Source of the DNA: Octopus sinensis
Taxonomy: Eukaryota
Reading direction: 5' to 3'
Assembly (NCBI RefSeq): GCF_006345805.1
Contig: NW_021833796.1
Location: forward strand, 1-57,926
Length of the DNA: 57,926 bases
This document shows positions 1-57,926 of this stretch, in pieces. The notes under the pieces were generated by a model. The model searched no databases, had not been told where the DNA came from, and saw only the letters and a list, made by a program, of their open reading frames with translations. A program made the position numbers and the translations under genes. Every line of letters starts with the position of its first letter. The stretch's first letter is position 1.

Positions 1-34
1 CATATTTCAACTTTTAAAAGCAAATTCTTTACAG

Positions 35-403
35 TTACTCTTTTACTTTTTTCAGTCATTTGACAGTGGCCATGCTGGGGCACCACCTTTTGTCGAGGAA
101 ATCGACCCCTAGTACTTATTCTATCGGTCTCTTTTGCCGAACCGCTAAGCTACGCGGACGTAAACACACCAGCATCGGTTGTCAAGCGATGTTGGGTGGG
201 GGGGAGACAAACACACACACACACATATAATATATATATACATATATATGACGGGCTTCTTTCAGTGTCCGTCTACCAAATCCACTCGCAAGGCTTTGGT
301 TGGCCTGAGGTTATAGTAGAAGACACTTGCACAAGGTGCCACGCAGTGGGACTGAACCCGGAACCATGTGGTTGGTAAGCAACCTACTTACCACACAGCC
401 ACT
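35..403 (-). mobile_element. tRNA-derived SINE family A (CORE-like, internal microsatellite), near full length
   Basis: Reverse complement reads GTGGCTGTGTGGTAAG..GGTTCAGTCCC (A/B-box-like) ..CACCTTGTGCAAGTGTCTTC.. then (TA/TG)n and a tail ending TGACTGAAAAAAGTAAAAGAG; many homologous copies in the window. Confidence 0.92.
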
Positions 404-689
404 TTTGTGCCTGCACAGTTACTGTGGAGAAAAAATTCTCTTTTATGGTAGAAAAGTCTTAAAACACCATATCTGTCCAATGCTGCCCCCTGTCGGATTT
501 ACAGATGCATTTCTAATTCTTTAGTCGTACTCAATGGGAAATATCCGAAAGAGGCAACTTTCAGTTGGCAATCCCACTCATTGTATACCGAATGGATGTA
601 ATGGCACTCAGAGCATTTTGAATCAATACATGTACATTGCTCTACTTCGTTCTAGACAGGATAAGTGGACACAAATACGATGGTGAAGA

Positions 690-1194
690 AGCTGATGATA
701 CTGATACTGATGATGATGATGATGATGATGATGGTAGCGGTGTGGTGGTGGTGGTGGTGGTGGTGGTGGTGGTGGTGATGATGAGGAGGAGGAGGGGGGC
801 AGCAGGAATCTGAAAATTTTTGAACAAAAGATGATGAATCTGATAGTGGTGACTGATAATGCTTGCTGATTGATGATTAAAAAACGAGAGTTAGATCACA
901 ATGGAGATGATTATGATGAAGAGGAAGAGAAGGAGGAAGAAGAGGAGGTGGTGGTGGTCGCGGAGGAGGGTATTTGTGGTAGTGGTCGTGGTGGTGCAGT
1001 GGTGGAAATGATTATGATGATGATGATCATCATCATCATCACTATTATCGTGATCGTGATACTGATGATGGTGATGATGATGATGATGATGATGACGACG
1101 ACGACGACGACAACGACGACGAAGGGGGATGTCGATGATGATGATGATGATGATGACGACGACTACGACGACAACGACGACGAAGGGGGATGTC

Positions 1195-1234
<40 letters not shown>

Positions 1235-1240
1235 GACGAT
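690..1240. repeat. Compound trinucleotide low-complexity tract (GAT/GGT/GAG/GAC) with a 61-bp internal duplication
   Basis: Runs of GAT, GGT, GAG, GAC; GACGACAACGACGACGAAGGGGGATGTCGATGAT occurs twice (GAAGGGGGA at 1121 and 1182). Confidence 0.9.
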
Positions 1241-1699
1241 GTGCCAGAAACCGAAGTCATGATGTCGACAATAATGACGATCAGAATCATCTCATTCTTG
1301 AGAACCATTGAAGTTCTTCTCAGTTTTTCAACCAGAGTCAGTATCAAAGTCACAACCCTTCTTTAACCCTTGTTCATTGAAAGGATTATTGAAGATTTAT
1401 CCAAACCAGAAAACTCTATTCATCATTATACACTAAAGATAAATCTATCAACATTTACATCAAGAAAATCAACAAATTAGCTTCAACCTGATCACACGAT
1501 CTGCAAGAAATAGCAGCTAAATCTTTGGGTTTTTTTTTTTACATATCTATGCTTACATCACTGCTTGCATTCTTTCTTCCATTTAGGTGTGAATGACGGT
1601 TTTGGTATTTCTATGTAAATGAGTGATCACACAGACAGTCTCTCAATAGCTCATACACACATGCACACATATATGTATCAGTGTGGGTGTGTTTATATA

Positions 1700-2075
1700 C
1701 CCATAACCTTAGTGTTTTGGTAAAGGAGACCATTAAAATAGGAGCCAGGATTTAAAAAATAAGTCCTGGGGTCAATTTGATTTCTAATTTCTTCTTTACT
1801 TGTTTATTGATACTGAACCATTCTCTATTCTTGCCTTGTAATTCCCAGGCTTGTGGTAAATTCATTAATGATAATTACATTACGAAGAAAGAAAATTCCA
1901 AGAAATCCCCTGAACTTTTGGCCAGATAGTGTGACAAAAGAGACTGATAAAATAAGTACTAGGTTTACAAAGAATAAGTCCTGGGGTCAATTTGTTCAAC
2001 TAAAACCCTTCAAGGCAGTGCCCCAGCATGGCCACAGTGAAATGATTGAAACAGGTAAAAGATAAAAGATAAAAG
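1700..2075 (+). mobile_element. Two 3' fragments of SINE family A (about 1700-1782 and 1925-2075)
   Basis: AATAAGTCCTGGGGTCAATTTG and CAGCATGGCCACAGTGAAATGATTGAAACAGGTAAAAGA match the tail of full copies. Confidence 0.75.
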
Positions 2076-2424
2076 GTATTAATGTTTGTTGTAATATCAA
2101 CTTAAACATAAAAATAATTTCACATTAAGCTGAAAGATTACTGAATGTTTTTAGTTAAGAACATGTGTATTAAATTTTTATTCAAGGAAATGGTTGACAG
2201 TGACTTCGGAGTTCTGGCTTGCTCACCTTCATCCGACTGTCATTGTCAAGTTCCAACAATACCAAAACACATCTGACATTCTCAAAAGTTAGTGCTGGGA
2301 AGATATTCACCTCATGCCGAAATATATTGTGTTTTTAAAATAACATCTATGAAGAGGTTTTATCTTAGACAATTATCACAGCATCATGCCTTTCAATGTG
2401 ATTTTTGTCTGAGAGAAAATCATT

Positions 2425-2826
2425 GGAGTGGCTGCGTGGTAAGTAGTTTGCTTACCAACCACAAGGTTCCGGGTTCATTCCCACTGTGTGGCACCTTGGG
2501 CAAGTGTCTTCTACTATAGCCTCAGGCCAACCAAAGCCTTGTGAGTGGATTTGGTAGACGGAAACTGAAAGAAGCCTGTCGTATATATGGATATGTATGT
2601 ATGTGTGTGTATATGTTTGTGTGTCTGTGATTGTCCCCCAACATCACTAAACAATCGATGCTGATGTGTTTATGTCCCCGTAACTTAGCGGCTCAGCAAA
2701 AGAGACCGATAGAATAAGTACTAGGCTTACAAAGAATAAGTCCTGGGGTCGATTTGTTCGACTAAAAGTGGTGCTCCAGCATAGCCGCAGTCAAATGATT
2801 GAAACAAGTAATAGAGTAAAAGAATA
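2425..2826 (+). mobile_element. SINE family A, full length
   Basis: GGAGTGGCTGCGTGGTAAG head, CACCTTGGGCAAGTGTCTTC core, internal TATG/TG tract, TGAAACAAGTAATAGAGTAAAAG tail. Confidence 0.93.
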
Positions 2827-3648
2827 TGTGTGCATATGTGCATTCAAATGATAGGCCAATCAGCAGAACTGAAGCAGAGTATTACCCTGTAGTAGGAGAA
2901 TACTTTAATAAAGTTTGAACTCATGTCTGCATTGTAAGCAGTACCATACCACTGTGTTATTCTAGTAATGAGGCTATTCAAAAATCTAAAATTTAGCGTT
3001 ACTCTTGTCTTCAGTTTTCGCATTCTCTAAACTGATTAGAACCTTCCCACACTTAAACTGTATGAAAGAAACATAATAGACAGCCTTTGCACAACCATTG
3101 TCATTTAATGTTTTACATTTTATTGTAAAGAAAAACTATGACTTTTATAAAAATCGTTATTTGAAGCTTGCCTTAAAATCTTTGCATCCTACTGTTTTGT
3201 TTTGTTGTTTTTTCTTTTTAAATTTTGATTTTGGTTTGAGAGAATTTGTTTTTTCAGAATTTTGATAATTATTTTTGTTGATAAAATTTGATGATATTTG
3301 TAATTTTTCTTTATATCTACTTTATTTTATGCATTTAAAAGAACTTTATTATCTTCTTTGTTTATTTTTTTTTTCTTCTTACACTCTCTATGTGTCTTGC
3401 CATTACTTTTCTATTAGAGTTCTTGAAAGAAAAATTCTCAATTTGCCAAACTTTAAGAACTGTGTGTTCATATGTGCATGTTTGTCTATATGCCCTTGTA
3501 TATACATGTATGTATGTGTCTGTAACATTTTATACATGTATATGCTTCATCTATTTCTTGTATTTTCTTTCTCCTCATTTATTTTTCCTTCTTTTACATC
3601 TCCTTCTTCATTGTCTTCTCTCTTTTCCATATTTCATATTTCCAACAG

Positions 3649-3701
3649 CAAGTTATGATGCATATTCACCCCATGATTTTGGTTGGATAATTAGAGACTA
3701 A
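3649..3701 (+). CDS. Candidate terminal coding exon (xSYDAYSPHDFGWIIRD*), gene unidentified
   Basis: Long pyrimidine tract (about 3560-3645) ending CCAACAG, open frame to TAA at 3699-3701, then about 1.2 kb of microsatellite-free AT-rich sequence resembling a 3' UTR; no homologue recognised. Confidence 0.35.
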
Positions 3702-4895
3702 ATAGTTCTTGTTAAAAGGCTTGTTTAATTACGAGATAATTGTGCACTTGTCACAATCTCAGAAACTTTTAATCAGAAATAACTAATCATCTTTATTTTA
3801 TCAACAGAAAAGTTAGTGACAGAGAGAATTTGCAAGAAAATTAGTTTGCCCAGCCCTCTACTTTTCATTTCTACATTGCAAAGAAATGTAACAGAAGTAG
3901 GAGAAAAACAAATGCAAGAATCAGAATAGTTTTCCTACTGTCTTTTGGATAAATTATTATATTTTAATTTTTAAATATTGTGGAATTTTTATGCTTTAGA
4001 TTTGGTTATGGGGTTTTGGAAGTATGGTCTTGTACTATAGACACAGTTTCACAGCAAATTCAGTCACTACTGAGTCTGTGGTGAAACTAGGTTTAAAATA
4101 CTGTTGAAAACAAATTAACTGCAGCCCTAATCTTATCATTGGCCCCATGCCACATGCAAAAACATTAGGTTTTCAATACTTTCAGACCTATCATCAAAAG
4201 TGTTTTTACTGTGACCATCAAATTTTTTTTCTATATTTAGAAAGAGATTTTTCAATGCATTCTTTATGACTTTAGGATACTGGAGTATTATTTTAATGGA
4301 AATTGGTTGATAATTGTAACACATCAATCAAACACATAGAGATTCTATATCTTTAGAATGTATTAATTACAGTAGCTTTATATGCCCAGCATGGGAAGGG
4401 CAGTATGAAGATAAACCTACATAATAGGCATACAAACATGTTAAATTTACCTACTCCTTCATCTGTAGACTGAAAAAATTATGGAAAACCTGGAATGATT
4501 CTTTACTCTTTTGAGAGTCTCATCAGATGCATCTCCATCACTTAATCAATCTCATATGCATTCAGGAATTTTGTATACTTCAAAGAACTACATCATCAAG
4601 AACAATAAGACTGAAAAGAACCACTAACTAGGGGTTTCATTGGCTAGAAATAATGGACAAATCTCTTTTTTGTATATGACTTTTATTAGCATAAGTAAAA
4701 AAGACTTCACTGGACAATGTTGGCCCCTAAGTAAAAAGCATACAAATAGATAGGGTAATCATAGGTGGAACATCTGTGAACATAAACCTGTTCAAAAGCA
4801 GCTTACCTGATACTTAGCAACAATAATAACAACAATAATTTAAACATTAGTTTATCACTATGTAAATGAGAAATCGTTAAGATACTTTTCAGCAA

Positions 4896-5081
4896 GGCGT
4901 AGGAGTGGCTGTGTGGTTAGTAACTTGCTTATGAACCACATGGTTCCAGGTTTAGTCCCACTGCATGGCACCTTGGGCAAGTGCCTTCTACTATAGCCTC
5001 AGGTCAACCAAAGCCTTGTTAGTGGATTTGGTAGATGGAAACTGAAAGAAGCCCGTCATATATATGTATGTATATATATAT

Positions 5082-5130
<49 letters not shown>

Positions 5131-5350
5131 GTGTATGTACTTGTGTGTCTATGTTTGTCCCCCCAACATCACTTGACAACCGATGCTGGTGAGTTTACAT
5201 CTCCATAACTTAGCAGTTCGGCTAAAGAGACAGATAGAATAAGTACTAGGCTTACAAAGAATAAGTCCTGGGGTCGATTTGCTCGACTAAAAAGGCTGTG
5301 CTCCAGCATGGCTACAGTCAAATGACTGAAGCAAGTAAAAGAGAGTAAAG
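4896..5350 (+). mobile_element. SINE family A, full length with expanded internal (TA)n
   Basis: GGCGTAGGAGTGGCTGTGTGG head through AGTAAAAGAGAGTAAAG tail. Confidence 0.93.
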
Positions 5351-5745
5351 ATTCATTTAAACACCGACTGTCTCTTTCTCATTTTCTCCTTCTTTTTCTC
5401 TCACTCTTGCCATCATAAGAGTTTATCAAATGATGTCTTTCAATAAGATTTCTATGAATACACTCTATCTATTTACACAGTTCCAAAAGGTGACAAATGA
5501 AAACTAACAATTACATTAAACTGGAGAATTGGCAAATATGAGACACACAGACAGTCAATGTGTTTAATAGTTCTTGCAGAAAGAACTGATTCAATTATTT
5601 GCTGTGTGATGAAGTTAGTAATCCTAAAGACATATTCATCAGACTAAATATCTTGCTGCATTTGGTCCAGTTCTTTAGATACTAAGTTCAAATCTGGTCA
5701 AGATCAACTTTGCTGTTGATTCTTTTTGAGGTTCATATATTGAAA

Positions 5746-6146
5746 TACTCTCTTTACTCTTTTACTCTTTTACTTGTTTCAGTCATTTGACTGTGGCCAT
5801 GCTGGAGCACTGCCTTTAGTCGAGCAAATCAACCCCAGGACTTATTCTTTGTAAGCCTAGTACTTATTCTATTGGTCTCTTTTGCCGAACCACTAAGTTA
5901 CGGGGATGTAAATACACCAGCATTGGTTATCAAGCGATGTTGGGGGACAAACACAGACACACATATATATACATATACATATACGACAGGCTTCTTTCAG
6001 TTTCTGTCTACCAAATCCACTCACAAGGCTTTGGTCGGCCCGAGGCTAGAGTAGAAGACACTTGCCCAAGGTGTCACGCAGTGGGACTGAACCCGTAACT
6101 ATGTGGTTTGTAAGCAAGCTACTTACCACACAGCCACTCATGCACC
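5746..6146 (-). mobile_element. SINE family A, full length
   Basis: Reverse complement of the family A head, core and tail. Confidence 0.93.
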
Positions 6147-6164
6147 TTTATCAATAAGGTTATT

Positions 6165-6555
6165 GAAAAGATGAAATAGTTAGAGCATTGAGCAAACTGC
6201 ATTACAACATTTGGTTTGGCATTTGATGCTGAAGTCAAATCTTGACTTAGTGTTCATTCTCTTTGGAGTAGTAAATTAGTGTATTGAGAAGGGTGTTCGA
6301 ATGATGGAATCGTAGAGAATTGGACAAAATACATTATAGTATTTGTTCTGGCACTTAATGTTGAGGTCAAATCTTGACTTTGTAAACATTCGTGTTCATT
6401 CTTTCTAGACTGATAAATAAGGGTGTTGGAATGATGGAACTTTTAGAACATTAAACAAAATACAGTGAGGTGTGTACTCTGGTATTTCACATTCTGAGTT
6501 CAAATCTTGACATGGTCACCTTGGCTTTTATATTCCTGGAGTCAGGAAGGTGGAG
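6165..6555 (+). repeat. Three tandem degenerate SINE-like heads (about 130-bp units, family B-like)
   Basis: Recurring AAGGGTGTT.GAATGATGGAA, CAAAATAC and G(AG)GTCAAATCTTGAC motifs at about 130-bp spacing. Confidence 0.55.
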
Positions 6556-6569
6556 TATCATATTATCAG

Positions 6570-6900
6570 AATGTGTTTCTCATTAAATTCATTATCTGCT
6601 AGTTTCTAATATTAGAATCTGCAGACTTCAGATGTTATAAATAAGGTTAACACCAGACAAGCATTTGTGTTCTTAGAAGAAAAAAACCCCACATATTCCA
6701 TCATATTCCATCATGGACTGATAAAATAGCCATTTCTGGTCACTGAATCAAAATATATGTGCATTGACCAAAGGGAAAGTAAAGGAAATGGAATGGTTTG
6801 TTGTGCAAAAGCAAAAAGAAGTAAAGGCAAAATAAAATGGTTTTTTTTTATCTGCAGGCTAAAATACACAGCTTCTTGTTCCCATTACATATGTACACAC
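6570..6900 (+). repeat. Diverged about 330-bp direct repeat, copy 1 (partner 9823-10176)
   Basis: Shared blocks such as CTCATTAAATTCATTA, CAGACTTCAGATGTTATAAATAA, AATAGCCATTTCTGGTCA, ATTGACCAAAGGGAAA, AGTAAAGGAAATGGAATGGTT. Confidence 0.85.
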
Positions 6901-7902
6901 AAAGCCACACACATATCTATATTCATGGATATATATTATATACCAGTCCAGAAATTTGGAAATTTCTGAAAATGTTAGGGTATTGGACAAAATATTTTGT
7001 GGTATTTGCTTGGGCTCTCATGTTTTAAGTGCTGAGTCAGTTGTTGCAAAATTGTATCTAGCTGAAAATATAACCAAAAGAATGCAATAGGCAACTGCCT
7101 TTATATTCTCCCCTAAAAATTCTTTAACAAGCACAAAGCCATTGTCAATGTTGTCAGAATTATTTAAGTGATTTTGCTGTATGGTGTTCACCTAAATTTT
7201 ATCACTCATTTATTGACATTATTTGCACCAATGTGTTTGTTGTTTACTAAAAGATGAAGTTTTAGAATACTAGAACCATCAAAAAGAATCAAAACCAGTC
7301 ATATCTGTATTCTTACATTACCAAAGTTTATTGGACTAGGAAAAAGACTTATAATATTTGAAAACTAATAGAATATTCAAGTGAATGTTTTGTAGTGTAA
7401 AGTTTGTTTTGTTTTGAGATCAATATTGAAACTATATGATTGCAATGTAAGCAAGTTAACCACACAGACATATCTGGACCAAATTTTGAGAAATAAAATG
7501 AGTTATGAAAATCCAAAGTACTTTGCAGTAGATGTAGAAAAGATAGGCAGAAGAAATATAATATCTATGAGCCAGTGGCTGCAGTTGTGTTAGGCTGTGT
7601 GACTTTCTCCAACAGCAGAATAACAAGACTATTATGTGTAAGAACAGTATTATCACAAGTATGTGGAGCATACCCATGATTCATACATATGTACAGGCAC
7701 ATAGTATACACACACATGCATATACATACATATATGTATATGTATTTATGCCTGTGTGCATATATGTGAATATGTACATATATATATATATGTATGTATA
7801 TATCATTATCATTATTATTATTATCAAAGCTGCTGCAAAAAATCACAAAAAATCTGCCACTCAGAGTTTCACATTCCTATTCATCGGACAGTTGTGATTA
7901 TA

Positions 7903-8703
7903 GAGGCACACGCTTAGTTGTGGTGGTTAAGGAGGTTGCTTTGGGTTCAATCCCATTGTGCAGTTCCTTGTGCAAGTGTCTTTTATAAACCCAGGCTGAC
8001 CAATGCTTGATAGTGAATTTGGTTAACAGAAATTATGTGGAAACCCATCTTATATGCATATGCGTGTGTGTATGTGTGTATGGCTTTGTGCTTTTTTCCC
8101 TTTGTCCACACACATATTATTGGTTGGTTTACATCCTCACCACCTAACAGTTCAGCAAAAAAGCAATCTATTTAGTAGCAGACTTTAAAATGTGTACTGG
8201 GATCAACATGTTGAGCTAAACAATTTAAGGCAGTGCTACAGCATGGCCGCAATCCAAAATGACTAAAACATGTAAAAGTCAAAAGATATATGTGTACAGG
8301 TGCAGGCGTGGCTGTGTGATAAGAAGCTTGCTTCCCAACCACATAGTTCCAGGTTCAGTCCCACTGTGTGGCACCTTGGACTATACTATAGCCTCGGACT
8401 GATCAAAGCCTTGCGAGTGGATTTGGTTGATAGAAACTGAAAGAATCCTGTCATATATATATGTATATATCTATGTGTGTGTATTTTTATGTCTGTGTTT
8501 GTCCCCCACCAGCCCATCCAAGTGTTTGAAAACCGGTGTTGGTGTGTTTATTCCCCATAACTTAGTGGTTCAACCTAAGACATAGACAGAATAAGTACTA
8601 GGCTGATGTTGATTTGTTTGAATAAAATCTTTCAAGGTGGTGCCCCAGCATGGCCGAAGTCAAATGACTGACACAAGTAAAAGAATAACAGAATAAAAGA
8701 ATA
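7903..8703 (+). mobile_element. Two tandem SINE family A copies (degenerate 7903-8288; better preserved 8297-8703)
   Basis: Both show head, GCAAGTGTC or GGCACCTTGG core and CAGCATGGCCG..AAATGACT..AGTAAAAG tail. Confidence 0.85.
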
Positions 8704-9013
8704 CATGTGTGTGTGAGTATGTTTCTGCATGTGTGTATATGCGTATATGTGCGTTCATGTATGTGCATTTATGTGGGTGTACATACATGCATGCAGCCAG
8801 TAGTTAAGTCATTTTATGTATATCAAAATAAAAGTAGATACTTATATAACTAATTCCTTATGTGTACATACCTATATCTTATAAGGTACTACTCCACCCA
8901 CTCATCTTCATAGCTCTGTAGTCAATACAAGTAATTACAACTCAATATTTTATACTAACACACATATTCTGTGGCTACACCTCTATACTTTAAAAACATT
9001 ATGCAGGCAGAAC

Positions 9014-9058
<45 letters not shown>

Positions 9059-9125
9059 AAAATTTCTTGCGTAATGAGATAAAAAACTAAGGGTGTGTAG
9101 ATTTTAGAACATTTATAGACAGAAG

Positions 9126-9174
9126 GTCTTACAGCTGTTTCCAGGTTATTTAATTATATCCCTTCATAGGAGAC
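9126..9174 (-). ncRNA. Degenerate minimal type I hammerhead motif in a short repeat between (TA)n tracts
   Basis: Minus strand GTCT-CCTATGA-A-GGGATAT..ATAACCT-G-GAAA-CAGCTG-TA^AGAC: stem I GTCT/AGAC, palindromic stem III ACAGCTGT, GUA site, core altered from CTGATGA. Confidence 0.55.
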
Positions 9175-9468
9175 GATGTGAGAGGATGGTTAAGTAATAG
9201 TTAATTTAGATAAAATACAAAATAGAGAATGAGGGGACGAAAGAAAATAGATGTGAGATGTGTAGGGATATTGAATTTTTACATCCATTTTTTAGGCAGA
9301 ATGGTATACATGTAAGATGCCAATGCCTTATGAGTAAAATTCAAAATATATACATATATATATAGGATATATACATATATATATGTATATATATACATAT
9401 ATATATACATATATACATATATATATATACATACATATATATATACATATATACATATACATATACAC

Positions 9469-9506
<38 letters not shown>

Positions 9507-9822
9507 GCTTGTATGTATGTAAAGAATACCAGTATTATACTAGGGATGTTTCAATTCAATCAACAAACATCACTCAGACATAGGATTTGTTCATAATCAA
9601 AAGAAATCAATAATATTTGATTGTTAGTTACTACATACAAAAGCACTTTTGCTGTTTTATTCATTTTTATTTTGTATTTATACTTCTACTTCATGTTGTT
9701 CTCATTTCATTTTGTTTCGCTTTTTTTTGTTTGTTTTCTTTTTGCTATTTTGGCAGCGGGGAAAATTGGTGGAGATGGGTGGCTTTATTTTATTCATTTA
9801 TTTATTTATTTATTTTTGTCAC

Positions 9823-10176
9823 AATGCGTCTCTCATTAAATTCATTACTTGCTAGCTTCCGATATTAGAATCCACAGACTTCAGATGTTATAAATAATAT
9901 TAAAGCCAGACAAAGCATTTGTGTTCCTGGAAGAAAAAAAAACACATACACACATATTCCATCATATTGGAATGGACTGATGAAATAGCCATTTCTGGTC
10001 AGCTAACCAAAATATATGTGTATTGACCAAAGGGAAACATTTAGTAAAGGAAATGGAATGGTTCATTGTCCAAGAACAAAAAGGAATAAAAGTAAAGGAA
10101 AAAAAACAAACTATGGTTTATATTCTTATCTGCATGCAAAAATACACGACTATTTTTTCTCATTACACATGTGTGC
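9823..10176 (+). repeat. Diverged direct repeat, copy 2 (partner 6570-6900)
   Basis: See copy 1; offset about 3.25 kb. Confidence 0.85.
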
Positions 10177-10179
10177 ACA

Positions 10180-10238
10180 GAAAACAGGCACACACATGCA
10201 CGCTTGCAGGTACACACATGCAAATACACATACACACT

Positions 10239-10276
<38 letters not shown>

Positions 10277-10394
10277 TACATATATATATACACACAGAGA
10301 CACTTATACATACATACATATACATGTTTGTGTGGAGAGATATAACATATATATATGTATGTATATATATGTGTATATATATAATATATATATG

Positions 10395-10441
<47 letters not shown>

Positions 10442-10610
10442 TCTATATATGCTATATATATATACATATACATATATATTTATATATACATACCTACTGA
10501 TATATATTCATATATATACACATATTGACTCTTCCATGCATACATTCTTACAAACCACAGAGAGAGAGAGAGAGAGGCACACACACACATATTATATATA
10601 CACACTGCAC

Positions 10611-10647
<37 letters not shown>

Positions 10648-10716
10648 CATATGTATACATGTATATGCATGCATTGCATGTATGTGTTTGTGTATGTTTG
10701 TGTGTGTGTTTGTGTA

Positions 10717-10755
<39 letters not shown>

Positions 10756-11066
10756 TGTGTATGTGCATGTATTCTGCATGCATAATGCTTTTAATGTATA
10801 GATGTCTTGCTGCAAAGGACATATGTCGGTATAAAATATGAGTTTGTTGGGTTGTAATCGCCTTTATAGATTACAGAACTATAGAGTTGAGGATGTAGAG
10901 AGGTACCTAATGAAATCATGTTCATATAGGTATGTACACATAAGAACTAGTTATATAAGTTTCTATTTTTAATTTTAATATACACAAGTTTGTGCTTAAC
11001 TACTGCCTGCACACACACACATATATATGTGTGTATATATATATATATATAAATATATATTATATA

Positions 11067-11140
<74 letters not shown>

Positions 11141-11443
11141 GATATTCTGATATGTGCATTTGTTTCATGTGTTTAGTTACACTTGTGCAATCATTCTTTT
11201 TACACGCAGAGAAAGTGAGAGAGAGGGGGGATAAAAAGAGAGGATTCTGTACGTCTATGCGTCTATATATTTATTACTATGTATTATATATCTACATCTC
11301 TACTTAAAAAAAAGCATACACACATGCTATATATATATGCACACACGCATGCACACATACATGCACACACATATGTATATATAATCATATATATATGTTC
11401 GTATACACATACATATGTATATACATTATACTCATGTATATGA

Positions 11444-11524
<81 letters not shown>

Positions 11525-11547
11525 TATATATATACATATATATAAAC

Positions 11548-11605
<58 letters not shown>

Positions 11606-11750
11606 CATATACATATATATTTATATATCTATATATATATATATATATATATATGCATCTATATATGCTATATATATATGCACACACGCATGCACACATA
11701 CATGCACACACATATGTATATATATATATATATATACTGTATACATTATA
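10180..11750. repeat. Compound (TA)n/(CA)n/(TG)n/(GA)n microsatellite fields
   Basis: Direct inspection; interrupted by short unique segments. Confidence 0.95.
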
Positions 11751-12533
11751 CCTATGTATGTGCAGCACGTGTGTGTTAGTTGTCTTTACTAGACATGTGT
11801 AATAAATAGTAAAAGTGTCTAAGTGAAAGAAGTGCTGATGAAAGGGAAGGGCAGGACGATGAAGGCGAATTAGGAAAAAAGACGAAGCTGGTTCATGCAG
11901 GTAAATTGTTAGGTTGTAAAACTACTGACCTGTAACACATCTATTCAAAGCTTGCTCCTCAACTAGAACCAACAACTTAAGTTTCTTAGTCATAGGCAGG
12001 TTATATTTCACAATTCATTTACTCTAGCATAAAAATACAAATATAAAAAAAGTACGTAGTTGTTCAAACACTTCGTTGTTGTTCTTGTTGTTGTTCTTGT
12101 TCTTATTACTATTGTTGTTTTATTTGTGTTTTAGTGCCATAGAAAACCTGCTGGAGACAAGCAGACCTATGGCCATTAGGCTTTCTTGCTTGACCGTTCA
12201 GTCTTTGGTTGTCGTTTTCTTTTTTCGTACGACGTGTATCTAGGATCACGTTATCTATTGTCTCCATTTATGTTTGTTTATTTTTTCTTCAAAAAATAGA
12301 AGAAAAAGACGACTGGGTATGATGTGAAAAAGATTTGATTGTTATTTCTAGCATTTCTCTTGCCTATATAGAGACCTACACGTTGTCTCAATTTCACTTG
12401 TATTGCTTTTAAGGCCAATGGCAACCGCCAAAGATACCCCAACTGAGGCAATCGCATATTTTTAGAGATATCTGGAACTAAATTATCAACGGTGCTGTAT
12501 AACTATGAGAATATTCGCCGTTTCTTGAACATA

Positions 12534-12729
12534 CGATGCTTTCTGTAAAAGCAAATATAGGAGGATCAGTTAATTATGACTTTATTCAACATATTCCCCT
12601 CCTAGATTCACTCACTCATTGCAACGGTCCTTCAGTTTTTCCAAACCTTGTGAAAGAACTTGGAAGTCTGGGCCTCCAGCCAGGCTTTCGCGACACCCTT
12701 AAATCTAGGAACTTTTCAGCACCCTCTCG
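12534..12729 (-). mobile_element. Internally deleted mariner derivative (MITE-like), one TIR mostly lost
   Basis: Minus strand starts TA|CGAGAGGGTGCTGAAAAGTTCC (mariner-type TIR) and encodes AKAWLEAQTSKFF..GLEKLKDRCNE*VNLGGEYVE*, like a mariner transposase C-terminus; TA at both ends. Confidence 0.8.
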
Positions 12730-13109
12730 TATTGAGCAGCGACCAAAATGTCATGCTCTTGGTGTTCGCCTGGCAGTTATTAAGTAGGTTGGATAGAAAG
12801 CTGTAGAAGGTAAGCAAACATAGAAATTGTCAAAAAAGCTTGCCGCACCTAAATATGTTATGCATGCTTAAATACACGTTCGTACAGAAAGCAATGCAAT
12901 TTTTCTTAATCCATAACTAATGTTTTATCAAGCGAGGTGCACGATCCACTACAGGGCGTGGTAGTATATTGATGGGGTGTGAGTTACTTTTGAAAAGGTT
13001 ATAAGTAAATAACAAGAGAATAAATGCTACTATAAAGTTGAATTAAAACTTCTTTTGAATAAAAGTGTTTGTGGGGTGAAGGCGTGCGTTTGCGCATCGC
13101 ACGTGAATA

Positions 13110-14615
13110 GATGTCTATTCCACTATATAACTAGGGGTTTCTACTATGGAATAGTAGCTTCAAATGAATGTTTATACCTCAACTGATAACTCAGAAAGTT
13201 AGTTGTGAACATTTAGCATTGCAATTATTGGCTACTACAAGAAATGTTTACAAAGTAGAATTCCCCTAAAAACAGTTATTATCCTGTTTGTAAACACTAT
13301 ACAAACTTCTCACTGTTCTCCCGTTTGCTAATCTACTACAGTTCTGTGTTGAAAAAGCAAATATTCCACGATTTTCCTCTAGTCTGTAATTATTTTCCAT
13401 CTTTACTAAAATATCTCATTTTATAAAATGTTAAATAAATTACAAGATAATCAAGCTGACAAATTCCAAAATGCGTGAACTAATACTGTACAGGGTTCCT
13501 ACTCACTAGATTTTTAAGAATTCTCTCATTATTACACAAAGAAATTTAAATATGTGACCAAGATTTTCTTTGTAATTTCTTGATTTCAAATTCAAGTTTC
13601 TAATCCTGCTAAATATTACGAAGACATGATTATCTCCTTTGTAATAGTTGTGACCACCTGTAGAAAAACGTGTTGGAAACCACTGTGAGTTTTGCAAATC
13701 CGTTCAAACTGTTGACGAGAGTCGAAATGTTATATCTCTAAATGCGTGTCTGTTCCCACTACATAACAACGGGTTTCTCCTATGAAATAGCACCTTTAAA
13801 TGGGAAAGGGAGTCGCTGAATGAATTCCTACGTCTCAAAGGATACGCCGGTTTGTGAAGTTGCTTGTAGTTTAAACAGAAATCATTGGCTACTGTAAGAT
13901 ATTTTCACAAGGTAGAATTTCTTAGAAACAATTATTATCTTGTATGTAAACCCTTACAATTCCCTCTCCTTTCTCGCGATTGCTAATTAACATTGTATGA
14001 AGACGAAAAAACAATCATTCTATCAATTTTCTCCTAACTTGAGTTATTTCTGTCTTAAATGAAATGTCTTACGTCATTAAACTTTTAGTTAGTCGTATGT
14101 CATAACATGCTGAGGATATCCAAAAGGAATGAAACAGTATCATATATGATTACCTCTGATTAAAAGTTTTAAGTATTCCTTAATAAGTAAAAAAGAAAAA
14201 AGAAAAAACAAAGAAATTAAATAAGTGAATTTAACTTAATTGTATCTGAAATTAAAATTAAAATTTCTAATCTCGTCAAATATTATTACCCTTGTGATAG
14301 CTGGGGCTTCAAACGGTACCTCACACACACACACACTCACACACACACACAGACAAACACATACACACACTCACACTCACACACACATACTTCTGATCCT
14401 ACTAAATATTATGAAGAAACAATTACCTCATTTGTTACAGCTGCGATCATCTGGAGAAACACGTGATTGAAAACCTCTTGCTGTGATTTTTTTGCAAATC
14501 CATTTAAACTGTTAACGAGAGTCGAGATGTTATGTCTATATCTATTCACACTACATAACAACGGGTTTCTTCTTTGTAATAGTAGCTTTAAGTGGGTTGG
14601 AGGGTCACTGAAGTG
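13110..14615 (+). repeat. Old degenerate tandem repeat, about 2.3 units of 640-790 bp
   Basis: CACTAYATAAC.A.GGGTTTCT..T.TG.AATAG motif at about 13120, 13757 and 14548; other homologous blocks at 13230/13885 and 13650/14440. Confidence 0.75.
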
Positions 14616-14728
14616 TGATGATTTCAGGCAAAGGAAACTCAAATAAGAATATTAATAAGGTGAAGTGAAGACCAAGTGTAGAGTGCGTATGAGTAACTGG
14701 CAAAATTATGACCATCCCCAAATATAAT

Positions 14729-14784
<56 letters not shown>

Positions 14785-15073
14785 GTATGTATGTATGTTA
14801 GTTTGTTTATATGTATGTATGTTTGTATGTATGTATGTATGTATGTATGTATGTATGTATGTATGTATGTATGTATGTATGTATGTATGCATGCATGTAT
14901 GTATGTATATGTATATAATAAACAGTATATGTTTTTATGTGCTACTTTTGTTTCATGTACTGAGAGCATGCCAGACAGTGTTTTTAACACGTCCGGTATC
15001 GTAGCGCAATAGTCGGGCACTGCCTACATGGCATAACGAACTGAAAATGTGACGATAGGATGAGAGAAAAAGC

Positions 15074-15420
15074 GAAGCAGATGTAACAGTAACCATTGAT
15101 GATGACACAGCAAATAAGAAGAACTATATCGGACTGTGTTAAGGCGAATTAAAAACTCGCTATGATAATCACATATCTTTCTTCTGACACAGGGACGAAA
15201 GTAAAGCTACTGGGTTGGTTAGCTACTAATGGGGTTTGACGTCGGACGCCACACCACATAAGATAAAGTGGAAAATAGTCGAAAAATCCACACAACATGT
15301 TAACGGATAAAAAAAAACTGTAAGCTATGCGTAGCTGAAAGAACTCAGACCTTTTTCCGATCTAAGAACTCTAACTCACTGCAGAATTCTAGATCCCAAA
15401 TTATCAGTGGTTGTAAGCAT
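15074..15420 (+). pseudogene. Penelope-like element GIY-YIG endonuclease relic
   Basis: With frameshifts and stops: EADVTVT..KKNYIGLC-GELKTRYDNHISFF*H..KATGLVSY*W..HKIKWKIVEKS..CKLCVAER..NSRSQIISGCKH; matches the PLE EN pattern YIG..F/LK.RY.NH, CNLC and C.H. Confidence 0.85.
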
Positions 15421-15424
15421 ATAT

Positions 15425-15732
15425 ATTTATATTTTTATTTTTTATTTATGCGCCCTTTTCAAGCCTAGCTAGGCTTATGGGCCCGGTTTCCCAGTTTCTG
15501 TGGCGTATGTGTTCCCCCAGCTGGACGGGACGCCAGTCCATCGCAGCGTTACTCAAGAAACAGGAAAAAACAGTGAGAGAAAGTTGGGGTGAAAGAGTAC
15601 AACAGGGGTCGCCACCACCCCCTGCCGGAACCCTGTGGAGCTTTCAGGTGTTTTCGCTCAATAAACACACACAACGCCCGGTCTGGGAATCGAAACCGCG
15701 ATCCATGACCGCGAGTCCGTAACCCTAACCAC
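15425..15732 (-). mobile_element. tRNA-derived SINE family C
   Basis: Minus strand GTGGTTAGGGT..GGTTTCGATTCCCAGACC (A/B-box-like) head, distinct body, (TAAA)-like tail next to the PLE relic. Confidence 0.8.
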
Positions 15733-16068
15733 ATTTTGTGTCCATTTTGAGTGGGGAGGGAATGGAACTGCGTGTGGGACAAAGGCAATGTTGCGAAATA
15801 ATGCAATAAACTACTAAAATATTTGTAAAATATGTTTAAGAATAGTCGAGTATTTTCATCCAGACTTGACATGGAAAACATCATTATCATATTTCTTTGA
15901 CCCGGGTTGGAAGCAGGCCATAATAATAATAATATTTCCCAAATGAACCAGCGGTCGGCCGCATTATTTTTCCAAAGTCTTCGGTTCAGTAGATGAAATA
16001 TTTCATGTAATGTTTTGTGTTGGGATTATTATGATCATTAAAGAACAATCATATGGACAATTTTTCAG

Positions 16069-16137
16069 AATTAAAACTTGGTTCTCATAACAGGCTGAAT
16101 TGGCTCCAGGAAAGAAGCAGAGAGAAAATGAATCGAC
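16069..16137 (+). CDS. Candidate internal exon, 69 nt, phase 1-1 (xLKLGSHNRLNWLQERSREKMNRx)
   Basis: TTTTTCAG acceptor, C|GTAAGT donor, only one open frame; no homologue recognised. Confidence 0.3.
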
Positions 16138-16449
16138 GTAAGTATATGCAAACTTGAGAAATAGTACTAAATATATAAAAGTAGCGTGCATTAATTTCTT
16201 AAAAGTGGCGATTATATCTATGAATATAAAATAGTCAATTGTGCATAGATGTGTATATGTGTCTACGAATGTGTACGTGTGTGTGTATGGTTGTATGTAT
16301 TTATGCATACACTTGTATGCACACGTGTATAAATGCGTATAGACAGACAGACCTAACAAAAACATTGAAGCAAAGTAAATGGGTCGACATCATTAAAATC
16401 ATTAAAAGCTGAGCTTCAGTATGGCCGCAATTCAATGACAAAAAATGTA

Positions 16450-16591
16450 ATATATGTATGTAGGTGTATATATATGTGTGTTTGTGTGTATATATATATA
16501 TGTGTGTGTATGTATGTATGTATGTATGTATATATTTATGTATATATAGGTACACCTTTACACACACACACATGTGAGCATGCATAATAGA

Positions 16592-16629
<38 letters not shown>

Positions 16630-16960
16630 CACACAAAAAAAATTACTACATTGTCCCAATTTTTAACACGTTCTCTTCTGTTATCTCTCACTCTCTTTTA
16701 AACTCTGTCTCCCCATTTCTCGCTCTTTCGTTTTTCAGTCTCTCTATATATATGTCTGTCTGTCTCTTTCTCTCTCTCTCTCTCACTGTTTCCCGCTTGT
16801 CCACAAAGACATAGACACATGCATAATCATGTATCAACTTGTAGATTATTCAGCGATGCACTTGCAAAACATGACAACATATATTGTTCTCATACACACG
16901 CATGCATTGTATATGTATGCACATACACACACACACACATATATATATATGTATATATAT

Positions 16961-16994
<34 letters not shown>

Positions 16995-17440
16995 TATATG
17001 TATATATATGTGTATATATATATGCATACATATATACATACATACATGCATAAATGCATACATAGATCACCAAAAGATATATACAAAATAATAATAATAT
17101 TAATATCTATTTTTGATGAATTTCAGATCTTCTTTTCAAATGATTAATATCCTTTCGTTATAAAAGCCTTGTCAATAAAAAGAACCATTTTTCAATGTGA
17201 ACGCGTCGCCGTCTGTGAAAGAAGAGGGAAATACGAATGTACTTCCTGTCAGAAATAGACAGCTTTCGCTAGTTCCACATGCATACGAACACTTGCACAC
17301 GTACGTGCACACACATATATATTAATCTGAAATATATTACCATATACATATGGAAAAGTATGCAGACTACTCTCTACATATATACGCATATACATTCACA
17401 TGATACATGCATTCATATGCATATATTTATATATTTATGC

Positions 17441-17511
<71 letters not shown>

Positions 17512-17769
17512 GCATATATAAATATGTATATATATGTGTGTATGTATGAATAAATATACATATGCATATACATATATATGTATACATACGCACATACCAC
17601 ATACATATATACACATACAGTTCCCACAGAGAAGACAACAAACATAATTGCTACCTCCAGACATATACAATATATTATTTATTCATTTATACATGCATTG
17701 ATACATATATACACAGACATGCATATATGTGTGTGTGCGCGCCCGTGTATATATAGATAGATAGTTATG

Positions 17770-17807
<38 letters not shown>

Positions 17808-17864
17808 TAGATAGATAGATAGATAGTTTGATACCATTCTATAAGTGTGTATATATATTAAATG

Positions 17865-17896
<32 letters not shown>

Positions 17897-17990
17897 TATA
17901 TATATATATAAACATGTATACACACATACATAGATACATACAGATGCATGCAAACATACCTATACGCACACATATATATATATAAGCGTG
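16450..17990. repeat. Compound microsatellite fields (TATG, TA, CA, CT, GATA)
   Basis: Direct inspection. Confidence 0.9.
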
Positions 17991-18141
17991 TTCATATGTT
18001 TTGATTAGTCTTTATAGTTTGTTGATCTCTGAAATGAATGCCGTCCAGTTGAAGCAGAATTTGAAAAAACACTTTTAAAAAGAACTGCGGCTGAATATTT
18101 GCATTGGTAATCCCTTTATCTTAGTAATACAAATAATGTTG

Positions 18142-18350
18142 CTTTGAAATTTTGGTACAATGCCAACAAGCACGTGCGTAGGGTAGGTCAATCACATGAA
18201 CCCCAGTGCTCAGCTGCTAAATATTTTTTCGACTACGAAATAATGAAAGGCAAAGTAGACCTCGGCGGAGTTTGAACTCAGAACGTAAAGACAGACGAAA
18301 TGTCGTCAAGTATTTTGCCTGGCGCACTAATGATTCTGCCAGCGGACCAC
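18142..18350 (-). mobile_element. tRNA-derived SINE family B (Nin-domain-like)
   Basis: Minus strand GCTGGCAGAATCATTAG..GTTCTGAGTTCAAACTCCGCCGAGGTCTACTTTGCCTTTCAT; the Nin-like label is from recalled similarity only. Confidence 0.8.
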
Positions 18351-18464
18351 ATTTGTGATACAAATAATATTAATATCTTTTATCCTGATTTTTTTTTCGC
18401 AATAAATTTCGTTTTCTGACTTCGTATCAAAGAATATAGTTTCAGGGGCAATATTTATCTTTTA

Positions 18465-18605
18465 ACCTTTTGTTATGTGTTTCAGTCATTGGAATGTGGT
18501 CTTGTAAGACACCGCCTTGAGGGGTTTTGTTCGATCAAATCAACTCTAGTACTTATTTCCTTATTTCTATAAGTCTAGTATTGGTATCTTTTGCTGAACT
18601 ACTAA
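18465..18605 (-). mobile_element. Degenerate SINE family A 3' fragment
   Basis: TTTCAGTCATT..CACCGCCTTGA..CTAGTACTTATT match the tail. Confidence 0.65.
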
Positions 18606-18644
18606 ATTGTAAGGTTATAAACACAGACTCTCATATATATATAT

Positions 18645-18646
18645 AT

Positions 18647-18704
<58 letters not shown>

Positions 18705-18728
18705 GATAGATTGATAGATTGATAGATT

Positions 18729-18759
<31 letters not shown>

Positions 18760-18835
18760 GGATAGATAGATAGATAGATAGATACATACATACATACATA
18801 GATACATAGATAGATAGATAAATAGATAGATATAC
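18645..18835. repeat. (GATA)n tetranucleotide array
   Basis: Direct inspection. Confidence 0.95.
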
Positions 18836-18849
18836 ATATACATACATAC

Positions 18850-19120
18850 ATACAGATGCATAGATTGACTATAATTTTAAATTGAAGTAATTTCAATTAA
18901 ATTTAAATTTATTTGTAATTCGAATTTAATTGTAGCCATGAAACGTACGTAGTTTTTTTACTTATTATATATTGATTATTCATTTTTATACTTTTTGAGA
19001 TCTAGTTATATGTTTTATAAAAATATATTTTATTTGTTATTTATGCTTTGGTTTATGTCTATCACTGTTTGAGTTGCATAATAGTGGGTTTTTTCTCTAA
19101 TTTATATTATATATTATATT
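18850..19120 (+). mobile_element. Hammerhead-remnant short element related to the 36.2-36.7 kb family
   Basis: GCCATGAAACGTACGTA^GTT (18940-18951), stem II GACTATAATT/AATTGTAGCC, tail TAATAGTGGGTTTTTTCTCTAATTT like the 36.7-kb tail; CTGATGA core eroded. Confidence 0.6.
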
Positions 19121-19134
19121 ATATATTATATATA

Positions 19135-19221
<87 letters not shown>

Positions 19222-19328
19222 GCACACACACACACACATAATTTGATGAAGCAATTTCCCCGTAAGGGATTGTTAATAACAATCCAGATGCCAACCGAGT
19301 TTTATCAAATATATTCATAGAAAGTTCT

Positions 19329-19384
<56 letters not shown>

Positions 19385-19388
<4 letters not shown>

Positions 19389-19590
19389 TGATCCAAACAA
19401 GAAAGCACAAACAAACACAACAATGCGAGGACGTGGAACAAATATAGTATTATTGGACGCTCAGAAAAGAAGGAAAGAAGGAGGGTTTAACGTTTCGGGC
19501 GGAGCTCTTCGTCGGAACATAGGAGAAGGAAAGATCCCGAGAAGGGAAGACAGAGGGAAAAAATCGCCAACGGTACACACGAGGTCACAT
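19385..19590 (-). mobile_element. Short repeat flanked by (TA)n carrying a degenerate hammerhead (19485-19520)
   Basis: Minus strand GTT-CCGACGA-A-GAGC-TCC-GCCC-GAAA-CG-TT^AAAC; U4C change in core and one stem II mismatch. Confidence 0.65.
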
Positions 19591-21025
19591 TTATATATAT
19601 ATAAGTCTCATAAATTATAAAGTCAATAAAAGAAAATGAATAAGAAAAAATATAATAGATCTATGGTTCATTTCATTTGTATCACAATGGAAAATTAATG
19701 CAAATTAAAAGAGATATCTTTAAGATTAAGTATAAAAGGAACCAGATCAACAAAACAACCAAAAATATCCGAAAAAATCCTACACATGTTTCAATCCGAC
19801 AGTATGTTTGAATAATCAATATTCTAACCGTTATAGATGTAATAAATGATATATATTGCCAGATTTGTTCAGGGAAAAGTAAGTATTTTTTCCTGTCTTG
19901 AATTACGAAAAAACTTATTTGAGGACTATGTTAAGAAATTTTCAAATGTAAACAACTTATTAGGATGCAGAGTTCATGTGATTAGAAATTGATCGTTTAA
20001 AATTAGCTAATTTAGGTGTTGCGGACGATGAAGTTGATTCTACTCCACAATATGTCTTAAACAGAAATGGACAGAAAATACCAATTTGCCTCCTCCTTTT
20101 GTTACAAATCTACTACTAAGTTCTGTACAAGAGGTTGCCCGGCAATGACAAACAACTGCAAAATAATTACCACCGCCACCAACACCCCCACCACGAATAG
20201 CAACAACAACAAAAATGGGTTGATAAGATAATTTCTAAAAATTGCAATGAATCAATTATGTGAGCATACTTTTACTCCAACTCCACCTTCAAGCTGACAG
20301 CCATCACTTACTATCTCCCTCAGTTTCACGCACTCTCTCTCTCTCCCTCTCTCCCCTCCGTTTCTGTCTCTTAATCTCTCCTGCAGTTGCTCTATTATTT
20401 GTTCTATCATTCGCCCATCTCCATGCCCTCTTTGCAGCTTTATTTGATTCAGTTTTCATTGTGTTAGTTTGTATATGTATGTGCATGTGTGTGTGTGTAA
20501 ATGTAAGTGTGTGTGTGAGTGTGTGCATGTGTGTGTGTGTGTATGTGTGTCTTTTACAGAATTTCCTGCCTTTTCTCAGTTTCGCATTTATTAAATAGAC
20601 ATGATAGATTTAATTCATTCAACAACAAACTCTGTTTATTAATTTATTACTTAAGTCAATTAATTATGAAAGTTCCATGTTATAATTGACACGCCATCAC
20701 ATTATCTTTTGCACAAATTTCCGACGCATATATATATATACACATATATATGTATATACATATATATATACATATATATACACATATATATGTATATACA
20801 TATATATACACATAATATATATATACATTAAATACACATACATACATGCATCTCTATGCAATTATCTATGTTTGTATTTACGTATATGTTATGTGTGTAT
20901 ATATATATATATATGAGCATATATATATAATATATATATATGTATATATATATAAGTATATATATATATGCGTGTATTATATACATATAAATATTTACAT
21001 ATATAAAAACACACACACACACACA

Positions 21026-21090
<65 letters not shown>

Positions 21091-21815
21091 ACATATACAT
21101 ATACATACAAGCAGCACAATACTTAAGATAATGTATTTACTGATTCTTTTACGTTGTTTTTTTTTTTTTCATATGTTAGACGGATACAATATTTTTTTAG
21201 CTTATTTTAGTAATATTTCTGTTATATTCTTTAAATCCTTTTTACTGAAAATTTTGACTGAAAAATCTATTTACTATTTAAAAAAAAAGAGATTTTTTGC
21301 AATGTATTCTTTTTTTTTTGTATAATTGTTTAATAATTTTTGTGATACATAGCTGATAAGTTTTATCTCCCCATTTTTGTAGTTCTTTGTTCATTTTTCT
21401 CTTTCTCCTTTTATTTCGTTTTTTTTTTTCTTTCTTTCATTCTTTATTTAGTTATTCCTTTATTGAAAGTTAATGCATCTTTTTTTTCTTTAACGTCTCA
21501 TTATTATAAAAAATTTTCAGCGTAACTTTCTCACAATAAAGAATTTAAATCATATTATCTCTTCATAAACTTAATTTAAACTTGAATTTTATACTTTTAA
21601 TTTCAGCTTTTGTATTTTGACAGTTTTATACCAATATCCATAGAGTAATATGCTAGCATGTGTTAGTTTTAAATACACATATACGAACCTATGTACATCC
21701 ATATATGTATTGACTTTATACATAATATACATATATATATATATACACACATACATATATATACATATATGTATGTATGTATATATATATATGCGTGCAT
21801 ACATATATTTATATG

Positions 21816-21858
<43 letters not shown>

Positions 21859-22247
21859 ATGCATATGCACATACATATATATGTATATATGTGTCTGGGT
21901 ATATATATATATAAGCATATCCATATATATATGTTTGCATATGCACACATATATGTAAATATATATATTTCCATACACATACACACACACCCACATATAT
22001 GCATATATGTCGGTATGAAAATGTTCTATTCTTTTTAATGTCTTCCTGTTATTATGTATTGTGATAGAGAATCTAATCGGATAATAAGAGAAATATGAGA
22101 AAAAGCAAAAATACAATAAAGATAGGACATTTAACTGCATTACATATAACAGGTAGTTTTAAACTAATAGCTTTGTTGATCAACAAGGTGACAACAAAAA
22201 AATAAGGTCAATACAAGTAACAAAAAAATGATCATATACATATAAAC

Positions 22248-22321
<74 letters not shown>

Positions 22322-22699
22322 GTATATATGTATATGTATGTCGATACACCGTTGCATCAGTGTAAAATGTAAAATCAATTTAATTTTTTTTTGTTGTAGA
22401 AATATTATAAATAATGGTCAGCTTGCATAAATGATATTATTCGTCAGGAATAGCCAGAAGGAAGTAAATTACTATTTGTTGTTGATGTTTTTTATTGTAT
22501 TAAGTTACACTAATTTTGTCTTTTTCTTTGCATCATTTTTTTCACTGTTTTCTTTTTTTTTTTTATAAATTATTATTTTGCTTAAGTTGTCAAACCCTAT
22601 TTCTTTCGTTTTTCTATTTTAAAGCGTAATTTGATTTTTGCTGTTTTTGTTGCTGATTTTGGTTTTGCTAATTGTGAAGGAAAGTAAGAGTCAAGCAGA

Positions 22700-22891
22700 A
22701 ATAGCAAAAATTCGTGATGACAACGTTGACATTGGTAGATTCGATGACAACTACAATGGCGATGATGATGGTCATAATGATGCCAATGATAATGACGTTG
22801 CGGATGATGATTAGGAGGGGGAGGACGACGACAATGATGGTGATGTTGATGATGATGACATTAGCGATGATGATGATGGTGATGGTGATGG

Positions 22892-22936
<45 letters not shown>

Positions 22937-22964
22937 CGACGACGATGACGATGATGACATTAGC

Positions 22965-22997
<33 letters not shown>

Positions 22998-23285
22998 AAT
23001 GATGATGACGACGATGATGATAAAGAGGTAGAAGAGGAGTGTGGTGTTGGTGGAGGTGATGTTGATGGTGCGGATGAAGATGTTGATGATGACATGAATG
23101 ACAACGACGAGACGATGTTGATGATAACGATAATGACGATGAGATAAAGTGTAATGAGGACAGAGATGACAACGAAGATGATTATAACAAGGGTGACAAT
23201 GACGACGCCGGTGATAGTAATAATGACGACGACGATAAGGACAAAGATGATGACGGTAATGAGAATGAAATGCAATTTGATAATG
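22700..23285. repeat. Degenerate (GAT/GAC/GGT)n low-complexity tract
   Basis: Direct inspection; GATGACATTAGCGATGATG repeated at about 22855 and 22955. Confidence 0.9.
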
Positions 23286-23684
23286 TGAAAATAATGAGAA
23301 TACTGTCTTACCAAAACAGAACCATTGTCCCCAACTTTTCAACGTCAGCAAGTGAATTATCTGTGATCATACGTATATACATCGATATTGATGGTCTCCT
23401 GGTTTTTCCAATTCTTTAAGAGTGTGTGATTCTAAAATGACTTCCGTCCATTTAGATTATTCATGCTTAAAAGATAATGACCTTTTAACTGAAACTAAAA
23501 ACAAAACATGAATCACTGATCACCATTCTTGTTTTCTGAGGAAAATCTTTATTTATTTCTTCGTTGTTTTTTTAATTGTTTAGCCTACAGGTTGCTACAG
23601 AGGCATATCTTTGGCCATCCCATCTTTCTGCACTCTCTTTCGTCAGTTACAATACAATATGGACATCATAGTCCAATCTGAATA

Positions 23685-24168
23685 CCATTGGGTTTCAAAA
23701 TCGCGTACACCGATGAATTGCGTATATTATGAACACATCGTCTAAAAAGAGGTGTTCTTTGATGATGAAAAACAACAGCGACCAGATATTCAGTTTCAAA
23801 TTTGCCAGAATGTATTAAGAATGAATAGTTGCTTTATACTTTGGATTCTCGCTACTCTGCATGCACCTCACGAATAATTATCTGTTTAGAAGCAAGTTGC
23901 ATACATCAGCTAGTAATTTATTTACTGCTTTCTATAAACATGGTCTTATACACTTGTTGTAGTCTTCGCTCCAGTGGGGCACCGTTGGCTGAGGAGACAA
24001 ACAATAAAGTCGAAACATCGCGGTGTCCCAAAGCCTTCTTACATCGGGGAATTGCGTGTTATGAAGGCACATCGACTAAAGGGAAGACGCGTTCACCGAT
24101 GACAAAGATCAACAGTGATCCGGTATTCACATTTGAATCTGCCAAAATATATCAAGGATGAATGCGTT
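23685..24168 (+). repeat. Diverged about 145-bp direct repeat (23685-23830 and 24016-24168)
   Basis: GAATTGCGT.T.TTATGA..CACATCG.CTAAA, GATGA.AAA.A.CAACAG.GA.C.G.TATTCA..TT..AAT.TGCCA.AAT.TAT.AAG.ATGAAT shared. Confidence 0.7.
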
Positions 24169-24951
24169 ATTATTATCTAATGTATTTTTATGGAGATTTA
24201 GCAATCATTTTTTTTGCATGGTAAACGATCCTATGGAAACTTTAGTCGTTGTGTCACTTCAATCATTGTCAGATTTTGTTTCACCTTAAAGATGTTGTTA
24301 CTAAAATATTTTTTATAATTAGTATTTCTGTAGCAGTAAGATACGTTAATTATTGGCTATTTTGTCTGATAATTTTATCGTATTTTATATTATATCTTCA
24401 TTTTTTCATTCTTTACTGGGTTTGCTCCCTCTAGATGTATTTGTTAATCACTTGAAGAAGACCTGAATATTGGGTTATGTAATAAATATTTAAGTCCACA
24501 GATCGGTAGGGACATAGATAAATAACAAAAGTGAGAGAGGGAGACAATTGATGCGTGTGAGTAAAAAGACACACAGAAATTAACAAATGCTCATTTTATA
24601 TTTTTCCCTTATAAATTTGGTCAACTTTTCATTCTTCATTCAAATATCATCTAGTATAACAGTTTCTTCTTTTCAGTCTTTGCAGCTATGTGGCTTTGGT
24701 AATTGCTTTCAAAGCGAATAAGTGGGTGAATATATCTATCTATGTAAATGTATAAAAGCTCTGAGAAAAGTTTGTTAACTCCTAATATATACCATGGTTA
24801 AAGACGTTCACTTTGCATTCATGTGTCTCTATTCTTGATCGAATTTAAGACACAGAACTATCTTTTGTACCAGAGCACGGGGCTGGCATATGCCTTTTGA
24901 CGGAAATTTAAGCAGAGTGAAGCTACAAAGAATCTCATTGCAGGAGCTGTT

Positions 24952-25049
<98 letters not shown>

Positions 25050-25171
25050 CATATATATGTACATATATACATATATATAATATATATATATGTGTGTGTA
25101 TACATATATATACATATACATATACATATATATATACATACATATATACATATATATATACATATATATGC

Positions 25172-25218
<47 letters not shown>

Positions 25219-26364
25219 CACACACTCATATATGTACGCGATAGTCGACTTAATCTCAATCTAGTCCTTCAGTGCTTTTGCAGTGTCTTTTCTATATCAA
25301 CTATTCAGACCACCAACGACACAGAAATATTTATTTCATTGATTCATCTTTTACTAAGCCTAAACCTTGAGTGTATGTTTCTCCCTTCCTTCTCTCAACC
25401 GATCTTTAAAGTCCTACAAAGACGTCGAAGATTTTGCTCTTTCTTCTTCTAACTTAACCACATATTTCGACATTGACTCTTGCTCTAGGCATATTCTCTT
25501 CGGCTGGACACGTGTAATTAAGATGAAAGTTATGATATTGCTATAGTTGTCGCTACAGATCAAGCTATGATCATTAAGTGGAAAGTTTGATATTGTTATT
25601 GGTATAAATGAAAGAATCCTGGTTGAATGATAAGTGATTGGAATTCTAATCACTGACACTGATTTGAACTCAGAAAGTAAAGACATTAAGCAATAAATGA
25701 TAGTTTTATATTTCAGTTTATGCAGTAAATGCTGATTATTTCATAATTTATTTACCATGATGCTAGTGAATAACACTACTATACAAATTAGATCATAAAA
25801 TGATGGAATATTAATGTAACAATTGTGAAATACCTCACACTTAAGTTTGAGTAAATATTTTCCCAACAATTCCCTTCACCGTAGCATCTAGTTGTAAATA
25901 GGTTTTAAATTTGAAGTAGGGGTCCAAACTTGTACTAGTAGCCCACTTAAAGTTTAGTAGTGCAGTGGGTTCTTGGATTACCAGATCTTCAGACTCGGGT
26001 GTTGAAGATTCAAATTAAATGGAAAGCTACATTGTGTCCATGACTAAGGTATCAAAAGAACTCAATAATTCAGTCTGGCTAACTGTAGATAGGTGCCACA
26101 TAGAGTAGGGGGATCACCACTATAGGCACACAGTGACACATCAACTGAGTGGCAACTGACGATGATAATGCTAATACTTTTGATGATGGCGACGACGACA
26201 ACGATGATGATGATAATGCCAAGAGTGATGTAGTTTTGTAATTGTACTGATGGTGGCGATCTTGATGGTGACAATAATGAAGACTACGGTAATGGGGAAT
26301 GGTAGTGCTAGTATTAGTAGCTGTGGTGATGGTGATGATGATGATAATCTTTTTTTATTACCCA

Positions 26365-26545
26365 TAGGTAAAAGGCCTTGGATTTTAGGGGAGAGGGGTC
26401 AGTTCATTATATTGATCCCAGTTCCCGACTGGTACTTAGTTCATCGACCACCGAAAGGATGAATGGCAAAGTGGAATTGGATGGAATTTGGACTCAAAAC
26501 GTAAAAAACGAACGAAATGTCGTTAAGCATTTTGTGATCGGTGGT
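26365..26545 (-). mobile_element. SINE family B, degenerate
   Basis: CCGAAAGGATGAATGGCAAAG..GAATTTGGACTCAAAACGTAAA..CGAAATGTCGTTAAGCATTTTG. Confidence 0.75.
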
Positions 26546-26777
26546 GGCATTAGTTGGGTGATGGTGATGGTGATGGTGATGACAATAATTTCAATGACGA
26601 TTATTATAACGACAATCGTGTTGATAGCGTTGGTGGTTGTAGTAGTAGTGGAGTTCATGGTAGTGGTACTGGTATTAGTAGTTATGGTGATGGTGGTAGT
26701 TGCGATAATGATGATGACTACGATGATGACGACAGCAACGATTATTATGACGAAAGATAACAGATTGAATCACTCAC

Positions 26778-26831
26778 CCCCTATCCGGATGCACAAGAGT
26801 TGAAGATGATCCCTATTGAGAGACTCTAGCT
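26778..26831 (-). CDS. Candidate internal exon, 54 nt, phase 1-1 (xLESLNRDHLQLLCIRIGx)
   Basis: Minus strand TTTTGTACCTCATGTTTCAG acceptor and G|GTGAGT donor; the other two frames hit stops; no homologue recognised. Confidence 0.45.
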
Positions 26832-26885
26832 CTGAAACATGAGGTACAAAATTAGATAATACGGCAACAACAAAAATAAACCTAA

Positions 26886-26887
26886 TG

Positions 26888-26977
<90 letters not shown>

Positions 26978-27972
26978 GAAAAGCCTTTAATAAAAATAAT
27001 AATAAAAACAGACATTTCTTTTTTTGAAATATAATCCATCAAATATGAGGCGAGTATTAATATCTGTTTAAACATATCTAGTGAAATATCATCGTAATGC
27101 GTAAAACAACAGCTAAAATTATTATTGATTGAAGTTTTTTTTAATAAATGTGTTAAAATAGAATATTTGAATTAAAATATTCTTCTACATTGTACTTTGT
27201 TTCATGTTAAATTGTTTTATATATTTATCATCTCTTTTATTGTTATTTTTTTTTGTCATCTTTACAACCGAACGTTGTTATACAGAAATAGAAGTTATAG
27301 ACATTCCTTGACTATATAGCAATATATGAAGAGAGGACATATCCAAGGAAATTCCAGCACCTACCATATCCTCCGAACCGACATTAATGCCTTACCAAAA
27401 ACCGATTAGATGATATTGCCACTCTTAAGAATTTTTTCAAGGAGACTTACCAAGAATTTTGACATTAAAGAAAATAAAAGAGCTCTTGGTTTTTATTTTG
27501 CTAAGTTTCTAAACAATATCTTATACGTTTCAAGGAGTTTTTGTCCAGCATCGTGTGGACTTGATGAAGCGGAAAACATTGGTTGTTGTGCTGAAAACTT
27601 AGGAAGAAAATGGATATCATGAGAGGGTCAGAAGAATCAAAAGCCAGTTGCTTGACTTAAATGTCACAGTTGAACCATGAGACTGTATACAAGTGGATGA
27701 CATTTATGAAAAATCTCAGCATAATTATATAATTATAGACGTTCTCTTTATACATTTCTCTCTTGCTTATCCGAACTCCTAAACTAATTGTTAACATAAG
27801 AAATATCGTATTTTCTTGAGATGTTTTCTAATTGATGGGATTCAAATTTGTCTTTTGGGATAACAAAATAAAAATTTTTAAACACCAATAGAAACATTAA
27901 AAAAATATTTTAAAAAAGCTGTGTGGCTTTCATTTCAAAAAATTTCGATAAGTTTAGCCTTTTTAAATAATG

Positions 27973-28014
<42 letters not shown>

Positions 28015-28278
28015 TAATAATAATAATAATAATGATAATAATAATGATATTTTTTCTAATTTTGACACAAGCACAGCAGTTTTAAGAGGAAAGACCACGT
28101 GATTACATCGACTCTATTTTTAACTGATACTTATCTTATCGACCCCCACTGGTACTTACCAAAGTCGACCTCGGAGACATTTCAATTCAAAACATAAAGA
28201 GCTGAAAGAAATGCCACTAAGAATTTTTTTCCGATATGCTAACAATTCTGCCAGCTTGCTCAATAATAATAATAATAA

Positions 28279-28368
<90 letters not shown>

Positions 28369-29655
28369 TAATAATAGAAAAGCCTTTAATAAAAATAATA
28401 ATAAAAACAGACATTTCTTTTTTTGAAATATAATCCATCAAATATGAGGCGAGTATAATATCTGTTTAAACATATCTAGTGAAATATCATCGTAATGCGT
28501 AAAACAACAGCTAAAATTATTATTGATTGAAGTTTTTTTTAATAAATGTGTTAAAATAGAATATTTGAATTAAAATATTCTTCTACATTGTACTTTGTTT
28601 CATGTTAAATTGTTTTATATATTTATCATCTCTTTTATTGTTATTTTTTTGTCATCTTTACAACCGAACGTTGTTATACAGAAATAGAAGTTATAGACAT
28701 TCCTTGACTATATAGCAATATATGAAGAGAGGACATATCCAAGGAAATTCCAGCACCTACCATATCCTCCGAACCGACATTAATGCCTTACCAAAAACCG
28801 ATTAGATGATATTGCCACTCTTAAGAATTTTTTCAAGGAGACTTACCAAGAATTTTGACATTAAAGAAAATAAAAGAGCTCTTGGTTTTTATTTTGCTAA
28901 GTTTCTAAACAATATCTTATACGTTTCAAGGAGTTTTTGTCCAGCATCGTGTGGACTTGATGAAGCGGAAAACATTGGTTGTTGTGCTGAAAACTTAGGA
29001 AGAAAATGGATATCATGAGAGGGTCAGAAGAATCAAAAGCCAGTTGCTTGACTTAAATGTCACAGTTGAACCATGAGACTGTATACAAGTGGATGACATT
29101 TATGAAAAATCTCAGCATAATTATATAATTATAGACGTTCTCTTATACATTTCTCTCTTGCTTATCCGAACTCCTAAACTATTGTTAACATAAGAAATAT
29201 CGTATTTTCTTGAGATGTTTTCTAATTGATGGGATTCAAATTGTCTTTGGGATAACAAAATAAAAATTTTTAAACACCAATAGAAACATTAAAAAAATAT
29301 TTTAAAAAGCTGTGTGGCTTTCATTTCAAAAAATTTCGATAAGTTTAGCCTTTTTAAATAATGATAATAATAATAATATAATAATAATATAAAATAATAA
29401 TAATAAAATAATAATAATAATAATAATGATAATAATAATGATATTTTTTCTAATTTTGACACAAGCACAGCAGTTTTAAGAGGAAAGACCACGTGATTAC
29501 ATCGACTCTATTTTTAACTGATACTTATCTTATCGACCCCCACTGGTACTTACCAAAGTCGACCTCGGAGACATTTCAATTCAAAACATAAAGAGCTGAA
29601 AGAAATGCCACTAAGAATTTTTTTCCGATATGCTAACAATTCTGCCAGCTTGCTC

Positions 29656-29711
<56 letters not shown>
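26886..29711 (+). repeat. Near-identical tandem duplication (AAT)n-U-(AAT)n-U-(AAT)n, period about 1.4 kb
   Basis: Identical 70-aa ORFs at 27410 and 28806 (offset 1396); each unit contains a family B SINE (28085-28261, 29479-29655, minus strand). Confidence 0.97.
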
Positions 29712-29712
<1 letters not shown>

Positions 29713-29925
29713 CCTTTCTACTGTCGGCGCAAGGCCTGAAATTTTGGAGGAGGGGGTTAAGTCGATCACATCGACCTAAGTACTTGACTGGTATTTAATT
29801 TATTGACCCTGAAAGAATGAGAAGCAAAGTCGACCTCGGCGGAATTTGAACTCAGAACGTAGCAACGAGCGAAATATCGCTAAGCATTTTCCCCGGCGTG
29901 CTAACGATTCTGCCAGCTCACCACC
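29712..29925 (-). mobile_element. SINE family B, full length, abutting (AAT)n
   Basis: AAAGTCGACCTCGGCGGAATTTGAACTCAGAACGTA..TAAGCATTTT..CGGCGTGCTAACGATTCTGCCAGCTC. Confidence 0.88.
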
Positions 29926-29979
29926 CAATGTAACACACATGCACATATTTGCATACCTGTATGCATTTATATATATATA

Positions 29980-30753
29980 TTGGGTTGAGCAAAAGGTTCG
30001 TTCTTTTTTTTCCGTTGCACGTGAACACTTGTTAGATGCATGACATACCAACGTTGCTTGACGCGAACTTGCGACGAGCAGTATCAATAGGTCATGCTGT
30101 TATAATTTAAGATTGGAAAACTGCAGGAAACTGCAGGAAAGTATGTACTGTATATGGATAAGTGGCTGTTACGGAAAGTGTGTGCCGAAAGAGGTTTCCA
30201 AGATTTCAATCTTGAAACTCTTCAATTTAAGATGCATCTCGTTCTGGTCAACAAACTGAGATTAACAGTGACAAAATGAAGGAGTTATCAAACCCCGTTA
30301 TACGACCAGGAAGATCACAAATATTCTTCAAATATCCAAATCAAGAGTTGAAAAGTATCTGCATCAACTTGGTTACGTCAGCAGGTTCGATGTTTGGGTC
30401 TCACGTCAGCTGAATAAGAAGAATAAGGCCCAACGACTATCCATCTGCGATTCGTTGCAGATACACAGGGAAAATGATCCCTTTTTTAAAGATAATAATG
30501 ACAAGGCCACGAAAAATGGATCGTCTATAACAGTGGAAAGAGCAAATAATCATAGAGTAAGTGCAGTGAACCACTACCATCTCCAAAGGACGGTTATGCT
30601 TTGGTTTATGGTAAGGGTGCTGTCTGTTACAAGCTAGTTCTCACGAACAGGACAAACTAAACGCAACTATCCATCCAGCAAAATTGTCCAGCACTTGCTA
30701 ATCGTAAAAGCATTGTCTTTTAACACGACAAAGGCAGACCGCACAAGTCTTAG
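29980..30753 (+). pseudogene. Degenerate mariner (DD34D) transposon 5' two-thirds with left TIR
   Basis: TA|TTGGGTTGAGCAAAAGGTTCG TIR; translation with frameshifts DASRSGQQ..LGYVSRFDVWVSRQL..RLSICDSL..NDPF..EKWIVYN..LANRKSIVF*HDKGRPH. Confidence 0.88.
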
Positions 30754-30774
30754 CAGACATGGCAGACGTTATTG

Positions 30775-31085
30775 GGGCTTGGTCTCTTTGTCCGAACCAC
30801 TACTGAATGAGAATGTAAACACAACACGTGCTGTTGAGCGGTGCTAGGAGACGAACACTGAACACAGCAACACACACACACACATACACATACATACACT
30901 GATATACACACATACATATCTATATACGACGGACTTCTTTCAGTTTCCGCTACCAAATCCACAGACAAGGCTTCGGTCGGCCGGAGACTATAGTAAAAAG
31001 CACACTTGCCCGCGGTGCCATCTGTAGGATTGAATCCAAAACCATATGGTTAGAAAACAAACTTATTACCACAGCCTCGTCTGCG
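30775..31085 (-). mobile_element. SINE family A, diverged, truncating the mariner
   Basis: TACGACGGACTTCTTTCAGTTTCC..ACCAAATCCAC..CACTTGCCC. Confidence 0.8.
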
Positions 31086-31134
31086 TCTATATTGTATATA
31101 TATATTTATACATATGCATACGTGTATATTTATA

Positions 31135-31182
<48 letters not shown>

Positions 31183-31929
31183 ATATAGTGAGAGATAGAG
31201 ATAGAGGGATATATAGATTGATAGATAGATATGCATACGCAAATATATATGTATATATATACGTATATAATATTTACATGCATATATATATGTGTATATT
31301 TACATATGTATACATATGTGTGTGTATGTCTGTATGTATCGGAGTGCGTATTTTATATGTACATACGAATGCATGTATATATATTTACATATGCATTTAT
31401 ATATACTGCATATATGTGTGTGTATATTTAAGCATACATGTATATGTGTGTGTGTGTGTATCTATACACTTATACATACACGTTGATATATATGTATATA
31501 TGTATAGATATATATATTGCCTTTACTAAGGTAGAAACTTTTAGGACGATCTGATTAGTATCTATTGATCTCAGAACCTCATGGCAGAAAGAATACTCCT
31601 AATTTGCCCTCTGAGAGATTTGTAACTTATCGTTGATTATAACTTATTGCTAATTATATTGTATATAAATTATGACGATGCTAATAGGTCACTCTCATTT
31701 GTATAAGAGTACATACAACCACAATTGTAGATTAATTAATGCATAACGCATTAAAAAGTTTGTTTCTCCTTTTAAGAAATAGAAACATAAATTGAATTAT
31801 CAAAAAAAAAACTTGTTTACATCAATCATATAATTAACAATTATATGATTATCATATAATTAACAGCTATCTTAAAATAAATAGATTTAAAAAGGTCCCA
31901 CATGAAAACAATATTACCTAAGATTATAT

Positions 31930-32270
31930 GATTTCAAGTCTTGTGCCTAGAATTATTTTGGGGGATGGGTAAGTCAATAACATCAACCCCAGTGATGTAA
32001 TTGAGGAAGAAAGGAAGAAACGCCAAGTCAACCACTTCAGAATATAAACTCAGAACTTAGAGACAAACAAGATGTCGCGAAGCATTTCGTTCCACCAGCT
32101 CGCCGCCTCTGAATAAGATTATATAATCGTTTTTATTAAAGGTACAATGCTTGAAATTTAGACGAAGGGATGAAAGGCAAAGTTGACTTTACTAAGAACG
32201 TAAAGACAGATGAAATGCCGCTAAGCATTTCGGCCGGCGTGTTTAACGGTTCTACGACTTCTCCGCCTTT
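31930..32270 (-). mobile_element. Two degenerate SINE family B copies (31930-32110, 32135-32270)
   Basis: CCAGCTCGCCGCCT and GATGAAAGGCAAAGTTGAC..ACGTAAAGACAGATGAAATGCCGCTAAGCATTT motifs. Confidence 0.75.
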
Positions 32271-32789
32271 GACTAGAATTATATGACAAAAAGGAGTTTT
32301 GCTCTAATTTTAGTAAGAAAAGCCTTTCGGATTATAATATACTTGTTCACCCAGCTGGAACGTAGGATACTGGCAATTCTTTACGAATTTACACACTTCT
32401 TTTTAGAAGTATCATATCTCAGTTGCCAAAAAATGTGAAAAATTAAAATAGAGGCATCGTAATATTGCACTGCTTGATGAATAGATATTGGAGGACTACG
32501 AGGGATCTCTAAAGACGTGATGGTTATTGAAAAGGACACTAATAGGCTTTCCACTGCTGGAAAACCAATCACGCATCAGAACATATGAGACTCCGTGATT
32601 CGACCAGAACCAACTTATTTAACGTGGGGGTACTATGCAAAGCCCAAAAGCTACGGTATCCGTCTCGTGCAAACATCTCGTATAGACGAATAATATTAAA
32701 ATAGCACTTGAGTATATTCGTAGCAGACGAAAAGCAAAAGCGGTGGAATTGCTAAATCTAGAATTCTGCGTCTATGAGGGTCATATGTG

Positions 32790-32881
<92 letters not shown>

Positions 32882-33632
32882 GCGTGAGAGAGAGATATGT
32901 ATACGTGTATACATACATATAAATATACATACATCTATGAAGTGCTTCTTTCATTTTCTATCTACCAAAATCAATTACGGCTTGTATGTGTGTACATGTG
33001 TGCGTACATGCGTGCGTGTGTGCGTGTGTGTATGCGTCCGTGTGCTTGTGTGTGTGCGTCCGTGTGCTTGCATGTGTGCGAGAGTGTATGTGTGTATTAA
33101 ACTGTAGAAACGAAGGTGATGATACACCAGGCAATAATTTGATTCATATAGTATTCACATTACTTGTCAACATAAAACCAAACCTTCGTGCGTGTACAGA
33201 AAACCACGCCAATGCAGTTCAATATATAACAAGATCACTTGTCCTGATTGACATTATTCAGATACTGATAACATCATCATAAATGTCACAGTAAATTAAC
33301 AAACAAAGAGACAGTCTTGTTGATATAAACATTTCTAAGACAGAATTTCTTCAAGTCACCGCCTATTGTTCCTTAATTATTAAGACTTTCATCAGAGTCA
33401 ACAAATTGGGGTGAACTCGTCGATTTCATACTCAGAAACTAATTTATAATTAATTAACTGATTAAACAAAAGTGACAATTTTAATTAAATTGCGTAACTT
33501 TTTGAACGTAGCTATAATGCTTGTGTAAAAATACCAATATATATACATATGTTTGCGGGGAGATATGCTTGTAAATATGAATATAAAATTAATTTATATG
33601 CGCTAACTTAAACACACACACACACACATATA

Positions 33633-33660
33633 CAGGGTGTTCGGGTTAAATTTGACGATT
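33633..33660 (+). mobile_element. Possible unpaired Tc1/maT-type TIR
   Basis: TA|CAGGGTGTTCGGGTTAAATTTGAC about 0.85 kb upstream of a DD37D transposase relic; no matching right TIR found. Confidence 0.4.
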
Positions 33661-33789
33661 ATTTACGTTTCCTCTTTTCAGGAAAAGCATTGGCGAACAG
33701 TTCACGCCGTTGGCGGGCATACGGATTAAAATAAGTGGTAGTTGAGAAAAATGTTCGACATGGAAAACTTGACGTCATTTGTATATTGG

Positions 33790-34002
33790 TTTCAAATTTT
33801 GGCTCAAGGCCAGCAATTTCTAGGTATGCTCTAAGTCGAACACATCACCCCTGGTGCTCAACTTGTACATATTTTTACAACCCCGGAAGCATGAAAGGCA
33901 AATTCAACCTCGGCGGAATTTGAACTCAGAACGTAAACATGAACGAAATGTCGCTAAGCATTTCCTCGGCCTGCTAACGCTTCTGCCAGATCAGCGCCTT
34001 AA
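33790..34002 (-). mobile_element. SINE family B
   Basis: ATGAAAGGCAAATTCAACCTCGGCGGAATTTGAACTCAGAACGTAAA. Confidence 0.85.
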
Positions 34003-34028
34003 ATCATTTGAATATTAGAAAAGAGTTA

Positions 34029-34135
34029 GCTGCGTGGCAACTCGGGCAAGTGTCTTCTACTATAGCCTCGGGCCGACCAAAGCCTTGTGAGTGGATTTGG
34101 TAGATGGAAACTGAAAGAAGCCCGTCGTATATATG

Positions 34136-34170
<35 letters not shown>

Positions 34171-34393
34171 TTGTGGTCTGTGTTTGTTCCCCCAACATTG
34201 CTTGACAACTGCCGCTGTTGTATTTACGACCCCGTAAATTAGCGGTTCGGGAAAAGAAACCGATAGAATAAGTACTAGGCTTACAAAGAATAAGTCCTGA
34301 GGTCGATTTGCTCGACTAAACGGTGGTGTTCCAGCATGGCCACAGTCAAATAACTGAAACAATTAAAAGAGTAAAAAGAGTAAAAAGAGAGTA
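34029..34393 (+). mobile_element. SINE family A, 5'-truncated
   Basis: CGGGCAAGTGTCTTCTACTATAGCCTCGGGCCGACC.. to (GAGTAAAAA)n tail. Confidence 0.9.
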
Positions 34394-34479
34394 TCATGAT
34401 GGTTTAATCCGGGTATCAAAATGTCGACATCGTGGCTACTCAATCTTCTGTGAACACTGTAAAGTCTGTAAGATGTAAC

Positions 34480-34978
34480 ATGAATATCAGGAATCCAAGT
34501 TCTTCCGAAGCGAGATAGTCATTGAGAGTGTTTCCAGTGAGGGTAACGTCATAGCACCCCACATCTTTGAGCAAGGCCTTAAGCTCAATTCAGACGGTTA
34601 TGTGAAGCTGCCAGAGACTGAAGTCAAACACTTGCAACAGGGGATAGCTATTGGAAGGCTATATGCGAGGCAGCAGGATTAGACTCCTTACCATAAATCT
34701 GGAAAGAATCAAAACCGGTTTCCGGAGAATTTCTACAACTTCGCCAGCCCAAATTTCTGGCCTCCGATTTCCACGATTGTAATACCATGGATGAGTTTTT
34801 CTGAGTTGCTTTTGAGAAAGACACCAACCACTCTGCCTGAAACAGCAAGGTTAAGCTAGTGACCAAGATCAAGGAGGTGTTCGAAAATCATACAAGGGAC
34901 ACAGTGAGGAATACATGTGCCAGATTCCGGAACCGTCTTGAGGCCGCGGTGGTAGTTGAGGAAGGCTACTTCGAATAA
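34480..34978 (+). pseudogene. Tc1/mariner-superfamily DD37D (maT-like) transposase C-terminal relic
   Basis: VSSEGNVIAPHIFEQGLKLNSDGYVKL..QQD*TPYH..FWPP-(SP)DCNTMD..VAFEKDTN..CARFRNRLEAAVVVEEGYFE*. Confidence 0.85.
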
Positions 34979-35105
34979 AACTGTTATCTCCCAACCATAG
35001 ACTAGTTGATATTTTTTAATTCTTTAAAATACTTTTATTTGAGAATGGGATATTGTCTCTGTTTTCTTTTATTCAAACTGTTAGGTTTAGCCCTAATGCA
35101 TACTT

Positions 35106-35517
35106 TCTCTTTTACTCTTTTACTTGTTTCAGTTATTTGACTGTGGCCATGCTGGAGCGTCGCCTTTAGTCGAGCAAATCGACCCCAGGACTTATTCTTT
35201 GTAAGCCTAGTACTTATTCTATCGTTCTCTTTTGTCGAACCTCTAAGTTACGAGGTCGTAAACACACCAGCATCGGTTGTCAAGCGATGTTGGGCGGACA
35301 TACACAAGCACACAAACATATACACACACACATACATACATATATATACATATATACGACGGGCTTCTTTCCGTTTCCGTCTACCAAATCCACTCGCAAG
35401 GCTTTGGTCGGCCTGGGCTATAGTAGAAGACACTTGCCCAAGGTGCCACACAGTGGGACTGAACCCGGAACAATGTGGTTGGTAAGCAAGCTACTTACCA
35501 CACAGCCACTCCTACGC
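35106..35517 (-). mobile_element. SINE family A, full length, well preserved
   Basis: Reverse complement of complete head (GCGTAGGAGTGGCTGTGTGG), core and tail. Confidence 0.93.
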
Positions 35518-36352
35518 ACGTACATATTTATTTAGTCATTGCTATCTGGGATCATACTAAATATATATACACCGCTGAGAGGCATGATGCCGTGCTTTTT
35601 GTCTGGAGGAAAATATTTTCTTAGATTTTCCCCCAGTCAAAACAATATAAAAAATATACGTAGGAGAGAGGTGAACATTGTTTCAGTAATGAATCAAAAG
35701 AAAGATAGGCGCGATCCATCTAACCTAAATTTTGTCAGAGCCGTGGTGCAATCTGTCACCTATTAAGACAAATTTCTTGCTTTGATTTATAGCAAACAGT
35801 GAATGTTACTTTTATTTGTATTCCGGAAAGCTTATCGGAATGCAAATGAAACGGTGAGCAACGTTACGGAGAGAAACAAGTTCTTGATGTTTCCACTGAA
35901 GTCCTGAATGTATAGTTGCTCGCTGATGTCATCAATCTGTGACAAAATCTTTTTTTGTCGTTTTACATGTACTTTTACATCTGAACACAGTGATTTTCAG
36001 TTCAATTGCTACAGACTCCGCCAATATTCTTACTATATATGTAACACTATGCGTATATATATTATATATATATATATATATTATATATATATATATATAA
36101 TATATATATATATATATTATATATATATATATATACATATATAATAAATATTAGGGAATAAATCCAAACTTACAGGGAAAAATCAGATTTAGGATTGAAT
36201 CCAATTTTATAGTAAAATATTATATTATATTAAATTAGAGACAAAACCACTATTAGGCAAATCATATAATGAAAATCTTAAGCCAATACATAAGATTATT
36301 TATTTATATTATTTAAATATATAACAAAATTATTAAAAAAATATAATTAATA

Positions 36353-36420
36353 TAACACTACGATCGTTTCATGGCTGTTAATTTCTTTAATTTTCGAGTT
36401 ACAGTCATTCATCAGGTGGT
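36353..36420 (-). ncRNA. Minimal type I hammerhead ribozyme motif (left arm)
   Basis: Minus strand CAC-CTGATGA-ATG(A)CTGT..ACAG(C)CAT-GAAA-CGATCG-TA^GTG; predicted cut between 36359 and 36358. Confidence 0.8.
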
Positions 36421-36526
36421 TTAAATATTTATCCTGGCGAGGTTTAAACCTCGCCAAGATAAATATTTAAACCACCTGATGAATGACTGTAACTCGAAAA
36501 TTTACCTAGCCAAGTTAAATATTTAA

Positions 36527-36595
36527 ACCACCTGATGAATGACTGTAACTCGAAAATTTAAAGAAATTAACAGCCATGAAACGATCGTAGTGTTA
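36527..36595 (+). ncRNA. Minimal type I hammerhead ribozyme motif (right arm)
   Basis: CAC-CTGATGA(36532-36538)-stem II-GAAA(36578-36581)-CGATCG-TA^GTG; predicted cut after 36589. Confidence 0.8.
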
Positions 36596-36978
36596 TATTA
36601 ATTATATTTTTTTAATAATTTTGTTATATATTTAAATAATATAAATTAAATAATCTTATGTATTGGCTTAAGTTTTTCATTGTATGATTTGCCTAATAGT
36701 GGTTTTATCTCTAATTTAATATAATATATAATATATATTTTTTTAATTATAAATTAGGGTATCTACGAGATACCACCATGCTGAAAATAGCAGCCATGAT
36801 CTGACTCCTAAACCACCTTAATTGATCATATCGCAAACACGGAGAGAAAACAAAGAGGCAAGATGAAGCTAGTAAAAAATTACTGGATAATTCTAGATCC
36901 CGGATTTCTGATTTCGCATTTAGGAATGCTTTGCCTCCTCAGTAGAATACACACAGAAAAGAAACATAAATACATACA

Positions 36979-37059
<81 letters not shown>

Positions 37060-37149
37060 CTCTATATATATGTATATAAATACAACATACGAATATTTAC
37101 ATATACGAACGTATACATACATATATATGCACGTATGCATCATGTCTAG

Positions 37150-37198
<49 letters not shown>

Positions 37199-37412
37199 TA
37201 TATTAAACCTATATATGTATAAATAATAAACCCATTCATTATATATGTACACACACGCACACACACATATAAATATATATACATATATGTGCGTGGGTGT
37301 GTGTATATATATATATATATAGATGCATTTGAAGAGAGAGAGGAAAGAGATAGATAGATAGATAGGCAGACAGACAGACATACATACAGACAGACAGATT
37401 GATAGATAGACT

Positions 37413-37496
<84 letters not shown>

Positions 37497-37720
37497 TAAA
37501 GATTCATATGTGCATGTTAAATTTCACTCCAATATTTCGAATTCCTAACTGTGTTTAACAACATCATTTGCAGAGAAACGTCTATCACCTAGTATAAAAC
37601 GAAAGGGACCGCCATTTCAAGCGAAATAGTAACCAGCCAGCAGCAGTCACATATGAATTCAATTTGGGTATCAACCATTTCTCCTTGATTATATATATAT
37701 ATATACACTTGTGTGTGTGT

Positions 37721-38054
37721 GTATAAAGTCACAAATTACTGAGAAATAGCTTGATTAAATTTTATTTAAGAATGACAAATTTGTAATATCAAGACAAATT
37801 GTTTCGTAATTTAAAAGCATGTAAATAATTTATATTATCATGTTTAATAATAAATAAATTACATGCATTATTTTAAAGGAATTTTGCATTTTGCATTAAT
37901 GCAGCCATGTAAGTAATATTTTTACTTTTAAATATGATAATATAAATTATTTACATGTATTTAAGTTACGAAACAATTTGTCATGATATTAGAATTTTTC
38001 TATTTTAACATGAAATTTCATCAAAGTATTTCTTAGTTAATTGTGACTTTATAC
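37721..38054. mobile_element. Foldback element, about 120-bp arms around a roughly 90-bp AT spacer
   Basis: GTATAAAGTCACAA.. / ..TTGTGACTTTATAC; inner arms GACAAATTGTTTCGTAA / TTACGAAACAATTTGTC; left end abuts (TG)n. Confidence 0.85.
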
Positions 38055-38138
38055 ATTCCTTGTCGTTTTCTCTTGTAGCGTATTATATATTCTATGGGTT
38101 TTATAGAATAATACATTAAAGAGGTTTTCTTATGAGTA

Positions 38139-38183
<45 letters not shown>

Positions 38184-38187
<4 letters not shown>

Positions 38188-39383
38188 GTTGGCAACTAAG
38201 TTCCCGCATTTTTTAATTTAATTTTTTAAAAGTTTTAATAAAAATAACAACTAATTAATCAATAATGTATTCACCCTTGTTGTTTACAACTTCTTCCCAA
38301 AGTTCAACAAGATATTCAATACCTCGTTGGTAGAAATCACCCGATTTCGACACGAAAAACTGATCCAACCAAGCTCTCAATTCTGCATCAGTATTGAATG
38401 AAACTTTGCACATAGCATTTGAAAGAGATCGTGCCAAATCAGGAGAGTAAGGCGAGTGTGCCACCACTTCCCAGTCATGCGTTTAAATGGTTTCCCTGGT
38501 TATATTGGCGTGGTCGTGCAGCAGAAGAACTCTATGCTGCCGATTAGGTCTTTTCTCTTGAACAGCCGTGTTGAGTCGTTCCATCTGTTGAACATAGAGT
38601 TCTGCGTTGACCGTTTGGTTCCGTTCAAGCAATTCGTAATTCCCAGTCCCACCATATGCACAACATCGTATTATGCAGATGAAGATCTTGTTTCACACGC
38701 GGTGTCGCTTGTTTACCGGGGCTAAACCATTCCTTCCGCTGCTTCATATTGATGTACAGGCACCACTTTTTGTCGCCAGTAACGATTCAGTAAAGAAATC
38801 GTTGCTTGTGCCCATGAGTTGAGCGGAGATTGTGGTCCATTGATATTTGTTGTTGTCACTTAAAGCATGCGGAACTCATGCTCCATACATCTGAACCTTT
38901 CCCATCGAGTGAAGATGCTTCTCTATAGCAGTTTGTGAGCATTCCATTTTCTCTGCCAGTTCCCTTGTCGTTTGACGAGAATTTTCGTGCAAAAGTTGGT
39001 TTAATTGCTCTTCGTCGAACTCAACTGGACGGCCAGAACGAGGTGCATCTTTCAGGTCAAAATTTCCATTTTTTAACTTGGTTTACCAATCACGAGCAGT
39101 TCTTTCAGCTATGGCACCCTCTCCATACACAGCACAAATGTCGCGAGCAGCTTTTGCGGCCTTAGAACCTTGATTAAAAGCAAAAAAGAGGTGTCGAAAA
39201 TGTTCGTTTTTCTTAACTTGACATTCCATTTTAATGATCTGAAGATATACAAAAATTAACTAAAATAAGTTAGGAAAGAAAAACAAAATAGATTCCAAAA
39301 TGATTCAAAAACAGAATTCTCGTAAAAAAAAAAAAATAGATTCCAAAATTGAAAAAACGGCGAGAACTTAGTTACCAAACCAA
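38184..39383 (-). mobile_element. Full-length (1200 bp) mariner element with both TIRs and TA target duplication
   Basis: TA|TTGGGTTGGCAACTAAGTTCCCGC ... GCGAGAACTTAGTTACCAAACCAA|TA (3 mismatches in 24 bp). Confidence 0.95.
38255..39229 (-). pseudogene. Mariner DD34D transposase pseudogene
   Basis: MECQVKKNEHFRH..DAPRSGRP..*VPHALS..IVTGDKKW..LLHDHA..PYSPDLA-RSLSN..KGEYIID*; stops, frameshifts and deletion of the PSDYHLF motif. Confidence 0.95.
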
Positions 39384-39976
39384 TATAATATTTACCGGAA
39401 AGAAAAGGGGATATTGCATCGCTTCAGATTGTCTTTTAGTTTGATTTTCAAGTGCAAGAGAGGCCTTTCAAATGACTTTCCTTTTAGGAATTAGCCAATG
39501 AGAAGTTGGTTTGGAATTCTGATATCGTTCATACGTGAGAGATGACCTAACAATCTAAGCTTCTCCTCAGTTCAAAGATTTGAGCAAAGTCGACCCTAAA
39601 ATCGAGACCAACTTTGTGCAAACATGAAAGTACGCTGACCAACTGCCGCTCCTCTAAATGAAAACATTACATTTTATTGTGTTTTTGTGGCACGGGCCAA
39701 TGTAAAACTTTCCCTCCACTCAAGAAAACACTTGGTAAATGATCCTTAAGCACACGTGCACATAGAATTCTCAGTTTGTTCCATTTACCAAAAGGCTTGG
39801 TACAAGAAAACCTCAAGAGACAGATGCGTGTCCATACAACATGATTACTGTTTTATTTACTGAACACTCATTTAACGTTCACGACGAGAGAATCTATTAT
39901 ATGTTAACCACCAGTCCTGTGTACACAACTCTGATGAGAATCCAGAATAGAAATGGAAAAAAAAGGTCGATTTCTG

Positions 39977-40017
<41 letters not shown>

Positions 40018-40241
40018 AACATATAGAAAAAGCCGTAAAGTATAGTTTTATGTAATACACAGCAGCCTTGCAAATACCTTACACAAAGCTGTATTATATT
40101 ATGTCCACCTTTACTGATATTTTCTCAAACATTTGTTATACAGAACTATATGTACATGTATTTGTGTATGTATAGATAGATATGTATATATTATATATGC
40201 ATACATACATACATATATATATATATATGCATATATATATA

Positions 40242-40299
<58 letters not shown>

Positions 40300-40319
40300 T
40301 ATATATATATGCATATATA

Positions 40320-40405
<86 letters not shown>

Positions 40406-40896
40406 TAATATGTATGTATGCATACTACAAGAAAATTCTAACTAAAATTGAATTCAACATTATTTTATAGTGATTAAACTATCGTAATTTATTTATCGAA
40501 GATGAAATTTTGACAAGAATGACTGACTTTATCATTTTTCGGTTTCTTAAAGTAATGATTAATATGGATAACATTACAATTGTACATGTTTGTGAGTAGG
40601 AAACGGCACAGAAATGAAACGCAACACCCTCTCCCCTCCAACACACACACACATCTAAATATATATATATATGCATGTATATCTGTAAGTGTGTGTATGT
40701 GTCTTATGTGTGTATGTACGTATTTAAGCATGTATGTATGTATAACATATGGATTCAGTTCAAGTACCGTGTAGGCCTACCAATCAGGAAATGTGAACAT
40801 AATACTGTTTATCGACTAAGATTTATTTGAGGAATCGGCAAGTTTAATATAATATATCCCACTTACCACCAGATTCATTTCTCGATATATACTCTA

Positions 40897-40964
<68 letters not shown>

Positions 40965-41529
40965 GCACACACACATACATACATACATACATACATACAT
41001 ACATGCATGCATGCATACATACATACATACAGGGCCTCTGCAAGTAATATGGTAAGGTGGAGTAAAACTGCTTCCGAGGAATGGAAGTTGTTGAGATATT
41101 CTCAAATTTCGTGATGGCTATAAGGTTTTTATTTTTACGGAAGTGCACATATATCATGTCCCTGACTGATATACCGATTGAACCCACCTTTTCCAAAGTC
41201 CACGTGTGTGTATGGGGGGTTGTTGTTGGGGCTGTTACGAAAGTGTGCACCTAAGTGCCTGATTTACAAGAAAAAGAATACTAAAAATACACCGTAAATA
41301 CTAGATTCCATCAAGCTGCGCGAATTAATACATATTTGCACTAACAAGGTAAAAACGAGCGTATCTCTTAACGTATTTTTGCATTGTAACCTTAATTTTT
41401 GTCTCACCCATAAGACCGTTTAAATCATGTTGACAAATTATGCAACGAACCGCTTTAAAGATCCCTCTAATATTTTAGTATCTCTGATTTGGAAATACCA
41501 AATGGGATAATGTTAGTGCTTACGAATCC

Positions 41530-41651
<122 letters not shown>

Positions 41652-41843
41652 TATAAGCATACTATACAGCGCTTGTACATTCCGTGTAAAGTTACATAAT
41701 ATTTTAAATGTCGGCATTGGACTGCCGGACAGTTATTTCATAAGTATTGTGAATATATATATATATATGTGTGTGTGTGTATACATACATACATACACAC
41801 ACATACATACATACATACATACATACATACATACATACATACA

Positions 41844-41875
<32 letters not shown>

Positions 41876-41880
41876 CATAC

Positions 41881-42430
41881 ATTCCAATAAACTTACAAAA
41901 TCCTTCTGTTATAGAATACATTCATAAACACCAACTCTAGGAATACTGGTGGAATATTCCCGCCGAAACCTTTGTGATATGCACAGATAACAGGCCGGAT
42001 ATTATTTGGGACAGGTGGACAAAGGTATGTACCATCATAGAGGTTAGCTGCCCTACAGATATAAATATCTCTCTTCAAATCAAAGAAAAAAAAAGAGGCT
42101 ATCTATGGATAACTGCTTCGAAGCCTCCAGCTTCTACATCTAGACTATGAATTCATATTCATACCAATAATAACTGGAGTGCTAGGCTTTGTTAGTAAAT
42201 GCTTAAAGGAGAATCTGGATAAGCTGAGATTCTCAGAAAGGGAAACAGACCGGCTGATTCGTACATTATAAGTCCAATCTGTGAGTGGAATAATAAAAAT
42301 ATGCAAGACTTTTCTCAAGTTCTAAATGTGTATTTGTCTGAGCTAACTACATCCCAAAGATAGAACCTTGTCTCTTTGTTGGAAACCGGCTGCCTCCTCA
42401 GTGGAAGATTTATGATAATTAAAAAATAGA
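41881..42430 (+). mobile_element. 5'-truncated RLE-type non-LTR retrotransposon (R4/Dong/NeSL-like) 3' end
   Basis: YWWNIP..DNRPDII-WDRWTKVCTIIEVSCPTDIN..KEK-..IYG*L..FIPIITGVLGFV..QSVSGIIKICKTFLKF* (stop 42323-42325): PD..E/D..K restriction-like endonuclease; follows (CATA)n. Confidence 0.85.
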
Positions 42431-42766
42431 AGAGACATATATAATACGAGTGAGTGGATAAGCGAAAGAAAATAATACACTCAACCTACTTGACAGAAGT
42501 TACATATATTTTTGATAACAGTTTGATTTAGCTGTATACGTCTTAAAGTTTCTTGAGTATCTTGGAAGGAGCCTTCCCATCAGATTCCAGTCATATGACT
42601 ATTCTTGATAAATGTGTTATGCAATAAATATTAAACGGTTACATAAAACGGGAAAATGTCTTGAGGTCTCTCAGCTTTTTGCCTGAATTACAAAAATAAT
42701 ACTAGTCTTTGAGATAATATATGTTCCCCACTGCGAAATAATTTACAATTAGCTTTTTAATTTCAG

Positions 42767-42840
42767 TTTGCATTTGATATATTTAAGTCTGACTTTCATT
42801 ATGATGATGATTTTGTCCTCGTTATTCAATTACTTGATGC
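42767..42840 (+). CDS. Candidate internal exon, 74 nt (FAFDIFKSDFHYDDDFVLVIQLLDA or xLHLIYLSLTFIMMMILSSLFNYLMx)
   Basis: TTTTTAATTTCAG acceptor, GC|GTAAGA donor, two open frames; no homologue recognised. Confidence 0.35.
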
Positions 42841-43950
42841 GTAAGACTTGTCAGTATCCACTGAGAATGATGCAGGTAATATCGTTATGTTTCTTCAAAA
42901 TGTAGAAGACCGAAACCATGACCATCAGCGTAGATTAATTCCAGCTGCCAATTTGTTGCAACAATGGCATTCAATTCAATATGGTCAGAGGCCTCTAGTT
43001 CCTTGCGCTTGATATTACTGACAGCATGAAAAAATTTCCAACACGCAACGGAAATGTCAATAGTACCTGTGACATACTTCAAAACATCTAGCAGTCAAGT
43101 ATTTCAAAGTTACCATGATCGTCCTTTTATTCTTCTCCGGGGAGTTGAAACCAGACTTTTGAAGATTGATTATGTAAACCAAGATTTTCACAAGGGCTCA
43201 AAATATCTCATGGCATGAGTGTAAGATCAAAGAAAAGATTTGTGGACACGTATACCATTGTTGCTCAACGCATGATAGGTTTCGCTGGTCGTTCCTTTCA
43301 TGATGAACAACAAGCTATTTCAGATGCTATATTTGAGGACAAAAACCCACTAACAGAATACGAAGACCAGCTACATTTATGTCATGGTCTGAAACACAAC
43401 ATAAAACCGAAGTTCTACCAGAGCTAAAAGGGTCAGAAATTTCTGGTGTAGTATTGTGAAGTGCGTCTTGGTTGCATCCACCTGGAAAAGAATCATTAAA
43501 TATGATTACACTCACATAAGATATATTAAATATCATAGATGGGAAATTCTGTATTTCTTAATACTTTTTGCTCTGGTAGAAAGAAGACAAATATCAAGCA
43601 GCAGTTTCAAATTTCTCTGAAGGTTAAGGTGGGATAATCTGAAAACATTAACAGTATTATTGAATTAGCAAAGCAAGTAGGAAAACACACCGTGTTTTAC
43701 TGGATGCAAGAGATGAAAGCTGCAAACGTGTTTCTTCTGTTTTTACACGAATAGGTGCCAGTACAAATTCATCCAGCCTCTTGTCCTCCACAAGATAAAA
43801 AACCTAGTCATATACAAAAAGGATAAAATATGTATGCGTATGTATTTTTTATATTGCTGAAGTCCTAAGAATTTCATACACTTTAGAAGATTTACAAAAC
43901 TCTTATAAGATCAACAATATACAACAGGAAAATAAATTAGAAAAATTGTT

Positions 43951-43998
43951 TAAGTTCAATGGTACTGTATCAGCATAGGATGTGGGTTCGTATCCCAC
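43951..43998 (+). other. tRNA-like relic (D-arm/A-box-like plus intact T-arm)
   Basis: AAGTTCAATGGTA followed by GTGGG-TTCGTAT-CCCAC; no complete cloverleaf. Confidence 0.3.
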
Positions 43999-44255
43999 GG
44001 ACAGCCGTCGAAGTTTACTATCTAAACGTGTTTTTCAACCCAATATTTACATACTGCTCTTTTCAGCTGTATATGATGTGATTCGAGAATTATTAGATCA
44101 AACAAAGGTTTACATATATAAGTTTACATATGTACGTACGTATGTATGTTTGTGCATATATATAAATACATAGAGATAGATAGACGGACAAACATACAGA
44201 CAGAGGGACGAACGGACGGGTGGATGGATTGATAGATAGACAGACAGACACACAT

Positions 44256-44361
<106 letters not shown>

Positions 44362-44394
44362 AGATAGATAGGTACACAGACAGAGACAGACTGA

Positions 44395-44464
<70 letters not shown>

Positions 44465-44465
44465 T

Positions 44466-44700
44466 CTGATTAATGAGATTAAACATTTATTCGATCTAAA
44501 TTAATCAATATTCAATACTTATTCCTCGTGAAACAGCTGTTGAGAGTAACTAAATTATGAAATTTATGCTTTTCCGCTCTTTATACTCTGTGTGTGTAAA
44601 TGTGTGTGTGTGTATGTGTGTGTGTGTGTCTGGCAAAGCATACATTTCCCTGATATTTCATTATATTATTACTTTCAACAGCTGTTTCATGAGGAATAAA
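44466..44700. mobile_element. Tail-to-tail inverted pair of hammerhead-like short elements between (TAG)n and (CATA)n
   Basis: Plus strand CTGATTA-ATGAG..CTCGT-GAAA-CAGCTG-TT (44466-44541); inverted copy AACAGCTGTTTCATGAGGAATAAA (44677-44700). Confidence 0.75.
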
Positions 44701-45330
44701 CATCTATATACCTACATACATGCGTACGCACGCATATACATACATAACACACATACATACATATATACATACATACATACATACATACATACATACATAC
44801 ATACATACATACATACACACAGGCATACATACATTCATATATATATATATGTGTGTGTGTGTGTGCGTAAATAGTTGAGTGTATTTTTCCTTTGTTAGCA
44901 ATTAACAGGAAAGGCAAGGAATTCTTCTTCTCTGTAATTCTGAACTATTTTTTTTATTCTTTTTTCTAAAAATTCCCTTGTAAACACGGTTATAGAGCGT
45001 GCATACCGATGTAAACATTGGCAGAAACACACCTTTAGTTCGTATAAGTGATCTCTATCATTATATATAATTTAAACATTAATTTTCTTCTTATATTTCA
45101 CATTCACTTAATATATATTTTTCCTAGTCTATAAGGTTTTATTTAATATACATATAGTCATATACTTCTCATTTATTTAGTTTTTCTTTACTTTATCCCT
45201 CCTCTTTCTATAGGCTACCTCTGACGTTATATCCTATAACGTTTTTTGAAACAATATTAAGAGCGTTCAGTTAATAACTATACATATCAATCATTTTCTG
45301 TTAAAATGTCTTATTGTCGAGTTTCATTTC

Positions 45331-45424
45331 TTCACTTCTCTGAAGAGAAGATTACATTGTTTTACATAATTCTATTCCTTTGGAATAATACAAGTGATAT
45401 CTTCGAAACATATGTCGGAATGAA
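45331..45424 (+). ncRNA. Intact minimal type I hammerhead ribozyme motif
   Basis: Stem I TTCA(C)TTCT/GGAATGAA, core CTGAAGA (45340-45346), stem II GAAGAT/ATCTTC with extension, GAAA (45405-45408), palindromic ACATATGT, GUC site with cut after 45416. Confidence 0.88.
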
Positions 45425-46339
45425 AAGAATTTATATAACACCTGCGTTTAACTTCATCTATATATATATTATATATTATATATATATGTATGTATATATA
45501 TGTGTGTGTATATATATATATGTATATATTGATATACATGCGGGGTTGTCTATATGTTTTTATACAAACTTGGACGCGCGTATGTATGCATAAATATGTG
45601 TGTGAATGTGTGTGAAAATTGTTTAAGAAGAAAAATGAAAACAAAAACAACCAAAGAGAGCAAAACAATTGTGGAATCAGGAAAATAGTTGTGCTTACTG
45701 AATCAGCAGAGCAACAGTTTTAATTGAGTGATACACAGATAAGGAAGGAGTAAGAGGAGATATGTGTGTGTTTGTAAGAGTGTCTGCATACACGTGTGGT
45801 TATATGTTATATATAACCGCACATATGTGGTTATATGTGAGTACGCGTATACATATGTTTGTATATGTATATAGAGAAGTGTCTGTATGTAGTGTTTATA
45901 GATGTGTGAATGTTTTCTGTTTATATTTATCAGATATTATGTCGTTTTGGTGGCTAAACAAAACCTACCAACTACCTTTAAGTACTGAATTTCAATCCAC
46001 CAGATCCTGGTAAGTGATCGCAGCCGGATGTCTTGTTTCGGTTACTGCGACAATCGCGTTGACAAGCTGCAAATAATCGGTATAATATCTCTTTGATGAA
46101 ACCATAAACTGGTAAGGTTCCTGATATGAAAACACACCACTCAGTTTACAGTGTCTGTTGGTGCTAATCTGCACGGTTTTCTTCAACATAGTGCAAGGTG
46201 GTGTCTGTAAAATAATCCGATTGCCGATTCTCGTTGATTATCCTAGCTACTGCGGATGTTTTTGCTGATATATTACCGGTTCATGCATGTATTTGCGCAC
46301 TTACGAGTAAAAATGTATGCGTGTATACGTATACATACA

Positions 46340-46372
<33 letters not shown>

Positions 46373-46512
46373 GTATAAATACATACATACATACATATAT
46401 ACATACATATATACATATATATTTATATACATATATACATATGTGTATACACACATATATATGTATATATGCATTTATATACATAAACATATATATATAT
46501 ATATACATACAC

Positions 46513-46543
<31 letters not shown>

Positions 46544-47149
46544 TATACACACACACACACAAAGGTGTATGTGTGTGTATTTATTATAATGTGTTTGTGT
46601 AAGCGTTTAGTACATGTTTGTAACATGTATGTTTTATTATGTAAGTGTTAGTGTGCTTACGTGATGTGCATGCGTGTAAATCGAGTATTCCGTGTTTAAA
46701 TATATAAAAATACAAAAAAAGGGGAAACTACGTGTTCCTCTTTTTCATCGGATGTTTCCCCTCAATTTATCTGTTGAAGCTATTTAAAACTGTGTGCTTA
46801 TATGTCTCATAGCTGCGCTAGTTTGTGTATAAGTGTATGTATAAATGTGTAGTAAGATGTATATGTACTTTTACTTGATATGAATGTTAGTGCTTTATTT
46901 TAGATGTATTTTGGGTTACACAACAACTTGTATCCTTTCTTGCATTGAATTACATTCTAAAAATGTCATCGAGATGTCAACGCCCTAAGGTGCTTAACAA
47001 GCCCCAGATATACTAATTCGAGCCTACACATATCGCGAGCGCTTTTCATTAGGAAGGCACCAAGACCACAATATTCTGTCTTTACTACCAAATATTTCAT
47101 AACACGCTAGATGTATTCAAGAAAACTACGATTATGAGACTGTGTGCGT

Positions 47150-47171
47150 GTATATATATATATATATATAC

Positions 47172-47220
<49 letters not shown>

Positions 47221-47381
47221 TGAGAGAGAGGTAGGAGTGACTGTATGGTAAGTAGCTTGTTTACCAACCACATGGTTCCGGGTTCAGTCCCACTGCGTGG
47301 CACCCTTGGACAAGTGTCTTCTACAAAGCCTTGTGAGTGGATTTGGTTGACGGTAACTGAAGGAAGCCCGTCGTATATATG

Positions 47382-47412
<31 letters not shown>

Positions 47413-47432
47413 ATCAACAAACACGCACGCAC

Positions 47433-47465
<33 letters not shown>

Positions 47466-48480
47466 GATATATATTATTTTGCACGTTATGCAAAAGAATG
47501 CCATGTATTTGCCGATAAGTAGTAAAACTATAACAACAGATATAACTAATTAATAAAGAAAATCCAGCATAAAATATACATAAATACAATAAAAAATAAC
47601 TGATTCCGCAAAGGAGCCACATAAATGAATAAACATAACTTTAAAAATTAATCATAAATCATTAAAAAAAAAATTTATAAATACTCCTAGATGAAATTAA
47701 GACCGAAACAGTAACAAGTAAAAATGTATATATTACAGATATAATAACTATATGTGGGTGTGTATATGCATGTATGTGCACCTGTGCTTTTGTATGCATG
47801 TGTGTGTATTCATTTGTGTGTATGCACGTGAGTATATGTGCACGTGCGTGTGCTTAAATTTTAAAAAAATATTAAATAAAAGCCGATGTTCTCGGTTGAC
47901 ATCTGATCGCTAAGATTAAAGTTGCATTGAAATTTAGGATGTTCTGAAAGATGAGGAATTCATTTAAACACCACCAAAAACCCATTTTTGTACCAATCAG
48001 ATACATCCTAGCTAAATCGTCATATTATGTTGTTGTTTTTTTATAATTTATTTTTATATATTTTTATTTCGTTTATTTTTAACTCTTTTTTTCTTTTTCT
48101 TTTATTTTACACAACGGGGACGTGCTGTCGTGATGTGTGAGTAAAAACAAATAATAATAATTGTTAGATATAATCTGTATTCCTACAACCATCACCGCTG
48201 TTAGTATTACTACCTGTGTCAGCGTCCCCATCCTAATGCCACCACCACCGCTACCACCACCACCATCATCACTACCATCAACCGCATAACATTCATCAAC
48301 CTATTTTTTCTACGCCCACATTTTCCACTTCAACACACCCACACACACCCAAAATGTGATATGAAAGTGTCAAATGGGAAATGACACACCCTCGTCATTT
48401 CTTACTTTTTTATTTCTTTAGTTCTCTCTCTTTCTTTTTTTTTCTCTCTCTCTCCCTTGCGCTCTGTCCATGTATATATA

Positions 48481-48528
<48 letters not shown>

Positions 48529-49794
48529 TGAGAGAGAGGTAGGAGTGACTGTATGGTAAGTAGCTTGTTTACCAACCACATGGTTCCGGGTTCAGTCCCA
48601 TGCGTGGCACCCTTGGACAAGTGTCTTCTACAAAGCCTTGTGAGTGGATTTGGTTGACGGTAACTGAAGAAGCCCGTCGTATATATGTATATATATTATA
48701 TGTGTGTGTGTGTGTGTATCAACAAACACGCACGCACACACGCACACACACACACACACACACCACACACAGATATATATTATTTTGCACGTTATGCAAA
48801 AGAATGCCATGTATTTGCCGATAAGTAGTAAAACTATAACAACAGATATAACTAATTAATAAAGAAAATCCAGCATAAAATATACATAAATACAATAAAA
48901 AATAACTGATTCCGCAAAGGAGCCACATAAATGAATAAACATAACTTTAAAAATTAATCATAAATCATTAAAAAAAAAATTTATAAATACTCCTAGATGA
49001 AATTAAGACCGAAACAGTAACAAGTAAAAATGTATATATTACAGATATAATAACTATATGTGGGTGTGTATATGCATGTATGTGCACCTGTGCTTTTGTA
49101 TGCATGTGTGTGTATTCATTTGTGTGTATGCACGTGAGTATATGTGCACGTGCGTGTGCTTAAATTTTAAAAAAATATTAAATAAAAGCCGATGTTCTCG
49201 GTTGACATCTGATCGCTAAGATTAAAGTTGCATTGAAATTTAGGATGTTCTGAAAGATGAGGAATTCATTTAAACACCACCAAAAACCCATTTTTGTACC
49301 AATCAGATACATCCTAGCTAAATCGTCATATTATGTTGTTGTTTTTTATAATTTATTTTTATATTTTTATTTCGTTTATTTTTAACTCTTTTTTTCTTTT
49401 TCTTTTATTTTACACAACGGGGACGTGCTGTCGTGATGTGTGAGTAAAAACAAATAATAATAATTGTTAGATATAATCTGTATTCCTACAACCATCACCG
49501 CTGTTAGTATTACTACCTGTGTCAGCGTCCCCATCCTAATGCCACCACCACCGCTACCACCACCACCATCATCACTACCATCAACCGCATAACATTCATC
49601 AACCTATTTTTTCTACGCCCACATTTTCCACTTCAACACACCCACACCACACCCAAAATGTGATATGAAAGTGTCAAATGGGAAATGACACACCCTCGTC
49701 ATTTCTTACTTTTTTATTTCTTTAGTTCTCTCTCTTTCTTTTTTTTTCTCTCTCTCTCCCTTGCGCTCTGTCCATGTATATATATGTATATATA

Positions 49795-49880
<86 letters not shown>
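47150..49880 (+). repeat. Near-identical tandem duplication (TA)n-V-(TA)n-V-(TA)n, period about 1.31 kb; each unit starts with a SINE A head
   Basis: GTAGGAGTGACTGTATGG at 47231 and 48539; both heads share the same internal deletion (GTCTTCTAC|AAAGCC). Confidence 0.97.
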
Positions 49881-50250
49881 GCTGGAGCACCACCTTAAAG
49901 GATGTTAGTCGAAGAAATCGCCCGTAGGACTTATTTTTGTAACCCTAGTACTTATATTATCGCTCACTTTTGCTGAAGTTACAGGGAAATAGACACACGA
50001 ATATTGGTCGTCAAGTGATGGTGGGGGGACACAACACACACACACAAACATATATATATGTGTGTGTGTATGTATATATATATATATATATACGACGGGC
50101 TTCTTTCAGTTTCCGTATACCAAATCCACTCGTAAGGTTTTGGTCGCCCAATGGTTATAGTAGGAGACACTTGCTCAAGGTGCCACGCAGTGGGACTGAA
50201 CTCGAAGTCATGTGGTCGGGGTGTAAGCTTCTTACCACATAGCTACGCCA
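49881..50250 (-). mobile_element. SINE family A, diverged
   Basis: GCTGGAGCACCACCTT..TACGACGGGCTTCTTTCAGTTTCC..CTTACCACATAGCTACGCC. Confidence 0.88.
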
Positions 50251-52141
50251 TATATATTAGTGTTTGTTTTTATGTTCTGTTGTAACGAAAACTATTTTGC
50301 ATTAATCTGTACACTTTTAAAGAGTACAAATTTATTATTGTTGACTGTAACTTCAAAGTTTCGGCCAGTTAATCTTGGCTTTATGTAGTCTCTGTTGAGT
50401 TAAAATCTGATTCATTGGATATACGGGTTCGAGTGGAAGAGTAATTAGGTTTTAGGTTAAGTAGTTATGGAGCGGTGTTTTATTGATTACATTTCGATTA
50501 ATTGTTTAGGAGGTTTTCATATATGTAGAACTTTATAAACTGGTATGCATACTTACATATGTCGCTTTTTGGTAAGTAGGTATGGGATGTGCCAACAGTT
50601 TTAGCTATTTTGGGTTTTATCGGATTTGATCCTTTGATTTGATAATGGAAAGTTCAAATGTCCAAAGTTTAGTTCAGAATTTAAGAACGTAGTGATAGAC
50701 TGTGTAAGCAATTTTATTAACTGAATTTCTTTAAGAGTTAGCAAAAAAATATAAGTAGGCGGTATGTTTTAGCTGGTCAGTTTCTCTGCTTGTTGTGATT
50801 TAGAATATTTCCTGCTTTTATTTGGAAGGTAGAAATTGTTAGTTGAGCATGTCATTTGATTAATCAAATTGCTTAAAGAACAATGAACCCCTAGAGAGAA
50901 ATATACAGGCCAACAACCTTTATACCTAACCACATCATTTTGTGAACATTAAGGCACAGGTTAAACAAATGTGTGAAAACCTACTTTTGATTAGCTGATA
51001 TGGAAACAGCCTTGCTTCCAAACGGACACCACACCATAGATATTTACGCATTCTACTGTGATATCCACCATGTTGGCCAGAGAAGAAAGTGAGAGAAGTC
51101 ACCTCCTTTAAACTTGAGTAAAACCTGACGATCCCGTCTTCCCGGTAGGCTGGAAATCTTGAGCAGCCCTTTCGAAAGTTACCTAGAATTACATATTTTA
51201 TTACCCTGTATACCTCCGGTCATTTTCTACGAGTATCTTATTAACTGAAAATGTGAAAGGTATCTTTCCGATTTCTTTCCCCTATTGTTTCGTATTATAT
51301 ATGTTTCAAGAGATTTATTGTTTTTGTATCCTAATGCGAGCTAAGTGAATGTTATTGGGGACTGAACTTATATCAAAAATACGGCTTTCTATGAAATTGT
51401 TATTACTCTTCATTATTTCATATAGTGACGTATCAAGTTCACACAAACTTTTATATAGACCATATCCACAAAGCGGATGAAGACTTTACAAATAACTTCC
51501 TATATGCACTTGTATAATAGAACATTCTATTTGACATTGTTCAATATTCAGAGAATCCGTTGTTTAGTTAGTATCTATATCATTGCAAAATTGCATTACG
51601 CTGAGACACTTCAAAGTAATTTATCATATCTCCTAACTAGTCTCGCCTTTCAAGTACTTTAAAGCGTAGACTAAGTGTGTTAAAGACTAGGGTAATTACT
51701 TACACGTTCATAATTCCCACCTCAAACACTTTCTTTCGTCTTTTTCACTTTTATTTCAAGATATCAGAAGACGTTCCTATATTTTCATTCACAGAATCGC
51801 ATACTCATTCTCTGTACTTGTGTACCGACAAGTTCTCTTCCTTTCTCCCTCTCTCTCAGTCACCATCTCTCTCTGCACCCCCCCACTTTCTCTATCTATC
51901 TGACTTCCTTTTTTTCATGTCTGCCTCTCCTCTTTTGCTACCTGCCCTTCAATCCACTATGTTATATGCATTTGAACAAAACTCTCTGTTCCCTTCTCTC
52001 TTATATTGTTATATGTGTGTGTGTGTGTGCGTGTGTGTGTATGTGTCTGTGTGTGTACGTGTCTGTGTGTGTCTGTGTGTATATGTATTACGCATGTATG
52101 TATATATATATATATATATTTATTTACACACGCACACACAT

Positions 52142-52182
<41 letters not shown>

Positions 52183-52185
52183 CAC

Positions 52186-52597
52186 TTTTACTCTTTTACT
52201 TGTTTCAGTCATTTGACTACAGCCATGCTGGAGCAGCGCCTTTAGTCGAGCAAACTGACCCCAGGACTTATTCTTTGTAAGCCTAGTACTTATTCTATCG
52301 GTCTCTTTTGTCGAACCGCTAAGTTACGGGGACGTAAACACACCAGCATCGGTTGTCAAGCGATGCTGAGGGACATACAGAGACACAGACAGATAGACAC
52401 AGACACACACACATGTATATATATATATGTATACGACGGGCTTCTTTCAGTTTCCGTTTACCAAATCCACATACAAGGATTTGGTCGGCTCGAGGATATA
52501 GTAGAAGACACTTGCTCAAGGTGCGACGCAGTGGGACTGAATTCGGAACCATGTCGTTGGTAAGCAAGCTACTTACCACACAGCCACTCTTGCACCT
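52186..52597 (-). mobile_element. SINE family A inserted in a (GATA)n array
   Basis: Full head, core and tail; (GATA)n on both sides (52143-52182, 52598-52693). Confidence 0.93.
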
Positions 52598-52599
52598 AT

Positions 52600-52694
<95 letters not shown>

Positions 52695-52740
52695 CCAATA
52701 AAAGTAGAACAAATAAAAATGTACTCCATCCAGTGAGAGA

Positions 52741-52862
52741 TAAATACACAACCTAAAGAGTTACTAATAGTTTCGTGATTTTATGATACTTAAACAGGCA
52801 TATATATGAAATACGCCTGCAAGATTATATCTCCAAACAATCTTGCATGCTCTGAGTATGCG
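52741..52862 (-). mobile_element. Inverted PLE 3' terminal (pseudo-LTR-like) segment, homologous to 54372-54484
   Basis: Minus strand ..AAGATTGTTTGGAGATA..ATATGCCTGTTTAAGTATCATAAAATCACGAAACTATTAGTAACTCTTTAGGTTGTGT aligns with the plus strand 54372-54484. Confidence 0.85.
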
Positions 52863-52869
52863 TTATATA

Positions 52870-53074
52870 TAATACAGTTCTATATTTAAGAGATGAGGAA
52901 TTATGTACATCATTAACCTGATTTACATTTGACGGATATTTATCCTCATCCTGTTTGTTGTTAACACAATGTTTTGGCTGATATACCCTCCAGCCTTCAT
53001 CAGGTGTCTTGGGGAAATTTCGAACCTGTGTTCTCATTTCTAAGGTATTTTTCGATGTTGCTGTTGTTGTTGTT

Positions 53075-53160
<86 letters not shown>

Positions 53161-53280
53161 CATCATCATCATTATTATTACTACTATTATTATTATTACT
53201 ATTATTATTATTCAGGTCACTGTCTGGAATCGAACTCGGAATCTTGAGGTTAGTAGCCCGCGCTCTTAACAACTACGCCA
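52870..53280 (-). mobile_element. tRNA-headed, (AAT)n-containing, hammerhead-tailed short element, copy A
   Basis: Minus strand TGGCGTAGTTGTTAAG..GAGTTCGATTCC head, then repeats, then ACAC-CTGATGA-A-GGCTG..CAGCC-AAAA-CATT^GTGT (52964-53007). Confidence 0.88.
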
Positions 53281-53362
53281 CGGGCATATGGTGTAGTGGT
53301 TATTAGTGCGAGCTACTAACCCCAAAATTCCGAGTTCGATTCCAGACAGTGACCTGAATAAC

Positions 53363-53439
<77 letters not shown>

Positions 53440-53596
53440 CAACAACAACATCGATAAACACCTTAGGAATGAAAACTCGGGTTCGAAATTTCCCCAACAC
53501 ACCTGATGAAGGCCGGAGGGTATATCAGCCGAAACGTTGTTAACAACAAACAAGATGGGGACAAATATCCGTCAAATGTAAATAATGTAAATAATG
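53281..53596 (+). mobile_element. Same element, copy B (head-to-head with copy A)
   Basis: A-box TGGTGTAGTGG (53289-53299), B-box GTTCGATTCC (53334-53343), (AAT)n, then CTGATGA (53503-53509)-A-GGCCG..CAGCC-GAAA-CG-TT^GT. Confidence 0.9.
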
Positions 53597-53619
53597 TGCG
53601 TTATATACATTTTTTTAAA

Positions 53620-54159
53620 AGTAGATCAAAATATCATACAACTGCTTCCCAATGTGAAGAACATTATATCTCGTAAAAATCACCAAGAACCCACTCCCAT
53701 TTGTAATTGTCGAGACCCTAAAGCCTACCCACTTGACCTGGCTTCTAAGATAAACTCCGTTATATACGATACTGAAGTTACAGCAACGCTTCGAAATAAG
53801 TCAATTTAATAGAAGAATTATATCGGGCTAAGTGAGGGCGAATTCAAAAGACGTTATGCAAACCACCTGTCTTCTTTTCGTCACATCAATAAAAGTAATG
53901 CAACTAAGTTGGCTAGCCACATATGGAATTTTAATAGCGGCCCCACACTGCATACAATTAAGTAGAGAATAATGGAGAGTCTAAGACATATGTTAAAGGA
54001 TCTAAGAAATGCAACTTATGTGTAACAGAAAGATCTCATACTCTTCTTAGATCCATCAATTCCAACACACTGCTTAATTCCAGATCTGAAATTTGTAGGT
54101 GTAACCACATGGACAGGTTTCTTTTATCGAATTGGAGCGCACCACCCGCTCCAGATTGA
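53620..54159 (+). pseudogene. Penelope-like element linker plus GIY-YIG endonuclease relic with natural stop
   Basis: PNVKNIIS..CNCRDPKAYPLD..SVIYDTEVT..**KNYIGLSEGEFKRRYANHLSSFRH..KLASHIW..-SKKCNLCVTER..LLNSRSEICRCNHMDRFLLSNWSAPPAPD*. Confidence 0.92.
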
Positions 54160-54484
54160 TTTACTGTCTAACAGACTTTGACATATATTCTATTGTTTTG
54201 TTCAATACCAGTTGTATTTAATGTGCTTTCTGCAATCAGGGAGGATGAGGATCTTAGTTTTCTTCATTTCGTTTTTACTCGATCCTGTTTTTTTTTTGTT
54301 TTTTTTGCACTCTTCTCACGTTTTTACTTTTTTTTCTTTATTTTCTCACTGTCCATTAAAGTATATTTAATGCATAAACAGAGTCTGAAAGATTGCTTGG
54401 AGATACATGTTGTATTTTATAAATATGCCTGTTCAAGTATCATAAAAGCATGAAACTATTTATAGCTCTTTCGGTTGTGTAATT
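54160..54484 (+). mobile_element. PLE 3' UTR / pseudo-LTR with decayed hammerhead-like motif
   Basis: AGAGT-CTGAAAGA..AAGCAT-GAAA-CTATTTATAGCTCT; homologous to 52741-52862. Confidence 0.7.
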
Positions 54485-55043
54485 AATTTAAATATATATA
54501 TAGCCGGAATAAATAGCATACAATTTTTTATGAGCGCACCCAAAAGCTTTTTATGTAAATGGACTTGAAGTGTATATATATATATGTGTGTGTTTGTGTA
54601 TTTATTTATTTATTTATATAGATGTTAGCCTTCAAAGTTCGGATCGGGCATCGAAAGCAATAATCTATCCAGGTTTGGACAACAATAATAAAAATTATTA
54701 ACAATACACATCTGCTTCTTTCTCAGTTTTTCAACTCTTAGACTTCTTTTGGCCATGCTTATTTCTCTTTCGAGAGTTATAAGGATAATGTTTTAGAATC
54801 TTTTTGTAAAATACATAACCTTGACCAGAACACTAGACTACAGATTTAGTTTGTATCATAATCACAAACTCTTGAGCCCTAAAATTGCAATAGTGATGTT
54901 CTACAAGCACCTAAAAGATAGGATGGTCAATAGCATTGAAAGTATAAAACTGTAGTTTTAATATGTTTAGGGGACATTAAAAGATTAACTACAGTTACCA
55001 GGAAAATGGCAACGCACTGCTTTCAGAGAAACAACATTAATAA

Positions 55044-55104
<61 letters not shown>

Positions 55105-55535
55105 CTCACCCTGGTAAAAATTAGCTGTGATTAGGAGTGGAGAAAATTATCCCTACCAGGTTCAGATACCCAACATTCACTTCCTCCAAATCTTTCTGCT
55201 GTATTATACACTTTCACTTCCGTTCTCATTTCTTCTTAGGTGAATATTCTCGAGTAAGGAGGCACTTCTTTTTGTTACGCAACTCATCTGATCTTCCTTC
55301 CTTTGCAATGCTAGGAAAGGATGCGTTACATTTGTTATTTTTGTTATTGTCATTTAAGCTGGTGTTTTTCGACACATTTTTCAATGAGGCTTGCCAAATT
55401 GCCTATCTCTGTTTATAGCTGTTTCTTTAATTATGAGTTTATTTCATCGTTTGAGTTTTGTATTTTTAAAAGTTTTGCAGGAGTATCCATTGCTTATAAG
55501 TTTGTTGATAAATATAATTTTTTGCTATTTCAAAG

Positions 55536-55585
55536 GTGACTATATCGAACCACCAATAGAAAAGACAAATCAGAAGCTTCTAAAG
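55536..55585 (+). CDS. Candidate internal exon, 50 nt (xDYIEPPIEKTNQKLLK)
   Basis: TTTTTTGCTATTTCAAAG acceptor (AAG, weak), AAG|GTATAT donor, single open frame; may instead be an antisense TE remnant. Confidence 0.2.
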
Positions 55586-57115
55586 GTATATGTACGCAGT
55601 ACAATACCTAAGAACAAACCAACTGGAATATAGAGTAAAATAAAATAAAGATAAAAGTAACTGTTAAAGGAATGAATGTCCAAAAAAACCCTAGCAGACT
55701 TTCAATTTAAGTCGTTAAATTGATTCCTTAGTGATTTTTCAAGCTTGCAATCTTCAGCAATAGTAAATTTTGGCATCAAAAGCTGCAACATATTTCTGTA
55801 TAATGCTTGATAACTTTATTTTGCACTTAAAATTTAGAGACATTCTTGCAAATTCTCTACAGAATCTAATTTGCTTCTTTACTACCTTCTCAGGGAACTC
55901 AGCACTTTCAGATAAAAAGAATAATGGTTGTTTATAATATTTTAGCCATTTTATTTCCCGAGTCAACAAAGAAGTCACTGTGGGATATCTCGATCCGCTG
56001 AAAGTAACACCGTACCGACATAAGAAAAACCTAGTACACTGAAAAATGTTGTTCAACATGTTCATAAAGTCGATGACAAGATGTATTTTACCGGAGTCAT
56101 CTTAAGTTAGCTAACATGGGTGTTGCAGCATCAGAACGCTGGAGGTATGATATAATTTCCTTATATTTCAATTGGGTAGGGCGGCCCACTTCTTCGGTTG
56201 AACTCTCGGGTCTATGTGCATACAATACCTATTGACATTCCTACGTTTCTTTGATTATAAGCTTGTTAAATCAAAGTAAAGCTGCAGTTAATCAACCATA
56301 TTAATGCTGTCATGTGTATCATACTAAATGTATAGACACTTTTAGAAGGCACGATGCTGAAGAATTGTCTGAGATAAAATTTCCTTATTAGCTTGTGCTA
56401 AAAACACAATATATATATATATCAGAGTGACATTTACATTGTCGCCGCGCTGACTCACGAAATTGACAGAGACATTTCTTCTTTGCTGAAGCTTGTCAAT
56501 GCCGTGCATCCGATTGTCATTTGCTTCATGCTTCGATATATAGGAAACAACGAATAAAATATTCACTGATATTGTGGAAGTTTGCCATGCTGTAGAAAAA
56601 ACTCTGGGTACGCAATTGGAAGAGCATTGAATTAAAACTCCCATTAGTATATTATGCAAAATGAACATATATCGTTAGAACAGCATAGTGTTTATCAAAT
56701 CATAACAAAAAAAAAAAATTTCACTTTTTCGGCTGGAAAAAAATCCGTGAAATATTTTAAGATCCAAATGTCTTAAAAAAAAGTTTAAAAATTGGTGAAG
56801 CATTTCTTGGTGCATTTTACCCGAAAAGAAAATAAAGGTCAGGTTGGAATATGTGTAATTGTATGGTTGATTATGGCTGAACAACATCAATAACAACAAC
56901 AAAAACAATGACAATAAGAAAACAGTAATAAGAACATGTCTATGGTACTTATTATATATGGAATTAAATGAGAACTTGAACACCCTATTTGGACGGACAA
57001 AATTAAATACTCCATAGTGCTCTTCTTTCTCTACATCATAGTCTCTGACTAATATTATTAATAACAATGAGTGTTTGTCTTAGTGGTTGCAATTAAACAT
57101 GTGATACTTTATTGT

Positions 57116-57170
<55 letters not shown>

Positions 57171-57200
57171 GTATACTTATATATATATACATATATATAC

Positions 57201-57260
<60 letters not shown>

Positions 57261-57926
57261 ACATAGCGAAAAAAATCCCTCTATTCCTCATAATATTATC
57301 CTGTTGTATGCGATGTACAAGTGATGTTATAATCCACGCACATCATACACCCACCATATTGCCCGAGATGTTGTTAATAAACTGTGCTCGCTATTTCACA
57401 CTCACCTCCGACCCTATGCAAACAAGACTGTCGTACCGTTGTATATGGCTACATTTCCGTGTTCTGATATGAGTTTACAACCAATTTCCATTGTGGGTAT
57501 AAAAAAAATTAAAACAAAACAAGTTTAGATTTCCATTTTTGGACTACAGAAACTAATACAGATACTCCAATGAAATAAAAATTCACCCACCCATCTTCTC
57601 TTCTTAGCGATAAAACTTAACCCACACACTCTGGTTACGCTATACTGATTTTTTTCGTCTGCATCCCACTTTACTGACAACATATATATTACTGATACTC
57701 AAACATATACAGAAGCACATACAATTACCCTCTGTTTTCCACACACATACACACAAAGACACACATATAAATGCATGCTAGCGTTAGCATGCATCATACA
57801 TACATTTAGTCGCTCCGTCATCCATTGCTTTTTTAATTGTAGAGCATACGCTATGCATACAAACTATACATATACACATACATACATATATACATATATC
57901 CATACATAGATATATAAAGAGAGAGA

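What the first reader, a model, noticed from the sequence alone, without database searches (positions are those of the whole stretch)
52741..54484. Nested 'palindrome inside a palindrome': a short-element dimer inserted at the inversion junction of a Penelope-like element
Seen: inverted PLE 3' end (52741-52862, minus), then TGCGTTATATA (52859-52869), a head-to-head dimer of a short element (52870-53596), TGCGTTATATA again (53597-53607), then the PLE EN relic and the same 3' end on plus. Established: PLE insertions are often 5'-truncated copies preceded by an inverted pseudo-LTR. Inference: the 11-bp direct repeat is a target-site duplication, so the dimer integrated as one unit exactly at the PLE inversion junction. 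That may reflect targeting or co-mobilisation by PLE machinery.
Basis: partly seen in the sequence, partly recalled or inferred. Interest (0 to 1): 0.85.

Follow-up and report, generated by a model that had tools for sequence, protein, structure and literature searches.

The report
SINE dimer nested in PLE relic
An old, broken Penelope-like retrotransposon (Hydra clade) was later hit, right next to its internal inversion point, by one insertion that laid down two copies of a short tRNA-promoter-type retroposon head-to-head; the layout resembles what Penelope-type enzymes produce, but this is one locus and the link to that machinery is unproven.

Summary
An inverted 130-bp copy of a PLE 3' end (52740-52869, minus) pairs with 54358-54486 (83% identity). 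TGCGTTATATA occurs exactly twice in the window (52859, 53597) and brackets a 727-bp head-to-head palindrome. The left 11-mer aligns with the partner PLE arm, so it is target sequence, not element tail. This supports a target-site duplication and a single integration event.

The "PLE" is a 5'-truncated relic of the Hydra clade (CxCX5C linker, no CCHH, CxxC/CxH). Its protein homology begins about 10 bp after the right 11-mer, so the insertion lies at most 12 bp from the inversion junction.

The short element has pol III A/B-box-like motifs, an internal (AAT)n and an (ATGTAAATA)n tail. The arms are 88.6% identical, with an 8-nt centre and 37 extra nt on one arm only.

The same layout (TSD, one-sided extension, heads in, tails out) occurs in a genuine Hydra PLE from another animal (L005), and apparently (its TSD is only 6-7 nt) in a hammerhead-bearing short element at 36206-36753. 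This fits published PLE biochemistry.

Against PLE mobilisation: no 3' homology to any PLE examined, a hammerhead-like motif that fails a covariance-model test, and no other genomic copies available.

Verdict: nested insertion confirmed; PLE mobilisation plausible (about 0.4) but unproven.

The parts
52740..52869 (-). Inverted, 5'-truncated copy of the PLE 3' end (left arm of the outer inverted repeat). Its inner 11 bp are the target that was duplicated.
   Evidence: Matches 54358-54486 on the opposite strand: 79% with gaps, 83% ungapped, K2P 0.19.
52859..52869 (+). Target-site duplication, left copy (TGCGTTATATA). It is part of the inverted PLE arm.
   Evidence: Exact 11-mer that occurs only twice in the window. 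It aligns with TGCATTAAATA of the partner arm at about 54364-54374.
52870..52906 (-). One-sided 37-nt extension at the 3' end of the left monomer, with no counterpart on the right arm.
   Evidence: Arm-versus-arm alignment. Similarity to the PLE 3' UTR is not significant (p 0.28). Comparable one-sided extensions occur in L005 (about 60 nt) and at 36159-36205 (47 nt).
52907..53280 (-). Left monomer of the SINE-like element. It comprises about 3 tail units of ATGTAAATA, a body (to 53066), an (AAC/AAG/AAT)n microsatellite (about 53063-53212) and a head with B box 53226-53236 and A box 53270-53280.
   Evidence: the repeat finder I1/I2/I24, alignment, motif positions.
53281..53288 (.). 8-nt centre of the palindrome (ACGGGCAT), not self-complementary. 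It corresponds to the 7-8 nt that precede the A box, present once, so only one monomer can own it.
53289..53596 (+). Right monomer of the SINE-like element. It comprises A box 53289-53299, B box 53333-53343, (AAT)n(AAC)n at about 53355-53450, a body at 53440-53575 and the tail (ATGTAAATA)2ATG at 53576-53596.
   Evidence: The head profile gives weak hits to eight other SINE-like heads in the window (best E 0.002).
53597..53607 (+). Target-site duplication, right copy (TGCGTTATATA).
53608..54159 (+). 5'-truncated PLE body. It is a relic of the C-terminal about 170 residues (linker CxCX5C plus GIY-YIG-type EN), with 4 in-frame stops and one frameshift. The stop codon is at 54157-54159.
   Evidence: Translation. 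There are 1626 homologues. tblastn with full-length Hydra-type proteins covers residues about 537-705. Alignment A1.
54160..54486 (+). PLE 3' UTR. The last about 129 bp (54358-54486) form the right arm of the outer inverted repeat. It is followed by (TA)5.

Best explanation
There were two successive retrotransposition events.

Event 1 (older). A Hydra-clade Penelope-like element inserted as the usual PLE composite. It consists of a 5'-truncated plus-strand copy (EN relic plus 3' UTR, 53608-54486) joined head-to-head to an inverted 130-bp copy of its own 3' end (52740-52869).

Event 2 (later). A staggered cut was made 11 bp apart in the TA-rich inner end of the inverted arm (...GTA^TGCGTTATATA^CAT...), at most 12 bp from the arm/copy junction. 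Reverse transcripts of a roughly 310-410-nt SINE-like RNA were laid down from both sides. This RNA has a pol III A/B-box head, an internal (AAT)n and an (ATGTAAATA)n tail. Either each nicked strand primed its own cDNA, or the first cDNA reached the 5' end of the RNA, snapped back and copied itself. Both routes give two full-length copies with heads abutting (8-nt centre) and tails outwards, one 11-bp target-site duplication, and a 37-nt longer tail on one arm because reverse transcription started at two different points.

Shown here: the anatomy, the duplication, the PLE clade, and the nesting.

Inferred: the one-step origin of the dimer (about 0.75).

More weakly inferred (about 0.4): that the enzyme was a PLE RT-EN rather than a LINE enzyme. 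This rests on the layout matching PLE insertion signatures.
For: Anatomy and duplication:
- The 11-mer is exact, occurs only twice, and lies at the two boundaries.
- Its left copy is homologous to the partner PLE arm, so it is target DNA.
- Neither monomer has a flanking repeat of its own.
- Inner arms have K2P 0.12 against 0.19 for the PLE arms. This fits a later insertion, though the difference is not significant (p 0.14).

PLE identity:
- The EN relic has 1626 homologues.
- Full-length relatives of about 700 aa carry RWK, DKT/DKS, YRDDG, a CxCX5C linker, no CCHH, and CxxC plus CxH. These are the features listed for Hydra in PMC8557442.

PLE-type layout in the literature:
- PMC8557442 describes inverted 5'-truncated copies and a 30-40-bp tail, often at one end only.
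- PMC11167929 shows that a PLE protein cleaves and extends both strands, starts reverse transcription at two internal sites that define the tail, and prefers AT-rich targets including its own pLTR.

Independent comparators found here:
- L005, a Hydra PLE in another animal, is a 1879-nt-arm palindrome with 0-nt spacer and an 18-nt TSD (one mismatch). It has a roughly 60-nt extension on one side only.
- Window 36206-36753 is a hammerhead-bearing short element in the same heads-in, tails-out palindrome, with a 47-nt one-sided extension. Its candidate TSD is only 6-7 nt.

Against L1-type twin priming: it is seen in only 0.02% of 5936 germline Alu insertions, and its two cDNAs overlap by a median of only 12 bp (PMC12016303).
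Against: - Only one instance is available. No other copy of the element or of this PLE family exists in the window.
- The host genome could not be searched.
- The element's 3' part has no significant similarity to this PLE, to L001, or to the L004/L005 3' ends. The best of 10 comparisons gave p 0.03.
- Its CUGAUGA-N21-GAAAC motif is not recognised as a hammerhead by Rfam. With a model built from five Hydra-PLE hammerheads, the left arm scores 9.4 bits (E 4.3) and the right arm is not listed. That model does find the held-out positives L009, L007 and L010.
- A pol III head and a short tandem-repeat tail are the classic marks of LINE-dependent SINEs.
- The tRNA-like fold is poor. ARAGORN finds it only at a 70% threshold and Rfam tRNA does not hit.
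- Whether the 37 nt derive from the element cannot be told from one copy.
Confidence: 0.6

Rival explanations
1. Same single-event retro-integration, but carried out by a LINE enzyme (a CR1/L2/RTE-type partner of a stringent SINE). Both target strands would have primed on SINE RNA, or the cDNA self-primed at the RNA 5' end. The position in a PLE relic would be coincidence.
For: The element has a pol III A/B-box head, a body and a 9-mer tandem tail (ATGTAAATA)2-3, as in LINE-dependent SINEs. There is no PLE 3' homology and no hammerhead. CR1, RTE and other LINEs are reported active in octopus (PMC13282606). That the window is octopod is my recollection only.
Against: Inverted structures are very rare for L1-mobilised SINEs (0.02% of Alu). 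Twin priming gives adjacent, barely overlapping segments, not two full-length copies. No LINE fragment with a matching 3' end is present in the window. The one-sided 37-nt extension has no standard LINE explanation.
Confidence: 0.22
2. A single monomer inserted with the 11-bp TSD. Later a replication template switch or fold-back repair made an inverted duplicate of it in place, between the left TSD copy and the head.
For: The arms are of equal extent from an 8-nt non-palindromic centre, as expected for fold-back priming. The extra 37 nt could be filler.
Against: The duplication would have had to start and stop almost exactly at the element's two ends, leaving both TSD copies intact and adjacent. 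The same layout recurs in the unrelated Hydra PLE insertion L005, which has a flanking TSD. It recurs, with only a 6-7-nt candidate TSD, at 36206-36753. This points to an integration-linked process.
Confidence: 0.08
3. The 727-bp unit is a non-autonomous DNA transposon with long terminal inverted repeats (MULE-like or foldback-like). Those superfamilies give 9-11-bp TSDs.
For: It has an 11-bp TSD and roughly 350-bp inverted arms. Mutator families are reported in octopus. Another tight palindrome at 37720-38055, flanked by TA, looks MITE-like.
Against: The termini are not inverted repeats of each other (TAATACAG... versus ...AATAATG), because of the 37-nt asymmetry. The arms carry A/B boxes with 44-nt spacing at their inner ends, an internal microsatellite and a tandem-repeat tail at their outer ends. 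That is retroposon anatomy.
Confidence: 0.05
4. Two independent insertions of the same family that happen to abut, or an assembly artefact (a fold-back chimeric read).
For: SINEs are very dense in this window, and tail-to-tail pairs of another family occur at 4894-6148 and 34030-35453.
Against: The second insertion would have to land within 8 bp of the first one's 5' end and leave no TSD of its own. The other inverted pairs are 400-730 bp apart and have no shared TSD. An artefact would give near-identical arms, but these differ by 11% and in their microsatellites.
Confidence: 0.04

Closest known systems
Hydra clade of C-terminal EN+ Penelope-like elements (Craig et al. 2021, PMC8557442)
   Same: The outer relic encodes the Hydra-type C-terminus: a CxCX5C linker, a GIY-YIG-type core without CCHH, and CxxC and CxH around the conserved E and N. 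Full-length relatives are about 700 aa with RWK and DKT motifs. The relic shows an inverted 5'-truncated copy, and (TA)n lies at the 3' flank.
   Different: This copy keeps only about 170 C-terminal residues, with stops and a frameshift. No hammerhead is detectable in its 3' UTR, whereas relatives L004-L011 have clear type-I hammerheads.
PLE composite insertions with inverted arms and a one-sided 'tail' (PMC8557442; biochemistry in Frangieh et al. 2024, PMC11167929)
   Same: The inner dimer has 3' ends out and 5' ends in, a TSD, a 37-nt extension on one arm only, and an AT-rich target inside a PLE 3' UTR. L005 shows the same layout for a genuine Hydra PLE.
   Different: The inserted unit has no PLE coding or detectable PLE 3' sequence. 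It carries a pol III-type head. Both arms are full length rather than 5'-truncated.
Animal non-LTR retrozymes and hammerhead-bearing SINE-like elements proposed to depend on PLEs (bioRxiv 10.64898/2026.07.22.740005; Schistosoma Sm-alpha, from memory)
   Same: It is a short non-coding element that may borrow PLE machinery. A CUGAUGA...GAAAC motif sits about 60 nt from the 3' end, as in the L005 PLE.
   Different: The motif fails both Rfam and a Hydra-hammerhead covariance model. The copies are arranged as an inverted pair, not a tandem array. The true hammerhead-bearing short element in this window is a different sequence (36206-36753).
tRNA-derived SINEs mobilised by LINEs, and L1 twin priming
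   Same: It has A and B boxes with tRNA-gene spacing, a short non-coding body, a tandem-repeat tail and a TSD of LINE-like length.
   Different: The head-to-head duplication of the whole element under a single TSD is not what twin priming produces and is extremely rare for Alu. No partner LINE was identified.

Membership tests
Penelope-like element, Hydra clade (outer relic) | C-terminal GIY-YIG-type endonuclease downstream of a PLE reverse transcriptase | tested here: met
   The relic aligns to the C-terminal about 170 residues of proteins of about 700 aa. Their upstream parts carry RT motifs (FDI..FYPSI, YRDDG, FLDVTL). The RT part itself is absent from this truncated copy. Pfam GIY-YIG reaches only E 0.0057 on relative P0159 and gives nothing on the relic.
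Penelope-like element, Hydra clade (outer relic) | CxCX5C linker; no CCHH inside the GIY-YIG core; CxxC and CxH flanking the conserved E and N | tested here: met
   The relic reads CNCRDPKAY (third Cys changed to Tyr; relatives have Cys), CNLC..E, and LNSRSEICRCNH. The definition is from PMC8557442.
Penelope-like element, Hydra clade (outer relic) | Canonical hammerhead ribozyme in the pLTR / 3' region | tested here: not met
   No Rfam hit. No hit from model R1 in 54160-54486 or 52740-52869 at E up to 10. Relatives L004, L005, L006, L007, L008, L009, L010 and L011 do have one. Decay of an old copy is a sufficient explanation.
Penelope-like element, Hydra clade (outer relic) | Inverted 5'-truncated copy and insertion at (TA)n | tested here: met
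   Inverted 130-bp 3' end. (TA)5 lies just past the 3' end at about 54495-54506. No TA tract on the left flank and no TSD was found for the composite.
tRNA-derived SINE (inner monomer) | Internal pol III promoter: A box and B box at tRNA-gene spacing near the 5' end | tested here: met
   TGGTGTAGTGG at 53289-53299 and AGTTCGATTCC at 53333-53343, each 10/11 to consensus, with 44 nt start to start. They are mirrored on the left arm at 53270-53280 and 53226-53236. The consensus sequences are from memory.
tRNA-derived SINE (inner monomer) | Recognisable tRNA-like sequence or fold in the head | tested here: inconclusive
   ARAGORN default gives none and only a poor cloverleaf at a 70% threshold. 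There is no Rfam tRNA hit. The head profile gives weak hits (E 0.002-0.5) to eight other SINE-like heads in the window.
tRNA-derived SINE (inner monomer) | Many dispersed genomic copies, mostly monomers with TSDs | not testable with these tools
   No further copy in the window. The metagenome, viral and prokaryote collections gave nothing relevant. Window ORFs are not on record.
PLE-dependent non-autonomous element / retrozyme (inner monomer) | Hammerhead ribozyme | tested here: not met
   CUGAUGA-N21-GAAAC at 53503-53535. Rfam shows nothing at E up to 10, even on the 171-nt stretch. Model R1 gives 9.4 bits, E 4.3, on the left arm and does not list the right arm.
PLE-dependent non-autonomous element / retrozyme (inner monomer) | 3' region homologous to a PLE 3' end / pLTR | tested here: not met
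   blastn and shuffled local alignments against the window PLE arms, L001, L004 and L005 gave a best p of 0.03 in 10 tests. An 18-mer of the tail matches the PLE terminus plus flank at 15/18, which is too AT-rich to count. PLEs of the host genome could not be surveyed.
PLE-dependent non-autonomous element / retrozyme (inner monomer) | PLE insertion signature: tandem or inverted copies with 3' ends out, an optional 30-40-bp tail at one end, an AT/TA-rich target | tested here: met
   Definition. The same layout is seen in L005 and at 36206-36753.
TIR DNA transposon (MULE-like or foldback MITE) | Inverted repeats that reach both termini, directly flanked by the TSD | tested here: not met
   The termini TAATACAGTTC... 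and ...GTAAATAATG are not complementary. The left arm has 37 unmatched nt.
L1-type twin priming product | The inverted 5' segment comes from a more upstream part of the same RNA, with little or no overlap with the 3' segment | tested here: not met
   Both arms cover the same full-length sequence, head to tail. Typical overlap in twin priming is a median of 12 bp.

The most novel reading that the evidence does not exclude
A pol III (tRNA-type) SINE in a cephalopod-like genome is mobilised by a Hydra-clade Penelope-like RT-EN rather than by a LINE. Because that enzyme primes from both cut strands at two alternative start sites, the SINE integrates as head-to-head palindromic dimers with a one-sided tail, preferentially at TA-rich sites that include PLE 3' regions. 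This would be a SINE-PLE partnership of a kind not described in the literature I could search.
Probability: 0.3. Interest if true: 0.75.

Novelty: new variant of a known kind. Interest (0 to 1): 0.5.

Why it matters
Penelope-like elements are the least understood class of retrotransposons. Their inverted and tandem insertion structures and their "tail" were explained biochemically only in 2024. Their non-autonomous passengers in animals (retrozymes) are only now being tied to them.

A SINE with a pol III head that integrates in PLE style would extend the SINE/LINE partnership idea to PLEs. It would also give a compact natural substrate for studying two-strand priming.

Such insertions create long hairpin-forming palindromes, which can be fragile sites and sources of double-stranded RNA. 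This window holds three tight palindromes in 58 kb.

If the census shows ordinary monomers and a LINE partner, this locus is merely an unusual one-off nested insertion.

Tried and rejected
1. Hammerhead in the short element. The CUGAUGA-N21-GAAAC motif followed by UAACAACAAA resembles the L005 PLE hammerhead region. Rfam finds nothing. A covariance model built from five Hydra-PLE hammerheads scores it at background level, while recovering the held-out L009, L007 and L010. Rejected as evidence.

2. Homology between the element's 3' part and PLE 3' ends. Not significant.

3. The 37-nt extension as a continuation of the inverted PLE arm. There is a collinear but weak match (p 0.28 unrestricted). 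Not adopted.

4. A 14/15 direct repeat (52699-52713 and 53616-53630) as a sign of a different history. The extended alignment gives p about 0.03. Left unexplained.

5. More copies from public data. Exact-pattern scans of the metagenome, viral and prokaryote collections found nothing relevant. The literature text search for the sequences was empty. Look-ups of window ORFs spanning both junctions were not on record. The word-indexed protein search failed on the degraded relic. The closest PLE relative, P0001, sits on a single 1.9-kb Logan contig, L001, with 71% DNA identity.

6. A tRNA call for the head. None at normal thresholds.

7. MITE, twin priming, independent insertions and assembly artefact. 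See the rival explanations.

8. Age ordering. PLE arms have K2P 0.19 and dimer arms 0.12. The direction is as expected for nesting, but the difference is not significant (p 0.14).

9. The organism. Two neighbouring repeats (52183-52360 and 52430-52600) look to me like abundant octopus SINEs. This is recollection only and no tool confirmed it.
Full report
**What is in the sequence**

From left to right the region holds the following parts.
- A 130-bp segment, 52740-52869. It is the reverse complement of 54358-54486: 79% over 129-131 columns with gaps, 83% ungapped, K2P 0.19.
- TGCGTTATATA at 52859-52869.
- A palindrome running to 53596.
- TGCGTTATATA again at 53597-53607.
- A degraded reading frame, 53618-54159.
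- A 3' UTR that ends in the right arm of the outer repeat.

The 11-mer occurs only at those two places in the 57,926 bases and never on the other strand. Neither the short element nor this PLE family has another copy in the window, by blastn with word size 9 or by nhmmer profiles.

**Is the 11-mer a target-site duplication?**

Three observations say yes.
- The left copy is part of the inverted PLE arm. In the arm-to-arm alignment it pairs, without a gap, with TGCATTAAATA of the right arm, and homology runs to 52869-52871.
- Chance is low. From the window's own frequency of non-simple 11-mer direct repeats at comparable spacing, 0.0125 are expected in a generous 60 x 20 box of possible boundaries. 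That background is inflated by real repeats. Base composition gives about 8e-4.
- Neither monomer has a flanking repeat of its own.

With the insert and one 11-mer removed, PLE-arm homology ends at the 11-mer, or at most 6 nt beyond it. Homology of the plus-strand copy to PLE proteins begins at about 53618-53630.

**What the outer element is**

The frame from 53591 reads ...ICNCRDPKAYPLD...SVIYDTEVT...KNYIGLSEGEFKRRYANHLSSF..., with four stops. It shifts frame near the end to give ...CNLCVTE...LNSRSEICRCNHMDRFLLSNWSAPPAPD*, with the stop at 54157-54159.

Pfam and the word-indexed search found nothing. An exhaustive HMMER search found 1626 homologues. A profile search retrieved full-length relatives of about 700 aa. 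Those carry RWK near the N-terminus, DKT/DKS, a divergent RT with YRDDG, the CxCX5C linker, a GIY-YIG-type core without the CCHH motif, and CxxC and CxH around the conserved E and N.

These are the features Craig et al. list for the Hydra clade of C-terminal EN+ PLEs, which are under 3 kb and insert into (TA)n (PMC8557442). The relic keeps only the last 170 or so residues (tblastn). (TA)5 follows its 3' end.

An inverted 5'-truncated copy next to a truncated copy is the standard PLE composite. No hammerhead is detectable in this old copy, although relatives have clear ones (see below).

**What the inner element is**

Aligned to each other, the two arms define a unit with these parts:
- a head with TGGTGTAGTGG and AGTTCGATTCC, 44 nt apart (A- and B-box-like, each 10/11);
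- a long (AAT)n/(AAC)n microsatellite;
- a body of about 135 nt;
- a tail of two to three ATGTAAATA units.

The arms are 88.6% identical outside the microsatellite (K2P 0.12). The A boxes face each other across 8 nt (ACGGGCAT, 53281-53288). This centre is not self-complementary and corresponds to the 7-8 nt that precede an A box in a tRNA gene. One monomer is therefore complete and the other lacks its first few bases, or the centre is a fold-back loop.

The left arm continues 37 nt (52870-52906) beyond the point where the right arm meets the 11-mer.

tRNA finders do not call the head at normal thresholds. The head profile weakly matches eight other SINE-like heads in the window. I read it as a pol III SINE-like retroposon. 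The tRNA origin is unproven.

**How the dimer arose**

The geometry is exactly what two-sided target-primed reverse transcription predicts.
- The top-strand 3'-OH at TATATA^ is followed by the antisense of the element, starting from its 3' tail.
- The bottom-strand 3'-OH, 11 nt to the left, is followed by the other copy's tail.
- Both copies run to the RNA 5' end and meet.
- A cDNA that snaps back at the 5' end and copies itself gives the same product.

Published work makes this a PLE trait. A purified PLE protein cleaves and extends both strands. It starts reverse transcription at two internal sites 30-40 nt apart, which explains the optional "tail" seen at one end of genomic copies. It also prefers AT-rich targets, including its own pLTR (PMC11167929; PMC8557442).

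L1-type twin priming does not fit. It joins different parts of one RNA with a median overlap of 12 bp, and it is seen in only 0.02% of 5936 germline Alu insertions (PMC12016303).

**Independent comparators found during the work**

Fetching DNA around Hydra-type proteins gave L005 (ENA ERZ25066847, not related to this window's genome).
- Two 5'-truncated PLE copies lie head-to-head as an almost perfect palindrome: 1879-nt arms, 0-nt spacer, one mismatch.
- They are flanked by an 18-nt direct repeat, ATT[G/A]TCATTTGAACATCA.
- About 60 nt of extra sequence lie between the left repeat and the left arm only.

Other loci show tandem arrays (L006) and convergent copies (L007).

Hydra-PLE hammerheads were found by pattern in L004, L005, L006, L007, L008, L009 and L011. 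A covariance model from five of them recovered the held-out L009 (E 8e-7), L007 (0.018) and L010 (0.028). In the window it also hit 7851-7894 (E 0.0014) and a pair at 36351-36422(-) and 36525-36597(+).

That pair belongs to a second tight palindrome, 36206-36753.
- Its arms are 95-98% complementary with a 0-nt spacer, heads in and tails out.
- It lies next to (TA)n.
- It has a possible (A)TTAGGG duplication and a 47-nt extension on one side only.

The layout "TSD, one-sided extension, arm, arm, TSD" is thus seen clearly in one bona fide PLE context (L005). It is seen less securely in a second (36206-36753, where the candidate TSD is only 6-7 nt). The finding's dimer matches it.

**What speaks against PLE mobilisation**

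- The element's 3' part has no significant similarity to the relic's arms, to the closest relative L001 (71% DNA identity to the relic), or to L004/L005. The best of ten comparisons gave p 0.03.
- The CUGAUGA-N21-GAAAC motif in its body, followed by UAACAACAAA as in L005, looked promising. Rfam finds nothing even on the 171-nt stretch. The Hydra hammerhead model gives 9.4 bits (E 4.3) for the left arm and does not list the right arm. I treat this motif as unsupported.
- A pol III head and a tandem-repeat tail are classic for LINE-dependent SINEs.
- The site preference rests on one event at a TTATATA motif.
- The age order (dimer arms K2P 0.12, PLE arms 0.19) agrees with nesting but is not significant (p 0.14).

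**What could not be done**

The host genome is not in the DNA collections. ORFs spanning the two junctions are not on record. My impression that the window is octopod comes from recollection of two neighbouring SINE sequences and is not verified.

**Verdict**

The outer element is a Hydra-clade PLE relic. The insertion is within 12 bp of its inversion junction.

Whether the junction was targeted, and whether PLE machinery did the work, is a reasonable inference from architecture (about 0.4). It failed the two sequence-based tests available.

The thing is best filed as a nested retroposon insertion with an unusual, PLE-like palindromic form. It is a new variant of a known kind, of moderate interest until a genome-wide census is made.

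Noticed in passing
window 36206-36753: A second tight palindrome. Arms 36206-36445(-) and 36446-36753(+) are 95-98% complementary with a 0-nt spacer. A 56-nt head segment is tandemly duplicated (36448-36503 and 36504-36559). Each arm carries a type-I hammerhead, ACCAC-CUGAUGA-...-GAAAC-GAUC-GUA|GUGUU (model R1, 15 bits, E about 0.07), with a palindromic loop III. It lies next to (TA)n. There is a possible (A)TTAGGG TSD and a 47-nt one-sided extension (36159-36205). It looks like a PLE-derived, retrozyme-like short element inserted PLE-style.
   Followed up: partly
window 37720-38055: A third tight palindrome, with 149-nt arms, 83% complementarity and a 38-nt spacer. It sits between (TA)n and (TG)n tracts. 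The termini TGTATAAAGTCACAA...TTGTGACTTTATACA are truly inverted, so it looks like a MITE rather than a retroposon dimer.
   Followed up: partly
window 7851-7894 (-): A degenerate Hydra-type hammerhead (CCGAUGA...GAAACUCUGAGU; model R1 20.7 bits, E 0.0014). It suggests another PLE 3' fragment.
   Followed up: no
window 15077-15453 (+): A second Hydra-clade PLE endonuclease relic of a different family. It has no DNA similarity to the 53.6-kb copy. It is interrupted at about 15420 by another repeat.
   Followed up: no
window 52699-52713 and 53616-53630: A 14/15 direct repeat, TAAAAGTAGA[A/T]CAAA. The sequence just left of the PLE composite resembles the first bases of the plus-strand PLE copy. 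The extended alignment gives p about 0.03. The meaning is unknown.
   Followed up: partly
L005 7946-11797 (ENA ERZ25066847, ctg1158): An almost perfect 3.76-kb palindrome of two identically truncated Hydra PLE copies with intact 538-aa ORFs. It has an 18-nt TSD and a roughly 60-nt one-sided extension. The identical truncation point and 0-nt spacer favour a snap-back or template-switch origin over two independent primings.
   Followed up: partly
L004, L005, L006, L007, L008, L009, L010, L011: Hydra-clade PLE hammerheads share the form stem I - CUGANGA - short stem II - GAAAC - 5-6-nt loop - GUA/GUC. They fall below Rfam gathering scores in L001, L004 and L005, so standard annotation misses them. 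L006 is a tandem array and L007 a convergent pair.
   Followed up: partly
window 54477-54494 versus 53576-53593: The element's tail, ATGTAAATAATGTAAATA, matches the PLE 3' terminus plus flank, GTGTAATTAATTTAAATA, at 15/18. Seven such matches occur in the window against 1.2 expected. The sequence is AT-rich, so the weight is low, but it is the only hint of shared 3' ends.
   Followed up: no
window 4894-6148 and 34030-35453: Two tail-to-tail inverted pairs of an abundant SINE-like repeat (87-89% identical, 400-730 bp apart) without a shared TSD. These are ordinary independent insertions and serve as a contrast to the abutting dimer.
   Followed up: yes
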